From assembly GCA_038065055.1 (NCBI GenBank), contig JBBTRT010000001.1, positions 48,893-112,892 on the forward strand: a stretch of DNA of 64,000 bases. The letters run 5' to 3'. The position numbers were made by a program, and so were the translations under genes. The notes under the pieces were generated by a model. The model saw only the letters and a list, made by a program, of their open reading frames with translations, had not been told where the DNA came from and did no database searches. Origin of the DNA: Patescibacteria group bacterium (GTDB taxonomy: Bacteria; Patescibacteriota; Microgenomatia; UBA1400; CG1-02-47-37). Below are positions 1-64,000 of the stretch, one piece after another (the stretch's first letter is position 1; each line of letters begins with the position of its first letter).

Positions 1-266
1 TTAAAAAGGACATTCTCGCTGATAAACGCATTCAATACGAAGGTATGTATACCGGCGAAGGCATTGCTTTGAAAGAAGTAATGAATCAGGGTAAAAAAAT
101 AATCATCATTAACCTGGAAGAATTTAGAGTGGCTAAAAGGACCTTTTTTGGCGCCGACGAGACCTTACCAATCATTACTCCAATAAAACGAAAAGAAATG
201 GAAGCTTATTATCAATGGGAAAATCAAGTTCAACTAACTCGTCTGAAACAATATGCTAAAAATTAA
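1..266 (+). CDS. hypothetical protein (5' end outside window)
   Basis: The frame stays open from the window edge to the stop at 264-266. The Met at 45 in the ORF track is probably internal. No recognisable motif. Confidence 0.35.
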   Translation, partial: KKDILADKRIQYEGMYTGEGIALKEVMNQGKKIIIINLEEFRVAKRTFFGADETLPIITPIKRKEMEAYYQWENQVQLTRLKQYAKN

Positions 267-1137
267 TCCCGGTTCAGCTATTTTAATCAGAAAAGGGTCG
301 AAAATAATCTACCGACAATGTACCGGTATGGCTGATTTGGCTAAAAAAATCCCGATTAGTCCAAAGACAAATTTTCGCCTTGCCTCCCTATCCAAGCCAT
401 TTACTGCTATGGCAATTACCTATTTAAACGAAAAGAAACAACTAAAATACACAGATAACATAAATAGATTTTTCCCAGATTTTCCTGATTGGGGAAAATT
501 AACTACTATTAGGCAGCTCTTAACCCATACGGCGGGATTTCCTGATCATGAACAAATCTTATATCAAACCATTAAACCAGGATACCTGCCAAACATTTAT
601 GACGCCGTAGAAGTTTTTAAACTAAGCCAGCCACTGTTTAAATCCGGCAGTCGCTACCAATACAGCGACGCCGGCTATGTCATGCTGGCTTTAATTATTG
701 AAAAAGTTTCCGGACAAAAATATTCCAAATTTCTAAAAAGATATATTTTTAAACCCTTACTGTTGAACTCCACCCTGGTTGTGGATAATCCTGATATCAA
801 AATCCCCAACCAGGCTTTAGGCTATTTAAAAGACGAAAATTCCTGGACACTGTATGATTTTGACCCGTTAAATTACATCATTGGCGATGAAGGAATTTAT
901 TCAAATCTGGAGGATTTATCTCGACTGCGACCAACTCAAACTTTAGGCTGGCTAACGCCAAAAATTAACGGCGAAACAGTAATCTATCACGATGGTTTTT
1001 GGGTCGGGTTTAGAAATTTTATGCTTTATTTGCCTGAAAAAAAAATTAGTCTTATTTATTTATCCAATAATACTTTATTAAATAGTGATCAGAAACGCTG
1101 GCTCTTGGCAAAAAAACTACTAACAATGATAAAATAA
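253..1137 (+). CDS. serine hydrolase, beta-lactamase/PBP-like family
   Basis: 294 aa. SxxK nucleophile motif (ASLSKPF) near the N-terminus and a YxN-like motif (QYSDAGY). Confidence 0.65.
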   Translation: MLKINPGSAILIRKGSKIIYRQCTGMADLAKKIPISPKTNFRLASLSKPFTAMAITYLNEKKQLKYTDNINRFFPDFPDWGKLTTIRQLLTHTAGFPDHEQILYQTIKPGYLPNIYDAVEVFKLSQPLFKSGSRYQYSDAGYVMLALIIEKVSGQKYSKFLKRYIFKPLLLNSTLVVDNPDIKIPNQALGYLKDENSWTLYDFDPLNYIIGDEGIYSNLEDLSRLRPTQTLGWLTPKINGETVIYHDGFWVGFRNFMLYLPEKKISLIYLSNNTLLNSDQKRWLLAKKLLTMIK

Positions 1138-1140
1138 TCT

Positions 1141-2103
1141 ATGCTTAAACTCACTCCTCAAGAACTCACCGCCGCCCGGAACGTAATGAAACAATGTATG
1201 GGTATTAAACCCGGCGAGTCGGTTTTAATCGTCACCGACCCTGCAAGGTCCAACCTTGCAGGCATTTTTGCCGCCGCTGCTAAAGCCATAACTAAAAAAG
1301 TTGAGCTTGTTTCATTTAATACTATGACCGGCAACGCCCAAGAACCGCCGCCTCTAGCCGCTCAGAAAATGAAAACTGCTGACGTGGCTCTTTTAGTTAC
1401 TACCTATTCCCTCTCCCACACTAAAGCCCGCAAAAACGCCAGTCAAAATGGCTGCCGGATCGCTTCCATGCCGGGCATTACTTTGGCCATGGCCAAAAGA
1501 ACCCTAACGGCTGATTTTACTCAAATGGCAGCCTTATCTACTAAATTAGCTGAAATATTATCTCAGGCTAACTCTGCCCGGCTGACTTCTGCCGCCGGCA
1601 CTGATTTAACTTTTACCTTAACCGGACGCCTAGGCGACGCCGACACTGGCCTTTACACCACCCCAGGACTTTGGGGCAATCTCCCGGCCGGCGAAGCTTG
1701 CATCGGCCCCTTAGAAAATAAAACACAAGGCACTTTAATCATTGATGGCGCTATGGCCGAAATTAATTTAGATCAGCCGATAAAAATTATAATAAAAGAC
1801 GGTCTGGCAATTGATATTTCCGGCGGCCAAGCTGCCAAACGCTTAACCGCAACTCTCAGGCAAGCCGGACCTCAAGCATTTCAGGTAGCCGAGCTGGGTA
1901 TCGGCACTAATCCGCTGGCCCAACTCTCACCCAATATCTTGGAGGCCGAAAAAGTCTATGCCACCTGCCATGTTGCTTTTGGCAATAATCTTTCCTATGG
2001 CGGGATTATTGACGTCCCAGTCCATGAAGATGGCGTAATCCTTCAGCCAACGCTCCAAATTGATGGTAAAATAATCCTTAAAGCCGGAAAATTTTTACTA
2101 TGA
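1141..2103 (+). CDS. aminopeptidase, M29 (AmpS/aminopeptidase T)-like
   Basis: 320 aa. The C-terminal block ELGIGTNP..EAEKV..CHVAFGNN..VHEDGV..IDGKIILKAGKF resembles the M29 metal-binding region as I remember it. Confidence 0.55.
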   Translation: MLKLTPQELTAARNVMKQCMGIKPGESVLIVTDPARSNLAGIFAAAAKAITKKVELVSFNTMTGNAQEPPPLAAQKMKTADVALLVTTYSLSHTKARKNASQNGCRIASMPGITLAMAKRTLTADFTQMAALSTKLAEILSQANSARLTSAAGTDLTFTLTGRLGDADTGLYTTPGLWGNLPAGEACIGPLENKTQGTLIIDGAMAEINLDQPIKIIIKDGLAIDISGGQAAKRLTATLRQAGPQAFQVAELGIGTNPLAQLSPNILEAEKVYATCHVAFGNNLSYGGIIDVPVHEDGVILQPTLQIDGKIILKAGKFLL

Positions 2104-3305
2104 CTCAAAAATTAATCAAACCCCAAACCCTTAAAGGCTTTCGCGACTTTTTACCCGCTGACTCCTTAAAACGCCAATACGCAATTGATATTATCCGGAG
2201 AACTTTCGAGCTTTACGGCTTTCAGCCCCTGGAAACTCCGGCCCTGGAATATTTGGAAACCTTTGCCGGCCAAATCGGCGAAGACGAAAAACTCTTTTTT
2301 AAATTTACCGATGCCGGCGGCCGGAAAGTGGCTTTACGCTACGACCAAACCGTCCCTACCTGCCGCGTCATCGCCCAATACCCGGATAAAATTACTTTGC
2401 CCTTTAAACGCTACCAGATCCAAACCGTCTGGCGCTCGGAAAAACCGCAAAAAGGCCGCTACCGGGAATTTTTGCAATGCGACGCCGATATTTTTGGAGT
2501 TGATAACCGCACGGCTGATGCCGAAACAATCGCCTTAACTATCGAAATTTATAAAAACCTGGGTTTTAAAAACCCAATTGCCATTATCAACGACCGCGAT
2601 CTTTATAAAGATATTCCTTACCCGGCCATAGTGGCTATCGATAAACTCGATAAAATCGGGACAGAAGGCGTCATCGCTGAATTGAAACAAAAAGGTTTTA
2701 AGCCGGAGATTCTTGAACAAGTCAAAAATAATCAACCCAACGCCAATTTAAAAACAATTTTTAAATACTTGGATAATTACGGTTTTAAAAATAACTATCA
2801 ATTTAAACCCACTCTGGCCCGCTCTTTCTCTTATTCTAACGCTACGATTTGGGAAATCATTGATAAAAACTTTCCCACCGGTTCTTTAGCCGGCTGCGAA
2901 CGGTTTGACAGTTTAGTCGGTAAATTTTCCAACCGCCAGGTTCCCGCCGTTGGTTTTGCCATTGGTTTTGACCGCACTATTTTAGCCATGGAGGAACTCA
3001 ATCTTTTCCCCAAATTAGGCACCAAAACCAAAGCGCTGGTCACGATTTTTTCACCTGAACTGCTCAATAAATCTCTTGCCTTAACCAAAAAATTAAGACA
3101 GCAAAAAATCAATACTGATCTCTACCCTGACCCAGGGGATAAAATTTCCAAACAATTAAAATACGCTGATAACAACCAAATTCCTTTTGCCATCCTGCTC
3201 GGCCCCGACGAAGCCGCTAAAAACATGGTCACCCTTAAAAACATGGCCTCCACCAAACAACAAACCATTACCTTAAACCAAGCCATCGATGTCCTCGCGC
3301 GCTAA
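2100..3305 (+). CDS. hisS: histidyl-tRNA synthetase
   Basis: 401 aa. Motifs GFRDFLP, ALRYDQTVP and FKRYQIQTVWRSEKPQKGRYREFLQCDADIFG. ATGA overlap with the upstream gene. Confidence 0.9.
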   Translation: MTQKLIKPQTLKGFRDFLPADSLKRQYAIDIIRRTFELYGFQPLETPALEYLETFAGQIGEDEKLFFKFTDAGGRKVALRYDQTVPTCRVIAQYPDKITLPFKRYQIQTVWRSEKPQKGRYREFLQCDADIFGVDNRTADAETIALTIEIYKNLGFKNPIAIINDRDLYKDIPYPAIVAIDKLDKIGTEGVIAELKQKGFKPEILEQVKNNQPNANLKTIFKYLDNYGFKNNYQFKPTLARSFSYSNATIWEIIDKNFPTGSLAGCERFDSLVGKFSNRQVPAVGFAIGFDRTILAMEELNLFPKLGTKTKALVTIFSPELLNKSLALTKKLRQQKINTDLYPDPGDKISKQLKYADNNQIPFAILLGPDEAAKNMVTLKNMASTKQQTITLNQAIDVLAR

Positions 3306-4179
3306 GGCCTATTTAGCTCTTTTAGTTGTGTCTTTAATTTGGGGTATTGCTCTTCCTTTAGTCAAACCTGCGCTTAGCTTTGTTTCTCCATACCAATTTT
3401 TATACTTTCGCTATCTTATTGCCGCCCCCCTGCTCCTGCCGGTATTATTTTTTTATGCTTTTAAACTCAAGCTTTCTTTTAAAACTTATTTAAAAATAAT
3501 TGCCCTGGAAATTCTCGGTACTCCAATCGCCTTGCCAATCCTTTACCAAGGCTTAAAACTGACTTCCGGCCTGGAAGCTTCGCTTTTAGGAGCTACCGGC
3601 CCGCTTTTCACTATTTTAGGCGGCATCATATTTTTAAAAGAACACGAATCAAAACGCGAATGGCGCGGCCTGGTTTTAAGTTTCTTTGGCACTTTAATTC
3701 TGGTTTTTGAACCTCTATTAACCGGTAAAAATCACCTGCTCGGATTTTCTCTTTTGGGAAATTTATTAATATTGGGCCACAATTTATTAAATACAGTCTA
3801 TTTACTTTTAGCCAAAAAACTTTACCGGAAACTGCCAAAATTATTAGTCTGCAGTATTAGTTACCCCATCGCCCTTTCCAGTCTTTGGCTAGTGTTGATT
3901 TTTTCCAATCAATCAACCGCTCTAACCCTGCTCTCAATTCCCTCAGTTGCCCTAGCCAGCGGCTACATGGCTATTTTCGGTTCCATCATTGCTTTATTTT
4001 TATTGCTTTACGGTCAAAATTTAATCGAAGTTTCCGAAGCATCATTATTTACTTATTTAAACGGTATTATTGCCATTCCCGCCGCCTGGTTTTTTTTAAA
4101 AGAAATTCCCACTTGGCCCATGGGCTTGGCCATAATTTTTATCGCCTACGGTGTATTTTTAGCTGAAAAACGTGTATAA
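3289..4179 (+). CDS. EamA/DMT-family transporter
   Basis: 296 aa and almost entirely hydrophobic, with about 10 helices in two similar halves, as in drug/metabolite transporters. Confidence 0.65.
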   Translation: MSSRAKAYLALLVVSLIWGIALPLVKPALSFVSPYQFLYFRYLIAAPLLLPVLFFYAFKLKLSFKTYLKIIALEILGTPIALPILYQGLKLTSGLEASLLGATGPLFTILGGIIFLKEHESKREWRGLVLSFFGTLILVFEPLLTGKNHLLGFSLLGNLLILGHNLLNTVYLLLAKKLYRKLPKLLVCSISYPIALSSLWLVLIFSNQSTALTLLSIPSVALASGYMAIFGSIIALFLLLYGQNLIEVSEASLFTYLNGIIAIPAAWFFLKEIPTWPMGLAIIFIAYGVFLAEKRV

Positions 4180-4190
4180 TATTCTAATCT

Positions 4191-4508
4191 ATGAAAGCCA
4201 AAATTCACCCTCAATACTACGCCGATTGCCAAGTTTCCTGCGCTTGCGGCAATACTTTTACCACCGGATCAACCCTACCGGCCATTAAAATCGATATTTG
4301 TTCGCAGTGCCACCCCTTCTTTACCGGCAAAATGAAATTCATCGATGCCATGGGCCGCGTTGAAAAATTCTCCCAGCAGTTTAAAGCCGCCCAAGCCAAA
4401 AAATTTGTGAAAAAATCCGACCGCAAAAAGAAAAAAGACCAGAACGATAATAAAACCCCGCTGACTCTTAAAGAAATGTTTGATCAGGAAAAAAAGAAAT
4501 CAAAATGA
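4191..4508 (+). CDS. rpmE: 50S ribosomal protein L31 (Zn-ribbon type, Lys-rich C-terminal tail)
   Basis: Starts [10 protein letters not shown]. CxC...CxxC motif and HPFFTG. 105 aa. Confidence 0.85.
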
Positions 4509-5401
4509 CCGATTACCTCCAGCAGGAAATCGACCGGTTAAACCAAAAAATAAATGAGGCCCAAGAAGCCTTAACCGACCCACAATTAAAATCCTTAGCC
4601 GAAGAAGAAATTGCCAGCCTAAAACAAGCGCTCCAAGCTTTAGTTGAATCTCAAAATTCTTCCCCTGCGTTACCACTCCGGAGTGGTAACGAACCTCAGG
4701 GAAATGTTATTTTGGAAATCCGGCCTGGCACCGGCGGCGAAGAAGCTAAGCTCTGGGCCGAAGATTTGGAAAATATGTACGTCCGCTTTGCCAACTTGCA
4801 AAAACTAACTGTCGTTAAAATTGATTCCGGCGTGATAAAAATCAAAAGCAAAACCGCTTATGCTTTATTTAAACATGAAGCCGGCGTCCATCGCGTCCAA
4901 CGCGTGCCCACCACCGAAGCCCAGGGCCGGATTCACACTTCCACTGCCACGGTTGCCGTTCTACCGGATGTCAAAGAAACCGATATTAACGTTAACCCTA
5001 AAGATCTGGAAATTGCTTTCTTCCATGCTTCCTCTCATGGCGGTCAAAATGTCCAAAAAGTCTCCACCGCCGTCCGCATCACTCATAAACCTACCGGCCT
5101 TATCACCAGCTGCCAAACCCAGCGCTTTCAGGACCAAAACCGCAAAATCGCCATCGACATGCTCCGGTCAAAGCTCTTTCAAATTGAACAGGAAAAAAAC
5201 TTAGCCGAAACCGGCGCCGCCCGCCAATTAGCCGGCCATGGTTCCCGGGCCGAAAAAATCCGCACTTATAATTTTCCGCAAAACCGCGTTACCGACCACC
5301 GTTTAGGAAAATCCTGGAAAAGCCTGGACCGGATTATGGCCGGCGATCTTTTACCACTGCTTACGGCTCTCCAAGTTCTGCCAAAGTTACCGTTAAATTA
5401 A
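4505..5401 (+). CDS. prfA: peptide chain release factor 1 (short form)
   Basis: GGQ motif ([13 protein letters not shown]). RF1-type anticodon-like region [25 protein letters not shown]. 298 aa. ATGA overlap with rpmE. Confidence 0.85.
4668..4691. repeat. 24-bp perfect palindrome inside the prfA CDS
   Basis: CGTTACCACTCC|GGAGTGGTAACG is a perfect inverted repeat centred on TCCGGA. It is translated as ..ALPLRSGNE.. in a variable linker. Confidence 0.9.
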
Positions 5402-6365
5402 TTGTTTCCCCGGCCCGGTAAATTTCCAAGCTTACTTGATCCCCTACTTGTTTTTTAGAAATCAACTCAGTTAATCCCTGCTCATCAATGATAATAATAT
5501 CATTTTCTTTAATTCCCGCTTTCTCTGCCGGCGAGCCTTTCACCACTTCCACTACATAAGCTCCCTGGGGTACGCTGTTTAAAATCGCTGTTTTTTTATC
5601 CAAAATCTGATACCTCACCCCTAAATACGGCCGGTTAAATTTACCGGTGTTGCTGAAATTATCAATCGAATCGGCAATGACATTAATCGGGATCGCAAAC
5701 CCGATATTCTGCCCGGATTGAGATACGGCCACATTTACCCCGATTACTTCTCCGCGATAATTCAACAACGGTCCGCCGGAATTGCCCGGATTAATTGCCG
5801 CGTCCGTCTGAATCACATTGGTTAATCCGGCGCTGATTCCCCTGTCTAGACCGGAAATCACACCCGTCGTCACTGTCGACCGGAATTCACCTAAAGCTGT
5901 TCCTATCGCAATTACCATCTGCCCCACCTTTAACCCATCCGAATCCCCCAAAGTCACTGCCTGAAAATTTCCATCCAAGTTAACTTGAATAATTGCCAAA
6001 TCAGTCACCGGATCGCGGTAGATTTTTTCCGCCTTCAGCTCAGTGTTATCCGTGGTAATAATTTTATATTCTGCCTGTAAATCATTGACCACGTGTTTAT
6101 TCGTCACAATTAACCCTTCAGTCGCGTCAATAATAAATCCCGACCCAATATCCTGCTCTTTTAACCAGAATCCTTTCGCGCTTATCGTCACTACTGAAGC
6201 CGAAACTCTATCAACTACTTCCACCACCAAGTTTTCTTCTTTAACCACCTCTGGCTTGGATCGCATTCTTTCCCCTAATGCTCCCCCCACCAATCCCACG
6301 CTTAAAACAAAAATAAAAGCGAGCGCAATTGCAATTTTTTTACTTTTTGGCATCCTTGGCTTCAA
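5361..6365 (-). CDS. HtrA/DegP-family serine protease with PDZ domain
   Basis: N-terminal TM anchor. Trypsin-like catalytic Ser motif GNSGGPL with a His context (TNKHV). C-terminal PDZ-like region. Confidence 0.8.
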   Translation of the reverse strand: MKPRMPKSKKIAIALAFIFVLSVGLVGGALGERMRSKPEVVKEENLVVEVVDRVSASVVTISAKGFWLKEQDIGSGFIIDATEGLIVTNKHVVNDLQAEYKIITTDNTELKAEKIYRDPVTDLAIIQVNLDGNFQAVTLGDSDGLKVGQMVIAIGTALGEFRSTVTTGVISGLDRGISAGLTNVIQTDAAINPGNSGGPLLNYRGEVIGVNVAVSQSGQNIGFAIPINVIADSIDNFSNTGKFNRPYLGVRYQILDKKTAILNSVPQGAYVVEVVKGSPAEKAGIKENDIIIIDEQGLTELISKKQVGDQVSLEIYRAGETINLTVTLAELGEP

Positions 6366-6759
6366 CCAACTTTAATTTAACTTTGGCTTTCGCTTGATTA
6401 AAATTTAAAGTTATCTCATAATCGCCCAATTTTTTAATCGGCTTCGGGAGCTCCACTTGGGTTTTTAACACTTTAAACGCTTTCGCAATCTCTTTTTTCG
6501 TCACGCTGCCGTGAATTTTACCTTCAGAACCGGCCTTAACTGCCAATTCCACCACTTTACCATCCACTCTTTCCGCTGCTTGGCGGTCATCTTTTTGGCT
6601 GGATTCTTTTTTAACTACATCGGTTTTTTTCGCTTGTTCCATCTCCTGAATCTTTTTATCGGTTGCCAGCACCGCCAATTTTTTTGGCAACAAATAATTC
6701 ACCGCGTAACCCAAAGCCACTTCTTTAACCTCTTTTGTCTTAATAAAAATTACTTTCAT
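6340..6759 (-). CDS. rplI: 50S ribosomal protein L9
   Basis: MKVIFIKTKEVKEVALGYAVNYLLPKKLA is an N-terminus typical of L9. 139 aa. Confidence 0.85.
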   Translation of the reverse strand: MKVIFIKTKEVKEVALGYAVNYLLPKKLAVLATDKKIQEMEQAKKTDVVKKESSQKDDRQAAERVDGKVVELAVKAGSEGKIHGSVTKKEIAKAFKVLKTQVELPKPIKKLGDYEITLNFNQAKAKVKLKLVEAKDAKK

Positions 6760-6762
6760 GGC

Positions 6763-7989
6763 CTATTGTAATACTATTTCCAGGGCTTTTTCCAGTTGCA
6801 AATCTTCCTCCGGCTTTTCCGGATCGTTTTTCACTTCTTCGTCCGGCGCAATCCCTTTGGTCTCATTTACCCATTGGCCTAAGGGTAAAAGCCATTTTGC
6901 CGTCGTGACATGTAAACCCGCTCCTTCGCCCAGATCCAGTGCCTCCTGAATCGTCCCTTTGCCAAAGGTCTTTTCCCCCACTAATTTGGCCCGCTTATAA
7001 TCTCTTAACACCCCGGCTAAAATCTCTGAAGAAGACGCGCTTCCCTGGTTCACCAGCACCACCAACGGCTCTTTAAGCAGCTTACCGTTAAAATCCACGC
7101 TATAACTTTCCACTTTGTCCTGGCTATTTTTCTGCTGGACCACGACTTTGCCCCGGGGCAAAAACTCGCCTGCGTACCGCACCGCCCCTTGCAAATATCC
7201 GCCCGGATTATTCCTCAAATCCAAAATAACTCCTTTGGCTTTTTGGCTGTTTATCTCTTTCACCGCTTCTTCCCATTCAGTTTCCGTCCGGCCGCCGAAC
7301 CGGGTTAATTTAAGTAATGCTACTTTTTTATCTTCCCCCACCCAGGATAACTCCACGCTTTTTACTACAATCGTATCTCTGGCCATCATGACCTCTTTTG
7401 TTTCACTATCGCCACTGCGTAAAATCGTTAACGTCACTTCAGTCCCTTTGGGGCCGCGGATCAGCTCGACTGCTTCCGGCAAAGTTATCTCGCCGGTATC
7501 TCTGTCAACCCCTTTTTTCTCATCTTTAATCTTCAAGATAAAATCCCCGGCTTTTACCCCGGCCGCTTCTGCCGGTGTCCCGACCAAAGGCGCTATTACC
7601 GCCAGCTGGTTATCCTTAAAACCGAGTTGAATTCCGACTCCTTCAAACGCTCCGTTTAGCTCTTCCTGGGTCGCCTTATTCTGCACCGGCGGCAAAAACA
7701 CCGTGTAAGGGTCGCCCAAAGCCGCCGTCATGCCTTTAATTGCCCCCCAAGTCATCTCCTGAGTTTTTAAATTATCTTTAATTAAATAAGCTTCGTGCAA
7801 TTTATCCCAAACCTGCCAATACAAACCCATATCCACAGAATTTTTATTGCTCGGAACGTATACCTTAAAACTGTTTCTCCTGCCTAAGTTCCAGCCTATT
7901 CCGCCGGAAATTATCATCAAGGCCACCACAATAATCCCGAATCTGACTTGTTTTAAGGACAATTTTACCATTTTCCACTTAGGCCACAA
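6763..7989 (-). CDS. carboxy-terminal processing (S41, Ctp/Prc) protease
   Basis: N-terminal TM segment, PDZ-like region, and S41 motifs LVNQGSASSSEILAG and GEKTFGKG. Confidence 0.8.
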   Translation of the reverse strand: MWPKWKMVKLSLKQVRFGIIVVALMIISGGIGWNLGRRNSFKVYVPSNKNSVDMGLYWQVWDKLHEAYLIKDNLKTQEMTWGAIKGMTAALGDPYTVFLPPVQNKATQEELNGAFEGVGIQLGFKDNQLAVIAPLVGTPAEAAGVKAGDFILKIKDEKKGVDRDTGEITLPEAVELIRGPKGTEVTLTILRSGDSETKEVMMARDTIVVKSVELSWVGEDKKVALLKLTRFGGRTETEWEEAVKEINSQKAKGVILDLRNNPGGYLQGAVRYAGEFLPRGKVVVQQKNSQDKVESYSVDFNGKLLKEPLVVLVNQGSASSSEILAGVLRDYKRAKLVGEKTFGKGTIQEALDLGEGAGLHVTTAKWLLPLGQWVNETKGIAPDEEVKNDPEKPEEDLQLEKALEIVLQ

Positions 7990-8206
7990 AGGGCAGTAAG
8001 GCTAAATGCCGGGCTTGTTTAATTGATTTTGCCAATAGCCGCTGATGCTTGGCGCAGACTCCGGTCCGGCTTCTGGATAAAATTTTTCCGTGCTCGCTAG
8101 TAAATTTTTTCAACGTTTCAAACTCCTGATATTCCGGAAGTTTTTTATTTTGGCAAAAATAGCACTTTAATTTATTCAACCGGTTAGGTTTATTTTGTTT
8201 ATACAT
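7979..8206 (-). CDS. rpsR: 30S ribosomal protein S18
   Basis: 75 aa. CYFC...LKKF.SE.GKILSRSRTG.CAKHQR...IKQAR.LALLPF matches the S18 pattern. Confidence 0.85.
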   Translation of the reverse strand: MYKQNKPNRLNKLKCYFCQNKKLPEYQEFETLKKFTSEHGKILSRSRTGVCAKHQRLLAKSIKQARHLALLPFVA

Positions 8207-8211
8207 ATAGC

Positions 8212-8766
8212 TTAAAAAGGAATATCGTCCGGATTAACGGTTGGTTTTTGTTCTTCTTTCGGTTCCTCTTTGGCTTTGGCCGCTGTTTTTCTCGCCGGCG
8301 CTTTTTCTTCCGCTGCCGGGGGAGGCGCTACTTCAACTGGAATGGCTTCAACTGCCACCGCTTCCGGCTGGTATTCTTCCTGCTGTTGCTGTTCATAACT
8401 GGCGCCGCCTTCCATGCCGTCTTTGCGCTTGGAATCCAGCACAATCATGTTATCGATCACCACTTCCACGGTCGTTCTTTCCTGGCCATCGGCTGTGGTC
8501 CAATTTCTGGTTTGCAACCGGCCCTCCACAAACACTTTTCTGCCTTTAAATAAAAGTTCCGAACATAATTCGGCTAATTTATTCCAGGATACAATCCGGT
8601 GAAATTCAGTTTCTTCCTGTCTTTCCCCTCCGGCTGACGGCTGCCAGGAGCGGTTAGTCGCTAAACCAAAAGTGCAAACCGGCGTTCCCTGCGGCGTATA
8701 TCTTAACTCCGGATCGCGGGTTAAATTCCCAATTAATAAAACTTTATTTAACGATCGGCTCGACAT
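8212..8766 (-). CDS. ssb: single-stranded DNA-binding protein
   Basis: OB-fold N-terminus (LNKVLLIGNLTRDPELRYT), acidic/Pro-rich linker and the canonical C-terminal DDIPF tip. Confidence 0.9.
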   Translation of the reverse strand: MSSRSLNKVLLIGNLTRDPELRYTPQGTPVCTFGLATNRSWQPSAGGERQEETEFHRIVSWNKLAELCSELLFKGRKVFVEGRLQTRNWTTADGQERTTVEVVIDNMIVLDSKRKDGMEGGASYEQQQQEEYQPEAVAVEAIPVEVAPPPAAEEKAPARKTAAKAKEEPKEEQKPTVNPDDIPF

Positions 8767-9070
8767 GATCCCTCCCCTGTCCGCCTTTGGCGGATATTAA
8801 TAAATATCTTAATATTATTTCACCCTGCTTGGCCAATTTATCCAATTCATTTACTTCTTCTTCAGGCAGTTCAATCACGCAAAAACAATAGACTCCCTTG
8901 GTCTGCTTTTTAATCGCGTAAGCCAGCTCGCGCTTGCCTAAAATATTAATTTTGGTTAACTTAGCCTTGACTTTTGTGAGCAATGTTTCGACTAAGGTTT
9001 TAATCTTTTTGTCGTCTTTGCCGGCCTCTTCAGTCAAGATCAAGGCAAATTCGTATGATCGCATTGCCAT
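8744..9070 (-). CDS. rpsF: 30S ribosomal protein S6
   Basis: MRSYEFALIL start (probably Met3, position 9064). Sits in the rpsF-ssb-rpsR-rplI gene order. Confidence 0.8.
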   Translation of the reverse strand: MAMRSYEFALILTEEAGKDDKKIKTLVETLLTKVKAKLTKINILGKRELAYAIKKQTKGVYCFCVIELPEEEVNELDKLAKQGEIILRYLLISAKGGQGRDHVEPIVK

Positions 9071-9076
9071 AGTATA

Positions 9077-9964
9077 TCAGCTGCCGATTTTAAACTCAAC
9101 CACGTCTCCGTCCTGCATCGCGTAATCCCGGCCTTCCAGCCTCATTTTGCCTAATTCCCTGGCCTTCTTCCAACCCCCAACACTGATAAAATCTTCAAAC
9201 TTCACCACTTCGGCTTTAATAAATTTCGCCATAAAATCAGTATGAATTACGCCCGCCGCCTCAACCGCAGTTGCTCCTTTTTTTATAGTCCACGCCCTTA
9301 CCTCTTTCTCCCCGGCCGTTAAAAAAGTTTGCAAGCCCAAAATATCAAATGCGGTTTGAATCACTTTTTCTAACCCGGTTTTAGCGCTTCCCAATTGTTG
9401 CAAATATTCTTTTTGGTCTTCCGCTGACAAATTCGCCAATTCCTCTTCCATTTTGGCGCAAATCCGCAGCCCATCCCCCGCCAACTTATCCTCATCCGTG
9501 TTGTAAACCACTATCCCTGGTTTTTTGGCCAGTAAATTTACTTTTTCTTTCGCGTCCAAATCAGCCAGCTCCAGTTCCATCTGCAGCGTTTCCAAATCTT
9601 CTTTTGGATTGGTCGACCCGGCCCGAATCACATTTTCGTCCTTAAAATCCCGCAGTAAATATAAAATCGCGTCAGTTTCCCGGATGTGGCTTAAAAACTT
9701 ATTCCCCAACCCCTCGCCCTTGGACGCGCCTTTAATCAACCCGGCAATATCCACAAATTTCACCGTTGCCTGCACAATCGGCGCGTTATAAATAGCCGCC
9801 AGCTTTTCTAATCTTTCATCCGGCACCGGCACTACTCCCACATTCGGTTCAATCGTCGCAAACGGAAAATTCGCCACGTAAGCCGCCTGTTTTTTCAGCA
9901 AAGCATTAAATAGCGTAGACTTTCCCACATTCGGCAACCCCACAATCGCGACGCTCAAGCCCAT
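9077..9964 (-). CDS. ychF: ribosome-binding ATPase YchF (N-terminal ~7 codons supplied by the integrated element)
   Basis: P-loop GLPNVGKSTLFNAL, FPFATIEPNVG, C-terminal TGS-like MQDGDVVEFK. The first codons lie right of the 14-bp att core. Confidence 0.85.
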   Translation of the reverse strand: MGLSVAIVGLPNVGKSTLFNALLKKQAAYVANFPFATIEPNVGVVPVPDERLEKLAAIYNAPIVQATVKFVDIAGLIKGASKGEGLGNKFLSHIRETDAILYLLRDFKDENVIRAGSTNPKEDLETLQMELELADLDAKEKVNLLAKKPGIVVYNTDEDKLAGDGLRICAKMEEELANLSAEDQKEYLQQLGSAKTGLEKVIQTAFDILGLQTFLTAGEKEVRAWTIKKGATAVEAAGVIHTDFMAKFIKAEVVKFEDFISVGGWKKARELGKMRLEGRDYAMQDGDVVEFKIGS

Positions 9965-11564
9965 ATCCCAACTTTTCGGTGATTTGTACTGGTAATGGTA
10001 AATGTGCCCATACTTCTGCTCCGCTCCTTTCTGAAACGATAACTTTGTCTATTATATCCCGAACCACCTTAAATTTATCAGCAAAATCTATTTTTTTAAC
10101 CACTTCCGTTGCTTCTTCTGCTAATTCATCAGCTTGAATTGGCAAGTTAATTTTCTCCGATTTACAGGCTAAATCAGCCGTTTGTTTTTGATAAGCCAAT
10201 TTTCTTTTCTTTGCATCATTTATTAAAGTTTGAAACTGCTCAAATTCTAAAGTATCAGCCCCATAAGCTCTAGAATATCGGTTTTCTTCATCCTCAACCT
10301 TCTTTATCATTTCTAATAATCTTTGACGCTCTAACAGGTCTTCACTGCTTGTCATTGAGAACGATTGGAGCCATTTATCAGCATATTTCTTCATTATTGA
10401 ATAATCAAAAAGGTGTTTTTTCAGCTCATGCCACACCATTGAATCCAAAACTGCCGCATTTACACCCTGTGAATTACATCTGTTAGGATAAATGTGACTT
10501 CTTAATCTCTCGATACAGCGATAATAATAACTTCCGGTGCTACTACTGCCATCGCCAACCCTCCTATTCCCACAACCGCAATAAGTTAAACCAGAAAGCA
10601 AATAATCGTATTTCCTTTGTTTACTGGCATATTTTTGATTAAAATCTAAACTCTTTTGAATCTTTTCATAAAGACTGTAATCTTTAATCAACTGTGGAAC
10701 CTTAAAAGCAATCCAATCTTCCCTACTTCTTAATCGCCTGCTAGTTTTCTTTATTTTCTTATATTTTGTATCTTTAATCGGATGTTTTGCCACAACAGAT
10801 TCGGATTTGTTGTAATAAGCCTTACCCGTAACATAAGTATCACACTTCAGTATTCTGACAATCGGACCCTTTGTCCAAAAATCACTTTTTCTCTTTTTAG
10901 GTTTTATACCTAAATCATAAAGATTCTTTTGTATCTGATTGATTGAAAACTTATCCACTCCAAACCAATTCCAAATCAATCTAACTGCCTTGGCTTCATC
11001 ATCATCAATAACACAGCTAAGCGGTTCTTTCGGACCGCTTCTAACAAATTTAAAACCATATAGAGGAAAACCGTTGATAATCACTCCATTCCTAGCCTTG
11101 TATAGTTTCCCTCGCCTCATTCTTTCGGCTATCTTAACCCTTTCGTATTCATGAAAGACCCCCTGCATGCTCTGTAACACCCTTGTTTCTGGACTATCTG
11201 CCTGAACGTCATGCAAAGATATAAACTTAATATCCCTATCGGCTAACTCCTCAATGATTATTTCCTGATGGGCGAAAGTCCTAGACAACCTGCCCCGATC
11301 ATAGACATAAATCGCATTAAATTTTCCCTCTTTGGCCGCATCCCTCATTAAATCAAGAGATGGCCTAGCAATCATCTCACCGCTCCACCCATCGTCAATA
11401 AAAATATTATTAGGTAAAAGCACATTGCCATCAGTAGTTATTCTTTTTTTAACCTCATCCAACTGTGATTCAATTGTTTGTTCGTTCTCTTGCCTACCAG
11501 TACTCACTCTGGCATAAAGAGCGGCATTTAGAGGTTCGTGGATCTTGTCTGTAATATCATTCAT
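9906..11564 (-). CDS. large serine recombinase (integrase)
   Basis: Catalytic motif ALYARVSTGRQ, a recombinase domain, a Cys-rich zinc-ribbon (CGCGNRR...YYYRC...CNSQ) and a coiled-coil tail. Likely start is MNDITDK (11564). The last ~13-15 codons lie in ychF/host sequence. Confidence 0.9.
   Translation of the reverse strand: MNDITDKIHEPLNAALYARVSTGRQENEQTIESQLDEVKKRITTDGNVLLPNNIFIDDGWSGEMIARPSLDLMRDAAKEGKFNAIYVYDRGRLSRTFAHQEIIIEELADRDIKFISLHDVQADSPETRVLQSMQGVFHEYERVKIAERMRRGKLYKARNGVIINGFPLYGFKFVRSGPKEPLSCVIDDDEAKAVRLIWNWFGVDKFSINQIQKNLYDLGIKPKKRKSDFWTKGPIVRILKCDTYVTGKAYYNKSESVVAKHPIKDTKYKKIKKTSRRLRSREDWIAFKVPQLIKDYSLYEKIQKSLDFNQKYASKQRKYDYLLSGLTYCGCGNRRVGDGSSSTGSYYYRCIERLRSHIYPNRCNSQGVNAAVLDSMVWHELKKHLFDYSIMKKYADKWLQSFSMTSSEDLLERQRLLEMIKKVEDEENRYSRAYGADTLEFEQFQTLINDAKKRKLAYQKQTADLACKSEKINLPIQADELAEEATEVVKKIDFADKFKVVRDIIDKVIVSERSGAEVWAHLPLPVQITEKLGYGLERRDCGVAECGKVYAI
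9936..9949. repeat. attL-like core, 14-bp perfect direct repeat (AACCCCACAATCGC)
   Basis: Identical 14-mer at 18264-18277. Both copies are followed by diverged versions of the ychF start region. Confidence 0.75.
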
Positions 11565-11733
11565 TTTTCGCACCCGCCTCAAATAACTTTTCTAGTTTAT
11601 CAGCTTCAATTCTCCAAGATTTCCCAAACTTAAAAGCCGGAATCTTCCCTTTAACAGCCAAGCGGTAAACCGTCCTCTGATTAACTCGTAGCTTCATAGC
11701 CACTTCCTCTATTGTCAGATACTTGTTTTCCAT
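11557..11733 (-). CDS. excisionase-family helix-turn-helix DNA-binding protein
   Basis: LTIEEVAMKLRVNQRTVYRLAVKGKIPAFKFGKSWRI fits the MerR/Xis-type HTH pattern. Lies directly upstream of the recombinase. Confidence 0.7.
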   Translation of the reverse strand: MENKYLTIEEVAMKLRVNQRTVYRLAVKGKIPAFKFGKSWRIEADKLEKLFEAGAKNE

Positions 11734-11896
11734 ATTGTACTTCATTGTACTTATGCGTCATTCCCTTTGTCAAGCGTCTCTTCATTAAAATATTATCTCT
11801 GGCAATCTCAAAAATTCTGGCATAAGCAATCTTAATTCTGCTTTCATCAGCAATAATATTTTTAAAGGTTACCTTTGGGACCAAAATTCTGTTCAT
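11681..11896 (-). CDS. hypothetical small protein
   Basis: ATGA start/stop coupling to the upstream P-loop gene. Overlaps the Xis-like gene by ~50 nt, so uncertain. Confidence 0.35.
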   Translation of the reverse strand: MNRILVPKVTFKNIIADESRIKIAYARIFEIARDNILMKRRLTKGMTHKYNEVQYGKQVSDNRGSGYEATS

Positions 11897-13272
11897 ATGG
11901 CTTTCCCTCCAAAGATTTCCTCTAATACCCCCCCGTTCAACTCACTATTGTTTTGGGTTTTAGATATAGTGAGTGGGGTGGTGGGGTAAATCAGTGTTTT
12001 TCTCTTATCAGACTGATCCTGCTCCTGAAAAATCAAACCTGAAGCCTCTAGAATGGGTATAATCTGCTGTCTTAACTGCCAATCAGGTAAATGCCGCCCA
12101 TAAACCTGAAAATGCTTCTGTAGGATGTCCTGACGGGTTAATCCGAGCTTTACCACCCCATCTAACTCACTATTTCTCTCTTTGTAGGCCGCTAAAATTA
12201 TGTCTTTGTAGAGATTAAAAACATATGGCGGCAGGTTTAACTCTTGGCTTTCAGATATTTCATCCCAGATATGGAATGCTTCCCTAATATCGTCATCATT
12301 TGCCACCAATGTTTCCCCGTCCCTCTCCCTAAACCATAGGTTTAACAAGGCTAGAACCTTAATCAGGCCAATAATCCTACCAATATCTCTCTGGTGGCGT
12401 GGTTTAAGCATCTTGGCCTTCTTAAAAAACAGCTCTTGTAGCAACGCCGGGGACCCAATCTTAATTTCCTTGATTGATTCTGCCCGAATCACTAAAATTC
12501 TTTCCATCAATAGCTTTCTCTCTGGGTCCGAATCTAAAAAGCTATCATAAGACAAACTGTCTGCTTCCTTTCTAATCTTCTGGTAAATCGCCTCTCTAAT
12601 TTTCTCTTGGTTAATCTCCGGCGACAACAATAGAAACCTAGTCGCCTCCTGCTCATCTAGCATCAGCCCAGCCGTGCAGAAAATCACTGTCGGGTAACCA
12701 ATAAGATAAATATTTTTGGTCCGTAACCCCGCCTTTTGTGATTTATCGGTTATCTTGAGACGAATCTCCTTTTTATCATGAGAAAGCATAGGCCGGAGGT
12801 GTTGAAGCAGTAAAGTATGCGGCTGGTCAAGGAAAATAAGGATTTTTCGGGAAAGATCAACAATATATCCCTTTTTTGCCTTATTAAGCACGCCATAATC
12901 ATGGAAAAAGGCCGTCGGACTACAATACCCCACTTCTATCACATCTTGCTCTGGGAACAGCTTCCCTATTTCCGTTGGTATAAATGACTTACCTGTAGAA
13001 GAAGGGGCATTAAAACTGATATTTATCTGGGAATCTTTAGTATAGGCAGACAATAACGCCAAGAAAGCAATCAATTTATTAATTTCATCTCTTTTAATTG
13101 TCAATCCTAGAATTTTTAACAAGTCATCCGCAGTTATTGGCTTAAACTTAGAAACATCAATCTCAACAGGCTTCTCATCGGACCTACTATCTTCTGGCTT
13201 TGGAGCTTCAAACCCAAACTGTTCTTTAACCAATTCTGATACCGGCTGAGAAATATCATTCGTATTGGTCAT
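11893..13272 (-). CDS. P-loop NTPase, phage/plasmid replication (primase/helicase)-like
   Basis: Walker A APSSTGKS and a Walker B-like ILIFLDQ. 459 aa. The position in the element suggests a replication protein. The family was not identified. Confidence 0.45.
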   Translation of the reverse strand: MTNTNDISQPVSELVKEQFGFEAPKPEDSRSDEKPVEIDVSKFKPITADDLLKILGLTIKRDEINKLIAFLALLSAYTKDSQINISFNAPSSTGKSFIPTEIGKLFPEQDVIEVGYCSPTAFFHDYGVLNKAKKGYIVDLSRKILIFLDQPHTLLLQHLRPMLSHDKKEIRLKITDKSQKAGLRTKNIYLIGYPTVIFCTAGLMLDEQEATRFLLLSPEINQEKIREAIYQKIRKEADSLSYDSFLDSDPERKLLMERILVIRAESIKEIKIGSPALLQELFFKKAKMLKPRHQRDIGRIIGLIKVLALLNLWFRERDGETLVANDDDIREAFHIWDEISESQELNLPPYVFNLYKDIILAAYKERNSELDGVVKLGLTRQDILQKHFQVYGRHLPDWQLRQQIIPILEASGLIFQEQDQSDKRKTLIYPTTPLTISKTQNNSELNGGVLEEIFGGKAI

Positions 13273-13465
13273 AGAATTTCTTCGCTAATTTGCTAACCGC
13301 TTCCTGCTTTGATAGATAAACCGATTCGTAAAGTTTTTTCCTGTTTTGGTCCTTCTCTTCGGTATAAGCCAAAAACCAATCCGTCTCTTTATTTATGGCT
13401 ATTTTTAGCTGGTTAATATCTGATAAAAGTTGAAGTGTTTCTTCTTCAAAACTATTCATAATCAA
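13256..13465 (-). CDS. hypothetical protein
   Basis: 69-aa ORF tightly packed in the element operon. No motif. Confidence 0.4.
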   Translation of the reverse strand: MIMNSFEEETLQLLSDINQLKIAINKETDWFLAYTEEKDQNRKKLYESVYLSKQEAVSKLAKKFYDQYE

Positions 13466-13707
13466 TTTTCAAATAATCTAGACTTAATAATTCTCATTTG
13501 TGAACTAAATTGCTTTGGTTCAATCCTTAAGTCGCCACGCCAGTAAGATTCCACCAATTCATCCAATCCGGATTCTCTTTTAAATTGAAATTGAGCTTTT
13601 TTGGGGTTGGACTTATCGATTAGATCTAACGGATACCAAAGAGAAATTACAGAAGTTAATACTAAATCAGAGGTTAAAAAAACGTCTTTTGTACTTTTAA
13701 TAATCAT
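13462..13707 (-). CDS. hypothetical protein
   Basis: 81-aa ORF with a 4-nt overlap with the downstream ORF. No motif. Confidence 0.4.
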   Translation of the reverse strand: MIIKSTKDVFLTSDLVLTSVISLWYPLDLIDKSNPKKAQFQFKRESGLDELVESYWRGDLRIEPKQFSSQMRIIKSRLFEN

Positions 13708-13718
13708 ATTTTTTATAC

Positions 13719-13748
13719 AAAAAAGGCCACGACATAATTGTCGTAGCC
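13719..13748 (-). terminator. Rho-independent terminator after the HTH gene
   Basis: On the minus strand: GGCTACGAC-AATTAT-GTCGTGGCC hairpin (8/9 bp paired) followed by TTTTTT. Confidence 0.55.
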
Positions 13749-13799
13749 TCTCTTGAAATTTTACAAGTATTGGCTAGGGACTCTCGAAGTTCCCTTAAT

Positions 13800-14003
13800 T
13801 TATAATTTTTTTGTGCCGGCTACTATCAAATCCGGTTTAACTTCACTTGCTGTTATTGTGCAATTTAAATCGGCTTTTCGTATCCTGTTAGTTTTTCCAA
13901 ACCTGCAGGCGGGAATAATCCCAACATTAATATATCTTAAGACTGTTTGACGGCTCACTCCCAATTTTTTTGCAGCTTCACCTGTAGTTAAAAAATCTTT
14001 CAT
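13800..14003 (-). CDS. excisionase-family helix-turn-helix DNA-binding protein
   Basis: LTTGEAAKKLGVSRQTVLRYINVGIIPACRFGKTNRIRKADL has the same HTH pattern as 11557-11733. Confidence 0.7.
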   Translation of the reverse strand: MKDFLTTGEAAKKLGVSRQTVLRYINVGIIPACRFGKTNRIRKADLNCTITASEVKPDLIVAGTKKL

Positions 14004-14009
14004 AATACG

Positions 14010-14037
14010 ATTGTAACATATTTAACGATCTTGTCAA
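14010..14037 (-). promoter_or_regulatory. sigma70-like promoter, probably giving a leaderless transcript
   Basis: Minus strand: TTGACA, 16 nt, TACAAT, 6 nt, then the ATG of the HTH gene. Confidence 0.45.
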
Positions 14038-14072
14038 TATGGTGATTTTTGTTATAATTTTTTTACTTATTA

Positions 14073-15101
14073 TTACAAATTGCATTGTTTTTGATAATAA
14101 GAACTATTTTTAACCATATTGGTAATTTGGTTATTCATCTGTTTGCTATAACAATCAGGATTCGATACTCCACAGATACTCATTGCCCTTCCAGAAAAAT
14201 CAAGAAATCCTTTTACAGTCATTAATGGATCATTATTAGAATAATTTGTTGTAGCAATTCTTCCCACTAAAGAATCTTGCTCTTCTTGATTAAATGCTCC
14301 TAGCATCATTAACTGATCCTGAAATGCTTTAATCTCATTTTCATAACAAGACATTACAAGACCATTGTTTAATGTTGACAAATATATTCCCGCATGAGAC
14401 ATTTCATGAGATAACAAAAAAGCAGTTAATACATCATCTTTTATCTTATAAGAATTATCTACAAAAATTGTAAGCCTATCCATGGAAGATTTATTTTCAT
14501 CAAATGTAAATAATCCTTCAACATTATCCAAATTTGCATATTGAATATCTAAGCAATTATTCATACTAAAATCGCCCACTTTGTCTCCCATTTTACTTAT
14601 AGTTCTCTGTTTTATTAAACTTAATGCTCTCTTAAATTCTTCAGGCATTTCATATGGCGCTTCTCTAATACAAAGAGGGTCGGGCGGTGAATAATACCAG
14701 TTTCCATCTTCAAATACCCATTTTTTATAACCTCTTAATTCTTTTCTAGTAGTACAATTATCGTCTTCACAGACGGTGTTATTTCTATCAATATATCCGA
14801 CACTGTCTTTTATAACGATATTATTTATAGTCACCTTTTGTTTTCCAATATTTGGGGATTCTTTTGCACCTTTTATATAATCTTCCAATGAACTTTTCTT
14901 TTTTATAGAGGAACTATAAAAGTTGTAGGCTTCTGAATAATTTTTATCATCTAATAAAGAAACAAATTTGTTAAATCTTTGTTTTAATAAATCCTCTTTA
15001 CTCGTAAATAAATGTAAATTTTTTAAATTAAGGAAGCCAACAATAAAAAGTAAAATTATCCCCGCTAAAATTATTTCTAATTTTGTGAATCCTTTTTTCA
15101 T
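14073..15101 (-). CDS. membrane-anchored protein with HExxH metalloprotease-like motif
   Basis: N-terminal TM helix (LEIILAGIILLFIVGFL) and the motif LLSHEMSHAGIY. 342 aa. No closer assignment. Confidence 0.45.
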   Translation of the reverse strand: MKKGFTKLEIILAGIILLFIVGFLNLKNLHLFTSKEDLLKQRFNKFVSLLDDKNYSEAYNFYSSSIKKKSSLEDYIKGAKESPNIGKQKVTINNIVIKDSVGYIDRNNTVCEDDNCTTRKELRGYKKWVFEDGNWYYSPPDPLCIREAPYEMPEEFKRALSLIKQRTISKMGDKVGDFSMNNCLDIQYANLDNVEGLFTFDENKSSMDRLTIFVDNSYKIKDDVLTAFLLSHEMSHAGIYLSTLNNGLVMSCYENEIKAFQDQLMMLGAFNQEEQDSLVGRIATTNYSNNDPLMTVKGFLDFSGRAMSICGVSNPDCYSKQMNNQITNMVKNSSYYQKQCNL

Positions 15102-15104
15102 GTT

Positions 15105-15941
15105 TTATTGGTTACAGGCCTGTAACGCTACATTTTTTTGATTACCATAAATAATTTGACATTCTCTTTCAACTGACGTAGCGCCATACAAAACACTGCA
15201 ACCACGCATTAAATCATCATATTTAACTGTCACTTCGCTTTTACATTTTGCAATATCTTCAGCAGATTTTTGTGGGGTTTGTGGTGAAACAATAATCGGC
15301 TGGTAGGATGGAATAACTACTTTTTTACTTGCCCAATATTCATCTGTTTTAACTTTACATTCATCATAAGTAAGTTTCCCAAAATCAAAGTTAAAATTAC
15401 TATCTTTGTAATTACAATCAATTTTTACAGACCCGAAATCTATGGGGGCAATATCGTTTGTTGAACCAGTATTCTGATTATTAATCTGGGCTTGATCTCT
15501 ATCGCACTGATTTCTATCTTTATAAAAAATCCACTTATCGCCTATCTGACAACAGGTACTTTTATCACACTCGCTTTTTTTAATATATATCGTTCCGCCG
15601 CCACACTCAGCAGTCGTCCTACAATTCACCATATAATCCGAATTACTATTAATATTAGAATTTATAGGTTTTGTCTCCGGCTCACTAGATGGTAATAAAG
15701 ATGGACTTACAATAGGACTTGGTAAAACAATTTTTTGCCGTTCACGACCAGCTCTTTGCTCTTTAATAATTGGCCCAGCTAAAACAACAATTGGCACTAT
15801 TAAAACTAATACTATTGCAAAAAACAACCCTTTCCCAACCTTTTTAATATCTTGTTTCGCTTCGACAGATTTAGATTTTTTTGCTCTCTTATGTTTTATT
15901 AGAACTGCACCTGTAGATCTTTTTGCAGATTTGTTATTCAT
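15105..15941 (-). CDS. membrane-anchored Cys-rich protein
   Basis: Basic N-terminus, one TM helix, a Ser/Pro linker, then a domain with about 14 Cys. 278 aa. Confidence 0.4.
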   Translation of the reverse strand: MNNKSAKRSTGAVLIKHKRAKKSKSVEAKQDIKKVGKGLFFAIVLVLIVPIVVLAGPIIKEQRAGRERQKIVLPSPIVSPSLLPSSEPETKPINSNINSNSDYMVNCRTTAECGGGTIYIKKSECDKSTCCQIGDKWIFYKDRNQCDRDQAQINNQNTGSTNDIAPIDFGSVKIDCNYKDSNFNFDFGKLTYDECKVKTDEYWASKKVVIPSYQPIIVSPQTPQKSAEDIAKCKSEVTVKYDDLMRGCSVLYGATSVERECQIIYGNQKNVALQACNQ

Positions 15942-16010
15942 TTGAATAGAATTATAACATTTTTACCAATTCAGAGATTAAAAGAGTAAATCGTGAATTA
16001 AAATATAGAA

Positions 16011-16436
16011 TTATCTGAAAAGTCTATTGAGACTTCGAAATCTTTTATTATCATTCTGCTGATCATAAGTAAGCCTATGGCATTTTCTGCAAGCTGAAAC
16101 CTGCGAGTTAGGAGGAATATATAAATACCGCACCTTTCTTCCACACACCACACATACAAACCAAAAAATAAATCCTTTCCCTAAGTTGGACCTTGTGTAA
16201 GTCATTTTTACGCTATTAGGTTCAGTAAACTCTGTTTTCCCAAAATTTTCCTGTTTTAAATTAAAGGTAACATAACACTCTATTTGTTGAATAAGGTTTT
16301 TTACACCCTCTTCTGTTTTTAGATCAAATTCGATAAAGCCCTTATTCTTAAAAAGAAAGTTTCTTACGCATACACTGGCACTAATTTTTTGCGAATCTTC
16401 AACTACTGGACGTTTACCATAGGCAAGTTTAAACAT
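16011..16436 (-). CDS. hypothetical zinc-ribbon protein
   Basis: CVVCGRK...CRKCH pair of CxxC motifs near the C-terminus. 141 aa. Confidence 0.4.
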   Translation of the reverse strand: MFKLAYGKRPVVEDSQKISASVCVRNFLFKNKGFIEFDLKTEEGVKNLIQQIECYVTFNLKQENFGKTEFTEPNSVKMTYTRSNLGKGFIFWFVCVVCGRKVRYLYIPPNSQVSACRKCHRLTYDQQNDNKRFRSLNRLFR

Positions 16437-16463
16437 AATTTTGACCGAAATTAATAATAATCA

Positions 16464-17066
16464 TTAAGGATTTTTAACTTGAACCACCTGATTTTGCCCA
16501 ACAACGGCAGTATTGGTTCTTATATTAAGCTGCAGAAGGGGTAATTTAAGCATTCTAAGGGCCTGTAGCGAGGTTAAATAGTGTCTTTCAGCCCTATCCA
16601 ACTCCCTACTCATTACATTTAAATAACCAACGCCAATGTCTGTTACAGAACACTTGTCTAAATAGTCATTAATTTTAAATTGAGACACTAGAACCCTAAT
16701 AAAATTAAGAGCGGCAATTTCTGCCAGAGATTTTTCACTAGAAGTTTTACAGTCATATTCCTTCTTTAAATTCTTTAAATGCTCTAGGGCAAACACTCTG
16801 AATCTATCAGGTATTGCAGAAAGCATTAAAAGCCCTTGATCAAACTCAAACAGGGTCATAGCTTTGTAGGCATTTGTTTCCGGACCCATTTCTTTAGGCC
16901 CATTGAATCCCTCCAACTCTTTATCTGCTAATTTCAAAATGTTCTCAGAGTTAAATCCAGTCCCTGCACTTTGAATAGATTTTCTTATGTCTTCAATTGT
17001 TCTTGGTTTAGTAATTTTGTTATCAGGCATGTGGAATCTGCAGATATGGCACCCTTGAGGCAACAA
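16464..17066 (-). CDS. hypothetical protein
   Basis: 200-aa ORF with no motif. The true start may be the internal MPDNK. Confidence 0.35.
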   Translation of the reverse strand: MLPQGCHICRFHMPDNKITKPRTIEDIRKSIQSAGTGFNSENILKLADKELEGFNGPKEMGPETNAYKAMTLFEFDQGLLMLSAIPDRFRVFALEHLKNLKKEYDCKTSSEKSLAEIAALNFIRVLVSQFKINDYLDKCSVTDIGVGYLNVMSRELDRAERHYLTSLQALRMLKLPLLQLNIRTNTAVVGQNQVVQVKNP

Positions 17067-17165
17067 TCCTACCTAAATAATCTCTTTGGATAATTTCTCT
17101 TTCTTTTCTGGCTCCGGGTAAAACTACTTTGAAGTAAAAATCAAAAGTGGGGACGGTGAAAAGTG

Positions 17166-17190
17166 AATCCCAACCGATAAACTACTCATA
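17166..17190. repeat. third, degenerate copy of the ychF 5' / att right half
   Basis: AATCCCAACCGATAAACTACTCATA compared with 18272-18293 AATCGCTACCGATAAACTCATA gives 20/22 identity plus a 3-nt insertion. The reverse strand reads ATG AGT AGT TTA TCG GTT GGG ATT (MSSLSVGI). Confidence 0.5.
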
Positions 17191-17242
17191 GTTTTACTTG
17201 ACAAACCCCCTTAATAAACTATATAATAACCTCAAATTGGCA

Positions 17243-17683
17243 TTAGCCACGACCTCCCTGCTTCGGTGGGGAGGGCAAAACAAAAAATTTCGAAATCTCT
17301 TCTAAAACTTTATTAAAATCACCTGTATCTAATTCAGCAAGTTTATTCCACATTCTCTTTGTACTAAAAACTCGAATTTGAGAAATCATTACCGAAACAG
17401 ATTTACTTCTAACAGACACGGGAATATAATATTTGTTATCTTTTAGCTTCGTACTCATGGGAATACCCAGGAAAAGTTCCCTGTTAAACTTTTTAACAAC
17501 TAGGACTGGTCGGACAAAATTTAAATTTTTACCATCTTCTTCAAAACCAACATTAACACCAACAGCAATCCACCAAATATCTCTTTCTTTGAAAAAGGGT
17601 GCCTCTTTTTCTTGATAATGACAAGTCTTTTTCTTTTTTATCCAACCGTCGAAATCTTTAGAAAAATCAGAAGTTTGACTCAT
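17243..17683 (-). CDS. PemK/MazF-like toxin domain protein (no adjacent antitoxin seen)
   Basis: RDIWWIAVGVNVGFEEDGKNLNFVRPVLVVKKFN...ISQIRVFSTKR resembles the MazF/PemK fold signature. 146 aa. Confidence 0.5.
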   Translation of the reverse strand: MSQTSDFSKDFDGWIKKKKTCHYQEKEAPFFKERDIWWIAVGVNVGFEEDGKNLNFVRPVLVVKKFNRELFLGIPMSTKLKDNKYYIPVSVRSKSVSVMISQIRVFSTKRMWNKLAELDTGDFNKVLEEISKFFVLPSPPKQGGRG

Positions 17684-17700
17684 GAAAGTATTTTAACACG

Positions 17701-18231
17701 CTAAGGAGATTTTACAGGAAAGCACTTAATAGAAAAGATTTCATTTGTACTTAATGTTGTCTGAACAACACAATCCTTAGCTCCATTAAGTTGAGCATAG
17801 CCGATTGAAGTATCGTTTAATGAAGGACTTAGATAACCTTTTTGCTTTAGTTCCTGAATACCAGTTGCACATCTACCTTCTGCCAAACAAAACCTGTTTC
17901 CTTGCTGAGAAATCTCCTGTACATTTGCCTTTTTAATCGCGTCATTCGCTGTATTTATTTGTTTTTTAGGCGAAAGAGTTACTAAAAAGAATGCAATAAT
18001 TATTCCTAATAGTGGCAAACCTATTCCAACTCCAGTAACCCACCATTTCGCCTTTTTACCCCAAGGTGCTGCCGCCCACATTACAATTATTCCGATTAGA
18101 AAAGTGGGGACAAAAAAAAGAAGAACTATTGTCACCCAACTTCGCCAATCCTGATACCACTTTTTCATCATAATTTTAGTATACACGAAAACTCCCAATT
18201 CAGGCATTTTTGAATGAACGATCTGCCCCAA
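17701..18231 (-). CDS. membrane protein, unknown function
   Basis: Three hydrophobic helices followed by a ~80-aa C-terminal domain with 4 Cys. The true start is probably MMKKWYQDW. Confidence 0.4.
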   Translation of the reverse strand: MGQIVHSKMPELGVFVYTKIMMKKWYQDWRSWVTIVLLFFVPTFLIGIIVMWAAAPWGKKAKWWVTGVGIGLPLLGIIIAFFLVTLSPKKQINTANDAIKKANVQEISQQGNRFCLAEGRCATGIQELKQKGYLSPSLNDTSIGYAQLNGAKDCVVQTTLSTNEIFSIKCFPVKSP

Positions 18232-18232
18232 G

Positions 18233-18292
18233 TTATTTCTTTATTGTAGGGTGATGAAAAATAAACCCCACAATCGCTACCGATAAACTCAT
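18233..18292 (-). pseudogene. ychF: stranded ancestral 5' end of ychF
   Basis: ATG AGT TTA TCG GTA GCG ATT GTG GGG TT.. (MSLSVAIVG) then runs into element sequence and stops after 19 aa. Its ATG overlaps the pckA TGA stop (ATGA). Confidence 0.65.
18264..18277. repeat. attR-like core, 14-bp perfect direct repeat (AACCCCACAATCGC)
   Basis: Identical to 9936-9949. Confidence 0.75.
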
Positions 18293-19794
18293 ATCCCGCC
18301 AAATCTCTTAAAATTTTCTTTAAACAAACTCGCTAACTTTTTTGCCTCCGCCTCATAAGCGCTTTTATCTAACCAGGTATTTTTCGGGTTTAAAATCTCT
18401 GCCTCCACCCCTTTAACCTGTTTCGGAATCATTAACTCAAATAACGACATTTTTATATAATCCGCCTTACCCAATCTAGCCTCCAAAATCTCGGTCACAA
18501 TTTTCCGGGTAATCCCCAAATTCATTCTCTGTCCCACTCCGTAGCCGCCGCCGCTCCAACCAGTATTCACTAAATACACCTGACAATGATGCTGCTTAAT
18601 TTTCTTTTCTAAAATTTGGGCGTATTTCGTCGGGTGCAAAGTCAAAAACGGTTGGCCGAAACAAGGGGAAAATGCCGCTTTCGGTTCATTAACCCCTCTC
18701 TCTGTCCCGGCAATCTTAGCGGTGTAACCGGACAAAAACCAATATTTTGCCTGTTCTGGGGTTAACTTGGCTACCGGCGGCAAAATTCCAAAACTGTCAC
18801 AGGTTAAAAAAATCACGGTTTTCGGGTGTCTTCCGGTTAAACTCTTTACCCGTCGCTCAATATGTTCAATCGGGTAGCTCATCCGAGTATTTTCAGTTTT
18901 TGACGCATCCGTAAAATCGACTTTTCCCTTATCATCCACTACCACATTCTCAAGCAGCGCATTTCTTCTAATCGCCTTATAAATATCCGGCTCGCCTTCT
19001 TTGGAAATATTAATCATCTTGGCATAACAGCCTCCCTCCAAATTAAAAATTCCTTCCTCATCCCATCCATGCTCATCGTCGCCGATCAATTTTCTTTTTG
19101 GATCATGGGACAAAGTCGTCTTCCCTGTCCCGGACAAACCGAAAAATAAGGCCGTGTTTCCGTCTTTCCCCTCATTCGCGCTGCAGTGGAAAGATCCAAT
19201 TCCCTTAAGCGGCAACCAATAATTCGCCAGCGAAAACATGCTTTTTTTGATTTCCCCGCCGTACCAGGTGCCGCCAATCACTGTCTCTTGTTTTTCCAAA
19301 TTAATTGCAATAAACACCTCGGAATTTAAACCGTATTTTTCCCAATCTTTGGCAACTGCCTTTGGCGCTGAATATATCGTCCAATCAATAATAGAAGGGT
19401 CCGACCCTTCCGTTTTCCTTAAAAACATATTCTTAAAAAAATGCGCCTGCCAGGCAATTTCCGTTATCAGCCTCACCTTCATCTGCGCCTCTTTTCTTGC
19501 CCCCAAATAACCATCCATCACATATACTTTTTTATCTTTCAATTGCTCTTTAACCAAACTGGAAACATAATCCCAAGTTTCAATCGCCATTGGTTTATTC
19601 GGGCTCGTCGGATTTTTTTCGTCCCGCCACCACACCTGTTCTGACCCCGGCCCGCCCGCTACGATAAACTTATCTTCCGGCGATCGGCCGGTAAATTTTC
19701 CCGTGTCCACGCTCACTGCTCCAAATTCCGTCACCACTCCCTCATTTTTTTCGGCCTTAAATAACTCTTCGTAACTTAAATTATATTTATCCAT
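18289..19794 (-). CDS. pckA: phosphoenolpyruvate carboxykinase (ATP)
   Basis: 501 aa. Kinase-1a motif GLSGTGKTTLS, GDDEHGW and the NTGWSGG region. Confidence 0.9.
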   Translation of the reverse strand: MDKYNLSYEELFKAEKNEGVVTEFGAVSVDTGKFTGRSPEDKFIVAGGPGSEQVWWRDEKNPTSPNKPMAIETWDYVSSLVKEQLKDKKVYVMDGYLGARKEAQMKVRLITEIAWQAHFFKNMFLRKTEGSDPSIIDWTIYSAPKAVAKDWEKYGLNSEVFIAINLEKQETVIGGTWYGGEIKKSMFSLANYWLPLKGIGSFHCSANEGKDGNTALFFGLSGTGKTTLSHDPKRKLIGDDEHGWDEEGIFNLEGGCYAKMINISKEGEPDIYKAIRRNALLENVVVDDKGKVDFTDASKTENTRMSYPIEHIERRVKSLTGRHPKTVIFLTCDSFGILPPVAKLTPEQAKYWFLSGYTAKIAGTERGVNEPKAAFSPCFGQPFLTLHPTKYAQILEKKIKQHHCQVYLVNTGWSGGGYGVGQRMNLGITRKIVTEILEARLGKADYIKMSLFELMIPKQVKGVEAEILNPKNTWLDKSAYEAEAKKLASLFKENFKRFGGI

Positions 19795-20923
19795 AATTTT
19801 TCTCCGTAAATTTCTTAATCAACTCTACTCCCGCTTCAATCTGTTCCATTGACGTCGCAAAACTCAAGCGAATAAATCCCGGCCCGCCAAAAGGTGTTCC
19901 CGGAATCACCGCCACCCCACCCTCTTCTAATAATTTCTCGCAAAAACTTTGGTCGTCTTTGGTTACTTGGCTGATGTCCGCCCAAACATAAAACGCCCCA
20001 TCCGGCAACACTGCTTTTATTCCCTGAATTTGGTTTAATTTTTCCACCATTAGTTTCCGCCTTTTGGTAAATTCCCGCCGCATTGTTGCCGGAAACCCCC
20101 CGGCTTTTTCCCAAGCTACCAACGCCCCTTTTTGGGAAAAACTGCTGGGGTTGGACGAAATCTGGTCCTGTAACGCGCTCATGGCTTTAATCAGTTCCAG
20201 CGGCCCGGCGCCGTAACCCAACCGCCACCCAGTCATAGCAAAAGTCTTTGAAAAAGCATTAATCGTTAAAGTTTTTTGATAGACCTCTTGGCTTAAACTG
20301 GCAAAACTGACCGGCTTTTGCCCACCATAATAAAAACAGTCATAGCACTCGTCAGATAACACCCGCAAATCAGGGTAATTTTTTATTATCTGAGCGATTT
20401 TTTCCAACCCGGACCGATCAATAATCTCTCCGGTCGGGTTGCTGGGCGAATTAATTATCAGCACCTTGGTTTTTGCGCTTAAACTTTTATCCAAATCATC
20501 CCAATCATTAATAAACACCGACTTCCCTCCGGCCACCTTCACCATATCCGGGTAACTCACCCAATACGGCGCTTTAATTATTACTTCATCGCCCTTATCC
20601 GCCAAACACATAATCGCCTCAAATAAAATTTGCTTTGCCCCATTGGAAACAATTATCTGTTCCGCCTCATAAATTAATTTATTTTTTTGTTTCAATTTAT
20701 CTACCAAGACTTTTTTTAATTCCGGTATGCCTGAAGATTCCGTATACTTCGTAAAGCCCTCATCCAACGCCTTCTTCGTGGCTTCTTTAATGGCGAGCGG
20801 GGTGTCAAAATCCGGCTGCCCCGCCGCAAAACTGACTATTTTTTTTCCAAGAGAACTTAACTGTTTGGCTTTAGCCGTAATCGCTAAGGTCGCCGAAGGG
20901 GTTAAGCGGTACTTATCCAGCAT
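19787..20923 (-). CDS. class I/II aminotransferase (aspartate aminotransferase-like)
   Basis: GQPDFDTP, NPSNPTG, and the PLP-lysine context SKTFAMTGWRLGY. Confidence 0.8.
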   Translation of the reverse strand: MLDKYRLTPSATLAITAKAKQLSSLGKKIVSFAAGQPDFDTPLAIKEATKKALDEGFTKYTESSGIPELKKVLVDKLKQKNKLIYEAEQIIVSNGAKQILFEAIMCLADKGDEVIIKAPYWVSYPDMVKVAGGKSVFINDWDDLDKSLSAKTKVLIINSPSNPTGEIIDRSGLEKIAQIIKNYPDLRVLSDECYDCFYYGGQKPVSFASLSQEVYQKTLTINAFSKTFAMTGWRLGYGAGPLELIKAMSALQDQISSNPSSFSQKGALVAWEKAGGFPATMRREFTKRRKLMVEKLNQIQGIKAVLPDGAFYVWADISQVTKDDQSFCEKLLEEGGVAVIPGTPFGGPGFIRLSFATSMEQIEAGVELIKKFTEKNYG

Positions 20924-22103
20924 ACGCCTTTAATCCCAACCCAATCAATTCCACTGCCCGTTTAATCGCCATGGTATTTAAGACATAAGCAATCCGGACT
21001 TGATTAACCCCCATGCCGGAAGTTAAGTAAAAACCCTCGGCCGGAGCCAGCATTACTGTTTCCTTATTATCTTCAAATTTATCCAGCATAAACCTGCAAA
21101 AATCTTCGGCATCCACTACCGGCAGTTGGGCAATCAAATAAAAAGCGCCATCAGGAAAATTGGCTTTAACCTCCGGAATTTTTTTCAGCTCCGCCATCAA
21201 AGTATCACGCCTTGCCTCATACTCCACCCTAACATCATTAAAATAGCTCTCCGGCACTTCGCCTAAAAATGAAGCGGCGTACTGTTCGATTGACGGACTG
21301 GCCAAACGCGCTTGAGCAATCTTATTGGCCATTTCCATCACCAGTTTATTTTTAGACACAAGACAACCTAAGCGGGCGCCGCAAAGCGAGTAGCGTTTGG
21401 ACAAACTATCGGTTAAAACCACATTTTGGTCCGCTTTCTTAAACGATAATAACGACCGGGTCTTTATTTCTCCATAAATAAACTCCCGGTAAGTTTCATC
21501 GGCAATAATAAATAAATCGTGTTTGAGGCAAAACTCCACCAAATCTTTTAACATCGACTCCGGATAAACCGCTCCGGTCGGATTGGAAGGATTGGTAATA
21601 ATCACTCCCTTGGTTTTATTAGTCAACACCTGTTCCAATGCCGCTACCGGCGGCAAAGCAAAATTATCATCTAAGTATGTCGGGACACCTTTAAGTTTGA
21701 CGCCTGATAGTTCGGCAAAAGTCTGATAATTAGTGTAAGTCGGTTCAAAAGTCAAACATTCATCGCCCGGATTAAATAGAATGGCAAAAACCATCCACAA
21801 CGCTTCACTGCCACCGGTCGTCGCCACAATATCCGCTAAATCAACATTTAAATTAAGACGCCGATAATAATGCAGCAAACTTTGTTTAAACGCCTCAGTA
21901 CCGTCAGACCGTTCATAAAAAACCACTGGCTCATTAAATTCCTTAATTTTTTTTAAAAAAATCTCCGGCGAAGCAATATCCGGCTGGCCGATATTCAAAT
22001 GATAAATCTTTATTCCCCGCTTCTTGGCCGCCTCGGCGTAAGGCGTCAACTTCCTAATCGGCGAAAAAGCTAAATTCTGGCTTTTATACGGAATTTTTGG
22101 CAT
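20913..22103 (-). CDS. class I/II aminotransferase (second paralogue)
   Basis: IGQPDI, NPSNPTG, and SLSKRYSLCGARLG (PLP lysine). Confidence 0.75.
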   Translation of the reverse strand: MPKIPYKSQNLAFSPIRKLTPYAEAAKKRGIKIYHLNIGQPDIASPEIFLKKIKEFNEPVVFYERSDGTEAFKQSLLHYYRRLNLNVDLADIVATTGGSEALWMVFAILFNPGDECLTFEPTYTNYQTFAELSGVKLKGVPTYLDDNFALPPVAALEQVLTNKTKGVIITNPSNPTGAVYPESMLKDLVEFCLKHDLFIIADETYREFIYGEIKTRSLLSFKKADQNVVLTDSLSKRYSLCGARLGCLVSKNKLVMEMANKIAQARLASPSIEQYAASFLGEVPESYFNDVRVEYEARRDTLMAELKKIPEVKANFPDGAFYLIAQLPVVDAEDFCRFMLDKFEDNKETVMLAPAEGFYLTSGMGVNQVRIAYVLNTMAIKRAVELIGLGLKAYAG

Positions 22104-23484
22104 GTTTTATCTTTGTCCCTTCATCAGTATCCTCGATTATATAACCTTTAGCCATTAAAGTCTGTTTGATTTTATCCGCCTCCGCCCATTTTTTCTGTTT
22201 TCGTAACTCTTCTCTTTGTTTAATTAGATTTTGAACTTGAATTGACATTTGAAATTTGTCATTTGAAATTTTTAACCCTAAAACTTGGTTCCAATCCTGC
22301 CACAACTCATTCTTATCTTGTTCCGGAATATTGCTTTTCACCATTTCCCACACTACTGCTAAGGCTTGCGGCATTCCCAAATCAACCTCCACCGCGGCTT
22401 TAAATCTAGCTGAGAATTCCTGAATCTTAACTAATTTTTCCTCGGATAACACTGTCCGCTGTTTTTTCCCTTGCCACCCACTGACAATCGACTGCAGCTT
22501 TTTCCACGCCTCGCTGGCTCCGGCTAACGCCTGATCGGTAAAATTCATAGTTGACCGGTAATGGCTGGTTAAAAATAAATATCTTACCGCCATTGGCTCC
22601 ACTCCCTTAGCCACTAAATCTTGCAACCGGACATAATTCTGCAAACTCTTGCTCATTTTCTCGCCGTTAACCTGCAAAAAGCCCGAGTGAAACCAATACT
22701 TCACAAACTGCTTGCCCGTCGCCGCTTCCGATTGGCAAATTTCGTTGGTGTGGTGCACCGGAATGTGGTCAATCCCGCCGGTGTGGATATCAATACTTTC
22801 TCCCAATTCCTTCATCGCCATCGCACTGCACTCAATGTGCCAGCCAGGAAACCCGATTCCCCACGGGCTCTCCCACTCCATTTGACGTTTCTCGCTTTCA
22901 GGCGAGAACTTCCACAACGCAAAATCCGTTGGATTTTTCTTTTCCCCTTTGTCCACCCGCCAACCCTCTCTTAACCCCTCAATATCCAGCCTAGCCATCT
23001 CTCCGTAAGTTTTAAATATACTGGTGTCAAAATAAATCCCGTCTTTGGTTTTATAAGTAAAATCTTTTTTCTCCAGTCTTTCGATCAATTCAATCATCTC
23101 CTGAATATATTCTGTTGCCGGCGTGATTTTATCCGGCTTGATAATATTTAAACTCTCGCTCATCTGCCAAAAATCCTCGGTGTAAAACTTGGCAATCTCC
23201 CGGATATCCTTGCTTTCTTTTTTGGCTTTTTTCTCCATCTTATCTTCCCCGCTGTCCGCGTTCGAAGTCAAATGCCCCACATCAGTAATATTCATCACGG
23301 TTTTGGTTTCGAAACCCTGCCATTTTAACGCTCGGCGTAATATGTCCGAGTTAATGTAAGTTCGCGAATGCCCCAAATGGGCATAGTCATACACCGTCGG
23401 CCCGCAAATATAAATACTCACCCGCTTTGGATCAAGCGGTTTAAATTCCTCAATTTGCCTTGATAAAGTATTGTATAAGCGCAT
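22084..23484 (-). CDS. cysS: cysteinyl-tRNA synthetase
   Basis: HIGH-type HLGHSRTY, the KMSKS motif, and WHIECSAM. The start was moved to MRLYNTLSR (23484), abutting the upstream stop. The 43-aa N-terminal extension in the ORF track looks like an artefact. Confidence 0.9.
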   Translation of the reverse strand: MRLYNTLSRQIEEFKPLDPKRVSIYICGPTVYDYAHLGHSRTYINSDILRRALKWQGFETKTVMNITDVGHLTSNADSGEDKMEKKAKKESKDIREIAKFYTEDFWQMSESLNIIKPDKITPATEYIQEMIELIERLEKKDFTYKTKDGIYFDTSIFKTYGEMARLDIEGLREGWRVDKGEKKNPTDFALWKFSPESEKRQMEWESPWGIGFPGWHIECSAMAMKELGESIDIHTGGIDHIPVHHTNEICQSEAATGKQFVKYWFHSGFLQVNGEKMSKSLQNYVRLQDLVAKGVEPMAVRYLFLTSHYRSTMNFTDQALAGASEAWKKLQSIVSGWQGKKQRTVLSEEKLVKIQEFSARFKAAVEVDLGMPQALAVVWEMVKSNIPEQDKNELWQDWNQVLGLKISNDKFQMSIQVQNLIKQREELRKQKKWAEADKIKQTLMAKGYIIEDTDEGTKIKHAKNSV

Positions 23485-23485
23485 A

Positions 23486-23905
23486 TTACCCCACTGCCCC
23501 TCTATTGGCTTCCCCTGTCCCCATGCTGGCTTTAGTGGCCGCTGACAAATCATCATCTTTTTTCTTCTGCTGCTCCAAAAATTTCTTTTGCCGCACCTCC
23601 GGATCAGCTTCAAACCCTGTTGTGCCGCTGATATATTTTCTCGGTTGGCTATCGCGTTTTTTTCTAATCATTTCAATCTCCTGCTGGATCGCCTCGTACA
23701 TTTCCCTGGATCTTTTTTTATCAATTTCCTTTAATCTTTCCAATTGCTGTTTTTGTTTTTGCTCATCATCATCCGGCTTTTGCGGTTGTTTTTTCACTTG
23801 CGGCGCCATTTTTTCCAACCAATCCAAACCAGCTGGCTGGCTTACCTGTTGCCCACTTTCTAAAATCTCCCCTAAATCTCCCCCTGGTGCAGTTGGTTGA
23901 GTCAT
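23486..23905 (-). CDS. hypothetical highly charged protein
   Basis: Lys/Glu/Gln-rich, coiled-coil-like. Start chosen at MTQPTAPGG, just after the upstream stop. Confidence 0.35.
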   Translation of the reverse strand: MTQPTAPGGDLGEILESGQQVSQPAGLDWLEKMAPQVKKQPQKPDDDEQKQKQQLERLKEIDKKRSREMYEAIQQEIEMIRKKRDSQPRKYISGTTGFEADPEVRQKKFLEQQKKKDDDLSAATKASMGTGEANRGAVG

Positions 23906-23906
23906 C

Positions 23907-24479
23907 TTACCCCTTGCTATACTCTTTATTCTTATCCATATCCTGCTCAATCATTTTCCGTAAATATACCGCCCGCGGCAGTTTTTTCTTTTTAGAAATC
24001 CAATCCAAATAATTCCCTATTCCCGGCGAAATAAAAAAATTAAATCTGGTATCAATCTTCTCCGCCGCGTATTCCAGCGCGTCTTTCAAAACCCTCTCAA
24101 TTATCTCACTGGTATATTCAACTATCTGGATCTTTTCATCCACAATCGCGGAAAAAAATAGCGGTTCCCGATTTTTAATATGCATTATTACCACTGATTT
24201 GGAATAATCTTGGGCCTTATCAATAATATAACCCATCGCCATGCTCGCCACCGAAGCATCCACCACCACAATATCCGCTTTCTTAATCGACTCAATCGTA
24301 TCTTGGTAGTGTTTTACCATCTCTTCGTGAGTACACTTATAATGCCGGACCGGGTCAACTTTTATAATAAAATCGCTTACCTGTTCATACCCCAGCTTCT
24401 GAATTAACTGATAGATTTTTTTAATATTATCGCCATAGTCTTTAAAAACTCTTGGCGAGGCGGTAAAATAGACTTTCAT
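23907..24479 (-). CDS. hypothetical protein: Rossmann-like N-domain plus C-terminal ribbon-helix-helix-like tail
   Basis: The N-terminus MKVYFTAS...ADIVVVD recalls nucleoside deoxyribosyltransferase-like folds. The C-terminus RFNFFISPGIGNYLDWISKKKKLPRAVYLRKMIEQ looks RHH-like. Weak. Confidence 0.35.
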   Translation of the reverse strand: MKVYFTASPRVFKDYGDNIKKIYQLIQKLGYEQVSDFIIKVDPVRHYKCTHEEMVKHYQDTIESIKKADIVVVDASVASMAMGYIIDKAQDYSKSVVIMHIKNREPLFFSAIVDEKIQIVEYTSEIIERVLKDALEYAAEKIDTRFNFFISPGIGNYLDWISKKKKLPRAVYLRKMIEQDMDKNKEYSKG

Positions 24480-24494
24480 AATAATTTTACCTTA

Positions 24495-25103
24495 TCACAT
24501 CTCCCGCCGGCCTTCAAAGGCGCGGTTTAAAGTTTGCTCGTCAGCATACTCCAAATCCGACCCGATTGGTAGACCCCGGCCCAGCCGGGTAATCGTTATT
24601 TTTTGGCTTAATTTTTTGTCGTTCATTAATTTTTTGAGATACATAGCCGTCGCCTCGCCCTCCATATTCGGATTGGTGGCCATAATTACCTCTGTTATTA
24701 TACCATTCTGCAATCTCTTGAGTAAGTCATGGATATGCAGCTCTTCCGGCCCAATATTATTTAAGGGCGAAATCGCCCCGCCTAAAACATGGTACAACCC
24801 TTTATAAAACCCGCCTTTCTCAATCGCCAGAATATCCAGCGCCTGTTCCACCACGCAAATTTTCGACTGATCCCTCTCCTGGTCCAAACAAATACTGCAC
24901 GGCGAACTTTCCCCCACATTAAAACAAAACTCGCACTCTTTGGTGTCTTTTTTTAACCTGGTTAACGCTTCGGCAAATTTATCCAGCTCGGTTTGCGGGT
25001 TATGCAGCAAATAAAAAGTCAACCGCTGGGCCGATTTCGGCCCGATTCCCGGCAGTTTTTCCAAGGCTTCAATTAAACGGTTAACCGCTCTGGCAATTTT
25101 CAT
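24495..25103 (-). CDS. recR: recombination protein RecR
   Basis: HhH motif LPGIGPKSAQRL, a C4 zinc finger (CEFC..CSIC) and a Toprim region. Confidence 0.9.
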   Translation of the reverse strand: MKIARAVNRLIEALEKLPGIGPKSAQRLTFYLLHNPQTELDKFAEALTRLKKDTKECEFCFNVGESSPCSICLDQERDQSKICVVEQALDILAIEKGGFYKGLYHVLGGAISPLNNIGPEELHIHDLLKRLQNGIITEVIMATNPNMEGEATAMYLKKLMNDKKLSQKITITRLGRGLPIGSDLEYADEQTLNRAFEGRREM

Positions 25104-25119
25104 AAAAAAAGTATAACAT

Positions 25120-25917
25120 ATGCGTATGTCTAAGCCTTTGCCTCTTATACATTTAATCGCCGATTACGGCATTAATGATCTCTCTTTTGCCGAAGTTATC
25201 CAAAGATTTAAATATTTACTGCCTGATTCTCAAATTTTTCCTCTGTCCACCCCACCTTTTTCGACTTTAAATACCGGTTTTTTAATTGCCCAGCTCAGCC
25301 TTTACAATCCCGGTCATCACGTCTTTATCTTTTCCAACACTGCTCCCCGGACCGACGACAAAAAGAAACGCTATGAAAACGAAGGCGAAAAATTAAAATA
25401 CGCCCAACTGGACAACGGCGCCGAAATTGTCGCCGTGGATGCCGGCTTTTGCTTCAGCTTTATTAAAAAACACATTGTCAAATTTAATTTAATCGACGTC
25501 CAAAATCAAGGTTCGCAGTTCCGCTCCCGCGACTTTTACCCCCCTGCCGCCGTCGGCATTTTCCTAGGCAAATATAAACAGTTTTTATCCCAACCGCTTT
25601 CGGTTAACGCCATTCCCAATATCCCTGTTAACCGGATTATGCACATCGATGGCTACGGCAACATCAAAACCACTATTCGCAAAAACAGCGTTAAATTAAA
25701 ACCCGGCACCCGCATCCGCGTCGCCATTAACCACATTTATCAAACCGGTTACTACGCCAACGGCAACTTTTCCGTCAAATCCGGCGATTTGGCTTTTGCT
25801 CCCGGCTCATCCGGTGGCGCTAACGCTTTTATGGAAGTCTTCTTACGCGCCGGCAATGCCTGGCGCGCCTTTTCCAATCCCCCGGTCGAAACCAAAATCA
25901 AAATCGAAAGTTTTTAG
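25120..25917 (+). CDS. SAM hydroxide adenosyltransferase / SAM hydrolase family (DUF62-like)
   Basis: N-terminal LIADYGINDLSFAEV and C-terminal domain motif IMHIDGYGNIKTTI, as in the SalL/FlA/DUF62 family. Its last 79 nt are duplicated at 28535-28613. Confidence 0.6.
   Translation: MRMSKPLPLIHLIADYGINDLSFAEVIQRFKYLLPDSQIFPLSTPPFSTLNTGFLIAQLSLYNPGHHVFIFSNTAPRTDDKKKRYENEGEKLKYAQLDNGAEIVAVDAGFCFSFIKKHIVKFNLIDVQNQGSQFRSRDFYPPAAVGIFLGKYKQFLSQPLSVNAIPNIPVNRIMHIDGYGNIKTTIRKNSVKLKPGTRIRVAINHIYQTGYYANGNFSVKSGDLAFAPGSSGGANAFMEVFLRAGNAWRAFSNPPVETKIKIESF
25835..25913. repeat. 79-bp perfect direct repeat, copy 1 (3' end of the DUF62-like gene)
   Basis: Identical base-for-base to 28535-28613, offset exactly 2,700 bp. 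Confidence 0.95.
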
Positions 25918-25944
25918 TACCCAAAAATTCGACAATTAAAAAAT

Positions 25945-25972
25945 TTGACAAAGTCATTTAAAGTGCTATCCT
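25945..25972 (+). promoter_or_regulatory. candidate sigma70-like promoter of the cassette operon
   Basis: TTGACA, 16 nt, TATCCT, about 30 nt upstream of the rSAM start codon. The -10 is weak. Confidence 0.3.
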
Positions 25973-26003
25973 ACGCTTACCTTTATTAAAAAATAAGAAA
26001 TTT

Positions 26004-27434
26004 ATGAGTAAGGAGTTCGCTCCCATAGCTCAAGGTTTACCTGTCATACAACATTCTCCGGAACTTCTTTCATCTACACATATAGAAAATACTCAACCTA
26101 AAGACTTGTATAAAACACTATCTGCTCCTCTTGACGTTCAAGTGGAAATAACAACCCTTTGTAATGAAGCGTGCATGCATTGTTATAATTTTTGGCGAGG
26201 AGCAAAGTTCAGAGAGGTTACCAATAATCTTCCCGATGCCACACTAGAAAAAGATAAAGTCTTAGTAATAGTGCATCAATTAGTCGAAAGCCAAGTTTTT
26301 GGGGTAACCTTTACCGGAGGAGAGCCTTTTCTTTTCAGGCAAGCAGTTATTGAAGGAGTAATATCCGCAAAAAAATCAGGGCTTGACTGTTCTCTGAATA
26401 GCAATCTTACCACAATTACTAGAAAGGATGCAGAATCTCTTAAAGACGCGGGGCTTGATTCCGTATTAACCTCGCTCCATTCTTTTGATGAAAATACCCA
26501 TAATAAAATAACCCAAAGAGAAGGATCTTTTAAACGCACTCTGCAGGGGATAAAAATTTGTCAAGATGTAGGATTAGATGTTGGAGTAAATATGGTAGTA
26601 ATGAAAATTAATCAACAACAGGTTTTCAAAACAGGAAAATTTATTAAAGATTTAGGAATAAAGGCATTTTCTGCAACAAAAGCTGTCCCTTGTCTAGGAG
26701 GAAATAATTTTTCAGAAATTGGTATCGATAAAAAAGCATTCAAGAAAATGATTACAGATTTAATTCTTTTGGAAAAAACGTTTGGAATAAATGTTGATAC
26801 TTTAATGGCTTATCCTCTTTGTGCCCTAAGCGATTTAGCAAGTTTTTGGAAGCTTGCTCAACACAGCTGTGGAGCAGGAACTACAACCTGTACCATAGGA
26901 TCAAGTGGCGATGTCAGACCGTGCTCTTTTGCAGACGAAACTTACGGAAATATATTTATTGACTCGCTTCCTAAAACATGGAAAGAAATGAAAGACTGGC
27001 GGGATGGAAGCCGTTTGCCAGAAGAGTGCGTTGACAACTGTAACTATTTTTCCCAATGCGGCGGAGGATGTAGGATGGAAGCGAAGTTTGACGGAAATAA
27101 GAAAGGAATGGATCCGTTAGCTACTGAACCTTTAGATGTTGTTTCCTTGCCGGTTTCTGACTTCAATCCTCCCCCATCCGATTTTTGGGAAAAACAACTT
27201 GTTGTTACTCCTAATCTTAGATTAAGGAAAGAAAATTTTGGAGGAATTATAGCACCCCAAAGACGCCAGCCAGTTTTTATTAATAGTACCGCCTACGAAA
27301 TTATTAATAGATTAAAAAATGCATCGTCATCATTTTCTTTTAAGGAAATTGGACATGATTTTAATTTATCGCCAGCTTCATCTGATTTCTTTTTTGCGCT
27401 TTTTACACAAGGGGTTTTTGGAGAAACTCAATGA
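26004..27434 (+). CDS. radical SAM/SPASM-domain peptide maturase with C-terminal PqqD/RRE-like extension
   Basis: CNEACMHC (CxxxCxxC), FTGGEPFL, and a SPASM Cys pattern (CGAGTTTC..GDVRPC ... CVDNCNYFSQCGGGC). The C-terminal ~90 aa are LRLRKENFGGII..FINSTAYEIINRL..FFFALFTQGVF. Confidence 0.85.
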   Translation: MSKEFAPIAQGLPVIQHSPELLSSTHIENTQPKDLYKTLSAPLDVQVEITTLCNEACMHCYNFWRGAKFREVTNNLPDATLEKDKVLVIVHQLVESQVFGVTFTGGEPFLFRQAVIEGVISAKKSGLDCSLNSNLTTITRKDAESLKDAGLDSVLTSLHSFDENTHNKITQREGSFKRTLQGIKICQDVGLDVGVNMVVMKINQQQVFKTGKFIKDLGIKAFSATKAVPCLGGNNFSEIGIDKKAFKKMITDLILLEKTFGINVDTLMAYPLCALSDLASFWKLAQHSCGAGTTTCTIGSSGDVRPCSFADETYGNIFIDSLPKTWKEMKDWRDGSRLPEECVDNCNYFSQCGGGCRMEAKFDGNKKGMDPLATEPLDVVSLPVSDFNPPPSDFWEKQLVVTPNLRLRKENFGGIIAPQRRQPVFINSTAYEIINRLKNASSSFSFKEIGHDFNLSPASSDFFFALFTQGVFGETQ

Positions 27435-28213
27435 GTAAGGATATAAATTCAAGGAAGAATTTAACAAATATAGCATTAGGATCTCAAGTAAAAGGTTTTG
27501 TTTCATTTCTTGCGAAAGACCCAAGTCTAAATATGACTATAAAGGATTTTAGACTTGGCTATATTCGAGCTTCAAAATTTTTTAAAATAAAAATTCCCGA
27601 GATAAAACTTACCCTTGTTTATAGCAGAAAAGAATTAGATAATCTATTTGGCCGTCAAACACCAGATTGGCTTGTTAGTTATGCAAACTCTTCAAATGAA
27701 ATTTTTATATTAAGTCCATCAGTTTGGGAGGAAGAGAGTTCTCATCCAAGAGATGAATTCAATAAGACCCTCTGTCATGAAATTACCCATTTATTTATTC
27801 GGCAAATTCATAACTCTTATGAACCCGTATGGCTTGAAGAAGGACTCGCTTATTATGTAGCGGGTCAAAAAAGCAGGTTAAAAAATAGCAACCCTATTTT
27901 TAATAATCCTGAAGCAATATTTCTTATAGATACAAGGAGTCAATGGAATAAAACTATTGATAGTCAGCCGAATGTGCCATATGCATTAGCGTTTTTATTG
28001 GTAAACTTTTTGATTAGGTGTTATGGTAAAGACAGGATTATAAATCTTTTAATGTCTCTAAAGGGGAGCTATAGCAAAAAGAGGTTTTGTCAAAAATTTA
28101 GAAAAATTTATGGAAAAGATATAAAGTTAATCTTAAAGAAATTCTTTTTTCGACAGAATATTAAATGGAAAGGGGGTGAGAAATATGTTCCTAGAATTAG
28201 AGAGAACACTTAG
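27431..28213 (+). CDS. MA-clan zinc metallopeptidase (Peptidase_MA_2-like), candidate leader peptidase
   Basis: HExxH (LCHEITHLF) followed 19 aa later by WLEEGLAYYVAG (third-ligand Glu context). ATGA coupling to the rSAM gene. Confidence 0.6.
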   Translation: MSKDINSRKNLTNIALGSQVKGFVSFLAKDPSLNMTIKDFRLGYIRASKFFKIKIPEIKLTLVYSRKELDNLFGRQTPDWLVSYANSSNEIFILSPSVWEEESSHPRDEFNKTLCHEITHLFIRQIHNSYEPVWLEEGLAYYVAGQKSRLKNSNPIFNNPEAIFLIDTRSQWNKTIDSQPNVPYALAFLLVNFLIRCYGKDRIINLLMSLKGSYSKKRFCQKFRKIYGKDIKLILKKFFFRQNIKWKGGEKYVPRIRENT

Positions 28214-28460
28214 TCTTGTCGCCAACAGCAGTAGGGATGTAGACGAGATGCCTCAATTTGTATCAATATTAAATGGTAATGGATTGGAACCGTTAACAGA
28301 AGCAAGCAAAAACTGCATTAGTCCTCTTCCACCTTTACCCACCCCCCCTTGTGTTGGTAAGCCACCACCCCCTTGTGTTGGTAAGCCACCACCCCCTTGC
28401 TATGGTGCACCGCCTTGCGTTGGTGTACCGCCTTGCTTTAATACTTGCTATGGTGGGTAA
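28185..28460 (+). CDS. candidate RiPP precursor peptide with Pro/Cys repeat core
   Basis: ATG at 28185 lies 5 nt after AGGGGGTGA (strong SD). The GTG at 28176 in the ORF track is less likely. 91 aa, ending PPCVGKPPPPCVGKPPPPCYGAPPCVGVPPCFNTCYGG. Confidence 0.6.
   Translation: MFLELERTLSLVANSSRDVDEMPQFVSILNGNGLEPLTEASKNCISPLPPLPTPPCVGKPPPPCVGKPPPPCYGAPPCVGVPPCFNTCYGG
28344..28391 (+). repeat. perfect 2 x 24-bp tandem repeat encoding PPCVGKPP
   Basis: CCCCCTTGTGTTGGTAAGCCACCA occurs twice back-to-back. Degenerate units continue to ~28440. Confidence 0.95.
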
Positions 28461-28534
28461 ATGGGAAAGTATGTCATAGGCGGTCGCGTCAGCGATAGAG
28501 CTCCACGGCTTTAGCTGTGAATATTTGTAAGGTA

Positions 28535-28613
28535 AAGTCTTCTTACGCGCCGGCAATGCCTGGCGCGCCTTTTCCAATCCCCCGGTCGAAACCAAAATCA
28601 AAATCGAAAGTTT
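28535..28613. repeat. 79-bp perfect direct repeat, copy 2 (orphan 3' end of the DUF62-like gene)
   Basis: Identical to 25835-25913. In the DUF62 frame it still reads [26 protein letters not shown] then TAA, overlapping the ahcY stop. Confidence 0.95.
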
Positions 28614-29870
28614 CTAAGTTCCCTCTTTCCAAGAATTTAAATACCGCTTCTGTTCCGGGGTTAATGTCTCCAAACCCATACCCATTGCTTTTAATTTTAA
28701 CTTCGCCACCATTTGGTCCAGCGATTTCGGCAACACATAAACTTTATTTTCCAGCTTGCCTTTATTTTTCACTAAAAACTCCGCCGCTAAACATTGATTG
28801 CTAAACGATAAATCCATCACATCTGCCGGATGACCTTCTGCCGCCGCTAAATTAATCAGCCTGCCTTCGCCCAATAAATAAACTTTTTTGCCTGATTTTA
28901 AAGTATATTCTTCCAAAAATTTCCTGATTGTCCGTTTGGATTTTTTAATTTTTTCCAAACCCGCCACATTTATTTCCACGTCAAAATGCCCGCTGTTAGC
29001 CATAATCGCCCCTGATTTCATTAAATGAATATGCTGCAAATCAATCACATTTTTATCGCCGGTAACCGTCACAAAAATATCGCCCAACTTAGCCGCCTGC
29101 ATCATCGTCATCACCCTAAATCCTTCCATCCCTGCCTCCAGCGCTTTCACAGCATCCACCTCCACTACCGCCACTTGCGCTCCATGGCCTTTGGCCCGCA
29201 TAGCCAAACCCCGCCCACACCAGCCATAACCCACTACCACCATAATTTTCCCGGCCATTAAAATATTAGTCGCCCGCAAAATTCCGTCCAAGGTCGATTG
29301 CCCAGTCCCGTAACGGTTATCAAACAAATGTTTAGTATCAGAATCATTGGTCGCGATTACCGGCACTTTTAGAGCTTTATCTTTGGCCATGGCCCGCAAG
29401 CGGATCACGCCGGTCGTTGTTTCTTCCGATGACCCCAAAACTCCCTTTAACTGCTCGGTTCTTTTAGAGTGTAACAAAGACACCAAATCAGCGCCGTCAT
29501 CCATGGTAATTTGCGGTTTAAAATCTAAAACCGCGTTTAAATGCCGGTAATAAATCTGATTATTCTCCCCTTTAACCGCGAACGTCGGAATTCTATAGTC
29601 TTTCACTAAACTGGCCGCCACTTCATCCTGGGTCGATAACGGATTCGAAGCACACAAAACCAAATTGGCTCCTCCGGCTTTTAAGGCCAGCATTAAATTA
29701 GCTGTCTCGGCCGTGACGTGCAAACAAACGCTTAAATTAATTCCCTTCAATGGTTTTTCCTTGGCAAACCGCGCTTTAATTAATTGAAGTACCGGCATTT
29801 GCTGGCCGGCCCACTCAATTTTCAATTTTCCGGATGCCGCTAGTTCAATATCTTTAATATCGTAATTCAT
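28614..29870 (-). CDS. ahcY: adenosylhomocysteinase
   Basis: 418 aa. [13 protein letters not shown]-terminus and the NAD-binding site [10 protein letters not shown]. Confidence 0.9.
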
Positions 29871-30777
29871 CTTTAAAATTACTTTTATATCTTTTTTTAA
29901 ACTCCGTCAAGCTGAATTTATGGGTTTGCGTCCCCTCTTTTTCCACCGTGTACGCTGCCGCCAACGCTCCCATTCGGCCGCAAACCGGTAACGGTAATTT
30001 CTTCAAATAACCGGCTAAGAATCCGGCCCGGTAAGCGTCGCCGGCCCCGGTCGGATCTTTACAGTTTTTGGCTTTAGCGATCGGTATTTTCCACTGCGCT
30101 TTACCCATTTGAAGTATTGAACCTTTTCTTCCCAAAGTCGTAATTATTAATTTATTATTTTTTAGACTAACTCTTTTTTGCAGTAACGCGATTTCATAAT
30201 CATTACCGATTAAAATTTCCGCCCCTATTACCCCCTCTTTTAAGGTTGACTGGCTAAACCTGGCAATCTGAAACGCCGGGTCGAACAAAAACCGGTATTG
30301 GTTTTGCCGGCATTCTTGAATAAATTTTGCCATCGCCAGCGGTTCTGTCGGCGTTATCGCCGCCAAATCACCTACCCGCAACTTGCCTTTTAAACTTAAA
30401 TTTTTATCTCCGGCCATCGCCCCACTGTAAAATCCCCAGATTTGATTGTCATCTCTATCCGTCATGCACCAGCCGCTGGCCGTAAATTTTCTCTTGTCAA
30501 TTTTAATCCCGCTGGTATCTGCACCCACCAACTTTAATCTGGCTTTATATTTGCCGAAATCTTTCCCCGCTGTTCCGACTACCATTGGTTTGACCCCCAA
30601 TAAACCCAATGTATATGCCTGATTCCCGGCCGTTCCCCCAAAATGCCGGCTGAATGTTTCCATCAAAAAACTCACATTGATCATGTGTAATTTATCCGGC
30701 ATTAAATAGTCTTTAAACCTGCCCGGCATGGACATTACCTGGTCAAAAGACAAACTGCCCGTCACCACTACTTTCAT
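29854..30777 (-). CDS. PfkB-family sugar/nucleoside kinase (adenosine/ribokinase-like)
   Basis: GGTAGNQAY and [13 protein letters not shown] signature motifs. Confidence 0.75.
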
Positions 30778-30778
30778 T

Positions 30779-31075
30779 TTATTCTCCCATTGGGCCTTGG
30801 CCTTTTAATAATCCTGTTAAACCGCCGCTCATTTCCGCTAACTTGCGCGCCGCGGTTTCCTGGGATTTTTTAATCGCTTTATTAATTAATTCCAATACCC
30901 GCTCGTTGGTGAGTCCGTCAATCTCCAGTGATTTTAATTTCTGGTCACCGGTTATCACGATCCTAATATTATCTTCCGCGATCTCAATTTCCTCTTGGGC
31001 CAACTGTTTTTGAATCGCCATCGCCTGATCGCGCATTTTTTTAAGTTGGGCTAATTGTTTTATTTTATCAAACAT
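30779..31075 (-). CDS. ybaB: YbaB/EbfC nucleoid-associated protein
   Basis: 98 aa with a YbaB-like pattern, in the conserved position downstream of dnaX. Confidence 0.8.
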   Translation of the reverse strand: MFDKIKQLAQLKKMRDQAMAIQKQLAQEEIEIAEDNIRIVITGDQKLKSLEIDGLTNERVLELINKAIKKSQETAARKLAEMSGGLTGLLKGQGPMGE

Positions 31076-31083
31076 TTATTCAC

Positions 31084-32427
31084 TCACCTCCGCTCCAAAT
31101 TACCTAAATAATACTTAATTTTTATCGGTCCTGCCAGTACCAACGATGCCACTTCTTCAATTAACTTGCGGTACCTCTCCTCTTCCAATCTTTCCTTATG
31201 AAACTTATAAAACACTTCTACCATTAAATATTGGTCTTCAAACCCCGCCGGCCTCGTCGCTTTTAAGAGCGCTTCCAAGCTATGGTTGTGCGGCCGCAAA
31301 GCCGTTAAAATCTCCGGCCATTTTTCCATCACTTGCGGCAAATCCACCTTCCCGCCGCTCCGGGAGCGCTCGTCTTTTGCTGGTTCTTTATTATTTATTC
31401 CCAATTCACTAATTGCCAGTTCCAATGGCAAACTCTCCACCACTGCGCCTTTAACTTCCCTACCTGCCTGCATTAACTTTCCCAGCACCAGTTTCAATCT
31501 TATCTGATCCGGAAATTTTACTGTTTCTTCGCCTGCCTCCCCTATGCCCAACTGCTGTAAAAATATCTGCCTTAATTTTTCCACTGCCTTTAAAATTAAC
31601 CCCATTACTTCCGCGCCTTCATTTAAGCTCAGGTTCAGCCACAAAAGCGCCTTTTCTACTTCCCCGTTATAAATTAACTCCAGCCACTTACTCAAATCAT
31701 CACTACTTGTACCTCTATCTAATACTTCGCTCACCCGTTCGCTACTGATATTTTCATTCTTGCCCGCCAGCTGTTCCAATATTTTCACCGCGTCCCTAAA
31801 ACTGCCGCCGCCGGCTTGCGCGATTTTCTTCAAATCTTCCTCGCTTAATTTCAGTTTTTCCCCGTCTACCACCCGCTGCAGCGACCGCACCACCTCTGCC
31901 TGATTCGCCTTAGTAAACTTCACCTGAAAACACCGGGAAATAATCGTTCCCGGCAACTTTTGCGGCTCAGTCGTACATAACACCAGCTTGACGTGCTTCG
32001 GCGGCTCCTCCAGAGTTTTTAACAGCGCGTTAAAAGCTTCGTTTGTCAGCATGTGGACTTCGTCAATAATGTAAACTTTAAACTTTAAACTGGCTGCCGC
32101 TAATTTAATCTTGTCCCGTAAATCCCGGATATCATCGATTCCCCGGTTAGACGCCGCATCGATCTCAATAATATCCATACTTCTAGCACTCGTAATCAAT
32201 TTACAATTAACGCACTCATTGCACGGCTCGCCTTTTTTTGGTTTCAAACAGTTAACCGCTTTAGCTAAAATTCTGGCGCTGGAAGTTTTCCCTGTCCCTT
32301 TCGGCCCGGTAAATAAAAACGCGTGCGGAATTTCTTTAGCCGTCAAAATCTCCCCCAGCGACTGTCTGGCACTAGCTAAATCCAATTCCTCAATAGTTTG
32401 CGGCCGATATTTTAAATAAAAAGTCAT
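31084..32427 (-). CDS. dnaX: DNA polymerase III subunit gamma/tau
   Basis: YRPQT, FLFTGPKGTGKTS (Walker A), a Zn module CxxC..C..C, and IIDEVHMLT. Start set at MTFYLKYRPQ (32427). Confidence 0.85.
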   Translation of the reverse strand: MTFYLKYRPQTIEELDLASARQSLGEILTAKEIPHAFLFTGPKGTGKTSSARILAKAVNCLKPKKGEPCNECVNCKLITSARSMDIIEIDAASNRGIDDIRDLRDKIKLAAASLKFKVYIIDEVHMLTNEAFNALLKTLEEPPKHVKLVLCTTEPQKLPGTIISRCFQVKFTKANQAEVVRSLQRVVDGEKLKLSEEDLKKIAQAGGGSFRDAVKILEQLAGKNENISSERVSEVLDRGTSSDDLSKWLELIYNGEVEKALLWLNLSLNEGAEVMGLILKAVEKLRQIFLQQLGIGEAGEETVKFPDQIRLKLVLGKLMQAGREVKGAVVESLPLELAISELGINNKEPAKDERSRSGGKVDLPQVMEKWPEILTALRPHNHSLEALLKATRPAGFEDQYLMVEVFYKFHKERLEEERYRKLIEEVASLVLAGPIKIKYYLGNLERR

Positions 32428-32432
32428 ATAAA

Positions 32433-32468
32433 TAATTTTCAATTTTCAAAACTCAATTTTCAATCAAT
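32433..32468. repeat. 36-bp AT-rich intergenic motif, copy 1 (upstream of dnaX)
   Basis: TAATTTTCAATTTTCAAAACTCAATTTTCAATCAAT matches 43106-43141 at 35/36. Confidence 0.85.
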
Positions 32469-32483
32469 TTACAATTCTTTAAT

Positions 32484-32855
32484 TTATAAATTATTTGCCC
32501 TAGATGATTTTAATATTTTGGAAAAAATTAGCAACAACTCTTGAGTCTCTCGATATAAAACTCTTAATTGCTCTTTAATTTCAGGGTTAGCTACCGCTAA
32601 TAATCTCAACCAATGCTTTGTTTCTTTAGTTTCTTTTTTGCAAATACCGATTTTATGTTTAAAATCCTGTTTACTTTCCGCTTCATTCGCCTCACAGTAA
32701 TTTGCCCCCAAAGAACCTCCGGAACCAACCAATTGATCTACAATCCTTTTATTTACAGCGGTTAATTTCAGCGTTTTAACCAATCTAATAATTTCTTCCG
32801 CTAACCTTGCAGTTCTTTCTTCCAAATCATATTTCCCGTTTGAAAATTTTATCAT
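32484..32855 (-). CDS. four-helix-bundle protein (23S rRNA IVS protein / Avd-like family)
   Basis: GSGGSLGANYCEANEAESKQDFKHKIGICKKETKETKHWLRLL matches the family signature as I remember it. 123 aa. Confidence 0.75.
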   Translation of the reverse strand: MIKFSNGKYDLEERTARLAEEIIRLVKTLKLTAVNKRIVDQLVGSGGSLGANYCEANEAESKQDFKHKIGICKKETKETKHWLRLLAVANPEIKEQLRVLYRETQELLLIFSKILKSSRANNL

Positions 32856-32904
32856 TTTATCATTGGTTATTCATTGAAAATTCGAAAATTGTAAATTGGT
32901 CATT

Positions 32905-33156
32905 TTACTTATGATGCACTCCTAATAAATGTAACATCGCGTGGCGAGTTAAGAAAGCTACAGAATGCCCCTTGAGCTTCGCTTGTTCTTTACAAATCAC
33001 AATATCTCCCAATCTGACCACACCATCCGGCCCGGGTTCATAGTCTTCTGTGGGAAACGATAATACATCAGTCGACTTATCCAACTTGCGGTATTTTTTA
33101 TTCAATGCCTGAATTTCTGCTTCACTGGCAAAAGACAGCTCCGCCACAACCTTCAT
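32905..33156 (-). CDS. ybeY: rRNA maturation endoribonuclease YbeY (short form)
   Basis: LNKKYRKLDKSTDVLSFP, LGDIVIC and the HxxxHxxxxxH zinc motif (HAMLHLLGVHH). Only 83 aa. Confidence 0.65.
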   Translation of the reverse strand: MKVVAELSFASEAEIQALNKKYRKLDKSTDVLSFPTEDYEPGPDGVVRLGDIVICKEQAKLKGHSVAFLTRHAMLHLLGVHHK

Positions 33157-33584
33157 AACGCTTCTTGCACCAGCTTGGCCACCATTTTTCCGTCTGCTTT
33201 GCCTTGGGTTTTCGCCATCACCGCTTTCATTACCATCCCAAAGTTCCGTTCCGGAACGGTACTAAGTACTTCCTCAACAATTGCTTTAATTTCAACTTCG
33301 CTCATTGCTTCCGGCAAATAACCCTTGATCAAATTTAATTCAGTAGTTTCTTTATCCACCAACTCCTGCCGGTTGCCTTGTTGATACAGCTCAATCGCTT
33401 CCTGTCTTTTTTTGGCTTCTTTACCAAGTACCGCCTCGGCTTCCTGATCAGTTAAAACCCCACCCTTGGCTATCTGGCTATTTTTCAAAGCCGCCACCAA
33501 CATCCTCAAAGTCGATACCTTAAGGCCATCTTTAGCTTTCATCGCCTGAACTAAATCTAGCGAGATTACATCTGTTTTTGCCAT
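33153..33584 (-). CDS. GatB/YqeY domain protein
   Basis: AMKAKDGLKVSTLRMLVAALKN and C-terminal GKADGKMVAKLVQEAL. Contains a 20-bp near-palindrome at 33243-33262. Confidence 0.8.
   Translation of the reverse strand: MAKTDVISLDLVQAMKAKDGLKVSTLRMLVAALKNSQIAKGGVLTDQEAEAVLGKEAKKRQEAIELYQQGNRQELVDKETTELNLIKGYLPEAMSEVEIKAIVEEVLSTVPERNFGMVMKAVMAKTQGKADGKMVAKLVQEAL
33243..33262. repeat. 20-bp near-perfect palindrome inside the yqeY-like CDS
   Basis: GTTCCGTTCCGGAACGGTAC matches the 45155-45174 core at 19/20. The inner 14 bp form a perfect palindrome. Confidence 0.85.
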
Positions 33585-33775
33585 TTAAGCTTTTTCCTTC
33601 GCTTTTTTAACCGTTTAAACTCTGACAGCTTTTCTTTCTTTTTAATCGAGGGTTTTTTGTAATACTCCCGCTCTTTTAATTCGGTTAATAGCTGATCCTG
33701 TAAAATTTTCTTTTTAAATTTTCTGATCACCTGATCAGCTGAATCTCCTGGCTGTGCCTTAACAACAATCGACAC
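33566..33775 (-). CDS. rpsU: 30S ribosomal protein S21
   Basis: 69 aa, with ...IRKFKKK......ELKEREYYKKPS.KKKEK. Confidence 0.8.
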   Translation of the reverse strand: MSIVVKAQPGDSADQVIRKFKKKILQDQLLTELKEREYYKKPSIKKKEKLSEFKRLKKRRKKLKWQKQM

Positions 33776-33799
33776 CCTAAAAACACCTCCCTTTTAAAG

Positions 33800-34645
33800 T
33801 TAAATACTTTTTATAATTTCTATCAGCTCCTCAAGGCTTAACCGCGATGGTTTTACCATCGGATTATGCCTTGAACCATTTAGAATTATATGCTTACTTT
33901 GGTGAAAATACCAGTTGGCCGCCGGGTCAGCCTTCTTCAATGCCTCATATAATTTAGTTAAATCCAGTTCTGGTTTTGGCTGGCATTTAATCGCCACTAA
34001 GTTCGTCCGCGGTTCTTTTTTTACCACCAAAGCATAACCCATTTTTTGAGCTAATTTCACCGGCCAGCTCTGTTGGCTCAGCAACCCTAAGCACCGGCCA
34101 TAAACCGACTCAAACTGGATTCCGGCTTTAATATCCGCCTCAGCCCGCGCTTTTTCCGTTAAACCAAACAACACCGCGTCCAAAAGTAAAATTCCCTGGG
34201 ACACCAATTCTTTATCATTTAATTTGCTCGACAATTTTAAATAATCAAACAACTGCGGTAAACCCAGGTCATACCGGTCATTGGTCGCCTCCGGCCAATA
34301 ACAATCTTCAAAATTATCCACCTGAGTTACCACTTCAATTAACCGCCTTAGGCTTTCCCTATATTTCTCCGGGATCTTTTTCTCCTCCAACAGCCATTCC
34401 AGCACCAGTTTGGCCGCGCAGGTCCGACCCGTCAGCTGATGATGGTCAAACCGGCCTAAACCGGTATCCACGTGAACCGCGTCCGGATCGCTATCCACTG
34501 CCTCGCCCTGCCAAGTTTGCCCCGCCGCCACAAACTCTGTTCCCGCGTCTTCCCACGCGCTGTCAAACCGCTGCAACAGCCACACGCTGGTAATCGCGTC
34601 CAAATCCGGAAATATATGGGTAACAATCAATTTTTTACCCGGCAC
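33800..34645 (-). CDS. hypothetical protein, DHH-like phosphoesterase motifs
   Basis: THIFPDLDAITSVWLL and DTGLGRFDHHQ resemble DHH-type metal-binding motifs. Weak. Confidence 0.35.
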   Translation of the reverse strand: MPGKKLIVTHIFPDLDAITSVWLLQRFDSAWEDAGTEFVAAGQTWQGEAVDSDPDAVHVDTGLGRFDHHQLTGRTCAAKLVLEWLLEEKKIPEKYRESLRRLIEVVTQVDNFEDCYWPEATNDRYDLGLPQLFDYLKLSSKLNDKELVSQGILLLDAVLFGLTEKARAEADIKAGIQFESVYGRCLGLLSQQSWPVKLAQKMGYALVVKKEPRTNLVAIKCQPKPELDLTKLYEALKKADPAANWYFHQSKHIILNGSRHNPMVKPSRLSLEELIEIIKSI

Positions 34646-35889
34646 AGTAATTCATCCAAACTTAATAATTCCACCTTGTCCTTATCTCTTTCTTTGTATT
34701 CTATTTTATCTCCGGTCTTCTCCGACACCACCAACCTTACCGGAATGCCGATCAAATCCGCATCGCTAAACTTCACTCCGGCTGACACGTCCTCCCTATC
34801 ATCCCACAAAACTTCCACTCCCGCCTTAATTAACTGGTTATAAATCTCTGCCGCTTTTTTGAAAATTGAAAATTGATCATTGGAAATTTGTATCAGGTGT
34901 ACCTGATAAGGTGCCACTATTTTAGGCCAGATAATGCCTTTTTTATCATGAAACACTTCAACTAGCGTTCCCATCACTCTGGTCGGACCAATCCCATAAC
35001 TGCCAAACCACGCCGGTTTTTTCTTGCCATCTTTATCGGTAAAACACATCCCCATTTGCTCCGCATACCACGTCCCTAATGGAAAAATATTTCCCACTTC
35101 AATTGATTTTCCTTCCACTACTTTCCCTTTCTTGCACTTCGGGCATTTATCTCCTGCTTTTCCCTCAAAAATCTCTTTATTTTCGCCCCAATCGCAATGA
35201 TCGCAGTAATAAATTGTGTCTTCTCCCACCGGCGATAACACCTGAAATTCATGGGTGTGATTTTTAGTAAACACCCCTCCATCTGCTTCAGTCACTTTCA
35301 CTTCAAATCCTAATCTTGTAAACACTTTCACGTAAGCCTGTTTCATTTTCTCGTAATATTTCATCAAATCCGCTTCGCTCGCGTGCGCCGAATACGCGTC
35401 TTTCATCAAAAATTCCCGGCCGCGCAAAATCCCGGATTTCGCCCGCAGTTCATTCCGGAATTTAGTCGAAAAATGGTAAACGCTTACCGGCAAATCTTTG
35501 TAGCTGGTAATATTTTTCCGGAGCAAATCCATCACGATTTCCTCGTGGGTAAACGACAACGCAAACTCTTTTCCGTGCATATCTTTAAATTGGTACATTA
35601 CTTCTTTTGCTCCTAACGGCGACTCTTTGGCACTGCCCCACCTGCCGGTTTCCCCCCAAATTGCCCGCGGGTGAAGTAACGGCATCAGCATTTCCTGGCT
35701 GTCAATCGCATTCATTTCCTCCCTGATCACCTGGTTAATTTTCGTGATTACCCGCCAACCCAGCGGCAACAATGACCAGCTTCCGGCCATCAGTTGATCC
35801 ATAAACCCCGCCCGTACCAGCAACTGATGATTAATACTATCCGCCTTGACCTCTTTTTTGGTTTTCGGAAAACACGCTGAATATTTCAT
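34627..35889 (-). CDS. proS: prolyl-tRNA synthetase (no INS editing domain)
   Basis: SHQLL-type N-terminus (NHQLLVRAGF), motif 2 FRNELRAKSGILRGREFLMKDAYS and motif 3 GSYGIGPTR. 420 aa. Confidence 0.85.
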   Translation of the reverse strand: MKYSACFPKTKKEVKADSINHQLLVRAGFMDQLMAGSWSLLPLGWRVITKINQVIREEMNAIDSQEMLMPLLHPRAIWGETGRWGSAKESPLGAKEVMYQFKDMHGKEFALSFTHEEIVMDLLRKNITSYKDLPVSVYHFSTKFRNELRAKSGILRGREFLMKDAYSAHASEADLMKYYEKMKQAYVKVFTRLGFEVKVTEADGGVFTKNHTHEFQVLSPVGEDTIYYCDHCDWGENKEIFEGKAGDKCPKCKKGKVVEGKSIEVGNIFPLGTWYAEQMGMCFTDKDGKKKPAWFGSYGIGPTRVMGTLVEVFHDKKGIIWPKIVAPYQVHLIQISNDQFSIFKKAAEIYNQLIKAGVEVLWDDREDVSAGVKFSDADLIGIPVRLVVSEKTGDKIEYKERDKDKVELLSLDELLCRVKN

Positions 35890-35907
35890 GCCTTATCTTA
35901 CCATAAT

Positions 35908-36174
35908 TTAACCATATAACTGACTATGAGTCCCCAAAGCTACAAATACAATATCCTGACCGAATTGCCCCTCAGTCACATACAATGCCCTCCAATCACC
36001 GGTAACATTAATACTTCTTGTCCCGCTATATTTTCCTTTAAGAATATGATTGTTCAACAAGGGGCTAAAATTATCTGCTTTAAAAAGTTTTAATTTTACC
36101 ATGATAATTTGCCTTATCTTACTTGGTGCTCTATTGTATTGCTTCTTAAACTGGCGATCAAACCTGATTAGCAT
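35908..36174 (-). CDS. RelE/ParE-superfamily toxin
   Basis: IRFDRQFKKQY...LLNNHILKGKYSGTRSINVTGDWRALY pattern. Start set at MLIRFD. Confidence 0.6.
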   Translation of the reverse strand: MLIRFDRQFKKQYNRAPSKIRQIIMVKLKLFKADNFSPLLNNHILKGKYSGTRSINVTGDWRALYVTEGQFGQDIVFVALGTHSQLYG

Positions 36175-36460
36175 ATTTTGCGTTTTTATCATCCAGCCAA
36201 GCCATCGCTTCTTCAATACTATCAAAAGCCGGAGAAACTCTACCGGCTTTATAATCCACCTCAGATTGTTTTAATGATTGAATTAAATATTCCGAAGGTT
36301 CCTCATTATTAATGTCAAATTCTATCTTTTTAGTTCTAATTAAAGTTTTTAAAAATCCATTAATAACCGCGCTTAAACTTAAACCCAGTTTTTCAACCAC
36401 ATCTCTTGCCTGATTTTTTACATCTTGATCAACCCTGATATTAATTATTGCTGTATCCAT
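36158..36460 (-). CDS. DinJ/RelB-family antitoxin
   Basis: INIRVDQDVKNQARDVVEKLGLSLSAVINGFLKTL ribbon-helix-helix pattern. Start set at MDTAIIN. Confidence 0.65.
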   Translation of the reverse strand: MDTAIINIRVDQDVKNQARDVVEKLGLSLSAVINGFLKTLIRTKKIEFDINNEEPSEYLIQSLKQSEVDYKAGRVSPAFDSIEEAMAWLDDKNAKYANQV

Positions 36461-36502
36461 ATATACACAGTGTACCAATTATATATACAACTGTCAACTT
36501 CC

Positions 36503-38806
36503 CTACGGGTTCACTTCTTGCCACGTCATATCCTGCTTTAACAAATACCGGTAAGCATTTACTTGCAGATCAGGCCGGTAAATAAATTTTTCCGCCGGTT
36601 GGGTCTCATCGGCCGGATCAGCCAAATCCCTTCCCAAGCTAAATCCGCCCCAGCCGGTAAAAATCCCCTCGCCGGTTAGTTGGCTCGTGCCCGAGGTCCT
36701 GATCACCCCGTCGCTCACAAAAACGCCCTCAATATTGGTTACTGCTGAATTGCTGATGATAATATCCCCTGACGCAATAATCGCCAAAAATCCGCCTGGG
36801 GCCGTGCTGGAAACATCAATATTATTATTAATCGTCACGTTGCCGTCTGCCAGCAAAATTACCATCCTGCCGGAACCAACGGTCCAATTGCCGCCGCTGG
36901 TCGTCATTGCCCCCGCGGTTTCATACACCCCGTCGCTAGCCGGCAAACTGCCATCCCAATCGCCAATTCCATCCGGATCATTACTAAGTCTCTGCCTAAA
37001 ATAAGCAAAATCCGTAGTTAACCCTTTATACTCCGTCTTGGCTTCCCAATTATTTCCGTCTTGGCTAAGACTGCCTTCAGCTACATCCACTGTCCCGGTA
37101 AAACTCGCTAAACCGGTCGCCCCATTGCCGGTAGTAATCAAATAAGGCAAGCAGCTGCCGCTGCAACTGTCGGGAATAATCGAACTGATATTGCCGTTAT
37201 CCGCGTGAATATTCCCGCCCTGCGTCTGCCACCAGGGTTCACTCAGTATGTTTGCCCCACATGACGCATTTGTTCCACCATAGACGCCAATACAGCTCCA
37301 TGTCCATGGTCCTGAACCTGAAACTACTGTGGGCGTGCCGGCATTACAAAGGTTGGTTGATGGCGCCGAATAGAAATAACCTCCATTAGCTGAACCGCAG
37401 GAACCGTTAATTGGCGCATTATTAACTGTATAAGGGCAAGTACCTAGAGCGCTGAATTGCCCTAAGGAATTCATGCAAATGACTTCTCCTTCATGATATC
37501 CAGGTATTGTCTGAGCCCCAACAGGAAAATAACCGGAAGTAAACATTCCCATCTCGACAAAACCGTAGTCATGAAAGACTCCGCAACCAATTGCATTGGT
37601 AGAAGTTAAATGTATAGTTGGGCTACCTCCATATGGCAATGGATTTGATAATGAATATGGCAAGACATCACAGGAAGCGGTTGCGCTAGAAGCAGTTTTG
37701 TTTTCTGAACAATATGCATCATAGCCTCCATTAGAACCAGGGCAAGTCCACGTCCAAGTATAATCACGACTAATATTGTAAGTGCTTGCTGCTGGCGAAT
37801 AACAATTGTAATGGTCTGTTGAACAAGAACCATTAATTGCCGCCGCCAGGCAGGTAAAATTCGCTCCCCTTACCCACTCGCTCGTCAACCCGGCGCTGGT
37901 TTTCCCCCGCACCTCCCAAGCATAAGTATGTCCCTGAGTTGTTGACGGCGACCAAGAAAGTTCACCGGCAATATCAATACATCGATCCGGCAATCCGCAT
38001 CCAAAAGTCAATCCATTCACCAAATCATCCAATCTCACCTCAAAAACCTCACCGAAACCATCCCAGGAAAGCGCCGCCGCTGTCCCCTGCGCATTGCAAG
38101 ACCCGCTCGGCGTAATTGGCGCCGGCACAATACAGCTAGCTGTTCGGCAAGTATTGTACCGTGTTATATAATATCCTTCAGGATCAGCGTTATAGTTCCA
38201 CCACGGACTTGAGTCTGTAGAACTCAAATAATCATCGTTCGTTGAATTGCAGTGCCAACGGGTTGCAGGATTGCCAGGATCTCCTTGAGGATACGACCAT
38301 GCGGCAGTATTATACGTTGATCCCGTGGTTCTTACTGTTCCGGCCGGACAGCAACTGCAATTGGCTTGACAATTCTCTCCCACCACCCCGCAAGCCGATC
38401 CATAATTCCAGGCATCTCTGTCAAAACAAGTCTGTTTGTAATTAACATTTTGGCAGGTTTCTGCTGATACGCTGCCGCACTGCAGGTATAGCCCGTCAGG
38501 GCAATTTCCTGCCCCCGCCCCGCACGACCCGCACTCCCCGCCATTGCAGCACTCTTGGGCTCCGCAGCCAAAATTTACCCCGGCGCACATGCCCTCAATC
38601 TCCCCCCCATAATCCCCGCACTCTATACATTCGTCATCGGATGTTGAATCCGTTCCTTGTTTATCACACACATCGCACCAACCCCCAGATCCTGTTCCCG
38701 CACACTGCCAGCTACAAGGAATTGCTTCCACCAAAGAAACCTTACCCAAAAAAGCCATTAGCGCCAAAATAAAAATGATCAGCCACTTAAACTTATTTCC
38801 CATCAA
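36503..38806 (-). CDS. large secreted Cys-rich protein with repeated INGSC...WTW.C.G..GG...C module and beta-helix-like C-terminus
   Basis: Signal peptide (KWLIIFILALMAFLG), about 60 Cys, two copies of a ~45-aa Cys module, and a Gly/Asn/Ile-rich C-terminal third. Confidence 0.5.
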   Translation of the reverse strand: MMGNKFKWLIIFILALMAFLGKVSLVEAIPCSWQCAGTGSGGWCDVCDKQGTDSTSDDECIECGDYGGEIEGMCAGVNFGCGAQECCNGGECGSCGAGAGNCPDGLYLQCGSVSAETCQNVNYKQTCFDRDAWNYGSACGVVGENCQANCSCCPAGTVRTTGSTYNTAAWSYPQGDPGNPATRWHCNSTNDDYLSSTDSSPWWNYNADPEGYYITRYNTCRTASCIVPAPITPSGSCNAQGTAAALSWDGFGEVFEVRLDDLVNGLTFGCGLPDRCIDIAGELSWSPSTTQGHTYAWEVRGKTSAGLTSEWVRGANFTCLAAAINGSCSTDHYNCYSPAASTYNISRDYTWTWTCPGSNGGYDAYCSENKTASSATASCDVLPYSLSNPLPYGGSPTIHLTSTNAIGCGVFHDYGFVEMGMFTSGYFPVGAQTIPGYHEGEVICMNSLGQFSALGTCPYTVNNAPINGSCGSANGGYFYSAPSTNLCNAGTPTVVSGSGPWTWSCIGVYGGTNASCGANILSEPWWQTQGGNIHADNGNISSIIPDSCSGSCLPYLITTGNGATGLASFTGTVDVAEGSLSQDGNNWEAKTEYKGLTTDFAYFRQRLSNDPDGIGDWDGSLPASDGVYETAGAMTTSGGNWTVGSGRMVILLADGNVTINNNIDVSSTAPGGFLAIIASGDIIISNSAVTNIEGVFVSDGVIRTSGTSQLTGEGIFTGWGGFSLGRDLADPADETQPAEKFIYRPDLQVNAYRYLLKQDMTWQEVNP

Positions 38807-38848
38807 TTCAGTCTAAGCAAACTTATTTCCCTTGTCAATTACTTAATC

Positions 38849-41173
38849 TTAAATCCCAAAATACCAAAAACCTTTTTCTTTTAACATTTTCGGCAACTTA
38901 AACAAATCCCCTTTAAGAACAACTATCAACACCTGATTTTGCTCTGCTAAAAATTCCTGCAACTCTTGACTGACAAGCCCTCTCACCCCATCTTTATCGC
39001 TGGAAACAATAAGTAAAGATCTTCCCGTATCAATATTTTCTAGATTCGAATCCTTCAGTAATTTTGGAAAATAGCTGTCATCGATTAAACCAATCATGGA
39101 AAAAATCGTTCCGTCAGTATCCCTGATTAACATTGGTATAACCTTCAAATTTAATTTTTGCTTGCCATCAGCATCAATGACCGCTAAGTTGGCATACCCT
39201 GCCTTAAGAGCGATATGATTATTAGCGCCAGACTCGCCATCCGAAATTGTTATTACTTTCCTGCCTTCAAATGTATCATTACTTGCTCGCCAAGCAATTG
39301 GAATTTCAAGTTCGATTTTTTCCCCATCATAATATACTTCATCAAATTCACCCGCCGCGGTTTCTGCCGTCGCCAAAGCCACATACCTATGAATCGTATC
39401 AATCATGGCTTGCTGTACTTCCGGACTTGCCCCTTCGTCCACCACAAAATTAGCCAGGCCCGCTTCCCACTCCGCTATTTGCTCAGGCGTCGAATCCGGG
39501 CTCGGCGCCCCAGACCCAAAAATTGTCGCCTCACCATCTATAAATTGCCACCCTCCGGCGGTAAGCACTCCATCCTTATTCGTCACCGCCAGGTTGGAAA
39601 CCGTAAACACTTCCGCGCCAATGGTCAGTTCCGCCCGCCCGCCCGCAAAAATTTTCAAATTATCAACCCCCGGAATAGTAAAATGGTCTCCATCCTGAAT
39701 TAATCGATATTCATCCCCCAGTGTTTTCTGCAATTCAGAAATTGGCCCCTCCGGCAACGGGGCGCTAATCTTCTCCATGGCAAAAAATACTTTAAACCCT
39801 GCCTCGTCTAAAACAATTTGAAAATCCTGTTCTTCTCCTGTCGTCGGCGATATAAAATGCATACTTTTTCCATCGACATCAAATACCATAACCATTTTTG
39901 TTAAAGCAATTCCCTGATCCGGAGCGATCGGCGTTACTCCGCTCGCCTGCAAAGCCCAGACAATTTCATTTCCCATAGGCGCTCCATAAATTACCTGCCA
40001 TTCACCATTAACTCTTATCCGTGCCTCAGTTAATCCATCAGTTCCCCTATAAAATAAAACTTTTTCTTCACCTAAATCAAACCCAACCGTATCATTCTTA
40101 TCAACGCCATCACACTCACTGCCGCATTTAGTCCAATAATCTTGGATATCGGTCTCTAAAATCACCGGCGCTTCCGGAAAAATACCTAACGCCAATCTAG
40201 CCTCAGCCGCCAATTCCACTCCGCCAGGCAAGTTGGCTAACTGACCCGCATCTACCACGCTAGAGGTACCGTCGCTAAAATGAACCGTTAAAGTCATCGT
40301 TCCATCCGCATTTTTTTGCGCCGCCAATTTGGCTGCTTCCGCCACCAAATTTCCATCCAAAACACTAAACTCCTGTATTGATGTCTCCATCAACCCGTTT
40401 GATCCAGCCGCTTTCCAGCCATCCAAGCTTATTTGCGCTCCAACCATTTTATACAACTGATAATCCGATTTCCCGTCTTTATCAAGATCAACTGACTCCA
40501 CCGGAATTGCCAGCATTGGCGTTGCCTTTGCATCTTTAGCCGCCTGCCACTCCAAACCGACCAACTCACCGTTCTTTTCTGTCATCCGTAAATCCGGCAT
40601 TGCCGCGCCATTAACATCAAAACAGGCCACCGCTGCACCCATTACTACTTGGTCTGCCCCTGACGGCGCCGCCAAATCCACTGAATGAATTAACGCTTCC
40701 TTTTGTAATGTCGCACACAAACTTAAAGCATCACTCTGCCCGCCACCATCAGGATCTTTAACAGAATTATAAGCCCCCACACAAGCGGTTATCACTAATG
40801 CTAAACCGCTCCAATAAACTATCGACCGGCCATTAAAACCTTGCAAATTAAAATGCCTATCTCCAACTTCATCCTTCGGAAAAGGATCAAAAGCTAAATC
40901 TAAGGCTCGTCCGGTCTCCTGCCAAAACTGTTGCGGATTTTCTTTTATGGCCTCTCTAACAATTCTTACCGGCTCAGCTGTATCATGCCACCAGTTTTCC
41001 AGATGAGTTCTGGAAATTCGGGCATATTCTGCCGCTGATAAAATCAGGATCTTTCCCAAAGGTTTAGCTTCCTTTCCTTTTTCCGCCTTAAAATCAGCAG
41101 AATGAACGTCTAATTCTCCCTCCTTAAAACCGTCTGGTCCACCTGAAAAAGTCATTATTGGTGCAAGTGTCAT
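38849..41173 (-). CDS. large membrane-anchored protein, unknown function
   Basis: 774 aa. A ~120-aa N-terminal cytoplasmic part, one TM helix (IVYWSGLALVITACVGAY), then a large Ala/Gly/Asp-rich ectodomain. Confidence 0.45.
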   Translation of the reverse strand: MTLAPIMTFSGGPDGFKEGELDVHSADFKAEKGKEAKPLGKILILSAAEYARISRTHLENWWHDTAEPVRIVREAIKENPQQFWQETGRALDLAFDPFPKDEVGDRHFNLQGFNGRSIVYWSGLALVITACVGAYNSVKDPDGGGQSDALSLCATLQKEALIHSVDLAAPSGADQVVMGAAVACFDVNGAAMPDLRMTEKNGELVGLEWQAAKDAKATPMLAIPVESVDLDKDGKSDYQLYKMVGAQISLDGWKAAGSNGLMETSIQEFSVLDGNLVAEAAKLAAQKNADGTMTLTVHFSDGTSSVVDAGQLANLPGGVELAAEARLALGIFPEAPVILETDIQDYWTKCGSECDGVDKNDTVGFDLGEEKVLFYRGTDGLTEARIRVNGEWQVIYGAPMGNEIVWALQASGVTPIAPDQGIALTKMVMVFDVDGKSMHFISPTTGEEQDFQIVLDEAGFKVFFAMEKISAPLPEGPISELQKTLGDEYRLIQDGDHFTIPGVDNLKIFAGGRAELTIGAEVFTVSNLAVTNKDGVLTAGGWQFIDGEATIFGSGAPSPDSTPEQIAEWEAGLANFVVDEGASPEVQQAMIDTIHRYVALATAETAAGEFDEVYYDGEKIELEIPIAWRASNDTFEGRKVITISDGESGANNHIALKAGYANLAVIDADGKQKLNLKVIPMLIRDTDGTIFSMIGLIDDSYFPKLLKDSNLENIDTGRSLLIVSSDKDGVRGLVSQELQEFLAEQNQVLIVVLKGDLFKLPKMLKEKGFWYFGI

Positions 41174-41291
41174 ACTCTAGGACAGAATATACCCTATAGT
41201 ATAACTAACTCCTGATAATTTCTATGCGTAACTTATACATATTCATTATAGGCCGCGAATTATATTTTATCAATACCTCGTTGCTTATTGC

Positions 41292-41320
41292 AAGCCTTCC
41301 GGGAGACTCCCGGAAGGCTT
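41292..41320. repeat. REP hairpin copy 1 (29-bp perfect palindrome)
   Basis: AAGCCTTCCGGGAGACTCCCGGAAGGCTT, 34 nt upstream of the RAYT ATG. Confidence 0.9.
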
Positions 41321-41353
41321 TAACCCTACTCAAAAAGTGATAATATAAAAGTA

Positions 41354-42040
41354 ATGCCCGCTAAACACAGTATCAAAGAATACGAAGCTGGAGCTTATTA
41401 CCACCTTTACAATCGAGGTGTTGAAAAAAGGATTGTTTTCCAAGACGATGCCGATTATAAAACTTTCCTCGGCTTTCTCCGCCTCTACCTCACAGCTCCC
41501 CACCTTCCGGGAGACTCCCGGAAGGTTGCCCGCCCCATATCAAAACCCTTAAATAATTTCCAAGGTAATATCATTCTCCTTGCCTATTGCTTAATGCCTA
41601 ACCACTTTCATCTGCTAGTTAAACAAAACCAAGAAGATGGTATTAACCATTTCATGCGTTCGCTCATGGCCCAATATGTTCGTTACTTTAACACTAAATA
41701 CCAACGCATCGGTAGTTTATTCCAAGGGCCTTATAAAGCTGTAAAAGTCGAAAGCGAAGAACAATTTGTATATCTGTCAAAATATATTCACCGCAACCCA
41801 CTCAATCTCCCCGCCTTCCGGGAGTCTCCCGGAAGGTTAAATAATCTTGAAAACTACAAATTTTCCTCTTACGGCAACTACCTAAACCTTTTTCAACAAT
41901 CATGGGTTTCATGCTCTGATATTCTCTCTTATTTTTCCACTAAAAATCCTCAAACAACCTACAAAACTTTCATTAAAGAATCAACTGATAAAGATATATT
42001 AACCATCGCTCCGCTGACCATTGATATTGAATTTGATTAA
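41354..42040 (+). CDS. REP-associated tyrosine transposase (IS200/Y1 family)
   Basis: YHLYNRG, HUH motif PNHFHLLV, and catalytic Tyr region YLSKYIHRNP. 228 aa. Confidence 0.75.
   Translation: MPAKHSIKEYEAGAYYHLYNRGVEKRIVFQDDADYKTFLGFLRLYLTAPHLPGDSRKVARPISKPLNNFQGNIILLAYCLMPNHFHLLVKQNQEDGINHFMRSLMAQYVRYFNTKYQRIGSLFQGPYKAVKVESEEQFVYLSKYIHRNPLNLPAFRESPGRLNNLENYKFSSYGNYLNLFQQSWVSCSDILSYFSTKNPQTTYKTFIKESTDKDILTIAPLTIDIEFD
41503..41525. repeat. REP hairpin copy 2 (inside the RAYT CDS, in frame)
   Basis: CCTTCCGGGAGACTCCCGGAAGG, translated as ..HLPGDSRKV.. Confidence 0.9.
41814..41836. repeat. REP hairpin copy 3 (inside the RAYT CDS, in frame, loop base flipped)
   Basis: CCTTCCGGGAGTCTCCCGGAAGG, translated as ..PAFRESPGRL.. 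Confidence 0.9.
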
Positions 42041-42047
42041 CCTTCCG

Positions 42048-42070
42048 CCTTCCGGGAGACTCCCGGAAGG
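42048..42070. repeat. REP hairpin copy 4 (8 nt after the RAYT stop)
   Basis: CCTTCCGGGAGACTCCCGGAAGG, preceded by the partial duplicate CCTTCCG. Confidence 0.9.
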
Positions 42071-42073
42071 TAC

Positions 42074-43102
42074 TTACCCTCTTAGCCGGGCAATGTCTTT
42101 AATCGTGATCAACACCATTAACCCGATTAACGCCAGCATTCCTGCCAGATGTATCCGCTGTTCCCATTCCGGCTTTAACTTCTTGCCGGTAATTATTTCC
42201 CCCAGCACAAAAAATAATCGCCCCCCGTCTAAGGCCGGCAAAGGCAATAAGTTTAAAATCGCCAGATTAATCGACAAAATCGCCATAAACTGCAACACGG
42301 CAATAAAACCCTCCTTAGCCACATTTTTGGAAATCTCGTAAATTCCCACCGGCCCGGTCACATCCTTCGGCACTTGACCTTGTCCTAATCCCACTGCCAT
42401 TTTAACTAAACCGGTCACAATCTCTTTGCCCCACAACCAGGCCTCTTTTACCCCGGTCACCATTCCCCGGAACGGCCGCTGCCACAGCGGATACTGCACC
42501 AAATCCACATCAGTTATCCCCACCCCTAGCGCCCCTTGGCCGGCCGGTGTTTCTTCTGCTAATCTTGGCGTCAACTTTACTTCCCGGCCATCCCCCAACT
42601 GCAACGCTACTTCCTGTCCCCGATTCTCATTTACCCACTCAATAAACGCCTGCGTCTCCTTGAAATTTAAAATTTTATCATCTGGCTTCAAACCGGCCGT
42701 TTGCGCCGGCGAGCCATCCGTTACGCTGGTAACTTTCAAGTAATCGACTTTTTCCGGAATCCCGATCTTGGTATAAATTCCGGCAAACAATAAAATTCCC
42801 AGCAAAAAATTCATACTCACCCCTGCCAACAAAACCGCTATTTTTACCGGCTTTTTTTGGCTCGCAAACGAGCCGTGGCCCTCGGGTAAATCCTCTCCCA
42901 GCATCCGCACAAACCCACCGAACGGCAACAAATTAAGACTATACTCTGTTTCCTGTTTCTTAAATCCTAATATTTTTGGCGGATAGCCAAACCCAAATTC
43001 TTCCACTTTAATCTTAAACCACCGCGCCACCACAAAATGCCCCAGTTCATGGATCAGGATCAAAACCGACAAAATAATGAAAAAAGTTAAAAGTGGCGGC
43101 AT
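42074..43102 (-). CDS. rseP: RIP metalloprotease RseP (M50 site-2 protease)
   Basis: HELGHF at the N-terminus, a PDZ-like middle region and the LNLLPLPALDGG motif. Confidence 0.85.
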   Translation of the reverse strand: MPPLLTFFIILSVLILIHELGHFVVARWFKIKVEEFGFGYPPKILGFKKQETEYSLNLLPFGGFVRMLGEDLPEGHGSFASQKKPVKIAVLLAGVSMNFLLGILLFAGIYTKIGIPEKVDYLKVTSVTDGSPAQTAGLKPDDKILNFKETQAFIEWVNENRGQEVALQLGDGREVKLTPRLAEETPAGQGALGVGITDVDLVQYPLWQRPFRGMVTGVKEAWLWGKEIVTGLVKMAVGLGQGQVPKDVTGPVGIYEISKNVAKEGFIAVLQFMAILSINLAILNLLPLPALDGGRLFFVLGEIITGKKLKPEWEQRIHLAGMLALIGLMVLITIKDIARLRG

Positions 43103-43105
43103 ATT

Positions 43106-43141
43106 CTAATTTTCAATTTTCAAAACCCAATTTTCAATCAA
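43106..43141. repeat. 36-bp AT-rich intergenic motif, copy 2 (upstream of rseP)
   Basis: TAATTTTCAATTTTCAAAACCCAATTTTCAATCAAT. The partner half-motifs at 43180-43192 and 43206-43219 match 32871-32883 and 32887-32900. Confidence 0.85.
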
Positions 43142-43223
43142 TAACCAATAAACCAATTAATTAATTTTTCAAACATTAAATCATTGAAAATTCATTGTAA
43201 ATTGATAATTGTAAATTGGTAAA

Positions 43224-43787
43224 TTAAATTGTAATCAATTCTTTCTGTTTTTGCTGTTCAATTTGGTCCATTTTCTGATTATACTCATCAATGAGTTTCT
43301 GCAGCTTATCGTGCTGACGGGTAATATCGTCTTCAGATACCCCTGCCTGATCTTTCTGATTATCAATGTCTTTTTTTAGTTCAACCCGCGTTTGCCTCAG
43401 CATCGCTTTTCCGGCTTCGATTTTTTGTTTGACGATTTTTACCAGCTCCTCCCGGCGCTCTTGGTTCAAGGACGGAATCGTAATCCTGATCTGGTCATTA
43501 TCGGCTATTGGATTTACGTGCAAATCCGACTGCTGAATCCCTTTGACAATTTTTTCCAAAATACTCGAGTCCCAAGGTTTAATCAGTAAGGTTGACGGAT
43601 CCGGCGCCGTAATCCCCGCCACCTCTTTTAAAGTCAACCAGGTCCCTTCATACGCTTCCACTTTAACATCTTCCACCATCGCTGGTTTCGCCCTGCCGGT
43701 TTGAATATTCACCATTTCCCCTTTAACCAACTGCATCACCGTGTCCATTTTTTGCCTGCCGCTATTTAGCCAGCTCTCATCAATCAT
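43224..43787 (-). CDS. frr: ribosome recycling factor
   Basis: 187 aa with a typical RRF pattern (GRA.P.....V.V.AYG....L...A.I...D..T..I.PWD) and a C-terminal coiled coil. Confidence 0.9.
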   Translation of the reverse strand: MIDESWLNSGRQKMDTVMQLVKGEMVNIQTGRAKPAMVEDVKVEAYEGTWLTLKEVAGITAPDPSTLLIKPWDSSILEKIVKGIQQSDLHVNPIADNDQIRITIPSLNQERREELVKIVKQKIEAGKAMLRQTRVELKKDIDNQKDQAGVSEDDITRQHDKLQKLIDEYNQKMDQIEQQKQKELITI

Positions 43788-43802
43788 AAATTCAGTCTAA
43801 CA

Positions 43803-44102
43803 TCAAAGGCTGATTCTGGCAATCTCGCTCACCCTGATTTTTTCCTTAAATTTAGCGGCCGCCTGGACCACTAGGTCTTTAACCGTCCGTTTACTGTCCC
43901 TGATATAAGTCTGTTTTAACAGCTCTTTCACGTTTTTCGGTTTCATGCTGGCTACCTGCATGGCCAATTCTTTACACAAAGCCGTAAACTCTTCGCTTCT
44001 GCCCATAAAATCGGTTTCGCACAAAACTTTAACCATGGCGCCAACCCGGCCGCCATTATGAATATAAGCGTAAACTTGGCCTTCGCTTAATTTATTTATC
44101 AT
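43803..44102 (-). CDS. tsf: elongation factor Ts-like protein, core-domain only (99 aa)
   Basis: EGQVYAYIHNGGRVGAMVKVLCETDFMGRSEEF...LAMQVASMKP and a C-terminal ...KIRVSEIARISL match the EF-Ts core. Lies downstream of rpsB as usual. There is no room for the N-terminal UBA-like domain. Confidence 0.6.
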   Translation of the reverse strand: MINKLSEGQVYAYIHNGGRVGAMVKVLCETDFMGRSEEFTALCKELAMQVASMKPKNVKELLKQTYIRDSKRTVKDLVVQAAAKFKEKIRVSEIARISL

Positions 44103-44817
44103 TGGTTAAATCCTTTGGCTGCAACGCCTTGCCATCCTGATAAGCCTGGCAAATTTTACCCACGATAAACTTAATCGAACTAACCGCGTCGTCGTTGGCC
44201 GGAATCGAAAAATCCACCAAATCCGGATCGGCATTGGTATCGACAATGCCCACCACCGTTAAACCTTTTGTCCTGGCTTCTCTCACCGCCGCGATTTCTT
44301 TTTTCACGTCCACTATAAACACCGCCGCCGGCACTTGGGTTAAATTTCTTAAGCCCCCCAAAAACCGGTCCACTTTGGCAATATCCCGATCAATCAGCAA
44401 GTTTTCTTTTTTCGTGTATTTTTTCAATTCCCCTTTGGCTTTTTTTTCTTCCAGGTCCTTAATCCGGTCCAGGCTCTTTTTAATCTGTTCCCAATTGGTA
44501 ATAATCCCGCCCATCCAGCGAATGCTGATATAGGGTGCGCCGGCTTTTAACGCCTCTTCTTTAATAATCGCCGACGCCTGCCGCTTGGTCCCGACCAAAA
44601 TAATCTCTTTTTTCTGGGCCACCAAATCGCGGACAAACGTCATCGCCGTGGCTAATTTTTCGGCCGTTATTCCCAGGTCAAAAATATGCACCCCTTCTCT
44701 TTTGGTGAAAATATACTTGCCCATCTTGGGGTTCCAACGCCTGGCCTGATGGCCAAAATGGCAACCCGCATCCAATAAATCTTTCAAACTAATCTTATAT
44801 TCGGTTTTTTTACTCAT
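44092..44817 (-). CDS. rpsB: 30S ribosomal protein S2
   Basis: LLDAGCHFGHQARRWNPKM, ILVGTKRQA, RWMGGIITNW. Confidence 0.9.
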   Translation of the reverse strand: MSKKTEYKISLKDLLDAGCHFGHQARRWNPKMGKYIFTKREGVHIFDLGITAEKLATAMTFVRDLVAQKKEIILVGTKRQASAIIKEEALKAGAPYISIRWMGGIITNWEQIKKSLDRIKDLEEKKAKGELKKYTKKENLLIDRDIAKVDRFLGGLRNLTQVPAAVFIVDVKKEIAAVREARTKGLTVVGIVDTNADPDLVDFSIPANDDAVSSIKFIVGKICQAYQDGKALQPKDLTNDK

Positions 44818-44820
44818 AAG

Positions 44821-45558
44821 TTAGCTAGTATACCGGCTGTTGGCTAAATTTTCAAGCAGACAGACAACCGTCACCGGCCCGACGCCTCCGGGAACCGGCG
44901 TAATCGCCCCCGCCACATTTTTCACCACTGCAAAATCCACATCGCCTTTCGGCCAACCCACATCAATCACTGTGGCCCCGGGTTTCACCATTTCCGCAGT
45001 AATTAATTTTTCTCTACCAGTACAACTTATCAAAATATCTGCTTCTCTGGTTTTATTTTTTAAATCTTTATCTCTTGAACTAAGCTCTAATCCCTTTAAT
45101 CTAACCGCTAATTTCCTTCCTACCATCCCTCTCCCCACAACCACTATTTTTTCAGTACCGTTCCGGAACGGTACTGTTTTCAAAATTACCTCAACTGCCC
45201 GCACTGTTGCCTGAATAAAAGGCGAATTCTCTCTAAGTCCATCAACGTCTTTACTTGGCACAATTGTTTCAACCAGCTGAGCCCACTGCTTTTCAAACTC
45301 TTTTCCCCTATACCCAGGCCTCTGAATCATGACTCCCTGGATCAACTCATCTTGATTCCACTCGGTCAATTTCCCCGTATCGCTGCTGGTAATCACCTCT
45401 ATCCCCAAACGCTTGCCTGCCTCTTGTTTTAACCGGCTGTAAACCTGGCCCGCTTGGTCATCTTTAAACACTAAAATTGCCAATTTTGTCCCCGGTTTTA
45501 CCTTTGGCTTTAACTGCGCTTCTTTTTCCCTGGCCAATTTCTCCCCGTCAATAATCAT
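44821..45558 (-). CDS. folD: methylenetetrahydrofolate dehydrogenase/cyclohydrolase (short form)
   Basis: DVDGL, VVVGRGMVGRKLA, ITPVPGGVGPVTVVCLLEN. 245 aa. Contains a 24-bp palindrome. Confidence 0.75.
   Translation of the reverse strand: MIIDGEKLAREKEAQLKPKVKPGTKLAILVFKDDQAGQVYSRLKQEAGKRLGIEVITSSDTGKLTEWNQDELIQGVMIQRPGYRGKEFEKQWAQLVETIVPSKDVDGLRENSPFIQATVRAVEVILKTVPFRNGTEKIVVVGRGMVGRKLAVRLKGLELSSRDKDLKNKTREADILISCTGREKLITAEMVKPGATVIDVGWPKGDVDFAVVKNVAGAITPVPGGVGPVTVVCLLENLANSRYTS
45153..45176. repeat. 24-bp perfect palindrome inside the folD CDS
   Basis: CAGTACCGTTCC|GGAACGGTACTG, translated as ..KTVPFRNGTEK.. Confidence 0.9.
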
Positions 45559-46844
45559 AAACCGGGTAACGGAAATTTTTTGGCAAAAGCGCTGATCTTC
45601 GCCCTTAACCGGGCTAAAGATTTATCCTTCCCTAACCACTCAATCGTCGCTTTTTCATTGGCTAAATTTTTGTCCTTCAGGTAATTAATGACCTGTAAAA
45701 TCCAGCCGCTGATCTGTTGCATTTCCTTTTCTTTCATTCCCCGGGTAGTCAACGCCGGCGTGCCGAAACGCAAACCCGAGGGGTAAAACGGCGAGCCGGT
45801 ATCGTACGGCACCGTATTCCGGTTGGCAATAATGCCGGCTTTTTCCAAAGCCCACGCCACGACCCAGCCGGTTAAACCCACGTTCCTCAAATCCACCAGC
45901 ACCAAATGCTTATCCGTCCCTCCGGATACAATGTTTAATCCGCCTTTTTGCAGTTCGGCCGCCAACACTTTGGCGTTTTTAACAATTTGAAAAGCGTATT
46001 TTTTAAACGCCGGGGTCATCAACTCACTCAAAGCAACGCTGATTCCGGCAATCGTGTGCTCATGAGGCCCGCCCTGCAATCCTGGAAACACGGAAAAATT
46101 AATCTTATCCATCAGCTCAATCCTGCCAATAATCATTGCTCCTCTTGGTCCGCGCAAAGTTTTATGAGTAGTCATCGTCGCCACATCACAATAAGGAAAA
46201 GGTGATGGGTGCGCCCCGGCCGCAATCAACCCGGCTTCATGGGCAATATCCGCCATGTAATACGCGCCGGCTTTTTTGGCAATTTGGGCCAATCGTTTGT
46301 GATTGATTGTTCGCGGGTAAGCCGTTCCCCCGGAAATTATTATCTGTGGCTTAAACTTTAACGCCTGTTTTTCAATTTGGTCATAATCAAACACCAGCGT
46401 CTTTTTATCCACATGATAAAACTCGCTTTTGTAAATTTTACTGGTGATAGAAATCGGTTTGTCCGGTAAATGCCAGCCATGAGTTAAATGCCCGCCGTCA
46501 GGCAAATACATTCCCATCATTCTATCGCCTGGCTTTAAAAGCGCGTTATACACCGCCAAATTTGCCGGCGAACCCGAATACGGCTGCACATTCACGCCCC
46601 ACTTTTTATCATCCAAACCAAACGCTTTTAACGCTCGCTCGCGGCATATTTCCTCCACCTGGTCCACATTTTTATTTCCCTGGTAATACCGTTTTCTGGG
46701 ATATCCCTCAGCATATTTATTCATCAGGCACGACCCGACTGCCTTCATCACGTTGGCTGAGGCGAAATTTTCCGACGGGATCATTTGTAATTGTTCTTTT
46801 TGCCGTTTTTTCTCGGCCGCGATGATTGAAAAAATTTTATCCAT
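45555..46844 (-). CDS. glyA: serine hydroxymethyltransferase
   Basis: LQMIPSENF, the PLP-lysine context TTTHKTLRGPRG, and SGTPALTTRG-like FGTPALTTRG. Confidence 0.9.
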   Translation of the reverse strand: MDKIFSIIAAEKKRQKEQLQMIPSENFASANVMKAVGSCLMNKYAEGYPRKRYYQGNKNVDQVEEICRERALKAFGLDDKKWGVNVQPYSGSPANLAVYNALLKPGDRMMGMYLPDGGHLTHGWHLPDKPISITSKIYKSEFYHVDKKTLVFDYDQIEKQALKFKPQIIISGGTAYPRTINHKRLAQIAKKAGAYYMADIAHEAGLIAAGAHPSPFPYCDVATMTTHKTLRGPRGAMIIGRIELMDKINFSVFPGLQGGPHEHTIAGISVALSELMTPAFKKYAFQIVKNAKVLAAELQKGGLNIVSGGTDKHLVLVDLRNVGLTGWVVAWALEKAGIIANRNTVPYDTGSPFYPSGLRFGTPALTTRGMKEKEMQQISGWILQVINYLKDKNLANEKATIEWLGKDKSLARLRAKISAFAKKFPLPGL

Positions 46845-46927
46845 AATTGCTCCTTAAATTCTAAATCCTAATATCTAAATTCTAAAATTGTGTCTGCCAA
46901 ATCTTAAACCATAATATTAATCATAAC

Positions 46928-48409
46928 TTAAATCGGTAAATCGTCAACCTCAAAAACATGCAATAAATCATCCGGAAAAGGTGCATGCTGCCGCAACAAA
47001 GGTAATCGATTGGCTGTCACAATTTTGTCATATAATTGAGACAAATTTCCTGCAGGTATAACCTTTATCGCTGATTTTTTCTGCATTAACTCTATCGCTG
47101 AATGTCTTTGACGCTCTAACCCAAATAATGCTACTAGTAATTTTTCTCCTTTCATTTTAACCACGCTTTCTGAAATCCCAACCGCCTCTCGAAAATACTC
47201 ATCCCATAATGAGTTAGCATATTCATCAAATTTTCTATTGACTAGGCTAAAATCCCTACTCGCTAATGATTCAGTAATCATTACTGCATATTCCCATTTT
47301 CTAGTCATTGATGCTCCCAACCATTCAACCGCAAAACCGCTCATTCCTTCTGCCCGATAATCACGGATAAACTCAAACATAATTCTGTCTAAATCAGTAG
47401 TGAAATCTCTTTCATTTGGTTTATATCCTGGGGCTAAAAACTTTTCCAATTTAGCCATATGTAATTTAATATCGCTTTCACAAAAAGGTCTATTCTGATC
47501 AGTAAATAAAGTTCGCAATATTGCTAAAAATGGCGGCACCATGGAATCGCGTTTATCAGCACTATAAACATCCCGTAATAACAACCTTGCCATAAATATA
47601 TCTTGCTTCTCCTTCAAGCTAACATCAATTTTTTCCAAAGACCCCCCGGATTGTTTTAATAACCTTTCAGTCTCTTCCAATAATGGAAAGTGTCTAAAAG
47701 CATCTGGATATCTTTCCAACACGCCCTGAATAGACACTTCTCCTTCTTTATTGAGGCCATCCCGGAGTGGATAAGAATGATTATAAATTGCATAAAAAAC
47801 TAATTTTTCTACCCTTTCATCAATCGCTACTCCCTGTAAACGCATGGCTCTCACCACTCCGGCCGCATTAACTGCTCCTAAATGAGCATGAACTTCTTTA
47901 ATGTTGTCTAATGAACTCTCTTCTCTTAAAGCATCAATTTCTGCATGATCGTGCAACACTCCCATCTCTCCGGCAATAACAAAATCCCGCAAATCATTAA
48001 CCGGCAAATTTACTACATCCGTTGTGTATGGTAATAAGGCACGAAAATTATTTCCATAACGATTTAAATGAGATGCTCCATGATCCATATTACCCGGATC
48101 ATTAATTTTCGCCTGTAAACGAGGAGACGTAAAATTATGCAAAGCCAAATTGCCATCGTACCAAGCCGCCGGGATAATTTCAGTCAACAATCGTATTTTT
48201 TTATCAACAATTTCCCGAGCCTTTTGATTGTGCCTTCTATCCCAATCAGAATGATTAACCCCTGCAGGTATGACTAATGTTGTTAATGGCAATAAAAAAG
48301 AATTTTCATAAATTTTTGAAATAGTTTGCCTAGGAACTTCACCATTTGTATCCAAACCCATTTCACCTAATTTTACTAACCTACTTTCTGATTCAAACCC
48401 TGCCATCAC
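46928..48409 (-). CDS. hypothetical protein, possible HD-domain phosphohydrolase
   Basis: The spacing of GASHLNRYG ... GVLHDHAEID is suggestive of an H..HD motif. 493 aa. Weak. Confidence 0.35.
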   Translation of the reverse strand: MMAGFESESRLVKLGEMGLDTNGEVPRQTISKIYENSFLLPLTTLVIPAGVNHSDWDRRHNQKAREIVDKKIRLLTEIIPAAWYDGNLALHNFTSPRLQAKINDPGNMDHGASHLNRYGNNFRALLPYTTDVVNLPVNDLRDFVIAGEMGVLHDHAEIDALREESSLDNIKEVHAHLGAVNAAGVVRAMRLQGVAIDERVEKLVFYAIYNHSYPLRDGLNKEGEVSIQGVLERYPDAFRHFPLLEETERLLKQSGGSLEKIDVSLKEKQDIFMARLLLRDVYSADKRDSMVPPFLAILRTLFTDQNRPFCESDIKLHMAKLEKFLAPGYKPNERDFTTDLDRIMFEFIRDYRAEGMSGFAVEWLGASMTRKWEYAVMITESLASRDFSLVNRKFDEYANSLWDEYFREAVGISESVVKMKGEKLLVALFGLERQRHSAIELMQKKSAIKVIPAGNLSQLYDKIVTANRLPLLRQHAPFPDDLLHVFEVDDLPI

Positions 48410-48415
48410 CCGGCA

Positions 48416-49042
48416 TTATAACCGAATTTTCTTGAGTAAATCAACTTCAATCTCCGGCAAACTTAATTCCCCGTTCACTGAGACTACCTTAATCCCTTTG
48501 CGTTTTAATTTTTCTTTTAACTTTTCCAAACCCCTGTCTATTCGGCTTAAATAAACCGGATTGTAATACTTTAGTTCAAATCCCCGGCCGCGCTGTTTAA
48601 TGCGTTTCATCAGCGTTTCCACCGGGCATTCTAAAGCCACCACCACAGAACTCGTAAATAAGCTAATCGCGATTTTATCAAACAACCGGCGGTACAACTG
48701 CCACTCTTCTTTAGTCATATTGCCGGATAAATAATGTCCATTAGTGTACGCCCAGCTCATCAATAGCCCCGAATCCACCACCAGCAACCGGTCTTTTTTT
48801 TCTTTTAAATATTTTTTCACCAACACCACCCGCTCCAAAGTCAGCCACAGTTCATTTGCCAACGCCCACCGCTTAGTATCATTCAAATATAATTCCCTGA
48901 ACGGATCCACGGTTTGGAATAAATTATCGGCAAACACGGTCTTGGCTTTTAATTCCTGGGCTAAAATCGGCACCAAGGTGGTTTTCCCGGAACCGATATT
49001 GCCGATGACCGTAATCATGGCTGCTTTTTTCATCATTCCCAC
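48416..49042 (-). CDS. deoxynucleoside kinase
   Basis: P-loop VIGNIGSGKTTL, ERV..(DRS-like) and an arginine-rich lid RIKQRGRGFE. Confidence 0.7.
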   Translation of the reverse strand: MGMMKKAAMITVIGNIGSGKTTLVPILAQELKAKTVFADNLFQTVDPFRELYLNDTKRWALANELWLTLERVVLVKKYLKEKKDRLLVVDSGLLMSWAYTNGHYLSGNMTKEEWQLYRRLFDKIAISLFTSSVVVALECPVETLMKRIKQRGRGFELKYYNPVYLSRIDRGLEKLKEKLKRKGIKVVSVNGELSLPEIEVDLLKKIRL

Positions 49043-50538
49043 TCCATTGTTGCCGGCGGCTTGGTGGTAATATCGTAAACCACCCGGTTGATGCCCGGAA
49101 CTTCGTTAACAATTCTGGTCGAAACTTTAGCTAATAATTCATAAGGCAAACGGGTCCAATCGGCGGTCATGGCATCAACGCTGGTTAAAGACCGGATGGC
49201 AATCATCTCATCCCAGCTCCGGCCGTCGCCCTTGATCCCGGTGGTTGGCAAAGGCACATAAATCGCTTGCGTCACCCAAATCCCATCCGGCAATTTAAAC
49301 TTTCTCGCCTCCTCTTGTAAAATCTCTTCCGCCTGACGCAAACGCGCTAGCCGCTGCCGGGTCACTTCACCGCGGATCCGGACTGCCAAACCCGGACCGG
49401 GAAAGGGTTGACGATTAATCAAGGTTGGCGGTAATTTTAATTTTTTGGCTATCAGCCGAACTTCGTCTTTATATAAATCCCTTAGTGGCTCAATTAACTT
49501 AAAGTTCATTTTTTCCGGCAGGCCACCGACGTTATGGTGGGATTTAATTGTCTCGGCCGCATCGTGCCGCTTGGCCGACTCGATCACATCTGGATATATT
49601 GTTCCTTGAACTAACCACTTTGCTTGCCATTTTTTCGCCTCTTTTTCAAAAATCCGGATAAATAACTCCCCGATTATTTTCCGTTTCTTTTCCGGATCAG
49701 TTATTCCCTCTAAGGCATTTAAAAATTGCTCTTCGGCCTTAATGACAATTAATGACTTGCCAAAAGCTTTTTTAATTTGTTCGGTTTCTCCGGAGCGCAT
49801 TAACCCGGTGTCCACATACACATTTCTTAACTGTTTACCAATTGCCCGATATACAATCGCCGCCGCGGTCGCTGAATCTACCCCGCCGGACAAACCGCAA
49901 ATCACCCTATCTTTTCCTGCCGCCGCTTTAATTAATTGAAGTTGATTGTTTAAATAATTAAAGTGATTCCAAGACTTCTTTGCCTTGACAATTTTAAACA
50001 GCCAATTAGCTAAAATCTTCATTCCATTTCTAGTGTGGACCACTTCCGGATGAAACTGAACGGCAAACAAATTTTCTTTTTCCATCGCGGCATTGACTAC
50101 ATCCCGTGACGAAGCGATATTGACAAATCCGGGCGGCAATTTTAAAACCTGATCGCCGTGGCTCATTAACACCAGTTGCTTACCAAGGCATCCCTGAAAT
50201 AAAGTTGATTTTTTTAAATTACCGATTACTACCCCGAATTCTTTGGCTTTGCCTTTGCCGACTTTACCACCCAATAGTTTGCCCATTAACTGCATCCCGT
50301 AACAAATTCCTAAAACCGGAACGTCTAATTCCAAAATCCTTTTATCTATCTTCGGCGAATCGGGTAAATTCACAAAACTCGGGCCGCCGGACAAAATAAT
50401 CCCTTCCAAACCTGCGTTTTCGATACGCTCGAGCGTTGCCCAAACATAGGATTTGACTTCGCAGGCCACTCCTAATTCCCTTATCCGCCTGGCAATTAAA
50501 TGGCAAGTCTGTCCGCCAAAATCAATCACCGCAATCAT
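49033..50538 (-). CDS. guaA: GMP synthase (glutamine-hydrolysing)
   Basis: GATase Cys context LGICYGMQ, PP-loop GLSGGVDS and the C-terminal PPATMEWE. Confidence 0.9.
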   Translation of the reverse strand: MIAVIDFGGQTCHLIARRIRELGVACEVKSYVWATLERIENAGLEGIILSGGPSFVNLPDSPKIDKRILELDVPVLGICYGMQLMGKLLGGKVGKGKAKEFGVVIGNLKKSTLFQGCLGKQLVLMSHGDQVLKLPPGFVNIASSRDVVNAAMEKENLFAVQFHPEVVHTRNGMKILANWLFKIVKAKKSWNHFNYLNNQLQLIKAAAGKDRVICGLSGGVDSATAAAIVYRAIGKQLRNVYVDTGLMRSGETEQIKKAFGKSLIVIKAEEQFLNALEGITDPEKKRKIIGELFIRIFEKEAKKWQAKWLVQGTIYPDVIESAKRHDAAETIKSHHNVGGLPEKMNFKLIEPLRDLYKDEVRLIAKKLKLPPTLINRQPFPGPGLAVRIRGEVTRQRLARLRQAEEILQEEARKFKLPDGIWVTQAIYVPLPTTGIKGDGRSWDEMIAIRSLTSVDAMTADWTRLPYELLAKVSTRIVNEVPGINRVVYDITTKPPATMEWE

Positions 50539-51134
50539 AATAGTTCCACCTTATCACCAACTCCGAGATTTTTCACCCGGACACAACTAAATACTTTTAC
50601 TCCCAATTTGGCCACCCGCTCCAACCCTCCCTGCCACACTTTATCAAATAAAACCGCGAACCCCGCCACCTTTACCCCCCGAGCCTGCAAACCGCTGATA
50701 ATCCTTTCCCCGGTTTCGCCTTTGGCACACACATCATCCAAAATTAGCACCCGGTCGCCTTTTTTCACAAACGATAAATTAATCCCGGAAAAAACATCCA
50801 TCCCTCCCAGACTGGCGGTAAACGACCGCACTTCCTGGCGATAAACATCTTTCCAGGCCGCCGGAATATTCTGGTCTTTCCTGGAACTGTGCAACCTAAC
50901 CTTATCACCCAATTTTAAGGCTACCGCCGTCGCTAAATAATTACCCGAATGAGGAATGCCATGGACCGTGTCAATTTTGTCTTTTTGAAAATGCTTGGCA
51001 ATTAGCTCCGCCGCTACTGCCAATACCCGCGGCTTCATCCGCAAATTAAACGCTGACACGGAAATATACCCCTTGTCTTTATCAATTACCCTGGCTTCCC
51101 GAAGAAACTCTTGCTTTAACCAATTCAACTCCAT
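50535..51134 (-). CDS. type I phosphoribosyltransferase (purine PRT-like)
   Basis: PRPP-binding motif VLILDDVCAKGETG. Confidence 0.6.
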   Translation of the reverse strand: MELNWLKQEFLREARVIDKDKGYISVSAFNLRMKPRVLAVAAELIAKHFQKDKIDTVHGIPHSGNYLATAVALKLGDKVRLHSSRKDQNIPAAWKDVYRQEVRSFTASLGGMDVFSGINLSFVKKGDRVLILDDVCAKGETGERIISGLQARGVKVAGFAVLFDKVWQGGLERVAKLGVKVFSCVRVKNLGVGDKVELL

Positions 51135-51164
51135 GTTTAATTATAGATTAAACAACAGTTTTAA

Positions 51165-51275
51165 TCAATACTCTTCGCCTGTTTGAGTCTCAGGGGGAAT
51201 AGGTGGATTAGGTTCAGGAATCTGATCAATCGGCGGAATTGGTAATGGTTCTGGAGTTTGCATTTCAGGTATCAT
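51165..51275 (-). CDS. candidate 36-aa Pro-rich small ORF (not in ORF track)
   Basis: My own translation: MIPEMQTPEPLPIPPIDQIPEPNPPIPPETQTGEEY. Preceded by GAGAGGAAAAGA (SD-like). Lies 30 nt upstream of the PRT gene. Confidence 0.25.
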   Translation of the reverse strand: MIPEMQTPEPLPIPPIDQIPEPNPPIPPETQTGEEY

Positions 51276-51307
51276 TCTTTTCCTCTCTGCCCTGGCGTTT
51301 TGCCAAT

Positions 51308-51332
51308 AAAAAAAGGGCCTTTTCTTAGCCCT
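51308..51332 (-). terminator. weak Rho-independent terminator after the guaB-like gene
   Basis: Minus strand: AGGGC-9 nt loop-GCCCT followed by TTTTTT(T). The stem is only 5 bp. Confidence 0.35.
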
Positions 51333-51359
51333 AATATCCTTAAAATAACCGATTATTTT

Positions 51360-52409
51360 TTACCTGTCAAGCAGTACAAGGCTATGCGGCTTAGATTCCG
51401 CCAGCCCCGCCGGAGAAATCCTGATAAATTTCGCTTTTTGCCTCAGCTCCTGTAAATTCTTCGCCCCCAAATACGCCATCCCTGACCGCAAACCCCCCAT
51501 TAGTTGGAAAATCACCTCTTCTAATTTCCCTTTATATTCCACTAATCCTTCCACCCCTTCCGCTACCAATTTCTTGGCGGTTTTCTCCTGGCCGTATCGC
51601 TCCGCGCTGCCAAACTTCATTGCCCCAACTGACCCCATCCCCCGGTAAGTTTTATATTTCTTGCCCCTGATCGCCACAATTTTTCCCGGCGCTTCGTCAG
51701 TTCCGGCCAAAAGCGACCCCAGCATCACGCAATCTGCCCCGGCCGCCAAGGCTTTAACAATATCCCCGCTGGTTTTAATCCCCCCATCGGCAATAATCAT
51801 TTTATTTTTAAATTCTTTCCCTGCCCGCACCCCCTCCATGACCGCGGTTAACTGCGGCACGCCCATGCCGGACATAATCCTGGTGGTACAGATCGACCCC
51901 GGTCCCATCCCGACTTTCACCGCGCTAGCCCCGGCTTTAAATAACGCCTTCGCCCCCTCGTAAGTGGCCGTATTGCCGGCAATTATCTCTATCACCGGGT
52001 AATTTGCCTTAATCCATTTAATCGCTTCAATGACGTGTTTGGTGTGACCGTGGGCGCTATCAAGGCAAATTTCCTCAGCCCCGATTTTAACTAACGCCTT
52101 CACCCGCTCGCTAAAATCCGCTCCCACGCCGACTGCCGCTCCGGCTTTAATCCCTTTTTTCAAAACATATTTTAACTGCCCGGCTTGCTTGCCGATGCTT
52201 AAGTTCCGGTGAATTATTCCATACCCGCCTAACTTACCCAGCGCTACGGCCATCTCTTTTTCGCACACCGTATCCATCGGCGAGGCCGCCACCGGAAGCT
52301 TCAACTTAATCTTCTCTGTTAACTTGCCTACGAGGTCCGTCCTCGTAGGCGTTACCTCAGAATACTGGGGCAATAATAAAACGTCATCGTAAGTTAAATA
52401 AGTTTTCAT
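51360..52409 (-). CDS. IMP dehydrogenase/GMP reductase family protein lacking the CBS subdomain
   Basis: Catalytic loop GMGPGSICTTR, IADGGI, GSLLAGT. 349 aa. Confidence 0.8.
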   Translation of the reverse strand: MKTYLTYDDVLLLPQYSEVTPTRTDLVGKLTEKIKLKLPVAASPMDTVCEKEMAVALGKLGGYGIIHRNLSIGKQAGQLKYVLKKGIKAGAAVGVGADFSERVKALVKIGAEEICLDSAHGHTKHVIEAIKWIKANYPVIEIIAGNTATYEGAKALFKAGASAVKVGMGPGSICTTRIMSGMGVPQLTAVMEGVRAGKEFKNKMIIADGGIKTSGDIVKALAAGADCVMLGSLLAGTDEAPGKIVAIRGKKYKTYRGMGSVGAMKFGSAERYGQEKTAKKLVAEGVEGLVEYKGKLEEVIFQLMGGLRSGMAYLGAKNLQELRQKAKFIRISPAGLAESKPHSLVLLDR

Positions 52410-53392
52410 AAAATAAAGCTGGCTTTTTTCGCTGTCTGATTGGCCGCCAGTAACTGTTTTTCCGTTAAAATATGATTAACAAACAGCCGCCTAAACTCCT
52501 CTTTTAAATTCACCTGCTGCATCTCCGGTCCATCGGTATTAATGGTAAATTTCACTCCATATTCCAACAAACTGGCAAAAATATTTTTAAACTGCCGGTA
52601 ATCCTTCACCGCCCGGGTATTTAAATTAGAAGTCGGGCAAATTTCCAGGACCGTCTTACTTTTGGCCAAATACCGCATTAATTTTTTATCCTGGACGCAG
52701 GCAATCCCGTGGCCGATCCTATCAGGCTTAAGCTCCCTTACTACCTGCCACATCTCCTGTACGTCCGGCGTTTCCCCAGTATGGATCGTTACTCCCAAGC
52801 CCGCCGCTTTTGCTTCGCTCACTAACCCCTTGATCATCTTCGCCTTAATCGCCCCGGTATACGGTCCGGCCAGATCAATCCCGACTACCCCGCGGTTTTT
52901 ATACTTAATCGCCTTGGCCACGATAATTTTATTTAAATTAACTGACAGACGCCGGTCCAGGCACAAAATCACGCCGGCTCTTACCGGGTATTTTAAACAC
53001 GCCCGCTCCAATCCCTGCAGCGAAAACACAATCGTGTGGTCCAAATCCCGCTCGCCCCGGCGATTACGGAAAATCGGGTTATAACGCAGTTCCAAAGTCG
53101 TAATGTTATTTTTTCTAAAAGCGCCCGACACCGCTGTTTCCATGGCCGTAAACATCGCTTCCGGCGAAGATTGAATTAATTCCGTCAACTCAAATTTTTT
53201 TAAATAATCTTCCAAATTCTCTTTGTGCTGCAGCGTAATCAGCTTCTCAAATTCCCAATAATCTTTCGTCGGCAATTTAATTCCCTGATTATGCGCCATT
53301 TCCCACAGCATCGTCGGCGAAACGCTGGCCCCCACGTGAGTGTGTAGTTCGGTTAATTCTACCCCGTCCAAAAACTTTATATCTGATCCCAT
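52406..53392 (-). CDS. add: adenosine deaminase family protein
   Basis: ELHTHVGAS, TIHTGE, RIGHGI, EICPTSN, INTDGP metal and catalytic motifs. Confidence 0.75.
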   Translation of the reverse strand: MGSDIKFLDGVELTELHTHVGASVSPTMLWEMAHNQGIKLPTKDYWEFEKLITLQHKENLEDYLKKFELTELIQSSPEAMFTAMETAVSGAFRKNNITTLELRYNPIFRNRRGERDLDHTIVFSLQGLERACLKYPVRAGVILCLDRRLSVNLNKIIVAKAIKYKNRGVVGIDLAGPYTGAIKAKMIKGLVSEAKAAGLGVTIHTGETPDVQEMWQVVRELKPDRIGHGIACVQDKKLMRYLAKSKTVLEICPTSNLNTRAVKDYRQFKNIFASLLEYGVKFTINTDGPEMQQVNLKEEFRRLFVNHILTEKQLLAANQTAKKASFIL

Positions 53393-53403
53393 AGACTATT
53401 ATA

Positions 53404-54294
53404 TCAAATTCCAATTTCCTGGGCAATCATCCTGGCCACACTGATTACTTTCAGCTTTTTAGAATCAGATTTAGGCTCCACCGTATCCGTTACCATAATT
53501 TGGTTAATTACGCTTTGATCTAACTTTTCCTGAGCCCCTTTTACATACAAATGATGAGTCGCGCAAACATCGATTTTTCCAACGCCATTTTCCTGTAAAA
53601 ATTTCACCGCCGCCACTAACGTCCCGCCGGTGGAAATTAAATCATCTTTAATTAAAATATGCTTGCCTTTAACCGGCTCACTAATACTTTTGTAAACCAC
53701 TTTGCCGGTCACTAAATCCCTGATTTTATTCATATAAATTACCGGTACGCCCCCCAAATCATCGCTGAATCTTTCCGAGGACTTAACCGAACCGGCATCC
53801 ACCGCCGCGATCACGGTTTTAGTAGTTACTAATTTGGCGCAATATTCCCGGAATACCTGCCGACCGGACAGATTGACCACCGGCACTTCAAAAAATCCCG
53901 GAATCGCCAAATTGTGCAAATCAAAAGTAATCACTTTATCCAAGGGCACCACCTGCAGCATTTTGGCAATTACTTTGACTGACAACGGCTCCCCGGGCCG
54001 GAAAACTTTATCCTGTTTGGAATAACCCAACCAGGGAATCACCGCTATAATCCGTTTCACCCCCAAACGCCGGAGCGCATCCGCTATCAGGCAAAACTCA
54101 ACTAAATTCCGGTCGGTTGGCTCGGATAATGATTGGACTAAAACCGCTTTTTTGCCCGGATTTCTTTCATTGACCCACACCCGCACTTCATCATTGCTAA
54201 ATCGGGACAATTCCATCTTCCCTAATCTCGTTCCCAATTCTTTCGCTAATTTTTTGGCTAAAGTTTGGTTGGACGAACCGGAAAAAACTAACAT
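53404..54294 (-). CDS. prs: ribose-phosphate pyrophosphokinase
   Basis: FSNDEVRV, PWLGYSKQD, and the PRPP loop ILIKDDLISTGGTL. Confidence 0.9.
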   Translation of the reverse strand: MLVFSGSSNQTLAKKLAKELGTRLGKMELSRFSNDEVRVWVNERNPGKKAVLVQSLSEPTDRNLVEFCLIADALRRLGVKRIIAVIPWLGYSKQDKVFRPGEPLSVKVIAKMLQVVPLDKVITFDLHNLAIPGFFEVPVVNLSGRQVFREYCAKLVTTKTVIAAVDAGSVKSSERFSDDLGGVPVIYMNKIRDLVTGKVVYKSISEPVKGKHILIKDDLISTGGTLVAAVKFLQENGVGKIDVCATHHLYVKGAQEKLDQSVINQIMVTDTVEPKSDSKKLKVISVARMIAQEIGI

Positions 54295-54297
54295 AAA

Positions 54298-54435
54298 TTA
54301 TTTTATCACTACTTTATTTTCTACTAGCATTTTCTTAACTGCTTCGCAAATAAATTTACTAATTTCTCCACGTTTTAATTTTCTTTTCAGCTTATTGTAT
54401 ATTTCTTTTGGTAAATCTATTGTTAATTTTTTCAT
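54298..54435 (-). CDS. candidate 45-aa ribbon-helix-helix (CopG/Arc-like) protein (not in ORF track)
   Basis: My own translation: MKKLTIDLPKEIYNKLKRKLKRGEISKFICEAVKKMLVENKVVIK, a beta-strand/helix/helix pattern. Fills the gap between the brnA-like gene and prs exactly. Confidence 0.45.
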   Translation of the reverse strand: MKKLTIDLPKEIYNKLKRKLKRGEISKFICEAVKKMLVENKVVIK

Positions 54436-54437
54436 TG

Positions 54438-54722
54438 TTAAAATTGCAGTGCCGCCCGCCCTTCGGCAAACTGGCGAATCAAGGTATTAAGCAATGTTTG
54501 GTAAGGGATATTATTCCTTTTTGCTCTGGCTTTAACCTTAATCAGATCCGCCTGATTAACCCGAATAGTAATTCTTTTAGTCTTATTAAGTTCAAGGTAA
54601 TTTTTAGCCGCTTCTTCAAACATCTTCTTGGTCGCCTTAAAATTTGGAGCTTTAACAAACTCTCCTTTTCTTATGGCATTTTCTAGGCTCTGTTCGTATT
54701 TATCAAGCTTTACTTTTTTCAT
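54438..54722 (-). CDS. BrnA-like antitoxin (C-terminal ribbon-helix-helix)
   Basis: EQSLENAIRKGEFV... then RITIRVNQADLIKVKARAKRNNIPYQTLLNTLIRQFAEG. Confidence 0.55.
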   Translation of the reverse strand: MKKVKLDKYEQSLENAIRKGEFVKAPNFKATKKMFEEAAKNYLELNKTKRITIRVNQADLIKVKARAKRNNIPYQTLLNTLIRQFAEGRAALQF

Positions 54723-54723
54723 A

Positions 54724-55029
54724 TTATTTTAAATATTTTTTAGTTAGTTCCCTACTGGGATAAATGGTTTTTAAGAAAATTATCCCTCTTTTTTTATCTA
54801 TAACATATGGCACGGCGTAAATATAGTTTTTCATTTTTACTATCAAGATTTTTTGTCCGGGATATCTTTTTTTATCCCGATGTTCAATATTGTCTAAAAT
54901 CTGATGTTTATCAATCGCTTCAATGATTTCCTCAAAGCTAATTTTTCGAGTTTCTTTAAGAAGTAAATTTTTCTCCTCATTAAACTCGATTATTACTTTC
55001 TTTATATCAATTTGTACATCCATTGTCAA
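54724..55029 (-). CDS. BrnT/DUF497-like toxin
   Basis: EFNEEKNLLLKETRKISFEEIIEAI...IVKMKNYIYAVPYV...IFLKTIYPSRELTKKY. Size and pairing with the RHH antitoxin fit. Confidence 0.45.
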   Translation of the reverse strand: MTMDVQIDIKKVIIEFNEEKNLLLKETRKISFEEIIEAIDKHQILDNIEHRDKKRYPGQKILIVKMKNYIYAVPYVIDKKRGIIFLKTIYPSRELTKKYLK

Positions 55030-55032
55030 TAC

Positions 55033-55887
55033 CTACATTTTATACCATTTCGGTAAAAAATGCCTCAACATGTGCCCGGCATCGGCCACTGCCCGGTTGC
55101 CGGTTAAATAATACATTTCATTCAGTTCATTACACTCACCCACGCTCATAAAACTGGATTTAATCCCCATTTCCCCCAGGGCTTGCCGGGAAAAAATCAC
55201 TCCCTGCCGAGTACAGCTAATTGAACGGTGATTAATTTTCATGGGACTAATGCCCAAGTTTTTCACTGCCGCCGCAAACGCTAACCCGGACGAACCGGAT
55301 GCCGGATTTACAAAATCAGACAGCAAAACTTCTTTGTTGTTTAGCTCTTTTAATTTTGCTTCATCCCGCCACTGGACCGTAACCGATAAATTTGTTTCCG
55401 GCTCGTCTTTTAAATGTGTCCGTTTGGTCACCACTTTTTGTTCCTCACTGATCACCGCGTCTTTATCTAATCCCAACGCCAATCTGGTTGTCACTAATCC
55501 CGCCCGCTCCAAACTCACCGGGCATCCGCCCGGCAAGCCTCCCTTTGGTTTATATTTATCCAGCATTCTGTACCCTGTTTTTGCCAATTCAAAATATTCC
55601 CTGCAAAAACCAATATCATCATATTTTTTACTATCAGCAATTACCTGCTGGGCCAAAGCGTTTATTTTATCCATCAGCTTTTTCGCCTCGTCCAAATGAT
55701 GTTCCAAAATCACCACTCCGTCTCTTGGCAATTCAGCTTCGCTTTTACCGATTAAACTGACAAACGAATCCCCGAATTTAACTAAGTGATGAACTTGGGT
55801 CGACCCATGAAAATCTTCCGGAAATTTGAGTAATGGTAAAACCTCTAATTTTTCTCCTGGTTTTGCGCTGACAATTTGGTATTTCAT
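55033..55887 (-). CDS. hypothetical protein, remote phosphoribosyltransferase-like motif
   Basis: LLSDFVNPASGSSG vaguely resembles the UPRT-type PRPP loop. Weak. Confidence 0.3.
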   Translation of the reverse strand: MKYQIVSAKPGEKLEVLPLLKFPEDFHGSTQVHHLVKFGDSFVSLIGKSEAELPRDGVVILEHHLDEAKKLMDKINALAQQVIADSKKYDDIGFCREYFELAKTGYRMLDKYKPKGGLPGGCPVSLERAGLVTTRLALGLDKDAVISEEQKVVTKRTHLKDEPETNLSVTVQWRDEAKLKELNNKEVLLSDFVNPASGSSGLAFAAAVKNLGISPMKINHRSISCTRQGVIFSRQALGEMGIKSSFMSVGECNELNEMYYLTGNRAVADAGHMLRHFLPKWYKM

Positions 55888-56309
55888 AAATACTTTGGCC
55901 GCAAATCAACAATTCTTTTTCTCAAATCAAAATCTATACTGAAAAATTCAAAAAATCCTCGTTGTCCCAAAATACCCAAAGGAAATCTCAAGTCATAAGA
56001 AAAACCCACATAACTATTTATTTTCCACCCGCCGATTTCTAAATCAACATAGTGATAATAAACTTTTCCCTCGCCTTTAGTAACGCCAAAAATCGGCGAT
56101 GTTTTCCCCTTTTTTACAGATAGCCCTAGCGCTTCGGCGATATCCGCGTGGAAAATACAAAAATCTGCGCCTGAATCAACTAACGCTAAATAACCGTATT
56201 CTTTTTTTTCATATGAAATCTTTACCGGAATAACCGGCCGCCAAACTTCTTTTAAATCAGGAAAAGCATCCGAGGGTTGGGCCGAAAACCGGCTGTATTT
56301 AAATTTCAT
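55884..56309 (-). CDS. retropepsin-like aspartic protease
   Basis: ALVDSGADFCIF (D-S/T-G-A signature). 141 aa. Confidence 0.6.
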   Translation of the reverse strand: MKFKYSRFSAQPSDAFPDLKEVWRPVIPVKISYEKKEYGYLALVDSGADFCIFHADIAEALGLSVKKGKTSPIFGVTKGEGKVYYHYVDLEIGGWKINSYVGFSYDLRFPLGILGQRGFFEFFSIDFDLRKRIVDLRPKYL

Positions 56310-56536
56310 TAGCTGACTGAATAGGCATAATTATCTGCCGCCAAGGTCAATAATGGTTTAACTTCTCCATTCTTTTTTGCCTTAGATAAGGCAGCTTTAA
56401 CCGTCTTTCCATTACCCACTACCTTTTTCCCATCAGAAGATAACGCCACCCACTGATTAACAAACGGCTTTAAAATTTTAGTAAAGTTATTATTTTTTAA
56501 CATATAAAACATTATAGCAAATTTTCGCGCTGACAA
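56309..56536 (-). CDS. hypothetical small protein (often-seen partner of retropepsin-like genes)
   Basis: 75 aa, with FVNQWVALSSDGKKVVGNGKTVKAALSKAKKNG. Start/stop abut the protease gene. Confidence 0.35.
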   Translation of the reverse strand: MSARKFAIMFYMLKNNNFTKILKPFVNQWVALSSDGKKVVGNGKTVKAALSKAKKNGEVKPLLTLAADNYAYSVS

Positions 56537-56545
56537 TTTGGTATT

Positions 56546-57283
56546 TCATCGGTATTTATTTATCTCGTCTCTTAATTTTTGGGCCTCCAGGCCGGGATTT
56601 TCGGCAAAAATTATTCCCCGACTGGAATTAATTATCATTCCCGCTTTTGCCGAATTCAAGCCGGCCTTTACTGTCTTTTCCACATCCCCGCCCTGCGCCC
56701 CAATTCCCGGCACCAATAACGTCATCTCCCCGACTATTTCCCTCACCTTTTTCAATTCTTCCGGGTAAGTTGCCCCTACGACTAACAAGCAATTTTTGTT
56801 TTTATTCCATTCACTCGCCACGTTTTTAGCCACTTTTTCCCAAACCAAATCCTGAAATTCACCGCTGCCCGGATTCGAAGTTTTGCATAAAATAATAATT
56901 CCCTTATCTTTTCGGTCCAAAAACGGCTGAACCGCCTCTTGGCCAAAATATGGGTTAATCGTAATTGCGTCAAACTTTAACTCATCAAAAATAGCCTTCA
57001 CATAACCATTGTTAGTGTTACCGATATCCGCCCGTTTCGCATCTGCAATGGTCACTATTTCCGGATGCTTTTCCTGAATATAGCTAACTGTTTTTTGCAA
57101 ATTTTCCCATCCGCGAATCCCCAACGCCTCGTAAAACGCGAAATTGGGTTTATAAGCACAAACCAAATCATGCGTCTGATCAATAATCTTCTGGTTAAAC
57201 TCAAACTCTCCCTGGTCCAACCCCACGCACAATAGCGAATTATTTTTCGCCACGATCTTGTCCAATTTATCCTGAAAGTTCAT
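56546..57283 (-). CDS. pyrF: orotidine 5'-phosphate decarboxylase
   Basis: LCVGLD, DAKRADIGNT, PGIGAQGG. Confidence 0.85.
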   Translation of the reverse strand: MNFQDKLDKIVAKNNSLLCVGLDQGEFEFNQKIIDQTHDLVCAYKPNFAFYEALGIRGWENLQKTVSYIQEKHPEIVTIADAKRADIGNTNNGYVKAIFDELKFDAITINPYFGQEAVQPFLDRKDKGIIILCKTSNPGSGEFQDLVWEKVAKNVASEWNKNKNCLLVVGATYPEELKKVREIVGEMTLLVPGIGAQGGDVEKTVKAGLNSAKAGMIINSSRGIIFAENPGLEAQKLRDEINKYR

Positions 57284-57306
57284 TAACCAATTCTATCACG
57301 AACAGG

Positions 57307-57744
57307 TTATTCTTCACCGTATACAGCCACATAAACAAGCCCATCTTCTGCTTGCATAGTACTATTCTGCATGGCGATTAAAAGATCTTGAGGCTGAACC
57401 ATTCCTGTTAATGGCTCTTGAACCCCATCTTTAATAATATTTACATTCATTGTTTCTTCTTGAGATAGACCAGTAACTTTCCTCACATCTATTGCACTCC
57501 CTGCTGAATATTTAATTCCAGCGTCAGTTAATTCTACGGTAAAGAGACAGTCAGAATTTTCTTCTCCAGTAATGTGTAAATTTAAACTAATTTTAGGATG
57601 AGAATCATCAATAAATCCTTCATTATCTTGCAGAGAATTCTCACCGCCTCTTTCTCTTGGATTTGAAACTGCTAAGTAAACAGTTGACTGAAATTGCGCC
57701 TTTGACATATCCAAGCTTATAGCACAAACAAAACCCAAAATCAA
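57307..57744 (-). CDS. hypothetical protein inside the pyr operon
   Basis: 145-aa ORF overlapping pyrE by 4 nt. No motif. Confidence 0.35.
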   Translation of the reverse strand: MILGFVCAISLDMSKAQFQSTVYLAVSNPRERGGENSLQDNEGFIDDSHPKISLNLHITGEENSDCLFTVELTDAGIKYSAGSAIDVRKVTGLSQEETMNVNIIKDGVQEPLTGMVQPQDLLIAMQNSTMQAEDGLVYVAVYGEE

Positions 57745-58376
57745 GCCCTCTTAAGTCTTTTCAACTTCAAATATTCCCGGCCATGGCCTAATTTAGTATT
57801 GATCGGTATCTTTGCCTGACACATGGGGCATTTCTTTTCATCATAGGCATCGGCGCTAAAAACCCCTAAGGCTTTAAACGGCGCTCCAATTGTTATCGAG
57901 GTTACCTCTTTTGGATTACGATTAACCATCACGCAAACGCCTATCACCTCACCATCTAAAACCTTAACACTCTCGACAGTTTTTTTTACCGATCCGCCGG
58001 TCGTGGTAAAATCTTCCACCACTAACACTTTTCTATGCTTCACCAACCGGTCGTAACCTCTTTTGAAAACTTGGTTATTGTTTTCGTCTTTTTCGCTGTA
58101 GCCGCCCAAAACTTCTTTCTTTTTTAACCTGGTTAAGTGGTAAGCAGTCCATTGCGATAAAATAATCCCACCCATGGCCGGACCAATGACTGCATCGATT
58201 TCTTTATCTTTATATTTCCGGGCAATCATCTTACCTACCAGCGAAACCTCTTTAGTGTGGGGATATAACGCATCTTTATTAAGATACTTACTGCTGTGTT
58301 TACCTGATGTTAAAACAATATGACTATCGGTAGTAATCGCTTTGGTTCTTTTTAATATTTTTAAGATTTTACTCAT
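57741..58376 (-). CDS. pyrE: orotate phosphoribosyltransferase
   Basis: PRPP loop VLVVEDFTTTGGS. Sits in pyr operon context. Confidence 0.75.
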   Translation of the reverse strand: MSKILKILKRTKAITTDSHIVLTSGKHSSKYLNKDALYPHTKEVSLVGKMIARKYKDKEIDAVIGPAMGGIILSQWTAYHLTRLKKKEVLGGYSEKDENNNQVFKRGYDRLVKHRKVLVVEDFTTTGGSVKKTVESVKVLDGEVIGVCVMVNRNPKEVTSITIGAPFKALGVFSADAYDEKKCPMCQAKIPINTKLGHGREYLKLKRLKRA

Positions 58377-58642
58377 ATTTTTCCATAAAAAACATCTAAG
58401 TAAGCATCTTGATTTGCCGCTACTTCATATATATTCGGCACGCACTCACCGCAATAATATTTTGGGCCAAAATCTCCCTCGACTTCTCCTTTGGGTGACA
58501 AAAATAAGACTTTATGAGTCGCCGGTTGAACATGCTGTTGACATTTCCATGGATATCCCGCCTCATCAAAAAATAATTCTATTGGATTTTTCTGCCCGCA
58601 CGGCGCCACGTAAATTGTTCTATCTTGTAACTGTTCACTCAT
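58373..58642 (-). CDS. hypothetical 4-Cys small protein inside the pyr operon
   Basis: 89 aa with Cys at positions 15, 34, 74 and 77 (CGEC). Overlaps both pyrD and pyrE. Confidence 0.35.
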   Translation of the reverse strand: MSEQLQDRTIYVAPCGQKNPIELFFDEAGYPWKCQQHVQPATHKVLFLSPKGEVEGDFGPKYYCGECVPNIYEVAANQDAYLDVFYGKI

Positions 58643-59549
58643 GCGCCCCTCCCACTAATTCCTGCAAATTATTAATTTTGTTCTCTTTCATATAAATCTC
58701 TAAATCAGTCTTAATTTGATTATAAATCCCAAACCCATGCCTGTACCACGCCGAGCCGACCCCCACCAAAGTCGCCCCCGCCAGCATCATTTCCACCACG
58801 TCATTCGCCGTTTCCACTCCGCCCATGCCTAAAATCGGCAGCTTCACGCTGTTGTAAATATCCCACACGCACCGCACCGCTACCGGCCTAATTCCCGGGC
58901 CCGACACCCCGCCCACAATATTCCCCAGCATCGGTTTTTTCCGTTTAATATCGATCACCATTCCCGGCCCGACCGTATTAATTGCCGAAATCGCATCGGC
59001 TCCGGCCGCCTCGGCCGCTTTGGCCACCTCGCCGATATTCCCCACATTTGGCGAAAGTTTCGCCAAGATTTTTGTTTCTGGTTTTAACGCCTTTCTGACT
59101 GCTTTCACTGCCGCACCGGTTGATTCCACTCCCATCCCTAACGGCTGGCCTAGTTCATCCACGGTATTCGGACAAGACAAGTTTAATTCAATCATGGCCG
59201 GATGGATTTTTTCCACTTCCGTTGCCAAATGCACAAAATCAGCCACTTTGACGGCAAACACCGATGCCAAAACCGGAATTCTCGTGGCTTTGATAAACTT
59301 CTCCCATTCGCCGACGCCTTTGGCAATACCCGGATTCCGCAGTCCCACTGAATTTAAAATTCCCGACTCATACTTAATTACCCGCGGCAACGGATTGCCT
59401 TCCCGTGGCTCCATGGTCATCGACTTGGTCGTAATTCCGCCCAAACCGTTTTTTTCGGCCAGATAATGCGCCGCCACTTCCTGCAAAATCCCCGACGGCA
59501 TCACTAACGGATTCTCAAATTCAATTCCCAAAAATTTAACTTTAAGCAT
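58635..59549 (-). CDS. pyrD: dihydroorotate dehydrogenase, class 1
   Basis: ELNLSCPN (catalytic Cys), GGVSGPGIRP, GMGGV. Start set at MLKVKFLG (59549). Confidence 0.85.
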   Translation of the reverse strand: MLKVKFLGIEFENPLVMPSGILQEVAAHYLAEKNGLGGITTKSMTMEPREGNPLPRVIKYESGILNSVGLRNPGIAKGVGEWEKFIKATRIPVLASVFAVKVADFVHLATEVEKIHPAMIELNLSCPNTVDELGQPLGMGVESTGAAVKAVRKALKPETKILAKLSPNVGNIGEVAKAAEAAGADAISAINTVGPGMVIDIKRKKPMLGNIVGGVSGPGIRPVAVRCVWDIYNSVKLPILGMGGVETANDVVEMMLAGATLVGVGSAWYRHGFGIYNQIKTDLEIYMKENKINNLQELVGGAHE

Positions 59550-60501
59550 AAATAATTTCCTCCACTTTACCATAAAGTTGCCAGCCTGCAAACGACGACC
59601 AGGCACACTTGGTTTTCAACTTTGATTCGTCTACAATCCAGGGTTTTTCCGGATCAAATTTGATAATCGCTTTTTGATTCGGAATATTAAAGATTTTTTT
59701 GGGATTGTCATAAAGCCAGGCTTTAACTTGTTCCAAAGTACATTTATTTTGCTTCACTCCCAAAAGCATTAAGCCTAACGTCGTTTCCAAACCCGGCACG
59801 CCGAATAGCTTTTCTTCTTTTAAGTGTGGAGCATGATCTGATTCAACTAAATCTATTATTCCTGCCTGCAATCCCTGCCATAAAGCCCGCTTGTCCGCGT
59901 TCGTATTTAATGGAGGTTTCATAATCACACCGGTCTTTAACCATAAATGGTGCGGGGTGACACCGCCAGTAATTTTTAACCCAGATTTTTTCGCCTGCCC
60001 TACCCAAGCCACTTCCTCGGCTAAACTAATATGGCAAACGTGCAACCGGCGGCTAAATTGTTGAGCTAGTTTGATAGCCAATCGTAATTTCTCTCTTTCA
60101 GCGTGGATCAAAATCGGCTTGGGGCAATTCCAGGCAGAAAAAATATCGGCCAGTAACTTTTGGTTCTCAACCAGCATCTCCCCAGTCGTATGGTTTAAGT
60201 AAATCTTCAAACCAAACACTTCCGTCCGGTCCCACACTTTAGCAAATTCTTCCAGATTTTTCCCATTGGTACCAAAATGAAATCCGATTTTGACAACGGC
60301 TTTTTTAGCTAGGTTAATTTTTTCTTCTAATCTTTCAAGGTTAATCGTTGCAGTTGGATTATTCGGCATGTCCAGAATGTAACTAAATCCCCCGGCCCTA
60401 GCCGCCTGCGACCCAGTTAAAAAATCCTCTTTATATTCCGCCCCCGGCTCCCGCAAATGCACGTGAATATCAATTAATCCCGGCCAAATTATTTTTGACA
60501 T
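59542..60501 (-). CDS. pyrC: dihydroorotase
   Basis: LIDIHVHLREPG, ...DHAPH. 319 aa. Confidence 0.8.
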   Translation of the reverse strand: MSKIIWPGLIDIHVHLREPGAEYKEDFLTGSQAARAGGFSYILDMPNNPTATINLERLEEKINLAKKAVVKIGFHFGTNGKNLEEFAKVWDRTEVFGLKIYLNHTTGEMLVENQKLLADIFSAWNCPKPILIHAEREKLRLAIKLAQQFSRRLHVCHISLAEEVAWVGQAKKSGLKITGGVTPHHLWLKTGVIMKPPLNTNADKRALWQGLQAGIIDLVESDHAPHLKEEKLFGVPGLETTLGLMLLGVKQNKCTLEQVKAWLYDNPKKIFNIPNQKAIIKFDPEKPWIVDESKLKTKCAWSSFAGWQLYGKVEEIIYA

Positions 60502-61433
60502 AAAATTAATTTCAAAATTGCCATTCGCACGTACAATCCATTCCGCATCTGCTCAAAATATGCCGCCCGCGGATCGGCATCGACCGCTTCGGAAATTTCG
60601 CCGACGCGCGGCAGTGGATGCATCACGATCAGGTTCTTTTCGGCTTTTTCCAAAACTTTTGGGGTAATGTCATACTGACCTTTTAAACTAGCATATAACT
60701 TTTTTTCCACCGGCGTTTTAAACCATTCCGATTGAATTCTGGTGACGTATAACACGTCCAAACCGCCGATGACTTTATCGAGCGATTCGGTCACAGTTAA
60801 CTCCGCTCCGCGTAACTGCAAATAATCATAGTCAATTTTAGGCAGCTTAAGGACCTTGGGAGAGATTAAAAAAATCTTTGGATTTTTATCAACCACAGTC
60901 AACAACCGGCTCAACGATTTTACCGTCCGGCCGTTTAATAAATCACCCAAAAAACCAACCCTCAACCCTGTCATTTTCCCCAACCTTTTTTTAATCGTGT
61001 ATAAATCCAACAAAGCCTGTGTCGGGTGTTCTTTTTTACCTGAACCGGCGTTGATTACCGGCACTGAAGCCCATTCGGCCGCGACTTGGGCCGAATCGTC
61101 ATCCGGGTGCCTTAAAATAATCGCGTCGCAGGCCGTCGTCTGCTCAATCGTCCTAACCGTATCTTTGAGAGTTTCACCTTTGACCGCTGACGAATATTGG
61201 CTCATGCCGTGAATGGCAATCACCCGCTCGCAACCGAGCCATTTGCAGGCGGCCAAAAACGAAGAAAAAGTCCGCGTCGACGGCTGGTAGAACAATTCGG
61301 CCACAGTTTTATTCCGTAAAAAACTGGCGGTTTTTCTGGATTTAACGATTTTCTCCATGTCTGCCGCAGTTCTAAAAATCCGGGCCACCTCGCTGACTTT
61401 GGTAATTTGATTGATCGAAATAAGATCATGCAT
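60489..61433 (-). CDS. pyrB: aspartate carbamoyltransferase catalytic subunit
   Basis: STRTFSSF, HPTQALLD, HPLPRV. Confidence 0.9.
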   Translation of the reverse strand: MHDLISINQITKVSEVARIFRTAADMEKIVKSRKTASFLRNKTVAELFYQPSTRTFSSFLAACKWLGCERVIAIHGMSQYSSAVKGETLKDTVRTIEQTTACDAIILRHPDDDSAQVAAEWASVPVINAGSGKKEHPTQALLDLYTIKKRLGKMTGLRVGFLGDLLNGRTVKSLSRLLTVVDKNPKIFLISPKVLKLPKIDYDYLQLRGAELTVTESLDKVIGGLDVLYVTRIQSEWFKTPVEKKLYASLKGQYDITPKVLEKAEKNLIVMHPLPRVGEISEAVDADPRAAYFEQMRNGLYVRMAILKLILCQK

Positions 61434-64000
61434 AATAGCTCCACGGCTCTACCGGTAATGACTTATTTTTAAACTTCACTAACGCCTTAGTCAACAGCCT
61501 GGCCTTCCTTACGTCAGTGATTAAATAAACATTATGGTCAATCGCCGCCCGCCTGATCATATAGTCATCATTTATTTCTTTACTTACTCCTTCATCCACT
61601 AAATTAATCGCTAAATCCACTTTTCCCCGATTAAAACAATCCAATAAATTAGGCGACTTATTTTCGTGGATTTTAAACAATCGTTTTACCTTTAAACCAT
61701 TTTTTTTCAGCCATAAAGCGGTTTTTTCCGTCGCAAAAATCGGTAAATTGAGGGCTTTCATTTGCCACACTGCCTCAGTCATCCTCACCTTATTGCCTTC
61801 ACCGCCAAAAGATAGAAAAATTCCCTTTCTTGGCATTTTTGCCCCCACTGACAACTCCGCTTTCAGAAACGCTTCTTCTTCAGTCTTGCCAAATCCGGCG
61901 GCTTCCCCGGTCGATGCCATTTCCACCCGCAGCTGCGGATCAGCTCCGGTTAAGCGCGCAAAAGAAAATTGCGGTACTTTAACCGCCACAAAATCCGGGT
62001 ACTTTATTTCTACCGGCTTCGCTTGCTTAAAACTCGCCTCTACCAGTAACCGGGCCAAATTTATCTCAGTTGCTTTACTGATAAACGGAAACGTTCTGGA
62101 ACTCCTTAAATTCATTTCCAACACCATTACTTCATTGTCTTTGGCCAATAACTGTAAGTTAAACGGACCGGTAATCTTTAACCTTCCGGCCAACTTAGCC
62201 GCAATTTGCCGGACCTGATTTTCCGTATAAGAATGAATCTTCTGCCCCGGGTAAACAATGCAGGCATCGCCCGAATGCGTTCCCGCCGGCTCCACGTGCT
62301 CGGAAATTATCGCCGCCATAATTTCCCCATTTTGAGCCACCGCGTCCAGCTCGATCTCCCGCGCCATAGTAATAAATTTAGACACCGTTACCGGATAATC
62401 CCTGTTCACTTTGGCCGCTTTACTGAAAAACCGGTTTAAATCAACATCATTGTGGCAGACTCTCATTGCACTCCCGGACAAAACATAGGAAGGACGGATC
62501 AATACCGGATAATCAATTATCTGAGCAAATCTAATCGCCGCTTTGACTGACGAAAACTTATCCCACTTGGGTTGGGCTAAACCCAAATCATCAAGCAGCT
62601 GGGAAAATTTGGTCCGGTCTTCGGCCTCATCAATATTCACCGCTTTAGTGCCTAAAATTCTCACTTGCTGTTTAGCTAAAGGTTTGACTAAATTATTCGG
62701 TATTTGGCCGCCGGCCGACACGATTACCCCGAACGGCTGCTCCGCTTCATAAATATCCATCACCCGCTCCAATGTCAATTCTTCAAAATAAAGCCGGTCG
62801 GAAACGTCATAATCAGTCGATACTGTTTCCGGATTGCAATTAATAATAATTGATTGTTTGTTAAACTTCTTTAACGCCCAAGCCGCATTCACGCTCACCC
62901 AGTCAAACTCCACTGACGAACCAATGCAGTACGGCCCGGACCCTAAAACAATCACTCCCTTTCTTTTAAACGGTTTAACGTCGTCATGCCGGCCAAAATA
63001 GGTTAAATATAAATAATTAGTCACTGCCGGCACTTCGCCCGCCAAAGTATCAATTTGAAAAATACTGGGTTTTATTCCCAGTTTCTTTCTTAAACTTCTA
63101 ACCTCTAACTCCGTCTTTTTAACCAATTGGCCGACTCTTTTATCCGCCAACCCCAATTGTTTTAATTTCAATAAAATACCCCGCTTCAATTGACTAAAAT
63201 GACTGATTTTTGCTTCCTCGTCCACAATCAATTTAATTCGTTCTAAAAACCACGGATCAATCCCGGTTAATCGGTTCAATTCTGCCACCGCTATTCCCCG
63301 GCACAAGGCTTCGCTTAAGGCCCACAACCGATTCGGGGTCGGCTTCACTAATTCTTCTTTCAAATCCTTAATCTTTATTTTATCCGTTACCCCCAGATAG
63401 CCTAAATTCAGCATCCGGGCTGCTTTTTGTAGTGCCTCCTCAAATGATCGGCCCAACCCCATGACTTCACCGACCGACTTCATACTACTGCCGATTCTTT
63501 GACTAATCCGGTCAAATTTATTTAAATCCCACCGGGGGATTTTTACCGCCACGTAATCCAGCGCCGGCTCAAAAAAAGCCTGAGTCACTTGGGTCACCTG
63601 ATTTTTAATCTCGCTTAAATTCTGCCCCAGGACTAACTTTGCCGCCACGTAAGCCAAAGGATAGCCAGTAGCTTTGGAGGCCAATGCCGAAGACCGGGAC
63701 AACCTTGAATTAACTTCAATAATATAATATTCCAACTTTTTACCCTGAGGCCGGGGATTAACCGCAAATTGAATATTACATTCACCCACCACTTTTAAAC
63801 TCCGGACAATTTTTATGGCCGTCTGCCGCAAATAATGGTACTCAAAATTAGTCAAAGTCTGGCTCGGCGCCACCACAATCGATTCGCCGGTATGAATTCC
63901 CAGCGGATCCATATTTTCCATATTGCAAATCGTCAGGCAATTATCCTCGCTGTCCCGCACCACTTCATATTCAATTTCTTTAAAATGATGTAAGTACTTT
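61426..64000 (-). CDS. carB: carbamoyl-phosphate synthase large subunit (N-terminus outside window)
   Basis: EIEYEVVRD..MENMDPLGIHTGESIVVAP, a second ATP-grasp half and an MGS-like C-terminus. The frame is still open at position 64000. Confidence 0.9.
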   Translation of the reverse strand, partial: KYLHHFKEIEYEVVRDSEDNCLTICNMENMDPLGIHTGESIVVAPSQTLTNFEYHYLRQTAIKIVRSLKVVGECNIQFAVNPRPQGKKLEYYIIEVNSRLSRSSALASKATGYPLAYVAAKLVLGQNLSEIKNQVTQVTQAFFEPALDYVAVKIPRWDLNKFDRISQRIGSSMKSVGEVMGLGRSFEEALQKAARMLNLGYLGVTDKIKIKDLKEELVKPTPNRLWALSEALCRGIAVAELNRLTGIDPWFLERIKLIVDEEAKISHFSQLKRGILLKLKQLGLADKRVGQLVKKTELEVRSLRKKLGIKPSIFQIDTLAGEVPAVTNYLYLTYFGRHDDVKPFKRKGVIVLGSGPYCIGSSVEFDWVSVNAAWALKKFNKQSIIINCNPETVSTDYDVSDRLYFEELTLERVMDIYEAEQPFGVIVSAGGQIPNNLVKPLAKQQVRILGTKAVNIDEAEDRTKFSQLLDDLGLAQPKWDKFSSVKAAIRFAQIIDYPVLIRPSYVLSGSAMRVCHNDVDLNRFFSKAAKVNRDYPVTVSKFITMAREIELDAVAQNGEIMAAIISEHVEPAGTHSGDACIVYPGQKIHSYTENQVRQIAAKLAGRLKITGPFNLQLLAKDNEVMVLEMNLRSSRTFPFISKATEINLARLLVEASFKQAKPVEIKYPDFVAVKVPQFSFARLTGADPQLRVEMASTGEAAGFGKTEEEAFLKAELSVGAKMPRKGIFLSFGGEGNKVRMTEAVWQMKALNLPIFATEKTALWLKKNGLKVKRLFKIHENKSPNLLDCFNRGKVDLAINLVDEGVSKEINDDYMIRRAAIDHNVYLITDVRKARLLTKALVKFKNKSLPVEPWSYYA

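Follow-up and report, generated by a model that had tools for sequence, protein, structure and literature searches.

Results

The window, i.e. the whole stretch of 64,000 nucleotides that was analysed, carries a module in which a radical SAM (rSAM)/SPASM maturase, a zinc metallopeptidase and a short precursor ORF follow each other behind a promoter-like site (Table 1). Only these three genes lie between the two flanking repeats, and exporter and immunity genes are absent. The hosts of the module are Microgenomates, relatives of Beckwithbacteria and Levybacteria.

Table 1. Features of the three-gene module and its borders (positions in the window)
Feature	Position	Strand	Remarks
Direct repeat copy 1	25835-25916	.	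3'-terminal 82 nt of the SAM_HAT-like gene (25120-25917); left border
Promoter-like site	25945-25972	+	TTGACA, 16 nt, TATCCT, with TG; followed by conserved 5'UTR and RBS
Radical SAM/SPASM peptide maturase	26004-27434	+	476 aa; PF04055 1.2e-24, PF13186 8e-5 (Pfam)
RRE-like winged-helix domain of the maturase	27171-27431	+	Residues ~394-476; AF2 and Foldseek
Peptidase_MA_2 zinc metallopeptidase	27431-28213	+	260 aa; Pfam PF13485 5.7e-11
Precursor ORF	28185-28460	+	91 aa, by translation
Precursor leader	28185-28325	+	Residues 1-47; PQFVSILN (28251-28274) and KNCISP; alignments
Precursor core	28326-28460	+	Pro-rich linker, six P-C-[VYF]-[GN] units and stop codon
Period-24 tract	28344-28399	+	Two perfect 24-bp units and 8 nt of a third; 56 nt; polymorphic
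Terminator-like hairpin	28504-28519	+	3' of the precursor, within the module; consensus match only
Direct repeat copy 2	28535-28616	.	SAM_HAT 3' end remnant, abuts the convergent AdoHcyase stop; right border

Translation of the precursor ORF gave exactly the product claimed in an earlier note on this DNA. Its last 36 residues, CVGKPPPPCVGKPPPPCYGAPPCVGVPPCFNTCYGG, contain six cysteines (positions 56, 64, 72, 78, 84 and 88) and 12 prolines. Pro-Pro precedes five of the six cysteines and every one is followed by Val, Tyr or Phe and then by Gly or Asn, so that the six-Cys tail could be verified in every detail. Seven acidic residues, three basic residues and a single Cys were counted in residues 1-55, which agrees with the acidic, one-Cys N-terminal part of about 55 residues that had been described. 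A strong Shine-Dalgarno sequence, AAGGGGGTGA, was found at 28170-28179 upstream of the ATG, and the 3' end of the peptidase gene overlaps the precursor start by 29 nt. Across the aligned leaders PQFVSILN is invariant and KNCISP is conserved. When the precursor and the precursors of a wider enzyme clade were compared with NCBIfam and Pfam, no match was obtained except a sub-threshold Cxxx-repeat (E 0.047).

The PF13186 match of the maturase scores over the gathering score. Its CX3CX2C motif (C53/C57/C60) was conserved in 27 of 27 family members, and eight further cysteines are also conserved (C273, C289, C296, C307, C342, C346, C352 and C356). A total of 232 homologues was found, from Patescibacteria in every case with a named source. 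All NCBIfam matches were far below the family cut-offs, the best being NirJ2, AhbD and GeoRSP; the maturase and the precursor belong to no curated family. A search of the literature on CPR/Patescibacteria rSAM peptides yielded nothing on this enzyme or precursor family.

The C-terminal 104 residues of the maturase gave no Pfam match even at E 10, and a profile of this domain retrieved one spurious match only among the PDB sequences. The AF2 model of residues 372-476 (pLDDT 84) displayed the order beta-beta-beta(-beta)-alpha-alpha-alpha, and its top Foldseek matches in the PDB were almost all RRE domains (TMq 0.5-0.63, E 1.6e-3 to 0.6), with ThcOx, MccB, McbB, the PbtF RRE 8T19, TbtB, SuiB, LynD/TruD and lasso B1 as neighbours. 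Based on this model the domain appears to be RRE-like, at the level of fold only and with weak E-values. The full-length AF2 model was poor (pLDDT 60), and its Foldseek neighbours were generic rSAM enzymes (HydE, MoaA, SkfB, anSME, SuiB and viperin) that do not discriminate between chemistries. The features of a generic rSAM/SPASM RiPP maturase are present: CX3CX2C, SPASM, an RRE (by fold only) and a co-encoded precursor with a leader and a variable core.

The peptidase shows the motifs HEITH at 116-120 and EEGLA at 136. Its homologues form only 30 clusters, and the same module was found wherever their context was examined; the enzyme is presumed to be the leader peptidase. The order rSAM/SPASM, HExxH peptidase, precursor was observed in at least eight genomic contexts with different flanking genes (L001, L004, L007, L008, L010, L011, L100 and L101). 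Approximately 65 nt upstream of the rSAM ATG are conserved in the window, L001, L007, L008 and L018, where the upstream host genes are unrelated. The three-gene synteny, the invariant PQFVSILN and the RRE-like domain of the maturase bear out the proposal that the ORF is a leader-core precursor for the adjoining rSAM. A functional link of the rSAM to its SAM-salvage neighbours (SAM_HAT, AdoHcyase and PfkB) was rejected, since the module lies in unrelated contexts elsewhere.

About 28 precursor homologues were collected in total. A word-indexed search gave 22, and an exhaustive profile search, run over 1.84 billion cluster representatives, yielded 16 matches (E ≤ 0.001), including three long low-complexity proteins, one frameshifted copy and one fragment. 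In the precursor frame the core displayed pN/pS values of 0.14-0.48 at pS of 0.25-0.69, i.e. many synonymous and few non-synonymous changes. Leader pN/pS was mostly 0.5-0.9, and conservation there is limited to the PQFVSILN and KNCISP motifs. The pattern of substitutions indicates that the core is under purifying selection in the reading frame of 28185-28460. The outcomes that had been named as speaking against the gene include loss or frame shift of the ORF in related loci and an antisense shadow of a minus-strand gene. Neither was encountered: the frame is kept in relatives, and the antisense ORF at 28335-28601 is non-conserved mirror low complexity, extending into intergenic DNA that is likewise without conservation. 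The apparently frameshifted homologue (P0003, on contig L003) differs from the window solely by two single-C deletions, located in the C7 run (28342-28348) and the C5 run (28392-28396). Because both deletions sit in C runs and the contig carries many split genes, the frameshift could be attributed to homopolymer errors. We are highly confident that 28185-28460 is a genuine RiPP precursor of the adjacent rSAM.

The units follow the consensus P-C-[YVFI]-G, and only these positions are conserved among the homologues. For the 123 core cysteines of 28 peptides, position -1 was P in 98 cases, position +1 was Y in 71, V in 41, F in nine and I in one, and position +2 was G in 113. The number of units per precursor ranges from two (known from L010) to six, with a Cys spacing of 3-14 residues. 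The order of the units is fixed: C[VFI]G units lead, CYG units follow, and the peptide closes on a conserved CYG(G)R.

As the earlier note had stated, the window contains a perfect tandem duplication (28344-28367 and 28368-28391, 100% identity) followed by diverged units (67-71% identical). A perfect 24-nt tandem copy cannot have arisen by chance in 64 kb. The allele with two copies was found on seven contigs of public assemblies, and also in the long-read assembly of the same locus (L003). In a 2.66-kb contig of another run (L099) exactly 28344-28367 is missing and the sequence is otherwise identical over 25884-28564, with no other difference in 2,657 nt. The allele with one copy is known from this single short-read contig, which ends exactly at repeated 31-mers of the 82-bp repeat; its assembler therefore stops at repeats instead of passing through them. 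We regard the 24-bp duplication as genuine and of very recent origin.

The proposal that unit number is evolving by expansion stood in part. Comparison among relatives did reveal an active change, with a range of two to six units and an allele shorter by one unit in L099. To call the ladder growing goes beyond the evidence, since six units in the same arrangement are present already in its closest relatives (P0001, P0005 and P0186), where the first pair has diverged. Within one genome, synonymous or derived states tend to be common to neighbouring units (AAG/AAG, AAA/AAA, KPTPP/KPTPP), and perfect or near-perfect unit pairs arose independently in other lineages. Because of the six-unit relatives and the states shared by adjacent units, cycles of duplication and deletion or gene conversion fit better than net expansion, and the pattern would reflect turnover or homogenisation of units rather than net growth. 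Slippage on the 24-bp unit, or its unequal exchange, may alter the number of units, while neighbours in the array would be homogenised again and again.

The two 82-nt repeat copies are 99% identical (blastn alignment of 89 nt, E 2e-39), and an empty site with one repeat copy was found in the relatives L013 and L014. Judged from these sequences, the promoter and the three genes were inserted here and are bordered on both sides by the 82-bp direct repeat. No significant flanking direct repeats were detected around the module in L004, L007, L008, L010 and L011, and the right-hand copy has been lost in L100. The long repeats on either side consist of host sequence copied in direct orientation; inverted repeats are short and scattered, and they do not pair the module ends. 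The hallmarks of insertion sequences or transposons, integron cassettes and integrative elements are missing, as the three genes between the repeats include no transposase or integrase. A search of IMG/VR viral contigs gave no close relative, the rSAMs there being only 24-27% identical, and no evidence of a phage vector.

The module was 97-98% identical in a genome whose flanks were only ~70% identical, and the core alone showed only 69% identity. Between the window and L101 the leader was 96.5% and the core 68.9% identical. The whole module may move horizontally, and the core would be its fast-evolving part.

Discussion

The ladder family is very probably a new form of rSAM-modified RiPP confined to CPR bacteria. 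To our knowledge, the genomes of CPR/Patescibacteria are tiny, and hardly any of their secondary metabolism has been characterised. The conserved, horizontally exchanged and core-diversifying module suggests that its product matters in an episymbiotic lifestyle, where possible roles include e.g. competition, adhesion or metal handling. From the point of view of enzymology, the locus may provide a minimal system for rSAM recognition of a recurring unit of four residues set on a polyproline spacer, with natural alleles differing by exactly one unit and an enzyme outside curated families. Regarding genome evolution, it supplies two clear cases: a RiPP core in which repeat number and sequence are replaced far more rapidly than the other parts of the cluster change, and a module inserted at gene 3' ends with long duplications of host sequence.

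According to the model proposed here, the RRE-like C-terminal domain would bind the leader, probably at the PQFVSILN strand, the rSAM/SPASM domain would treat each P-C-X-G unit as a separate local site, and the HExxH peptidase would take off the leader, probably near KNCISP. We infer that each unit is a separate site from the free variation of unit number (2-6) and Cys spacing (3-14) among systems whose enzymes are 51-98% identical. The varying spacing and the conservation of P-C-[YVFI]-G only also make it more plausible that one unit corresponds to one rSAM site. A modification that is unit-autonomous and centred on Cys is somewhat favoured, and Cys is the common denominator of the cores in the wider clade (rSAM relatives at 30-44% identity). 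A PPII scaffold between the sites is a reasonable expectation from the Pro-rich spacers. The per-unit model as a whole, in which the ORF encodes the substrate for a so far undescribed rSAM-modified ribosomal peptide family confined to CPR/Patescibacteria, has about an even chance of being correct. A bolder formulation is possible rather than probable. It holds that a new CPR RiPP class carries one local Cys-centred modification per P-C-X-G unit, placed by a single rSAM/SPASM-RRE enzyme on a rigid polyproline scaffold, that its two to six units are tuned by 24-bp slippage on population time-scales, and that it travels as a 2.5-kb promoter-bearing, recombinase-free module that inserts at host gene 3' ends with 28-89-nt duplications while the core outpaces the enzymes.

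Concerning the chemistry, we would guess at a thioether of short range that joins Cys S-gamma to Gly at +2 (or to the residue at +1), so that every unit would form one small ring, held on a stiff spacer of polyproline. The ladder unit has no conserved Asp, Asn, Glu or Thr acceptor, which leaves Gly, the +1 residue and Pro as candidates for any acceptor. It has been described that rSAM enzymes make the 6-membered sactionine ring of enteropeptin and the 9-membered ring of suisactin (PMC12395415), and that small-ring sactipeptides contain several Cys S-C-alpha links per peptide, spanning zero to few residues (PMC13361665, PMC12395415). In the QMP subfamily a single residue lies between the linked positions, and GggB installs its links processively (PMC13361665). 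Suisactin (QMP), streptosactin (GGG, GggB) and the enteropeptins (KGR) likewise depend on an rSAM/SPASM maturase acting on a short leader-core peptide, and a Cys-to-Gly(+2) link in C-X-G would match the 9-membered ring of suisactin, although the chemistry is hypothetical here. The sactisynthase models of NCBIfam scored far under their cut-offs on the maturase (AlbA 72 vs 850, StsB 72.7 vs 625, SkfB 56.9 vs 300). Unlike in the small-ring sactipeptides, which belong to Firmicutes, the RRE is C-terminal, the core is polyproline-spaced with 2-6 units, and the precursor resides in a CPR host without Rgg/SHP regulation. By analogy, a thioether specifically is put forward tentatively, with rather less than even confidence.

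Ranthipeptides (PapB/freyrasin with repeated CxxxD, SCIFF/CteB) are alike in having repeated Cys motifs, each crosslinked by one rSAM/SPASM enzyme, and antiSMASH-type surveys report clusters of ranthipeptide type in data sets with Patescibacteria among their members. The ladder unit has no conserved acidic, amide or Thr position of the ranthipeptide kind, and the PapB/SCIFF maturase models were not among the best 25 of 76 NCBIfam matches of the window maturase. The PapB model matched wider-clade enzymes only, scoring 63 and 47 bits where the cut-off is 340. These enzymes belong to Patescibacteria rSAM-precursor pairs (L012, L019-L064) that share the enzyme clade (30-40% identity), the C-terminal extension and a precursor immediately downstream. 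Their leaders carry a related hydrophobic motif (GFETIL, GFESIF, FAEVSLF), the leader type among rSAM relatives at 30-44% identity being GFE[TS]IL or FVS[IL]L, and their Cys-rich cores consist of acidic CxxC/CxDC blocks without proline spacers, which look ranthipeptide-like. In L012, the one wider-clade context examined in detail, the module has no peptidase. No curated family was matched by the wider-clade enzymes and precursors. As for lanthipeptides, the core contains no conserved Ser/Thr and none of the three genes of the module is of lanthipeptide type.

Alternatively, the enzyme may carry out another Cys-autonomous chemistry, i.e. cyclisation of each Cys onto the backbone as an SbtM-type thiooxazole, or its oxidation to an anSME-type thioaldehyde/formylglycine, resulting in a ladder of soft-metal ligands such as a copper-binding peptide. 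SbtM/GeoRSP systems, which form thio(seleno)oxazoles on Cys or Sec, likewise rely on a SPASM rSAM whose Cys target needs no distant acceptor; thiooxazole formation by rSAM enzymes has been described, and Gly is the only obvious conserved acceptor in the unit. The GeoRSP-system rSAM (TIGR04303) is in the top three NCBIfam matches of the maturase with 113 bits, SbtM matches the wider clade with 59 bits, and in L001 the module directly follows genes for a heavy-metal P-type ATPase, a YHS-domain protein and a DsbD-like protein. However, these scores are far under the cut-offs (400 for GeoRSP), Sec and a Geobacter-type context are absent, and the precursor matches no NCBIfam peptide model of the GeoRSP/SbtM kind. 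The anSME motif C-x-[PA]-x-R, or its C/S-x-P/A-x-R form, is missing from the window precursor, and TIGR03942 (anSME) was not among the best 25 NCBIfam matches of the window maturase, scoring 65 vs 349 on a wider-clade enzyme. Moreover, the metal-related context was seen in one of at least eight contexts only, and this chemistry is considered unlikely.

The modification could instead concern a Cys-adjacent residue or the backbone (for example, by epimerisation at C-alpha or by a C-C bond formed on the side chain of Val/Ile/Tyr), the cysteines acting as disulfide or metal ligands. For TvgB/TigE (TVGG and TIGSVS repeats) it is known that one rSAM/SPASM enzyme with an RRE modifies each short repeat of the precursor independently (PMC10878394). 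The x-V-G-x unit of the ladder resembles this motif, having always a beta-H-bearing hydrophobic residue at +1 and Gly at +2, as in T-V-G-G. Unlike in TvgB/TigE, Cys is invariant, and the commonest +1 residue is Tyr (71 of 123 units), which is unable to form cyclopropylglycine; in the wider clade, too, the conserved core residue is Cys. Membership among the cyclopropylglycine synthases was rejected, since GYW, the ligand motif of auxiliary cluster I that is strictly conserved in and specific to these enzymes (PMC10878394), is missing from 27 of 27 members. The adjacent-residue modification is quite unlikely.

In the PQQ (PqqE/PqqD/PqqF) and mycofactocin (MftC/MftB/MftE) systems, an rSAM, an RRE and a peptidase accompany a short peptide, the Tyr/Gly-rich reactive C-terminal end of which is shared with the ladder. 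The metallopeptidase here might by analogy cut a multi-core precursor with P-rich spacers into a number of small, modified C-X-G peptides, or set free a molecule resembling a cofactor, and the freely varying unit number is typical of such precursors. Uniform cutting is reported for the repeat precursor WprP2 (PMC12957482). However, Pro-Pro-rich stretches are poorly cleaved by general metallopeptidases. The fixed unit order and the conserved CYG(G)R end suggest instead one ordered product, and the cores of the wider clade are dense CxxC blocks without spacers. Unlike PQQ and mycofactocin, the ladder has a repeated, Cys-centred core and no downstream tailoring genes, and the PqqE/MftC models gave 64-69 bits on the maturase (cut-offs 265-381). 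A multi-core precursor is quite unlikely.

Finally, the probability of a non-functional ORF (antisense shadow, low-complexity noise or assembly artefact, with the duplication as an assembly error) is negligible: the Pro-rich low-complexity sequence, the frameshifted P0003 and, in principle, a repeat collapse behind the one- versus two-copy difference would fit it, but it is refuted for practical purposes by the frame-specific purifying selection and the conserved synteny, and the non-conserved antisense ORF, the error-rich P0003 contig and the seven contigs with the two-copy allele also argue against it. A repeat look-alike, P0150, was found in a class-V-like lanthipeptide cluster and proved to be unrelated, a case of low-complexity convergence.

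The precursor gene and its homologues

The ladder peptide given in the earlier note was identical to the translation of the precursor frame. On recounting, its final 36 residues do contain six Cys, five of which are preceded by Pro-Pro; the C-[VYF]-[GN] pattern and the single Cys of the acidic N-terminal 55 residues were likewise confirmed. The perfect 24-bp repeat was also reproduced, and the period-24 identity was found to reach 28399. The ATG is preceded, at a distance of 6-15 nt, by a strong Shine-Dalgarno sequence.

Among 5.8 billion protein clusters, 22 homologues of the precursor, 68-97 aa long, were detected. The motif PQFVSILN was invariant in all of them and KNCISP was conserved; these leader motifs are followed by a proline-rich core, in which C[VFI]G units come first and CYG units second, with CYG(G)R as the usual end. 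When 1.84 billion cluster representatives were searched exhaustively with a profile, 16 matched at E ≤ 0.001, including three long low-complexity proteins, one frameshifted copy and one fragment, and the family is therefore rare. Codons were compared among the five loci with DNA. In the core, pS was 0.25-0.69 and yet pN/pS was only 0.14-0.48, which points to purifying selection on the precursor frame, while the leader outside its two motifs is drifting (pN/pS mostly 0.5-0.9). The antisense frame across the repeat, regarded in the earlier note as low-complexity mirror sequence, does mirror the repeat and then runs into non-conserved intergenic DNA. As judged from these sequence comparisons, the precursor frame is a real gene.

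The frameshifted homologue P0003 (84 aa, containing LVLVSHHPLVLVSHH; L003:8001-8255) was considered as evidence against the frame. It represents the same locus as window 28185-28460 and differs from it solely in that a C7 run and a C5 run have each lost one C, on a contig where many neighbouring genes are split. It was thus rejected as a sequencing artefact. Three homologues, P0014, P0016 (L001:8001-8270) and P0146, carry 12-25 extra residues beyond the usual CYGGR end, e.g. CYGGRGEIEQSPVKGKTSKVSG, and these peptides may thus have a C-terminal follower or be processed after Gly-Arg.

Coordinates of the ladder module, its flanks and comparison loci
Feature	Location	Remarks
SAM_HAT-like (DUF62) gene	25120-25917	below both Pfam gathering thresholds
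Direct repeat, 82 nt	25835-25916 and 28535-28616	one mismatch; flanks three genes; 3' end of SAM_HAT-like gene
Promoter-like site + 5'UTR, ~65 nt	25941-26003	TTGACA, 16-17 nt spacer, TATACT or TATCCT
Radical SAM/SPASM protein, 476 aa	26004-27434	same strand as precursor, upstream
Peptidase_MA_2 zinc peptidase, 260 aa	27431-28213	same strand, upstream; HEITH and EEGLA motifs; overlaps precursor start
Ladder precursor, 91 aa	28185-28460	+ strand
Antisense frame	28335-28601	
Perfect 24-bp unit pair	28344-28367 and 28368-28391	
AdoHcyase gene	28614-29870	counterpart of the convergent gene at the empty sites
Empty site, Beckwithbacteria	L013:1360-1540; L014:6470-6870	single repeat copy, no module
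Direct repeat, 74 nt	L101:27-100 and 2770-2843	boundaries differ from the repeat in the window
Direct repeat, 28-37 nt	L001:5728-5764 and 8273-8309	Levybacteria; from end of a different upstream gene (DUF5676)

Repeat-number dynamics

One member of the 90%-identity cluster of the window peptide, P0188, has 83 aa, and its contig L099 (run ERR3858128) spans window 25884-28564. Every base of this contig is identical to the window except for the exact loss of the first of the paired units, one CVGKPPPP. The contig ends exactly at the point beyond which the 82-bp flanking repeat yields no unique 31-mers. Since the two-unit allele holds two repeated 31-mers, it would likewise have broken such a contig, and the one-unit allele, known from a single short-read contig, is probably genuine. 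The two-unit allele was found on seven contigs.

Similar pairs were observed at other loci: the paired CVGR units of L007 are perfect 24-bp copies, L008 has a near-identical CVGT pair and a near-identical CYGE pair, and the two units of L100 differ by one base. The pairs share synonymous or derived states within a genome (Lys AAG/AAG in the window, AAA/AAA in L100, KPTPP/KPTPP in L101), whereas orthologous units differ from genome to genome, an indication of concerted evolution. Six units in the same arrangement are already present in the nearest relatives (P0001, P0005 and P0186), whose first pair has diverged. The perfect pair of the window would therefore result from recent deletion and re-duplication, or from conversion, and not from net lengthening. 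Of the proposal that the repeat is growing by duplication, evolution by gain and loss of units is upheld by the L099 allele and by the pairs in L007, L008 and L100; growth itself is not.

Insertion and mobility of the module

At the empty sites the gene order is RecR, SAM_HAT, then convergent AdoHcyase and PfkB, and the SAM_HAT-like stop overlaps the AdoHcyase stop. GC content is 0.31-0.39 between the repeats as opposed to 0.42-0.49 in the flanks, and the GC skew switches sign. These sequence features are those of a recent, mobile insertion of the rSAM-peptidase-precursor module. The genes around it (SAM_HAT, AdoHcyase and downstream PfkB) form a SAM/adenosine salvage neighbourhood which would be unrelated to the inserted rSAM module.

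The predicted promoter and 5'UTR, ~65 nt upstream of the rSAM ATG, are conserved in the window, L001, L007, L008 and L018 beside unrelated upstream host genes, which suggests that the module travels with its own expression signals. Similarity between loci stops ~10 nt past the precursor stop. In L101 and L102 the module occupies the same SAM_HAT/AdoHcyase junction as in the window, with flanking genes only ~70-76% identical. Identity to the window was 97.3% for the rSAM protein, 98.3% for the peptidase and 96.5% for the leader, but only 68.9% for the core; the allele in L101 encodes 82 aa and ends in CYGCYSTCYGR. A near-identical module between such diverged flanks, with so different a core, implies horizontal exchange of the module together with a hypervariable core. 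No recombinase gene was found in the module, nor any close relative in viral contigs. One idea is that it would move by single-crossover integration of a circle bearing one repeat copy.

The gene order rSAM, peptidase, precursor was found in at least eight genomic contexts (L001, L004, L007, L008, L010, L011, L100 and L101). In the distant locus L011, whose core is CDCDAGCFNCNCNCVIVCT, another radical SAM gene lies upstream of the module in divergent orientation (L011:2488-3867), and an HTH/DDE_3 transposase pair lies directly 3' of the precursor (L011:6558-7587).

The maturase and its putative chemistry

In the rSAM protein the CX3CX2C motif is conserved, as are another eight Cys of the SPASM region. 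Its last ~85 residues had no match at the sequence level. Their predicted fold was beta-beta-beta-alpha-alpha-alpha (pLDDT 84), and its PDB neighbours were almost exclusively RiPP recognition elements (ThcOx, MccB, McbB, PbtF-RRE, TbtB, SuiB, LynD and lasso B1). This suggests that the protein matures a peptide whose leader it binds with its C-terminal domain; PQFVSILN would be the obvious candidate strand.

Unit statistics were obtained from 123 core Cys in 28 ladder peptides. Position -1 was Pro in 98 cases and Gly in 16; position +1 was Tyr (71), Val (41), Phe (9) or Ile (1); position +2 was Gly in 113, and position +3 was variable (G, R, K and others). The peptides have two (L010) to six units with Cys-to-Cys spacings of 3-14 residues, and despite this variation their maturases are 51-98% identical. 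Such free spacing argues that each P-C-X-G unit may be recognised and processed locally; from it we infer support for the earlier idea of one unit as one site.

Every curated rSAM family was missed by a wide margin: the best matches were NirJ2 (142 against a cut-off of 500), AhbD (113 against 500) and GeoRSP (113 against 400), and the sactisynthase models scored 57-73 against cut-offs of 300-850. The full-length model was poor, with generic structural neighbours. SPASM enzymes working on Cys-rich cores mostly yield thioethers. Because of this, the nearly invariant +2 Gly and small-ring precedents, a short-range thioether, joining Cys S with either the C-alpha of Gly(+2) or the +1 residue, is ranked first, as a best guess. 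The precedents include the rSAM-made six-membered sactionine ring of enteropeptin (PMC12395415), the nine-membered sactionine rings of suisactin with a single intervening residue (PMC12395415, PMC13361665) and the consecutive rings installed processively by GggB (PMC13361665). Alternatively, SbtM- or anSME-like Cys-autonomous chemistry could produce a metal-binding ladder; the L001 module, one case, follows genes for a heavy-metal P-type ATPase, a YHS-domain protein and a DsbD-like protein. The peptide could also be a multi-core precursor from which several small products are released. A further alternative is that the residue at +1 is modified; however, GYW, the defining motif of the cyclopropyl synthases (PMC10878394), is absent from 27/27 maturase family members.

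Relation to known systems

The ladder system has the generic features of rSAM/SPASM RiPPs (rSAM core, SPASM, RRE fold and leader/core precursor) and functionally resembles small-ring sactipeptides, PapB-type ranthipeptides and TvgB/TigE, which couple such an enzyme to repeated, locally modified motifs. It thus belongs within the rSAM/SPASM-RRE RiPP class and is not categorically new. Membership failed for every specific RiPP family tested, no Pfam or NCBIfam model was found for the enzyme subfamily or the peptide, and full-text searching returned no description of the family. Its interest for RiPP and Patescibacteria (CPR) research lies in a polyproline-Cys ladder with natural one-unit and two-unit alleles, and in a near-identical mobile module, with its hypervariable core and its mode of insertion.

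Distant clade members (30-44% identity) occur in other Patescibacteria, e.g. Parcubacteria and Paceibacterota. Their precursors adjoin the enzyme gene and have leaders with a hydrophobic motif of related type (GFETIL, GFESIF, FAEVSLF), followed by acidic, Cys-dense cores such as ENYCPDCYDCDYNCEECDNN. As these cores keep Cys while other core features differ, Cys is the sole constant of the substrate. The far larger Patescibacteria clade of related rSAM/SPASM enzymes (L012, L019-L064; 30-40% identity), also without an NCBIfam model, has precursors immediately downstream of the rSAM gene (e.g. L020:1721-1864, L034:1573-1725), with GFETIL/GFESIF-type leaders and acidic, CxxC-dense cores.

A 322-aa protein, P0150 (L098:4436-5404), was matched through low-complexity similarity only. 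It contains numerous T-P-x-C-[ILF]-G-[KRT] units in tandem, and its gene adjoins APH-like kinase, HopA1-like and LanC-like genes, an arrangement that resembles a class-V-type lanthipeptide cluster in which the giant repeat protein would be the precursor.

Follow-up and report, generated by a model that had tools for sequence, protein, structure and literature searches.

A gene for a RAYT-like Y1 HUH transposase, located in the 64-kb stretch of Patescibacteria DNA analysed here (the window), carries four copies of a single hairpin: one upstream of the gene (U), two in frame inside it (S1 and S2) and one downstream (D). Other members of the family have this U-S1-S2-D architecture too, each lineage with a hairpin sequence of its own, and the copies in one locus stay alike while the hairpin drifts between lineages. 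In-frame REPs inside tnpA-REP genes were previously described for subclass 2.4 by Quentin, Siguier, Chandler and Fichant (2018; PMC6006769), so the original prediction overstated the case when it called REPs within a RAYT coding sequence unusual. Judged against the parts of that study available to us, what is new here is the lineage-wide pattern and the copies changing together; for subclass 2.4, those parts mention neither a concerted replacement in place nor an architecture with four constant positions.

The hairpin is 23 nt long and has the form CCTTCCGGGAG-N-CTCCCGGAAGG. Exact matches to CCTTCCGGGAGNCTCCCGGAAGG (0 mismatches) are found at 41295–41317, 41503–41525, 41814–41836 and 42048–42070, which are the four copies, two of them inside the ORF, that had been predicted. 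No fifth match was found in the 64 kb at up to three mismatches, and the chance expectation is 0 (100 dinucleotide shuffles). Folded as ssDNA, the four hairpins have energies of −11.8 to −15.7 kcal/mol (z −3.8 to −7.6), the last energy being that of U. Copy 1 does extend into the predicted 29-nt palindrome, with a distance to the ATG of 33 nt as measured from that palindrome rather than 34 nt, and copy 4 lies 7 nt past the stop codon rather than 8 nt, the gap being the partial duplication CCTTCCG (coordinates below). The bases directly 5′ of the four copies are GCAAG, CCCCA, CCCCG and TTCCG. A search for the tag GT[AG]G at the feet of the four hairpins found neither GTAG nor GTGG at either foot. 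S1 and S2 are 311 nt apart and both keep the reading frame with the translations proposed for them, S2 being read in a different frame of the palindrome from S1.

Features of the transposase locus, with positions numbered from the first base of the window
Feature	Positions	Strand	Description
Upstream flanking hairpin U	41292..41320		29-nt perfect palindrome AAGCCTTCCGGGAG-A-CTCCCGGAAGGCTT; ends 33 nt 5′ of ATG
Y1 HUH tyrosine transposase gene (RAYT-like; TnpA-Y1 class 2)	41354..42040	+	228 aa; from ORF, Pfam and fold
Internal hairpin S1	41503..41525		In frame; encodes HLPGDSRKV, residues 50–58
Internal hairpin S2	41814..41836		In frame; encodes AFRESPGR, residues 154–161; centre base T
CCTTCCG direct duplication	42041..42047		7 nt; repeats first 7 bases of downstream hairpin
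Downstream flanking hairpin D	42048..42070		Between the stop codons of the transposase gene and the convergent Peptidase_M50 gene
Peptidase_M50 (RseP-like) gene	42074–43102	−	Convergent neighbour of the transposase gene

The statement that the hairpin occurs nowhere else in the window holds for the exact sequence. It does not hold for the architecture, since two further palindromes with an [AG]GG-N5-CC[TC] apex and at least five further stem pairs are present at 1240–1262 and 52326–52350, giving six in the window against 0.13 expected. Related, non-identical palindromes are also present at low density. In-frame palindromes were also seen within the IMPDH, FolD-like, RF1-like and M29-like genes of the window; the one in IMPDH is an equal-length replacement whose palindromy is kept by compensatory changes across genomes.

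The protein matches Pfam PF01797 (Y1_Tnp; E = 9.3e-10, 39.1 bits against a cutoff of 23) and contains the motifs NHFH (N83–H86, codons 41600–41611), FQ (F123–Q124), YIHRNP (Y144–P149, with the catalytic Tyr144 codon at 41783–41785) and SSY in the C-terminal tail, bearing out its prediction as an IS200-like Y1 transposase with HUH and Tyr motifs. The NCBIfam model NF047646 (REP_Tyr_transpos) scores 39.5 bits, below its curated cutoff of 80, and covers residues 71–150 only. No HTH domain was detected in the 228 aa by Pfam. N83-H84-F85-H86 and Y144 are invariant in alignments of 28 and 112 sequences. The HUH and Tyr residues and all family-invariant residues (H84, H86 and Y144 included) are kept, so the gene is not a pseudogene, and the loss of catalytic residues that had been named as a possible objection is not seen.

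An AF2 model of the transposase (mean pLDDT 86.4, pTM 0.85) was compared with the PDB using Foldseek. The best match was 4er8_A (E = 2.6e-5, TM (target) 0.64), the E. coli RAYT in complex with a REP hairpin, followed by the TnpA proteins of ISDra2, IS608 and IS200. This top match and the cognate hairpins on both flanks agree with the predicted RAYT kind. S1 falls in the linker between helix 32–46 and strand 73–81, upstream of the HUH strand, and S2 follows immediately on the catalytic-Tyr helix and YIHRNP; distant relatives have the segment P-I-x-S-x-L-V-K in this place. The two hairpin-encoded peptides form the only two internal low-pLDDT coil segments of the model (pLDDT 51 for residues 51–60 at S1 and 59 for residues 151–160 at S2). 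According to the model, they may be short flexible loops tolerated by the fold.

It had been suggested that a length of 228 aa, above the 150–170 aa associated with the family, reflects two insertions. The best 120 of 7611 homologues are 213–277 aa long, mostly 218–232 aa, so the length is normal (213–235 aa in this family) and is not explained in this way; most of the additional length comes from a conserved C-terminal tail with the SSY motif. Nor does linker length set the carriers of the hairpins apart, the site 1 linker having a median of 37 residues in members with the hairpin and 37 in those without. Homologue lengths and linker comparison together rule out two insertions behind the protein length. 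Since there is no gain in length with the hairpin, and a 23-nt unit cannot enter in frame, simple insertion fails as the origin of the internal copies.

The family was surveyed in 160 homologous Patescibacteria loci, with hairpin counts pooled over 161 loci. Each lineage has its own palindrome on the flanks of the gene, 11–51 nt before the start codon upstream and starting 0–10 nt past the stop codon downstream, at positions equivalent to U and D. In ∼30% of the loci this palindrome recurs inside the gene as well, at the S1 site, the S2 site or both. Upstream and downstream hairpins match in 66 of the 161 loci, a flank-matching palindrome occupies S1 in 31 loci and S2 in 31, and all four positions are occupied in 13; only three flank-matching hairpins lie elsewhere inside the gene. 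The apical core [AG]GG-N5-CC[TC] is conserved across lineages, as would be expected for a protein-recognised hairpin tip, and where REPs are perfect palindromes, determinants in the loop and the apex are important (PMC8266576). The hairpin alignment has 91% paired cells and 154 double changes, counts that are descriptive only because the sequences were preselected as hairpins.

The internal copies could in principle be a by-product of conserved protein motifs, or of chance, in which case the palindromes would not be entities in their own right. Homologues at 55–70% identity do share L-x-G-x-S-x-K and F-x-E-S-P-x-R-L at the S1 and S2 positions, and shared residues in homologues without a REP had been put forward as a refutation of the original prediction. 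The residues are indeed shared; the DNA of these homologues is not free of REPs, however, being palindromic as well and equal to their own flanking hairpins, so that the shared residues result from the hairpins. Where these residues vary, they do so jointly, as complementary codons (P/R, Q/L, R/S), and in homologues at a greater distance both sites are unrelated in sequence as well as in length. In some lineages the internal copies decay in place (e.g., LQGESSQ vs. FQDNTLK). The S1 and S2 hairpins equal the flanking hairpin of their own locus in 62 of 74 cases (84%), compared with 2.3% of between-locus pairings, and protein-motif conservation was ruled out as the cause of the palindromes on this ground. 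We regard the by-product explanation as hardly conceivable: the internal copies are genuine hairpin copies and not coincidence.

As a test for domestication, the genes that neighbour the transposase gene in the window were sought in the 160 homologous loci and are shared by none. As such distances make synteny uninformative, pairs of loci were compared at the nucleotide level instead. The window locus and L081 differ by one arm change with a compensating change in nearly all copies, the upstream copy of L081 deviating. L025/L029 and L087/L094 are syntenic orthologues with 75–82% nucleotide identity. In the latter pair (82% over 4 kb), CCTGCGAGGTCCGACCTCGCAGG in L087 is matched by CCGTCAGGGACGGACCCTGACGG in L094 at the upstream, S2 and downstream positions, with length and position equal, so that all three detectable copies have been replaced in parallel. 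For L108/L126, the nucleotide identity of 81% is limited to the gene and its hairpins (−36 to +56), and the flanks differ.

A near-identical strain, L161 (98% identity), comes from the Hainich groundwater wells and differs from the window by 23 events over 3.4 kb. Of these, 17 are no more than ∼30 nt away from S2 or D, and 11 substitutions between the two strains fall in the 28 nt that adjoin D on its 3′ side. The centre base of S2 is T instead of A in the window. This had been read as a flip in orientation and is a real orientation state: L161 has the opposite one, A, at that copy, followed by three substitutions within 8 nt. L161 has no CCTTCCG duplication and its downstream hairpin abuts the stop codon directly, so the duplication is a recent, strain-specific change. 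Read from the sequences, the loop flip, the 7-nt duplication and the clustered differences may reflect ongoing activity; the strain differences near D could also come from a single recombination tract.

We consider it reasonably probable that the locus is a REPtron-like unit in which the hairpins are kept alike by copying or overwriting, while those inside the gene arise from self-targeting as a by-product that is tolerated. It would consist of a single-copy RAYT-kind Y1 HUH transposase and four GC-rich hairpins of the type that such enzymes recognise on ssDNA, two bracketing the gene and two in hypervariable linkers, before the HUH strand and after the catalytic-Tyr helix. Repeated copying of one hairpin onto another, or its overwriting, would keep the copies alike. 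The most plausible agent would be the transposase itself, whose cleave-and-rejoin chemistry would act in cis on the gene that encodes it while this is single-stranded in transcription or replication. The internal copies would then not be required features of the protein, and the constraint would be on the DNA rather than on the sense RNA. Homology as short as 23 nt is a poor substrate for RecA, which makes RecA-type conversion between the repeats less likely. Hairpin binding, cleavage and strand transfer by this transposase are suggested by analogy with the RAYTs of E. coli, Stenotrophomonas and Marinomonas and with IS608, and the way in which the copies are homogenised is likewise something we infer.

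A stronger version, which we regard as unlikely, is that in these small candidate-phyla-radiation genomes the domesticated HUH enzyme, or hairpin-templated repair coupled to it, goes beyond inserting hairpins and repeatedly overwrites tracts of ∼23 nt with the currently active palindrome at unchanged length, coding DNA included. Such overwriting would explain why all copies at orthologous positions are replaced in parallel, why the gene of the enzyme has two fixed "writable" linkers, and why palindromes of equal length are kept by compensatory changes in the IMPDH, FolD-like, RF1-like and M29-like genes. If true, short patches of coding sequence would be rewritten by a natural system linked to an enzyme.

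Tolerance is not the only reading of the internal sites, as the restriction to two sites and their persistence over 30–70% protein identity fit functional selection equally well. The internal sites might throttle expression of the gene through ssDNA or cruciform binding by the transposase itself, or serve as joints for programmed rearrangement or exchange of N-terminal, core and tail segments. We hold such a function of the four-hairpin layout to be possible but doubtful. Even in very divergent lineages the internal copies are at two constant sites, one on each side of the catalytic core, and they are kept identical to the flanks; still, about two-thirds of the family lack one or both internal copies with the gene intact, and the decay in place described above also argues against a function. 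If TGaTAATAT, an extended −10 box noted by eye 10 nt before the ATG, is the promoter, U would occupy the −35 place, and the layout is the same in L002, L083, L087 and L094, but a sigma-70 consensus scan of the + strand found no promoter. Identity between L131 and L135 falls from 86% in the core to 42% in the tail exactly at S2. This signal of mosaicism comes from one pair and a fast-evolving tail, and the spacing of 311 nt means that recombination between S1 and S2 would shift the frame. Module exchange, as examined with per-segment identities, was set aside because one suggestive pair is not enough.

The similarity of L108 and L126 from hairpin to hairpin inside different flanks, and the finding that 0 of 160 homologous loci share the neighbour genes of the window, would suit an autonomous IS200-like insertion sequence with U and D as its ends and incidental internal copies. 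Hairpins recognised as ssDNA also border the coding sequence in IS200/IS605 elements (PMC8266576), whose TnpA (IS200, IS608, ISDra2) has the same fold, and some IS200-group ends are perfect palindromes (PMC8266576). This interpretation seems improbable to us. The motifs here are class 2 (NHFH, Y-x-x-x-N-P) and not class 1 (DH[VI]H, Y-x-x-x-Q), there is no tnpB, and the same perfect palindrome is present at both ends in place of distinct left and right ends. The gene has one copy in the 64-kb window and most homologue clusters are on one contig. The syntenic orthologues L087/L094 and L025/L029, at 75–82% nucleotide identity, imply vertical descent, which also argues against a mobile element.

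Stems of 10–14 bp that are rich in GC would also fold as RNA, and D lies between convergent genes, a location in which REPs frequently serve as 3′ elements (PMC3733652). An action of the hairpins in the mRNA through attenuation, stability or translation pausing is nevertheless highly unlikely in our view, and the corresponding suggestion in the original prediction of RNA regulators was not borne out. G·T mismatches (wobble in the sense strand) are not in excess of A·C mismatches in imperfect copies (35 vs. 37, four positions summed), and the flips of the centre base between strains and lineages show that the identity of the strand is not preserved. None of the hairpin copies is followed by a T run and there is no terminator-like signal, an Rfam search gave no match, and U is probably upstream of the transcription start.

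The REPtron-like unit that we favour can be compared with several described systems. It shares with REPtrons (RAYT/TnpA-REP, E. coli 4ER8) the Y1 HUH fold with HUH and Y-x-x-x-N-P motifs (PMC6006769, in the parts available; PMC8266576), a gene, possibly of low copy number, between cognate GC-rich hairpins, and a hairpin sequence that co-varies with the protein lineage. It differs in that the hairpins here lack the 5′ GT[AG]G tag, in the below-cutoff NCBIfam RAYT score, and in the 228-aa protein with its long SSY tail. REPtrons have hundreds of dispersed REP copies, whereas the cognate hairpin here is almost confined to the gene in a window that is ∼6% of an assumed ∼1-Mb genome. In the relatives eight copies were found away from the gene in 430 kb of flanks (0.019 per kb). 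As the hairpin is almost confined to the gene, a REP-dispersing role is not evident. The host is also different: the published surveys examined, as far as their contents were available, include no bacteria of the candidate phyla radiation, to which it belongs.

In the available parts of PMC6006769, TnpA-REP subclass 2.4 (Bertels group 4; Cyanobacteria, Bacteroidetes) likewise has in-gene cognate REPs with the frame intact, located peripherally, away from the catalytic and DNA-binding surfaces. S1 precedes H84 and S2 follows Y144, however, and both are thus outside the interval given there for subclass 2.4. Its motifs are NH[IFV]H, WQ and YIxNNP, which NHFH fits, whereas FQ and YIHRNP are found here, and its long or double-foot GTAG REPs have no counterpart here. 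The closest motif pattern in Table 1 of that paper appears to be that of TnpA-Y1 subclass 2.1, with motifs as the only basis of the comparison: this TIRYT-like group has NH[YF]H, FQ, Y[IV]HLNP, an SS tail and a median of 238 aa, to which NHFH, FQ, YIHRNP, SSY and 228 aa correspond. Subclass 2.1 is described in those parts as having no REP-like sequences nearby and often a DnaA_C-like HTH tail, unlike the protein here with its hairpins and no HTH by Pfam (PMC6006769). The Rickettsia palindromic elements and intragenic REPs (Di Nocera et al., 2013; PMC3733652) are also in-frame palindromic repeats in functional genes, presumably in loops. Those elements are insertions adding 20–80 residues (PMC3733652), whereas the palindromes here replace sequence at equal length.

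For annotation, these results mean that LxGxSxK and FxESPxRL in this transposase family are translated hairpins and should not be taken for functional protein motifs. REP-type elements, also inside coding sequence, are hereby extended to the Patescibacteria, a group that the published surveys examined do not cover in the parts available to us.

RAYTs are the best-known domesticated bacterial transposases. For the way in which they copy and maintain REPs, this Patescibacteria lineage may be a compact natural test case, with its substrates within 780 bp, four fixed positions, change in step, and fresh differences between near-identical strains. The copy or replacement step would be directly testable with oligonucleotides and one 228-aa protein.

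The 23-nt palindrome CCTTCCGGGAG-N-CTCCCGGAAGG occurs in exactly four perfect copies in the 64-kb window, and no further copy was found there at ≤3 mismatches, with none expected by chance. The copies frame and interrupt a transposase gene: one lies upstream (U), one downstream (D) and two within the gene (S1 and S2), translated in two different frames of the palindrome. The centre base of S2 (copy 3) is T, against A, and folding of the four copies as ssDNA gave −11.8 to −15.7 kcal/mol. Rechecking the sequence bore out the coordinates and translations in the original prediction, except that two of its quoted distances were one base off.

Location of the transposase ORF, its hairpins and other intragenic palindromes in the window
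Feature	Position	Strand or host gene	Description
Transposase ORF	41354-42040	+	228 aa, framed and interrupted by the hairpins
Hairpin U (copy 1)	start 41295		palindrome extends to 29 nt, 41292-41320
Hairpin S1 (copy 2)	start 41503	in transposase ORF	encodes HLPGDSRKV, residues 50-58
Hairpin S2 (copy 3)	start 41814	in transposase ORF	encodes AFRESPGR, residues 154-161
Hairpin D (copy 4)	start 42048		
IMPDH palindrome GCCTACGAGGTCCGTCCTCGTAGGC	52326-52350	gene 51360-52409 (-)	25-nt perfect, [AG]GG-N5-CC[TC], encodes PTRTDLVG
Palindrome CCTGCAAGGTCCAACCTTGCAGG	1240-1262	ORF 1141-2103 (+)	[AG]GG-N5-CC[TC], in frame, encodes DPARSNLAG
Palindrome CGTTACCACTCCGGAGTGGTAACG	4668-4691	RF1-like gene 4505-5401 (+)	24-nt perfect, TCCGGA centre, in frame, LPLRSGNE
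Palindrome CAGTACCGTTCCGGAACGGTACTG	45153-45176	FolD-like gene 44821-45558 (-)	24-nt perfect, TCCGGA centre, in frame, VPFRNGTE

The transposase matches Pfam Y1_Tnp (E 9.3e-10) and, weakly, the NCBIfam model for REP-associated tyrosine transposases (RAYT; 39.5 bits, cutoff 80). Among its 7611 detectable homologues, the best 120 are 213–277 aa long and patescibacterial (Collierbacteria, Microgenomates group) wherever a source is named. The length of 228 aa, once taken as too long for the family and as fitting two insertions, is thus the family norm and needs no insertions. Neither the 28-sequence nor the 112-sequence alignment shows any variation at H84, H86 or Y144, and the gene is therefore intact. 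AlphaFold2, run on the larger of the two alignments, gave a confident model (mean pLDDT 86.4, pTM 0.85). In the PDB it best matches 4ER8, the RAYT of E. coli with bound REP hairpin, followed by ISDra2, IS608 and IS200 TnpA. By motifs only (NHFH, FQ, YIHRNP, SSY) and length, the nearest group in Table 1 of PMC6006769 is subclass 2.1. At the level of sequence, the enzyme family and its four cognate hairpins can be regarded as established.

We scanned 160 loci (33–68% identity) for GC-rich hairpins, half of them taken from species-representative genomes and half from metagenomes. Most lineages have their own palindrome 11–51 nt before the start codon and 0–10 nt after the stop codon, and in ∼30% of loci it is also found in frame at S1, S2 or both. 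All four positions are occupied in 13 loci, the window included (e.g., CCTACAAGGAGACTCCTTGTAGG in L002, CCTGCAGGGCCAGGCCCTGCAGG in L088, TGACAGGGTCTCGCCCTGTCA in L108 and TATGGAGGTTGAACCTCGATA in L061). Of 74 internal hairpins, 62 match a flank hairpin of their own locus (threshold, ≥80% of a 19-nt core), against 2.3% for random locus pairing, and only three flank-matching hairpins occur elsewhere in the gene. On the protein tree the hairpin states are patchy, with internal copies in several distant clades. All lineages share the apical core [AG]GG-N5-CC[TC], and the variation lies in the lower stem; pair counts on the hairpin alignment are descriptive only, the sequences having been preselected as hairpins. 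Two four-hairpin loci (L042 and L096) have truncated ORFs that lose the frame near S2 (aligned products, query residues 1–128 and 1–182), so some copies of the unit are decaying.

The original prediction held that REP-less homologues with the same residues at S1 and S2 would speak against it. Homologues do conserve L-x-G-x-S-x-K and F-x-E-S-P-x-R-L, but these are translated palindromes, explained by internal palindromes that are lineage-specific and flank-matching, with complementary codons changing together at the variable residues. The internal hairpins lie in loops that tolerate the encoded peptides. Inside the model, confidence is low in two blocks only, residues 51–60 (pLDDT 51) and 151–160 (pLDDT 59); both are largely coil and coincide with the segments encoded by S1 and S2. 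S1 falls in the linker between helix 32–46 and strand 73–81, upstream of the HUH strand, and S2 after the catalytic-Tyr helix and YIHRNP, where more distant relatives have P-I-x-S-x-L-V-K. From one family member to another, the two linkers differ widely in length as well as in sequence.

Between the window and L081 (68% protein identity) one arm base and its partner differ in nearly every copy, the upstream copy of L081 deviating. A cleaner case of concerted change is the pair of syntenic orthologues L087 and L094 (82% identity over 4 kb), whose hairpins (CCTGCGAGGTCCGACCTCGCAGG vs. CCGTCAGGGACGGACCCTGACGG) differ alike upstream, at S2 and downstream, with identical positions and lengths. The same change at three positions rules out independent mutation; what is left is templating of the other copies by one of them, or strong selection on all of them to follow the specificity of the enzyme. 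Linker length does not increase with the presence of a hairpin, and some relatives have decayed relics of equal length (e.g., FQDNTLK, against LQGESSQ in sisters). This suggests that the copies were replaced or refreshed in place rather than simply inserted. Simple insertion of a bare 23-nt unit could not keep the frame.

No preference for G.T over A.C was found among mismatches in imperfect copies, the orientation of the loop differs among lineages and between strains, no hairpin copy is followed by a T run, and no Rfam family matched the hairpins. Together these observations argue for a constraint on DNA palindromy, as would be expected of ssDNA-hairpin enzyme substrates (PMC8266576).

Away from the transposase gene the cognate hairpin is seldom found: the 64-kb window has none beyond these four copies, and the flanks of relatives, 430 kb in all, contain only 8. 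GT[AG]G is absent at its foot. Two defining REP features are therefore lacking, and we rejected the label of a canonical RAYT/REP system. An IS200-type insertion sequence was also rejected: the motifs are those of class 2 in Table 1 of PMC6006769, unlike IS200 (class 1), the window holds a single copy of the gene, and syntenic orthologues exist among the homologous loci. The best label is "REPtron-like". The family as a whole shares no synteny and the homology of L108 and L126 runs from hairpin to hairpin only, which makes occasional movement of the whole unit likely.

This kind of feature is already known. In-frame REPs inside the tnpA-REP gene are called a "unique feature of subclass 2.4" (Quentin, Siguier, Chandler, Fichant 2018; PMC6006769), and intragenic REPs have been listed for many genes in a paper that also mentions the Rickettsia palindromic elements (Di Nocera et al. 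2013; PMC3733652). Compared with subclass 2.4 as described there, the present system belongs to a different, Patescibacteria-wide lineage, has two fixed sites outside the HuH-Y interval and a constant four-position architecture, has hairpins of low copy number without the GTAG tag, and offers direct evidence of parallel in-place replacement and strain-level hairpin change. No closer case emerged from a literature search directed at the candidate phyla radiation and at later reports. The original prediction had described a real feature correctly; its interpretation was partly correct.

Two further palindromes of the [AG]GG-N5-CC[TC] architecture lie inside other genes, giving six in the window against 0.13 expected. 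The IMPDH palindrome aligns gap-free with solved IMPDH structures (PDB) and adds no length. Patescibacterial IMPDHs fall into two equal-length classes, non-palindromic (TPSKTDT..) and palindromic (TP[ST]RTDL[VE]G), and three palindromic members keep the palindrome by compensatory changes (ACG/CGT to TCA/TGA, AGG/CCT to AGA/TCT). Homologues at 76–77% identity (among L162–L165) keep a palindrome at the same place, and in one subgroup 9 aa are deleted directly on its 3′ side. The only PDB relative of the ORF carrying the other palindrome is 2,5-dihydroxypyridine dioxygenase. In the Beckwithbacteria-like L162, which retains the window's gene order from IMPDH through FolD, rpsB, tsf and frr to RseP, same-class palindromes (6790–6814, ACCTGCAAGGATAATCCTTGAAGGT; 7403–7425, CCTGCAAGGTTTCTCCTTGTAGG) bracket a staphylococcal-nuclease-like (PF00565) gene. 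The TCCGGA-centred palindromes of the RF1-like and FolD-like housekeeping genes encode similar peptides and may form a second intragenic family; we estimate a chance expectation of ∼0.004 loop-free 12-bp palindromes in 64 kb. Because the IMPDH palindrome is length-neutral and compensated and other intragenic palindromes are present, a broader process writing or maintaining palindromes in the coding DNA of these genomes is hinted at, though we consider it quite improbable.

The hairpins show concerted evolution and local hypervariability. The window is collinear with the L161 contig, which comes from a groundwater metagenome and whose protein P0001 is 98% identical to the transposase. From 41176 to ∼44630 the two differ by only 23 events, 17 of them within ∼30 nt of S2 or D; independent events are fewer than this count, as some may share one tract, but they remain strongly clustered. 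S2 differs by a flip of its centre base (Ser to Thr) and has three substitutions in the 8 nt that follow it; L161 lacks the 7-nt CCTTCCG duplication that precedes D in the window, and eleven substitutions in the 28 nt after D alter the C-terminus of the convergent Peptidase_M50 gene. Upstream, a divergently oriented 774-aa ORF (38849–41173, minus strand) differs from L161 1–900 at about one third to one half of aligned positions, with many indels, whereas the 3.4 kb downstream of 41176 are ∼99% identical; this contrast suggests that recombination has left a sharp boundary here or that the ORF encodes a hypervariable protein, possibly one at the surface.

The internal hairpins might instead have a functional role, in autoregulation or as joints for module exchange. 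The fixed S1 and S2 positions bracket the catalytic core, and one mosaic-looking pair, L131/L135, breaks at S2: protein identity is 91% in the N-terminal segment, 86% in the core and 42% in the tail, and nucleotide identity falls exactly at the S2 position, which may reflect mosaicism there. Many intact family members lack internal copies, however, and we consider such a role unlikely. Under the preferred explanation, replacement in place, the enzyme's cleave-and-rejoin chemistry would act mainly in cis, on the enzyme's own gene while this is transiently single-stranded. It would thereby copy or overwrite hairpins at those few sites whose encoded peptide the protein can accommodate. The strain-level change at the hairpins suggests that this predicted activity is current.
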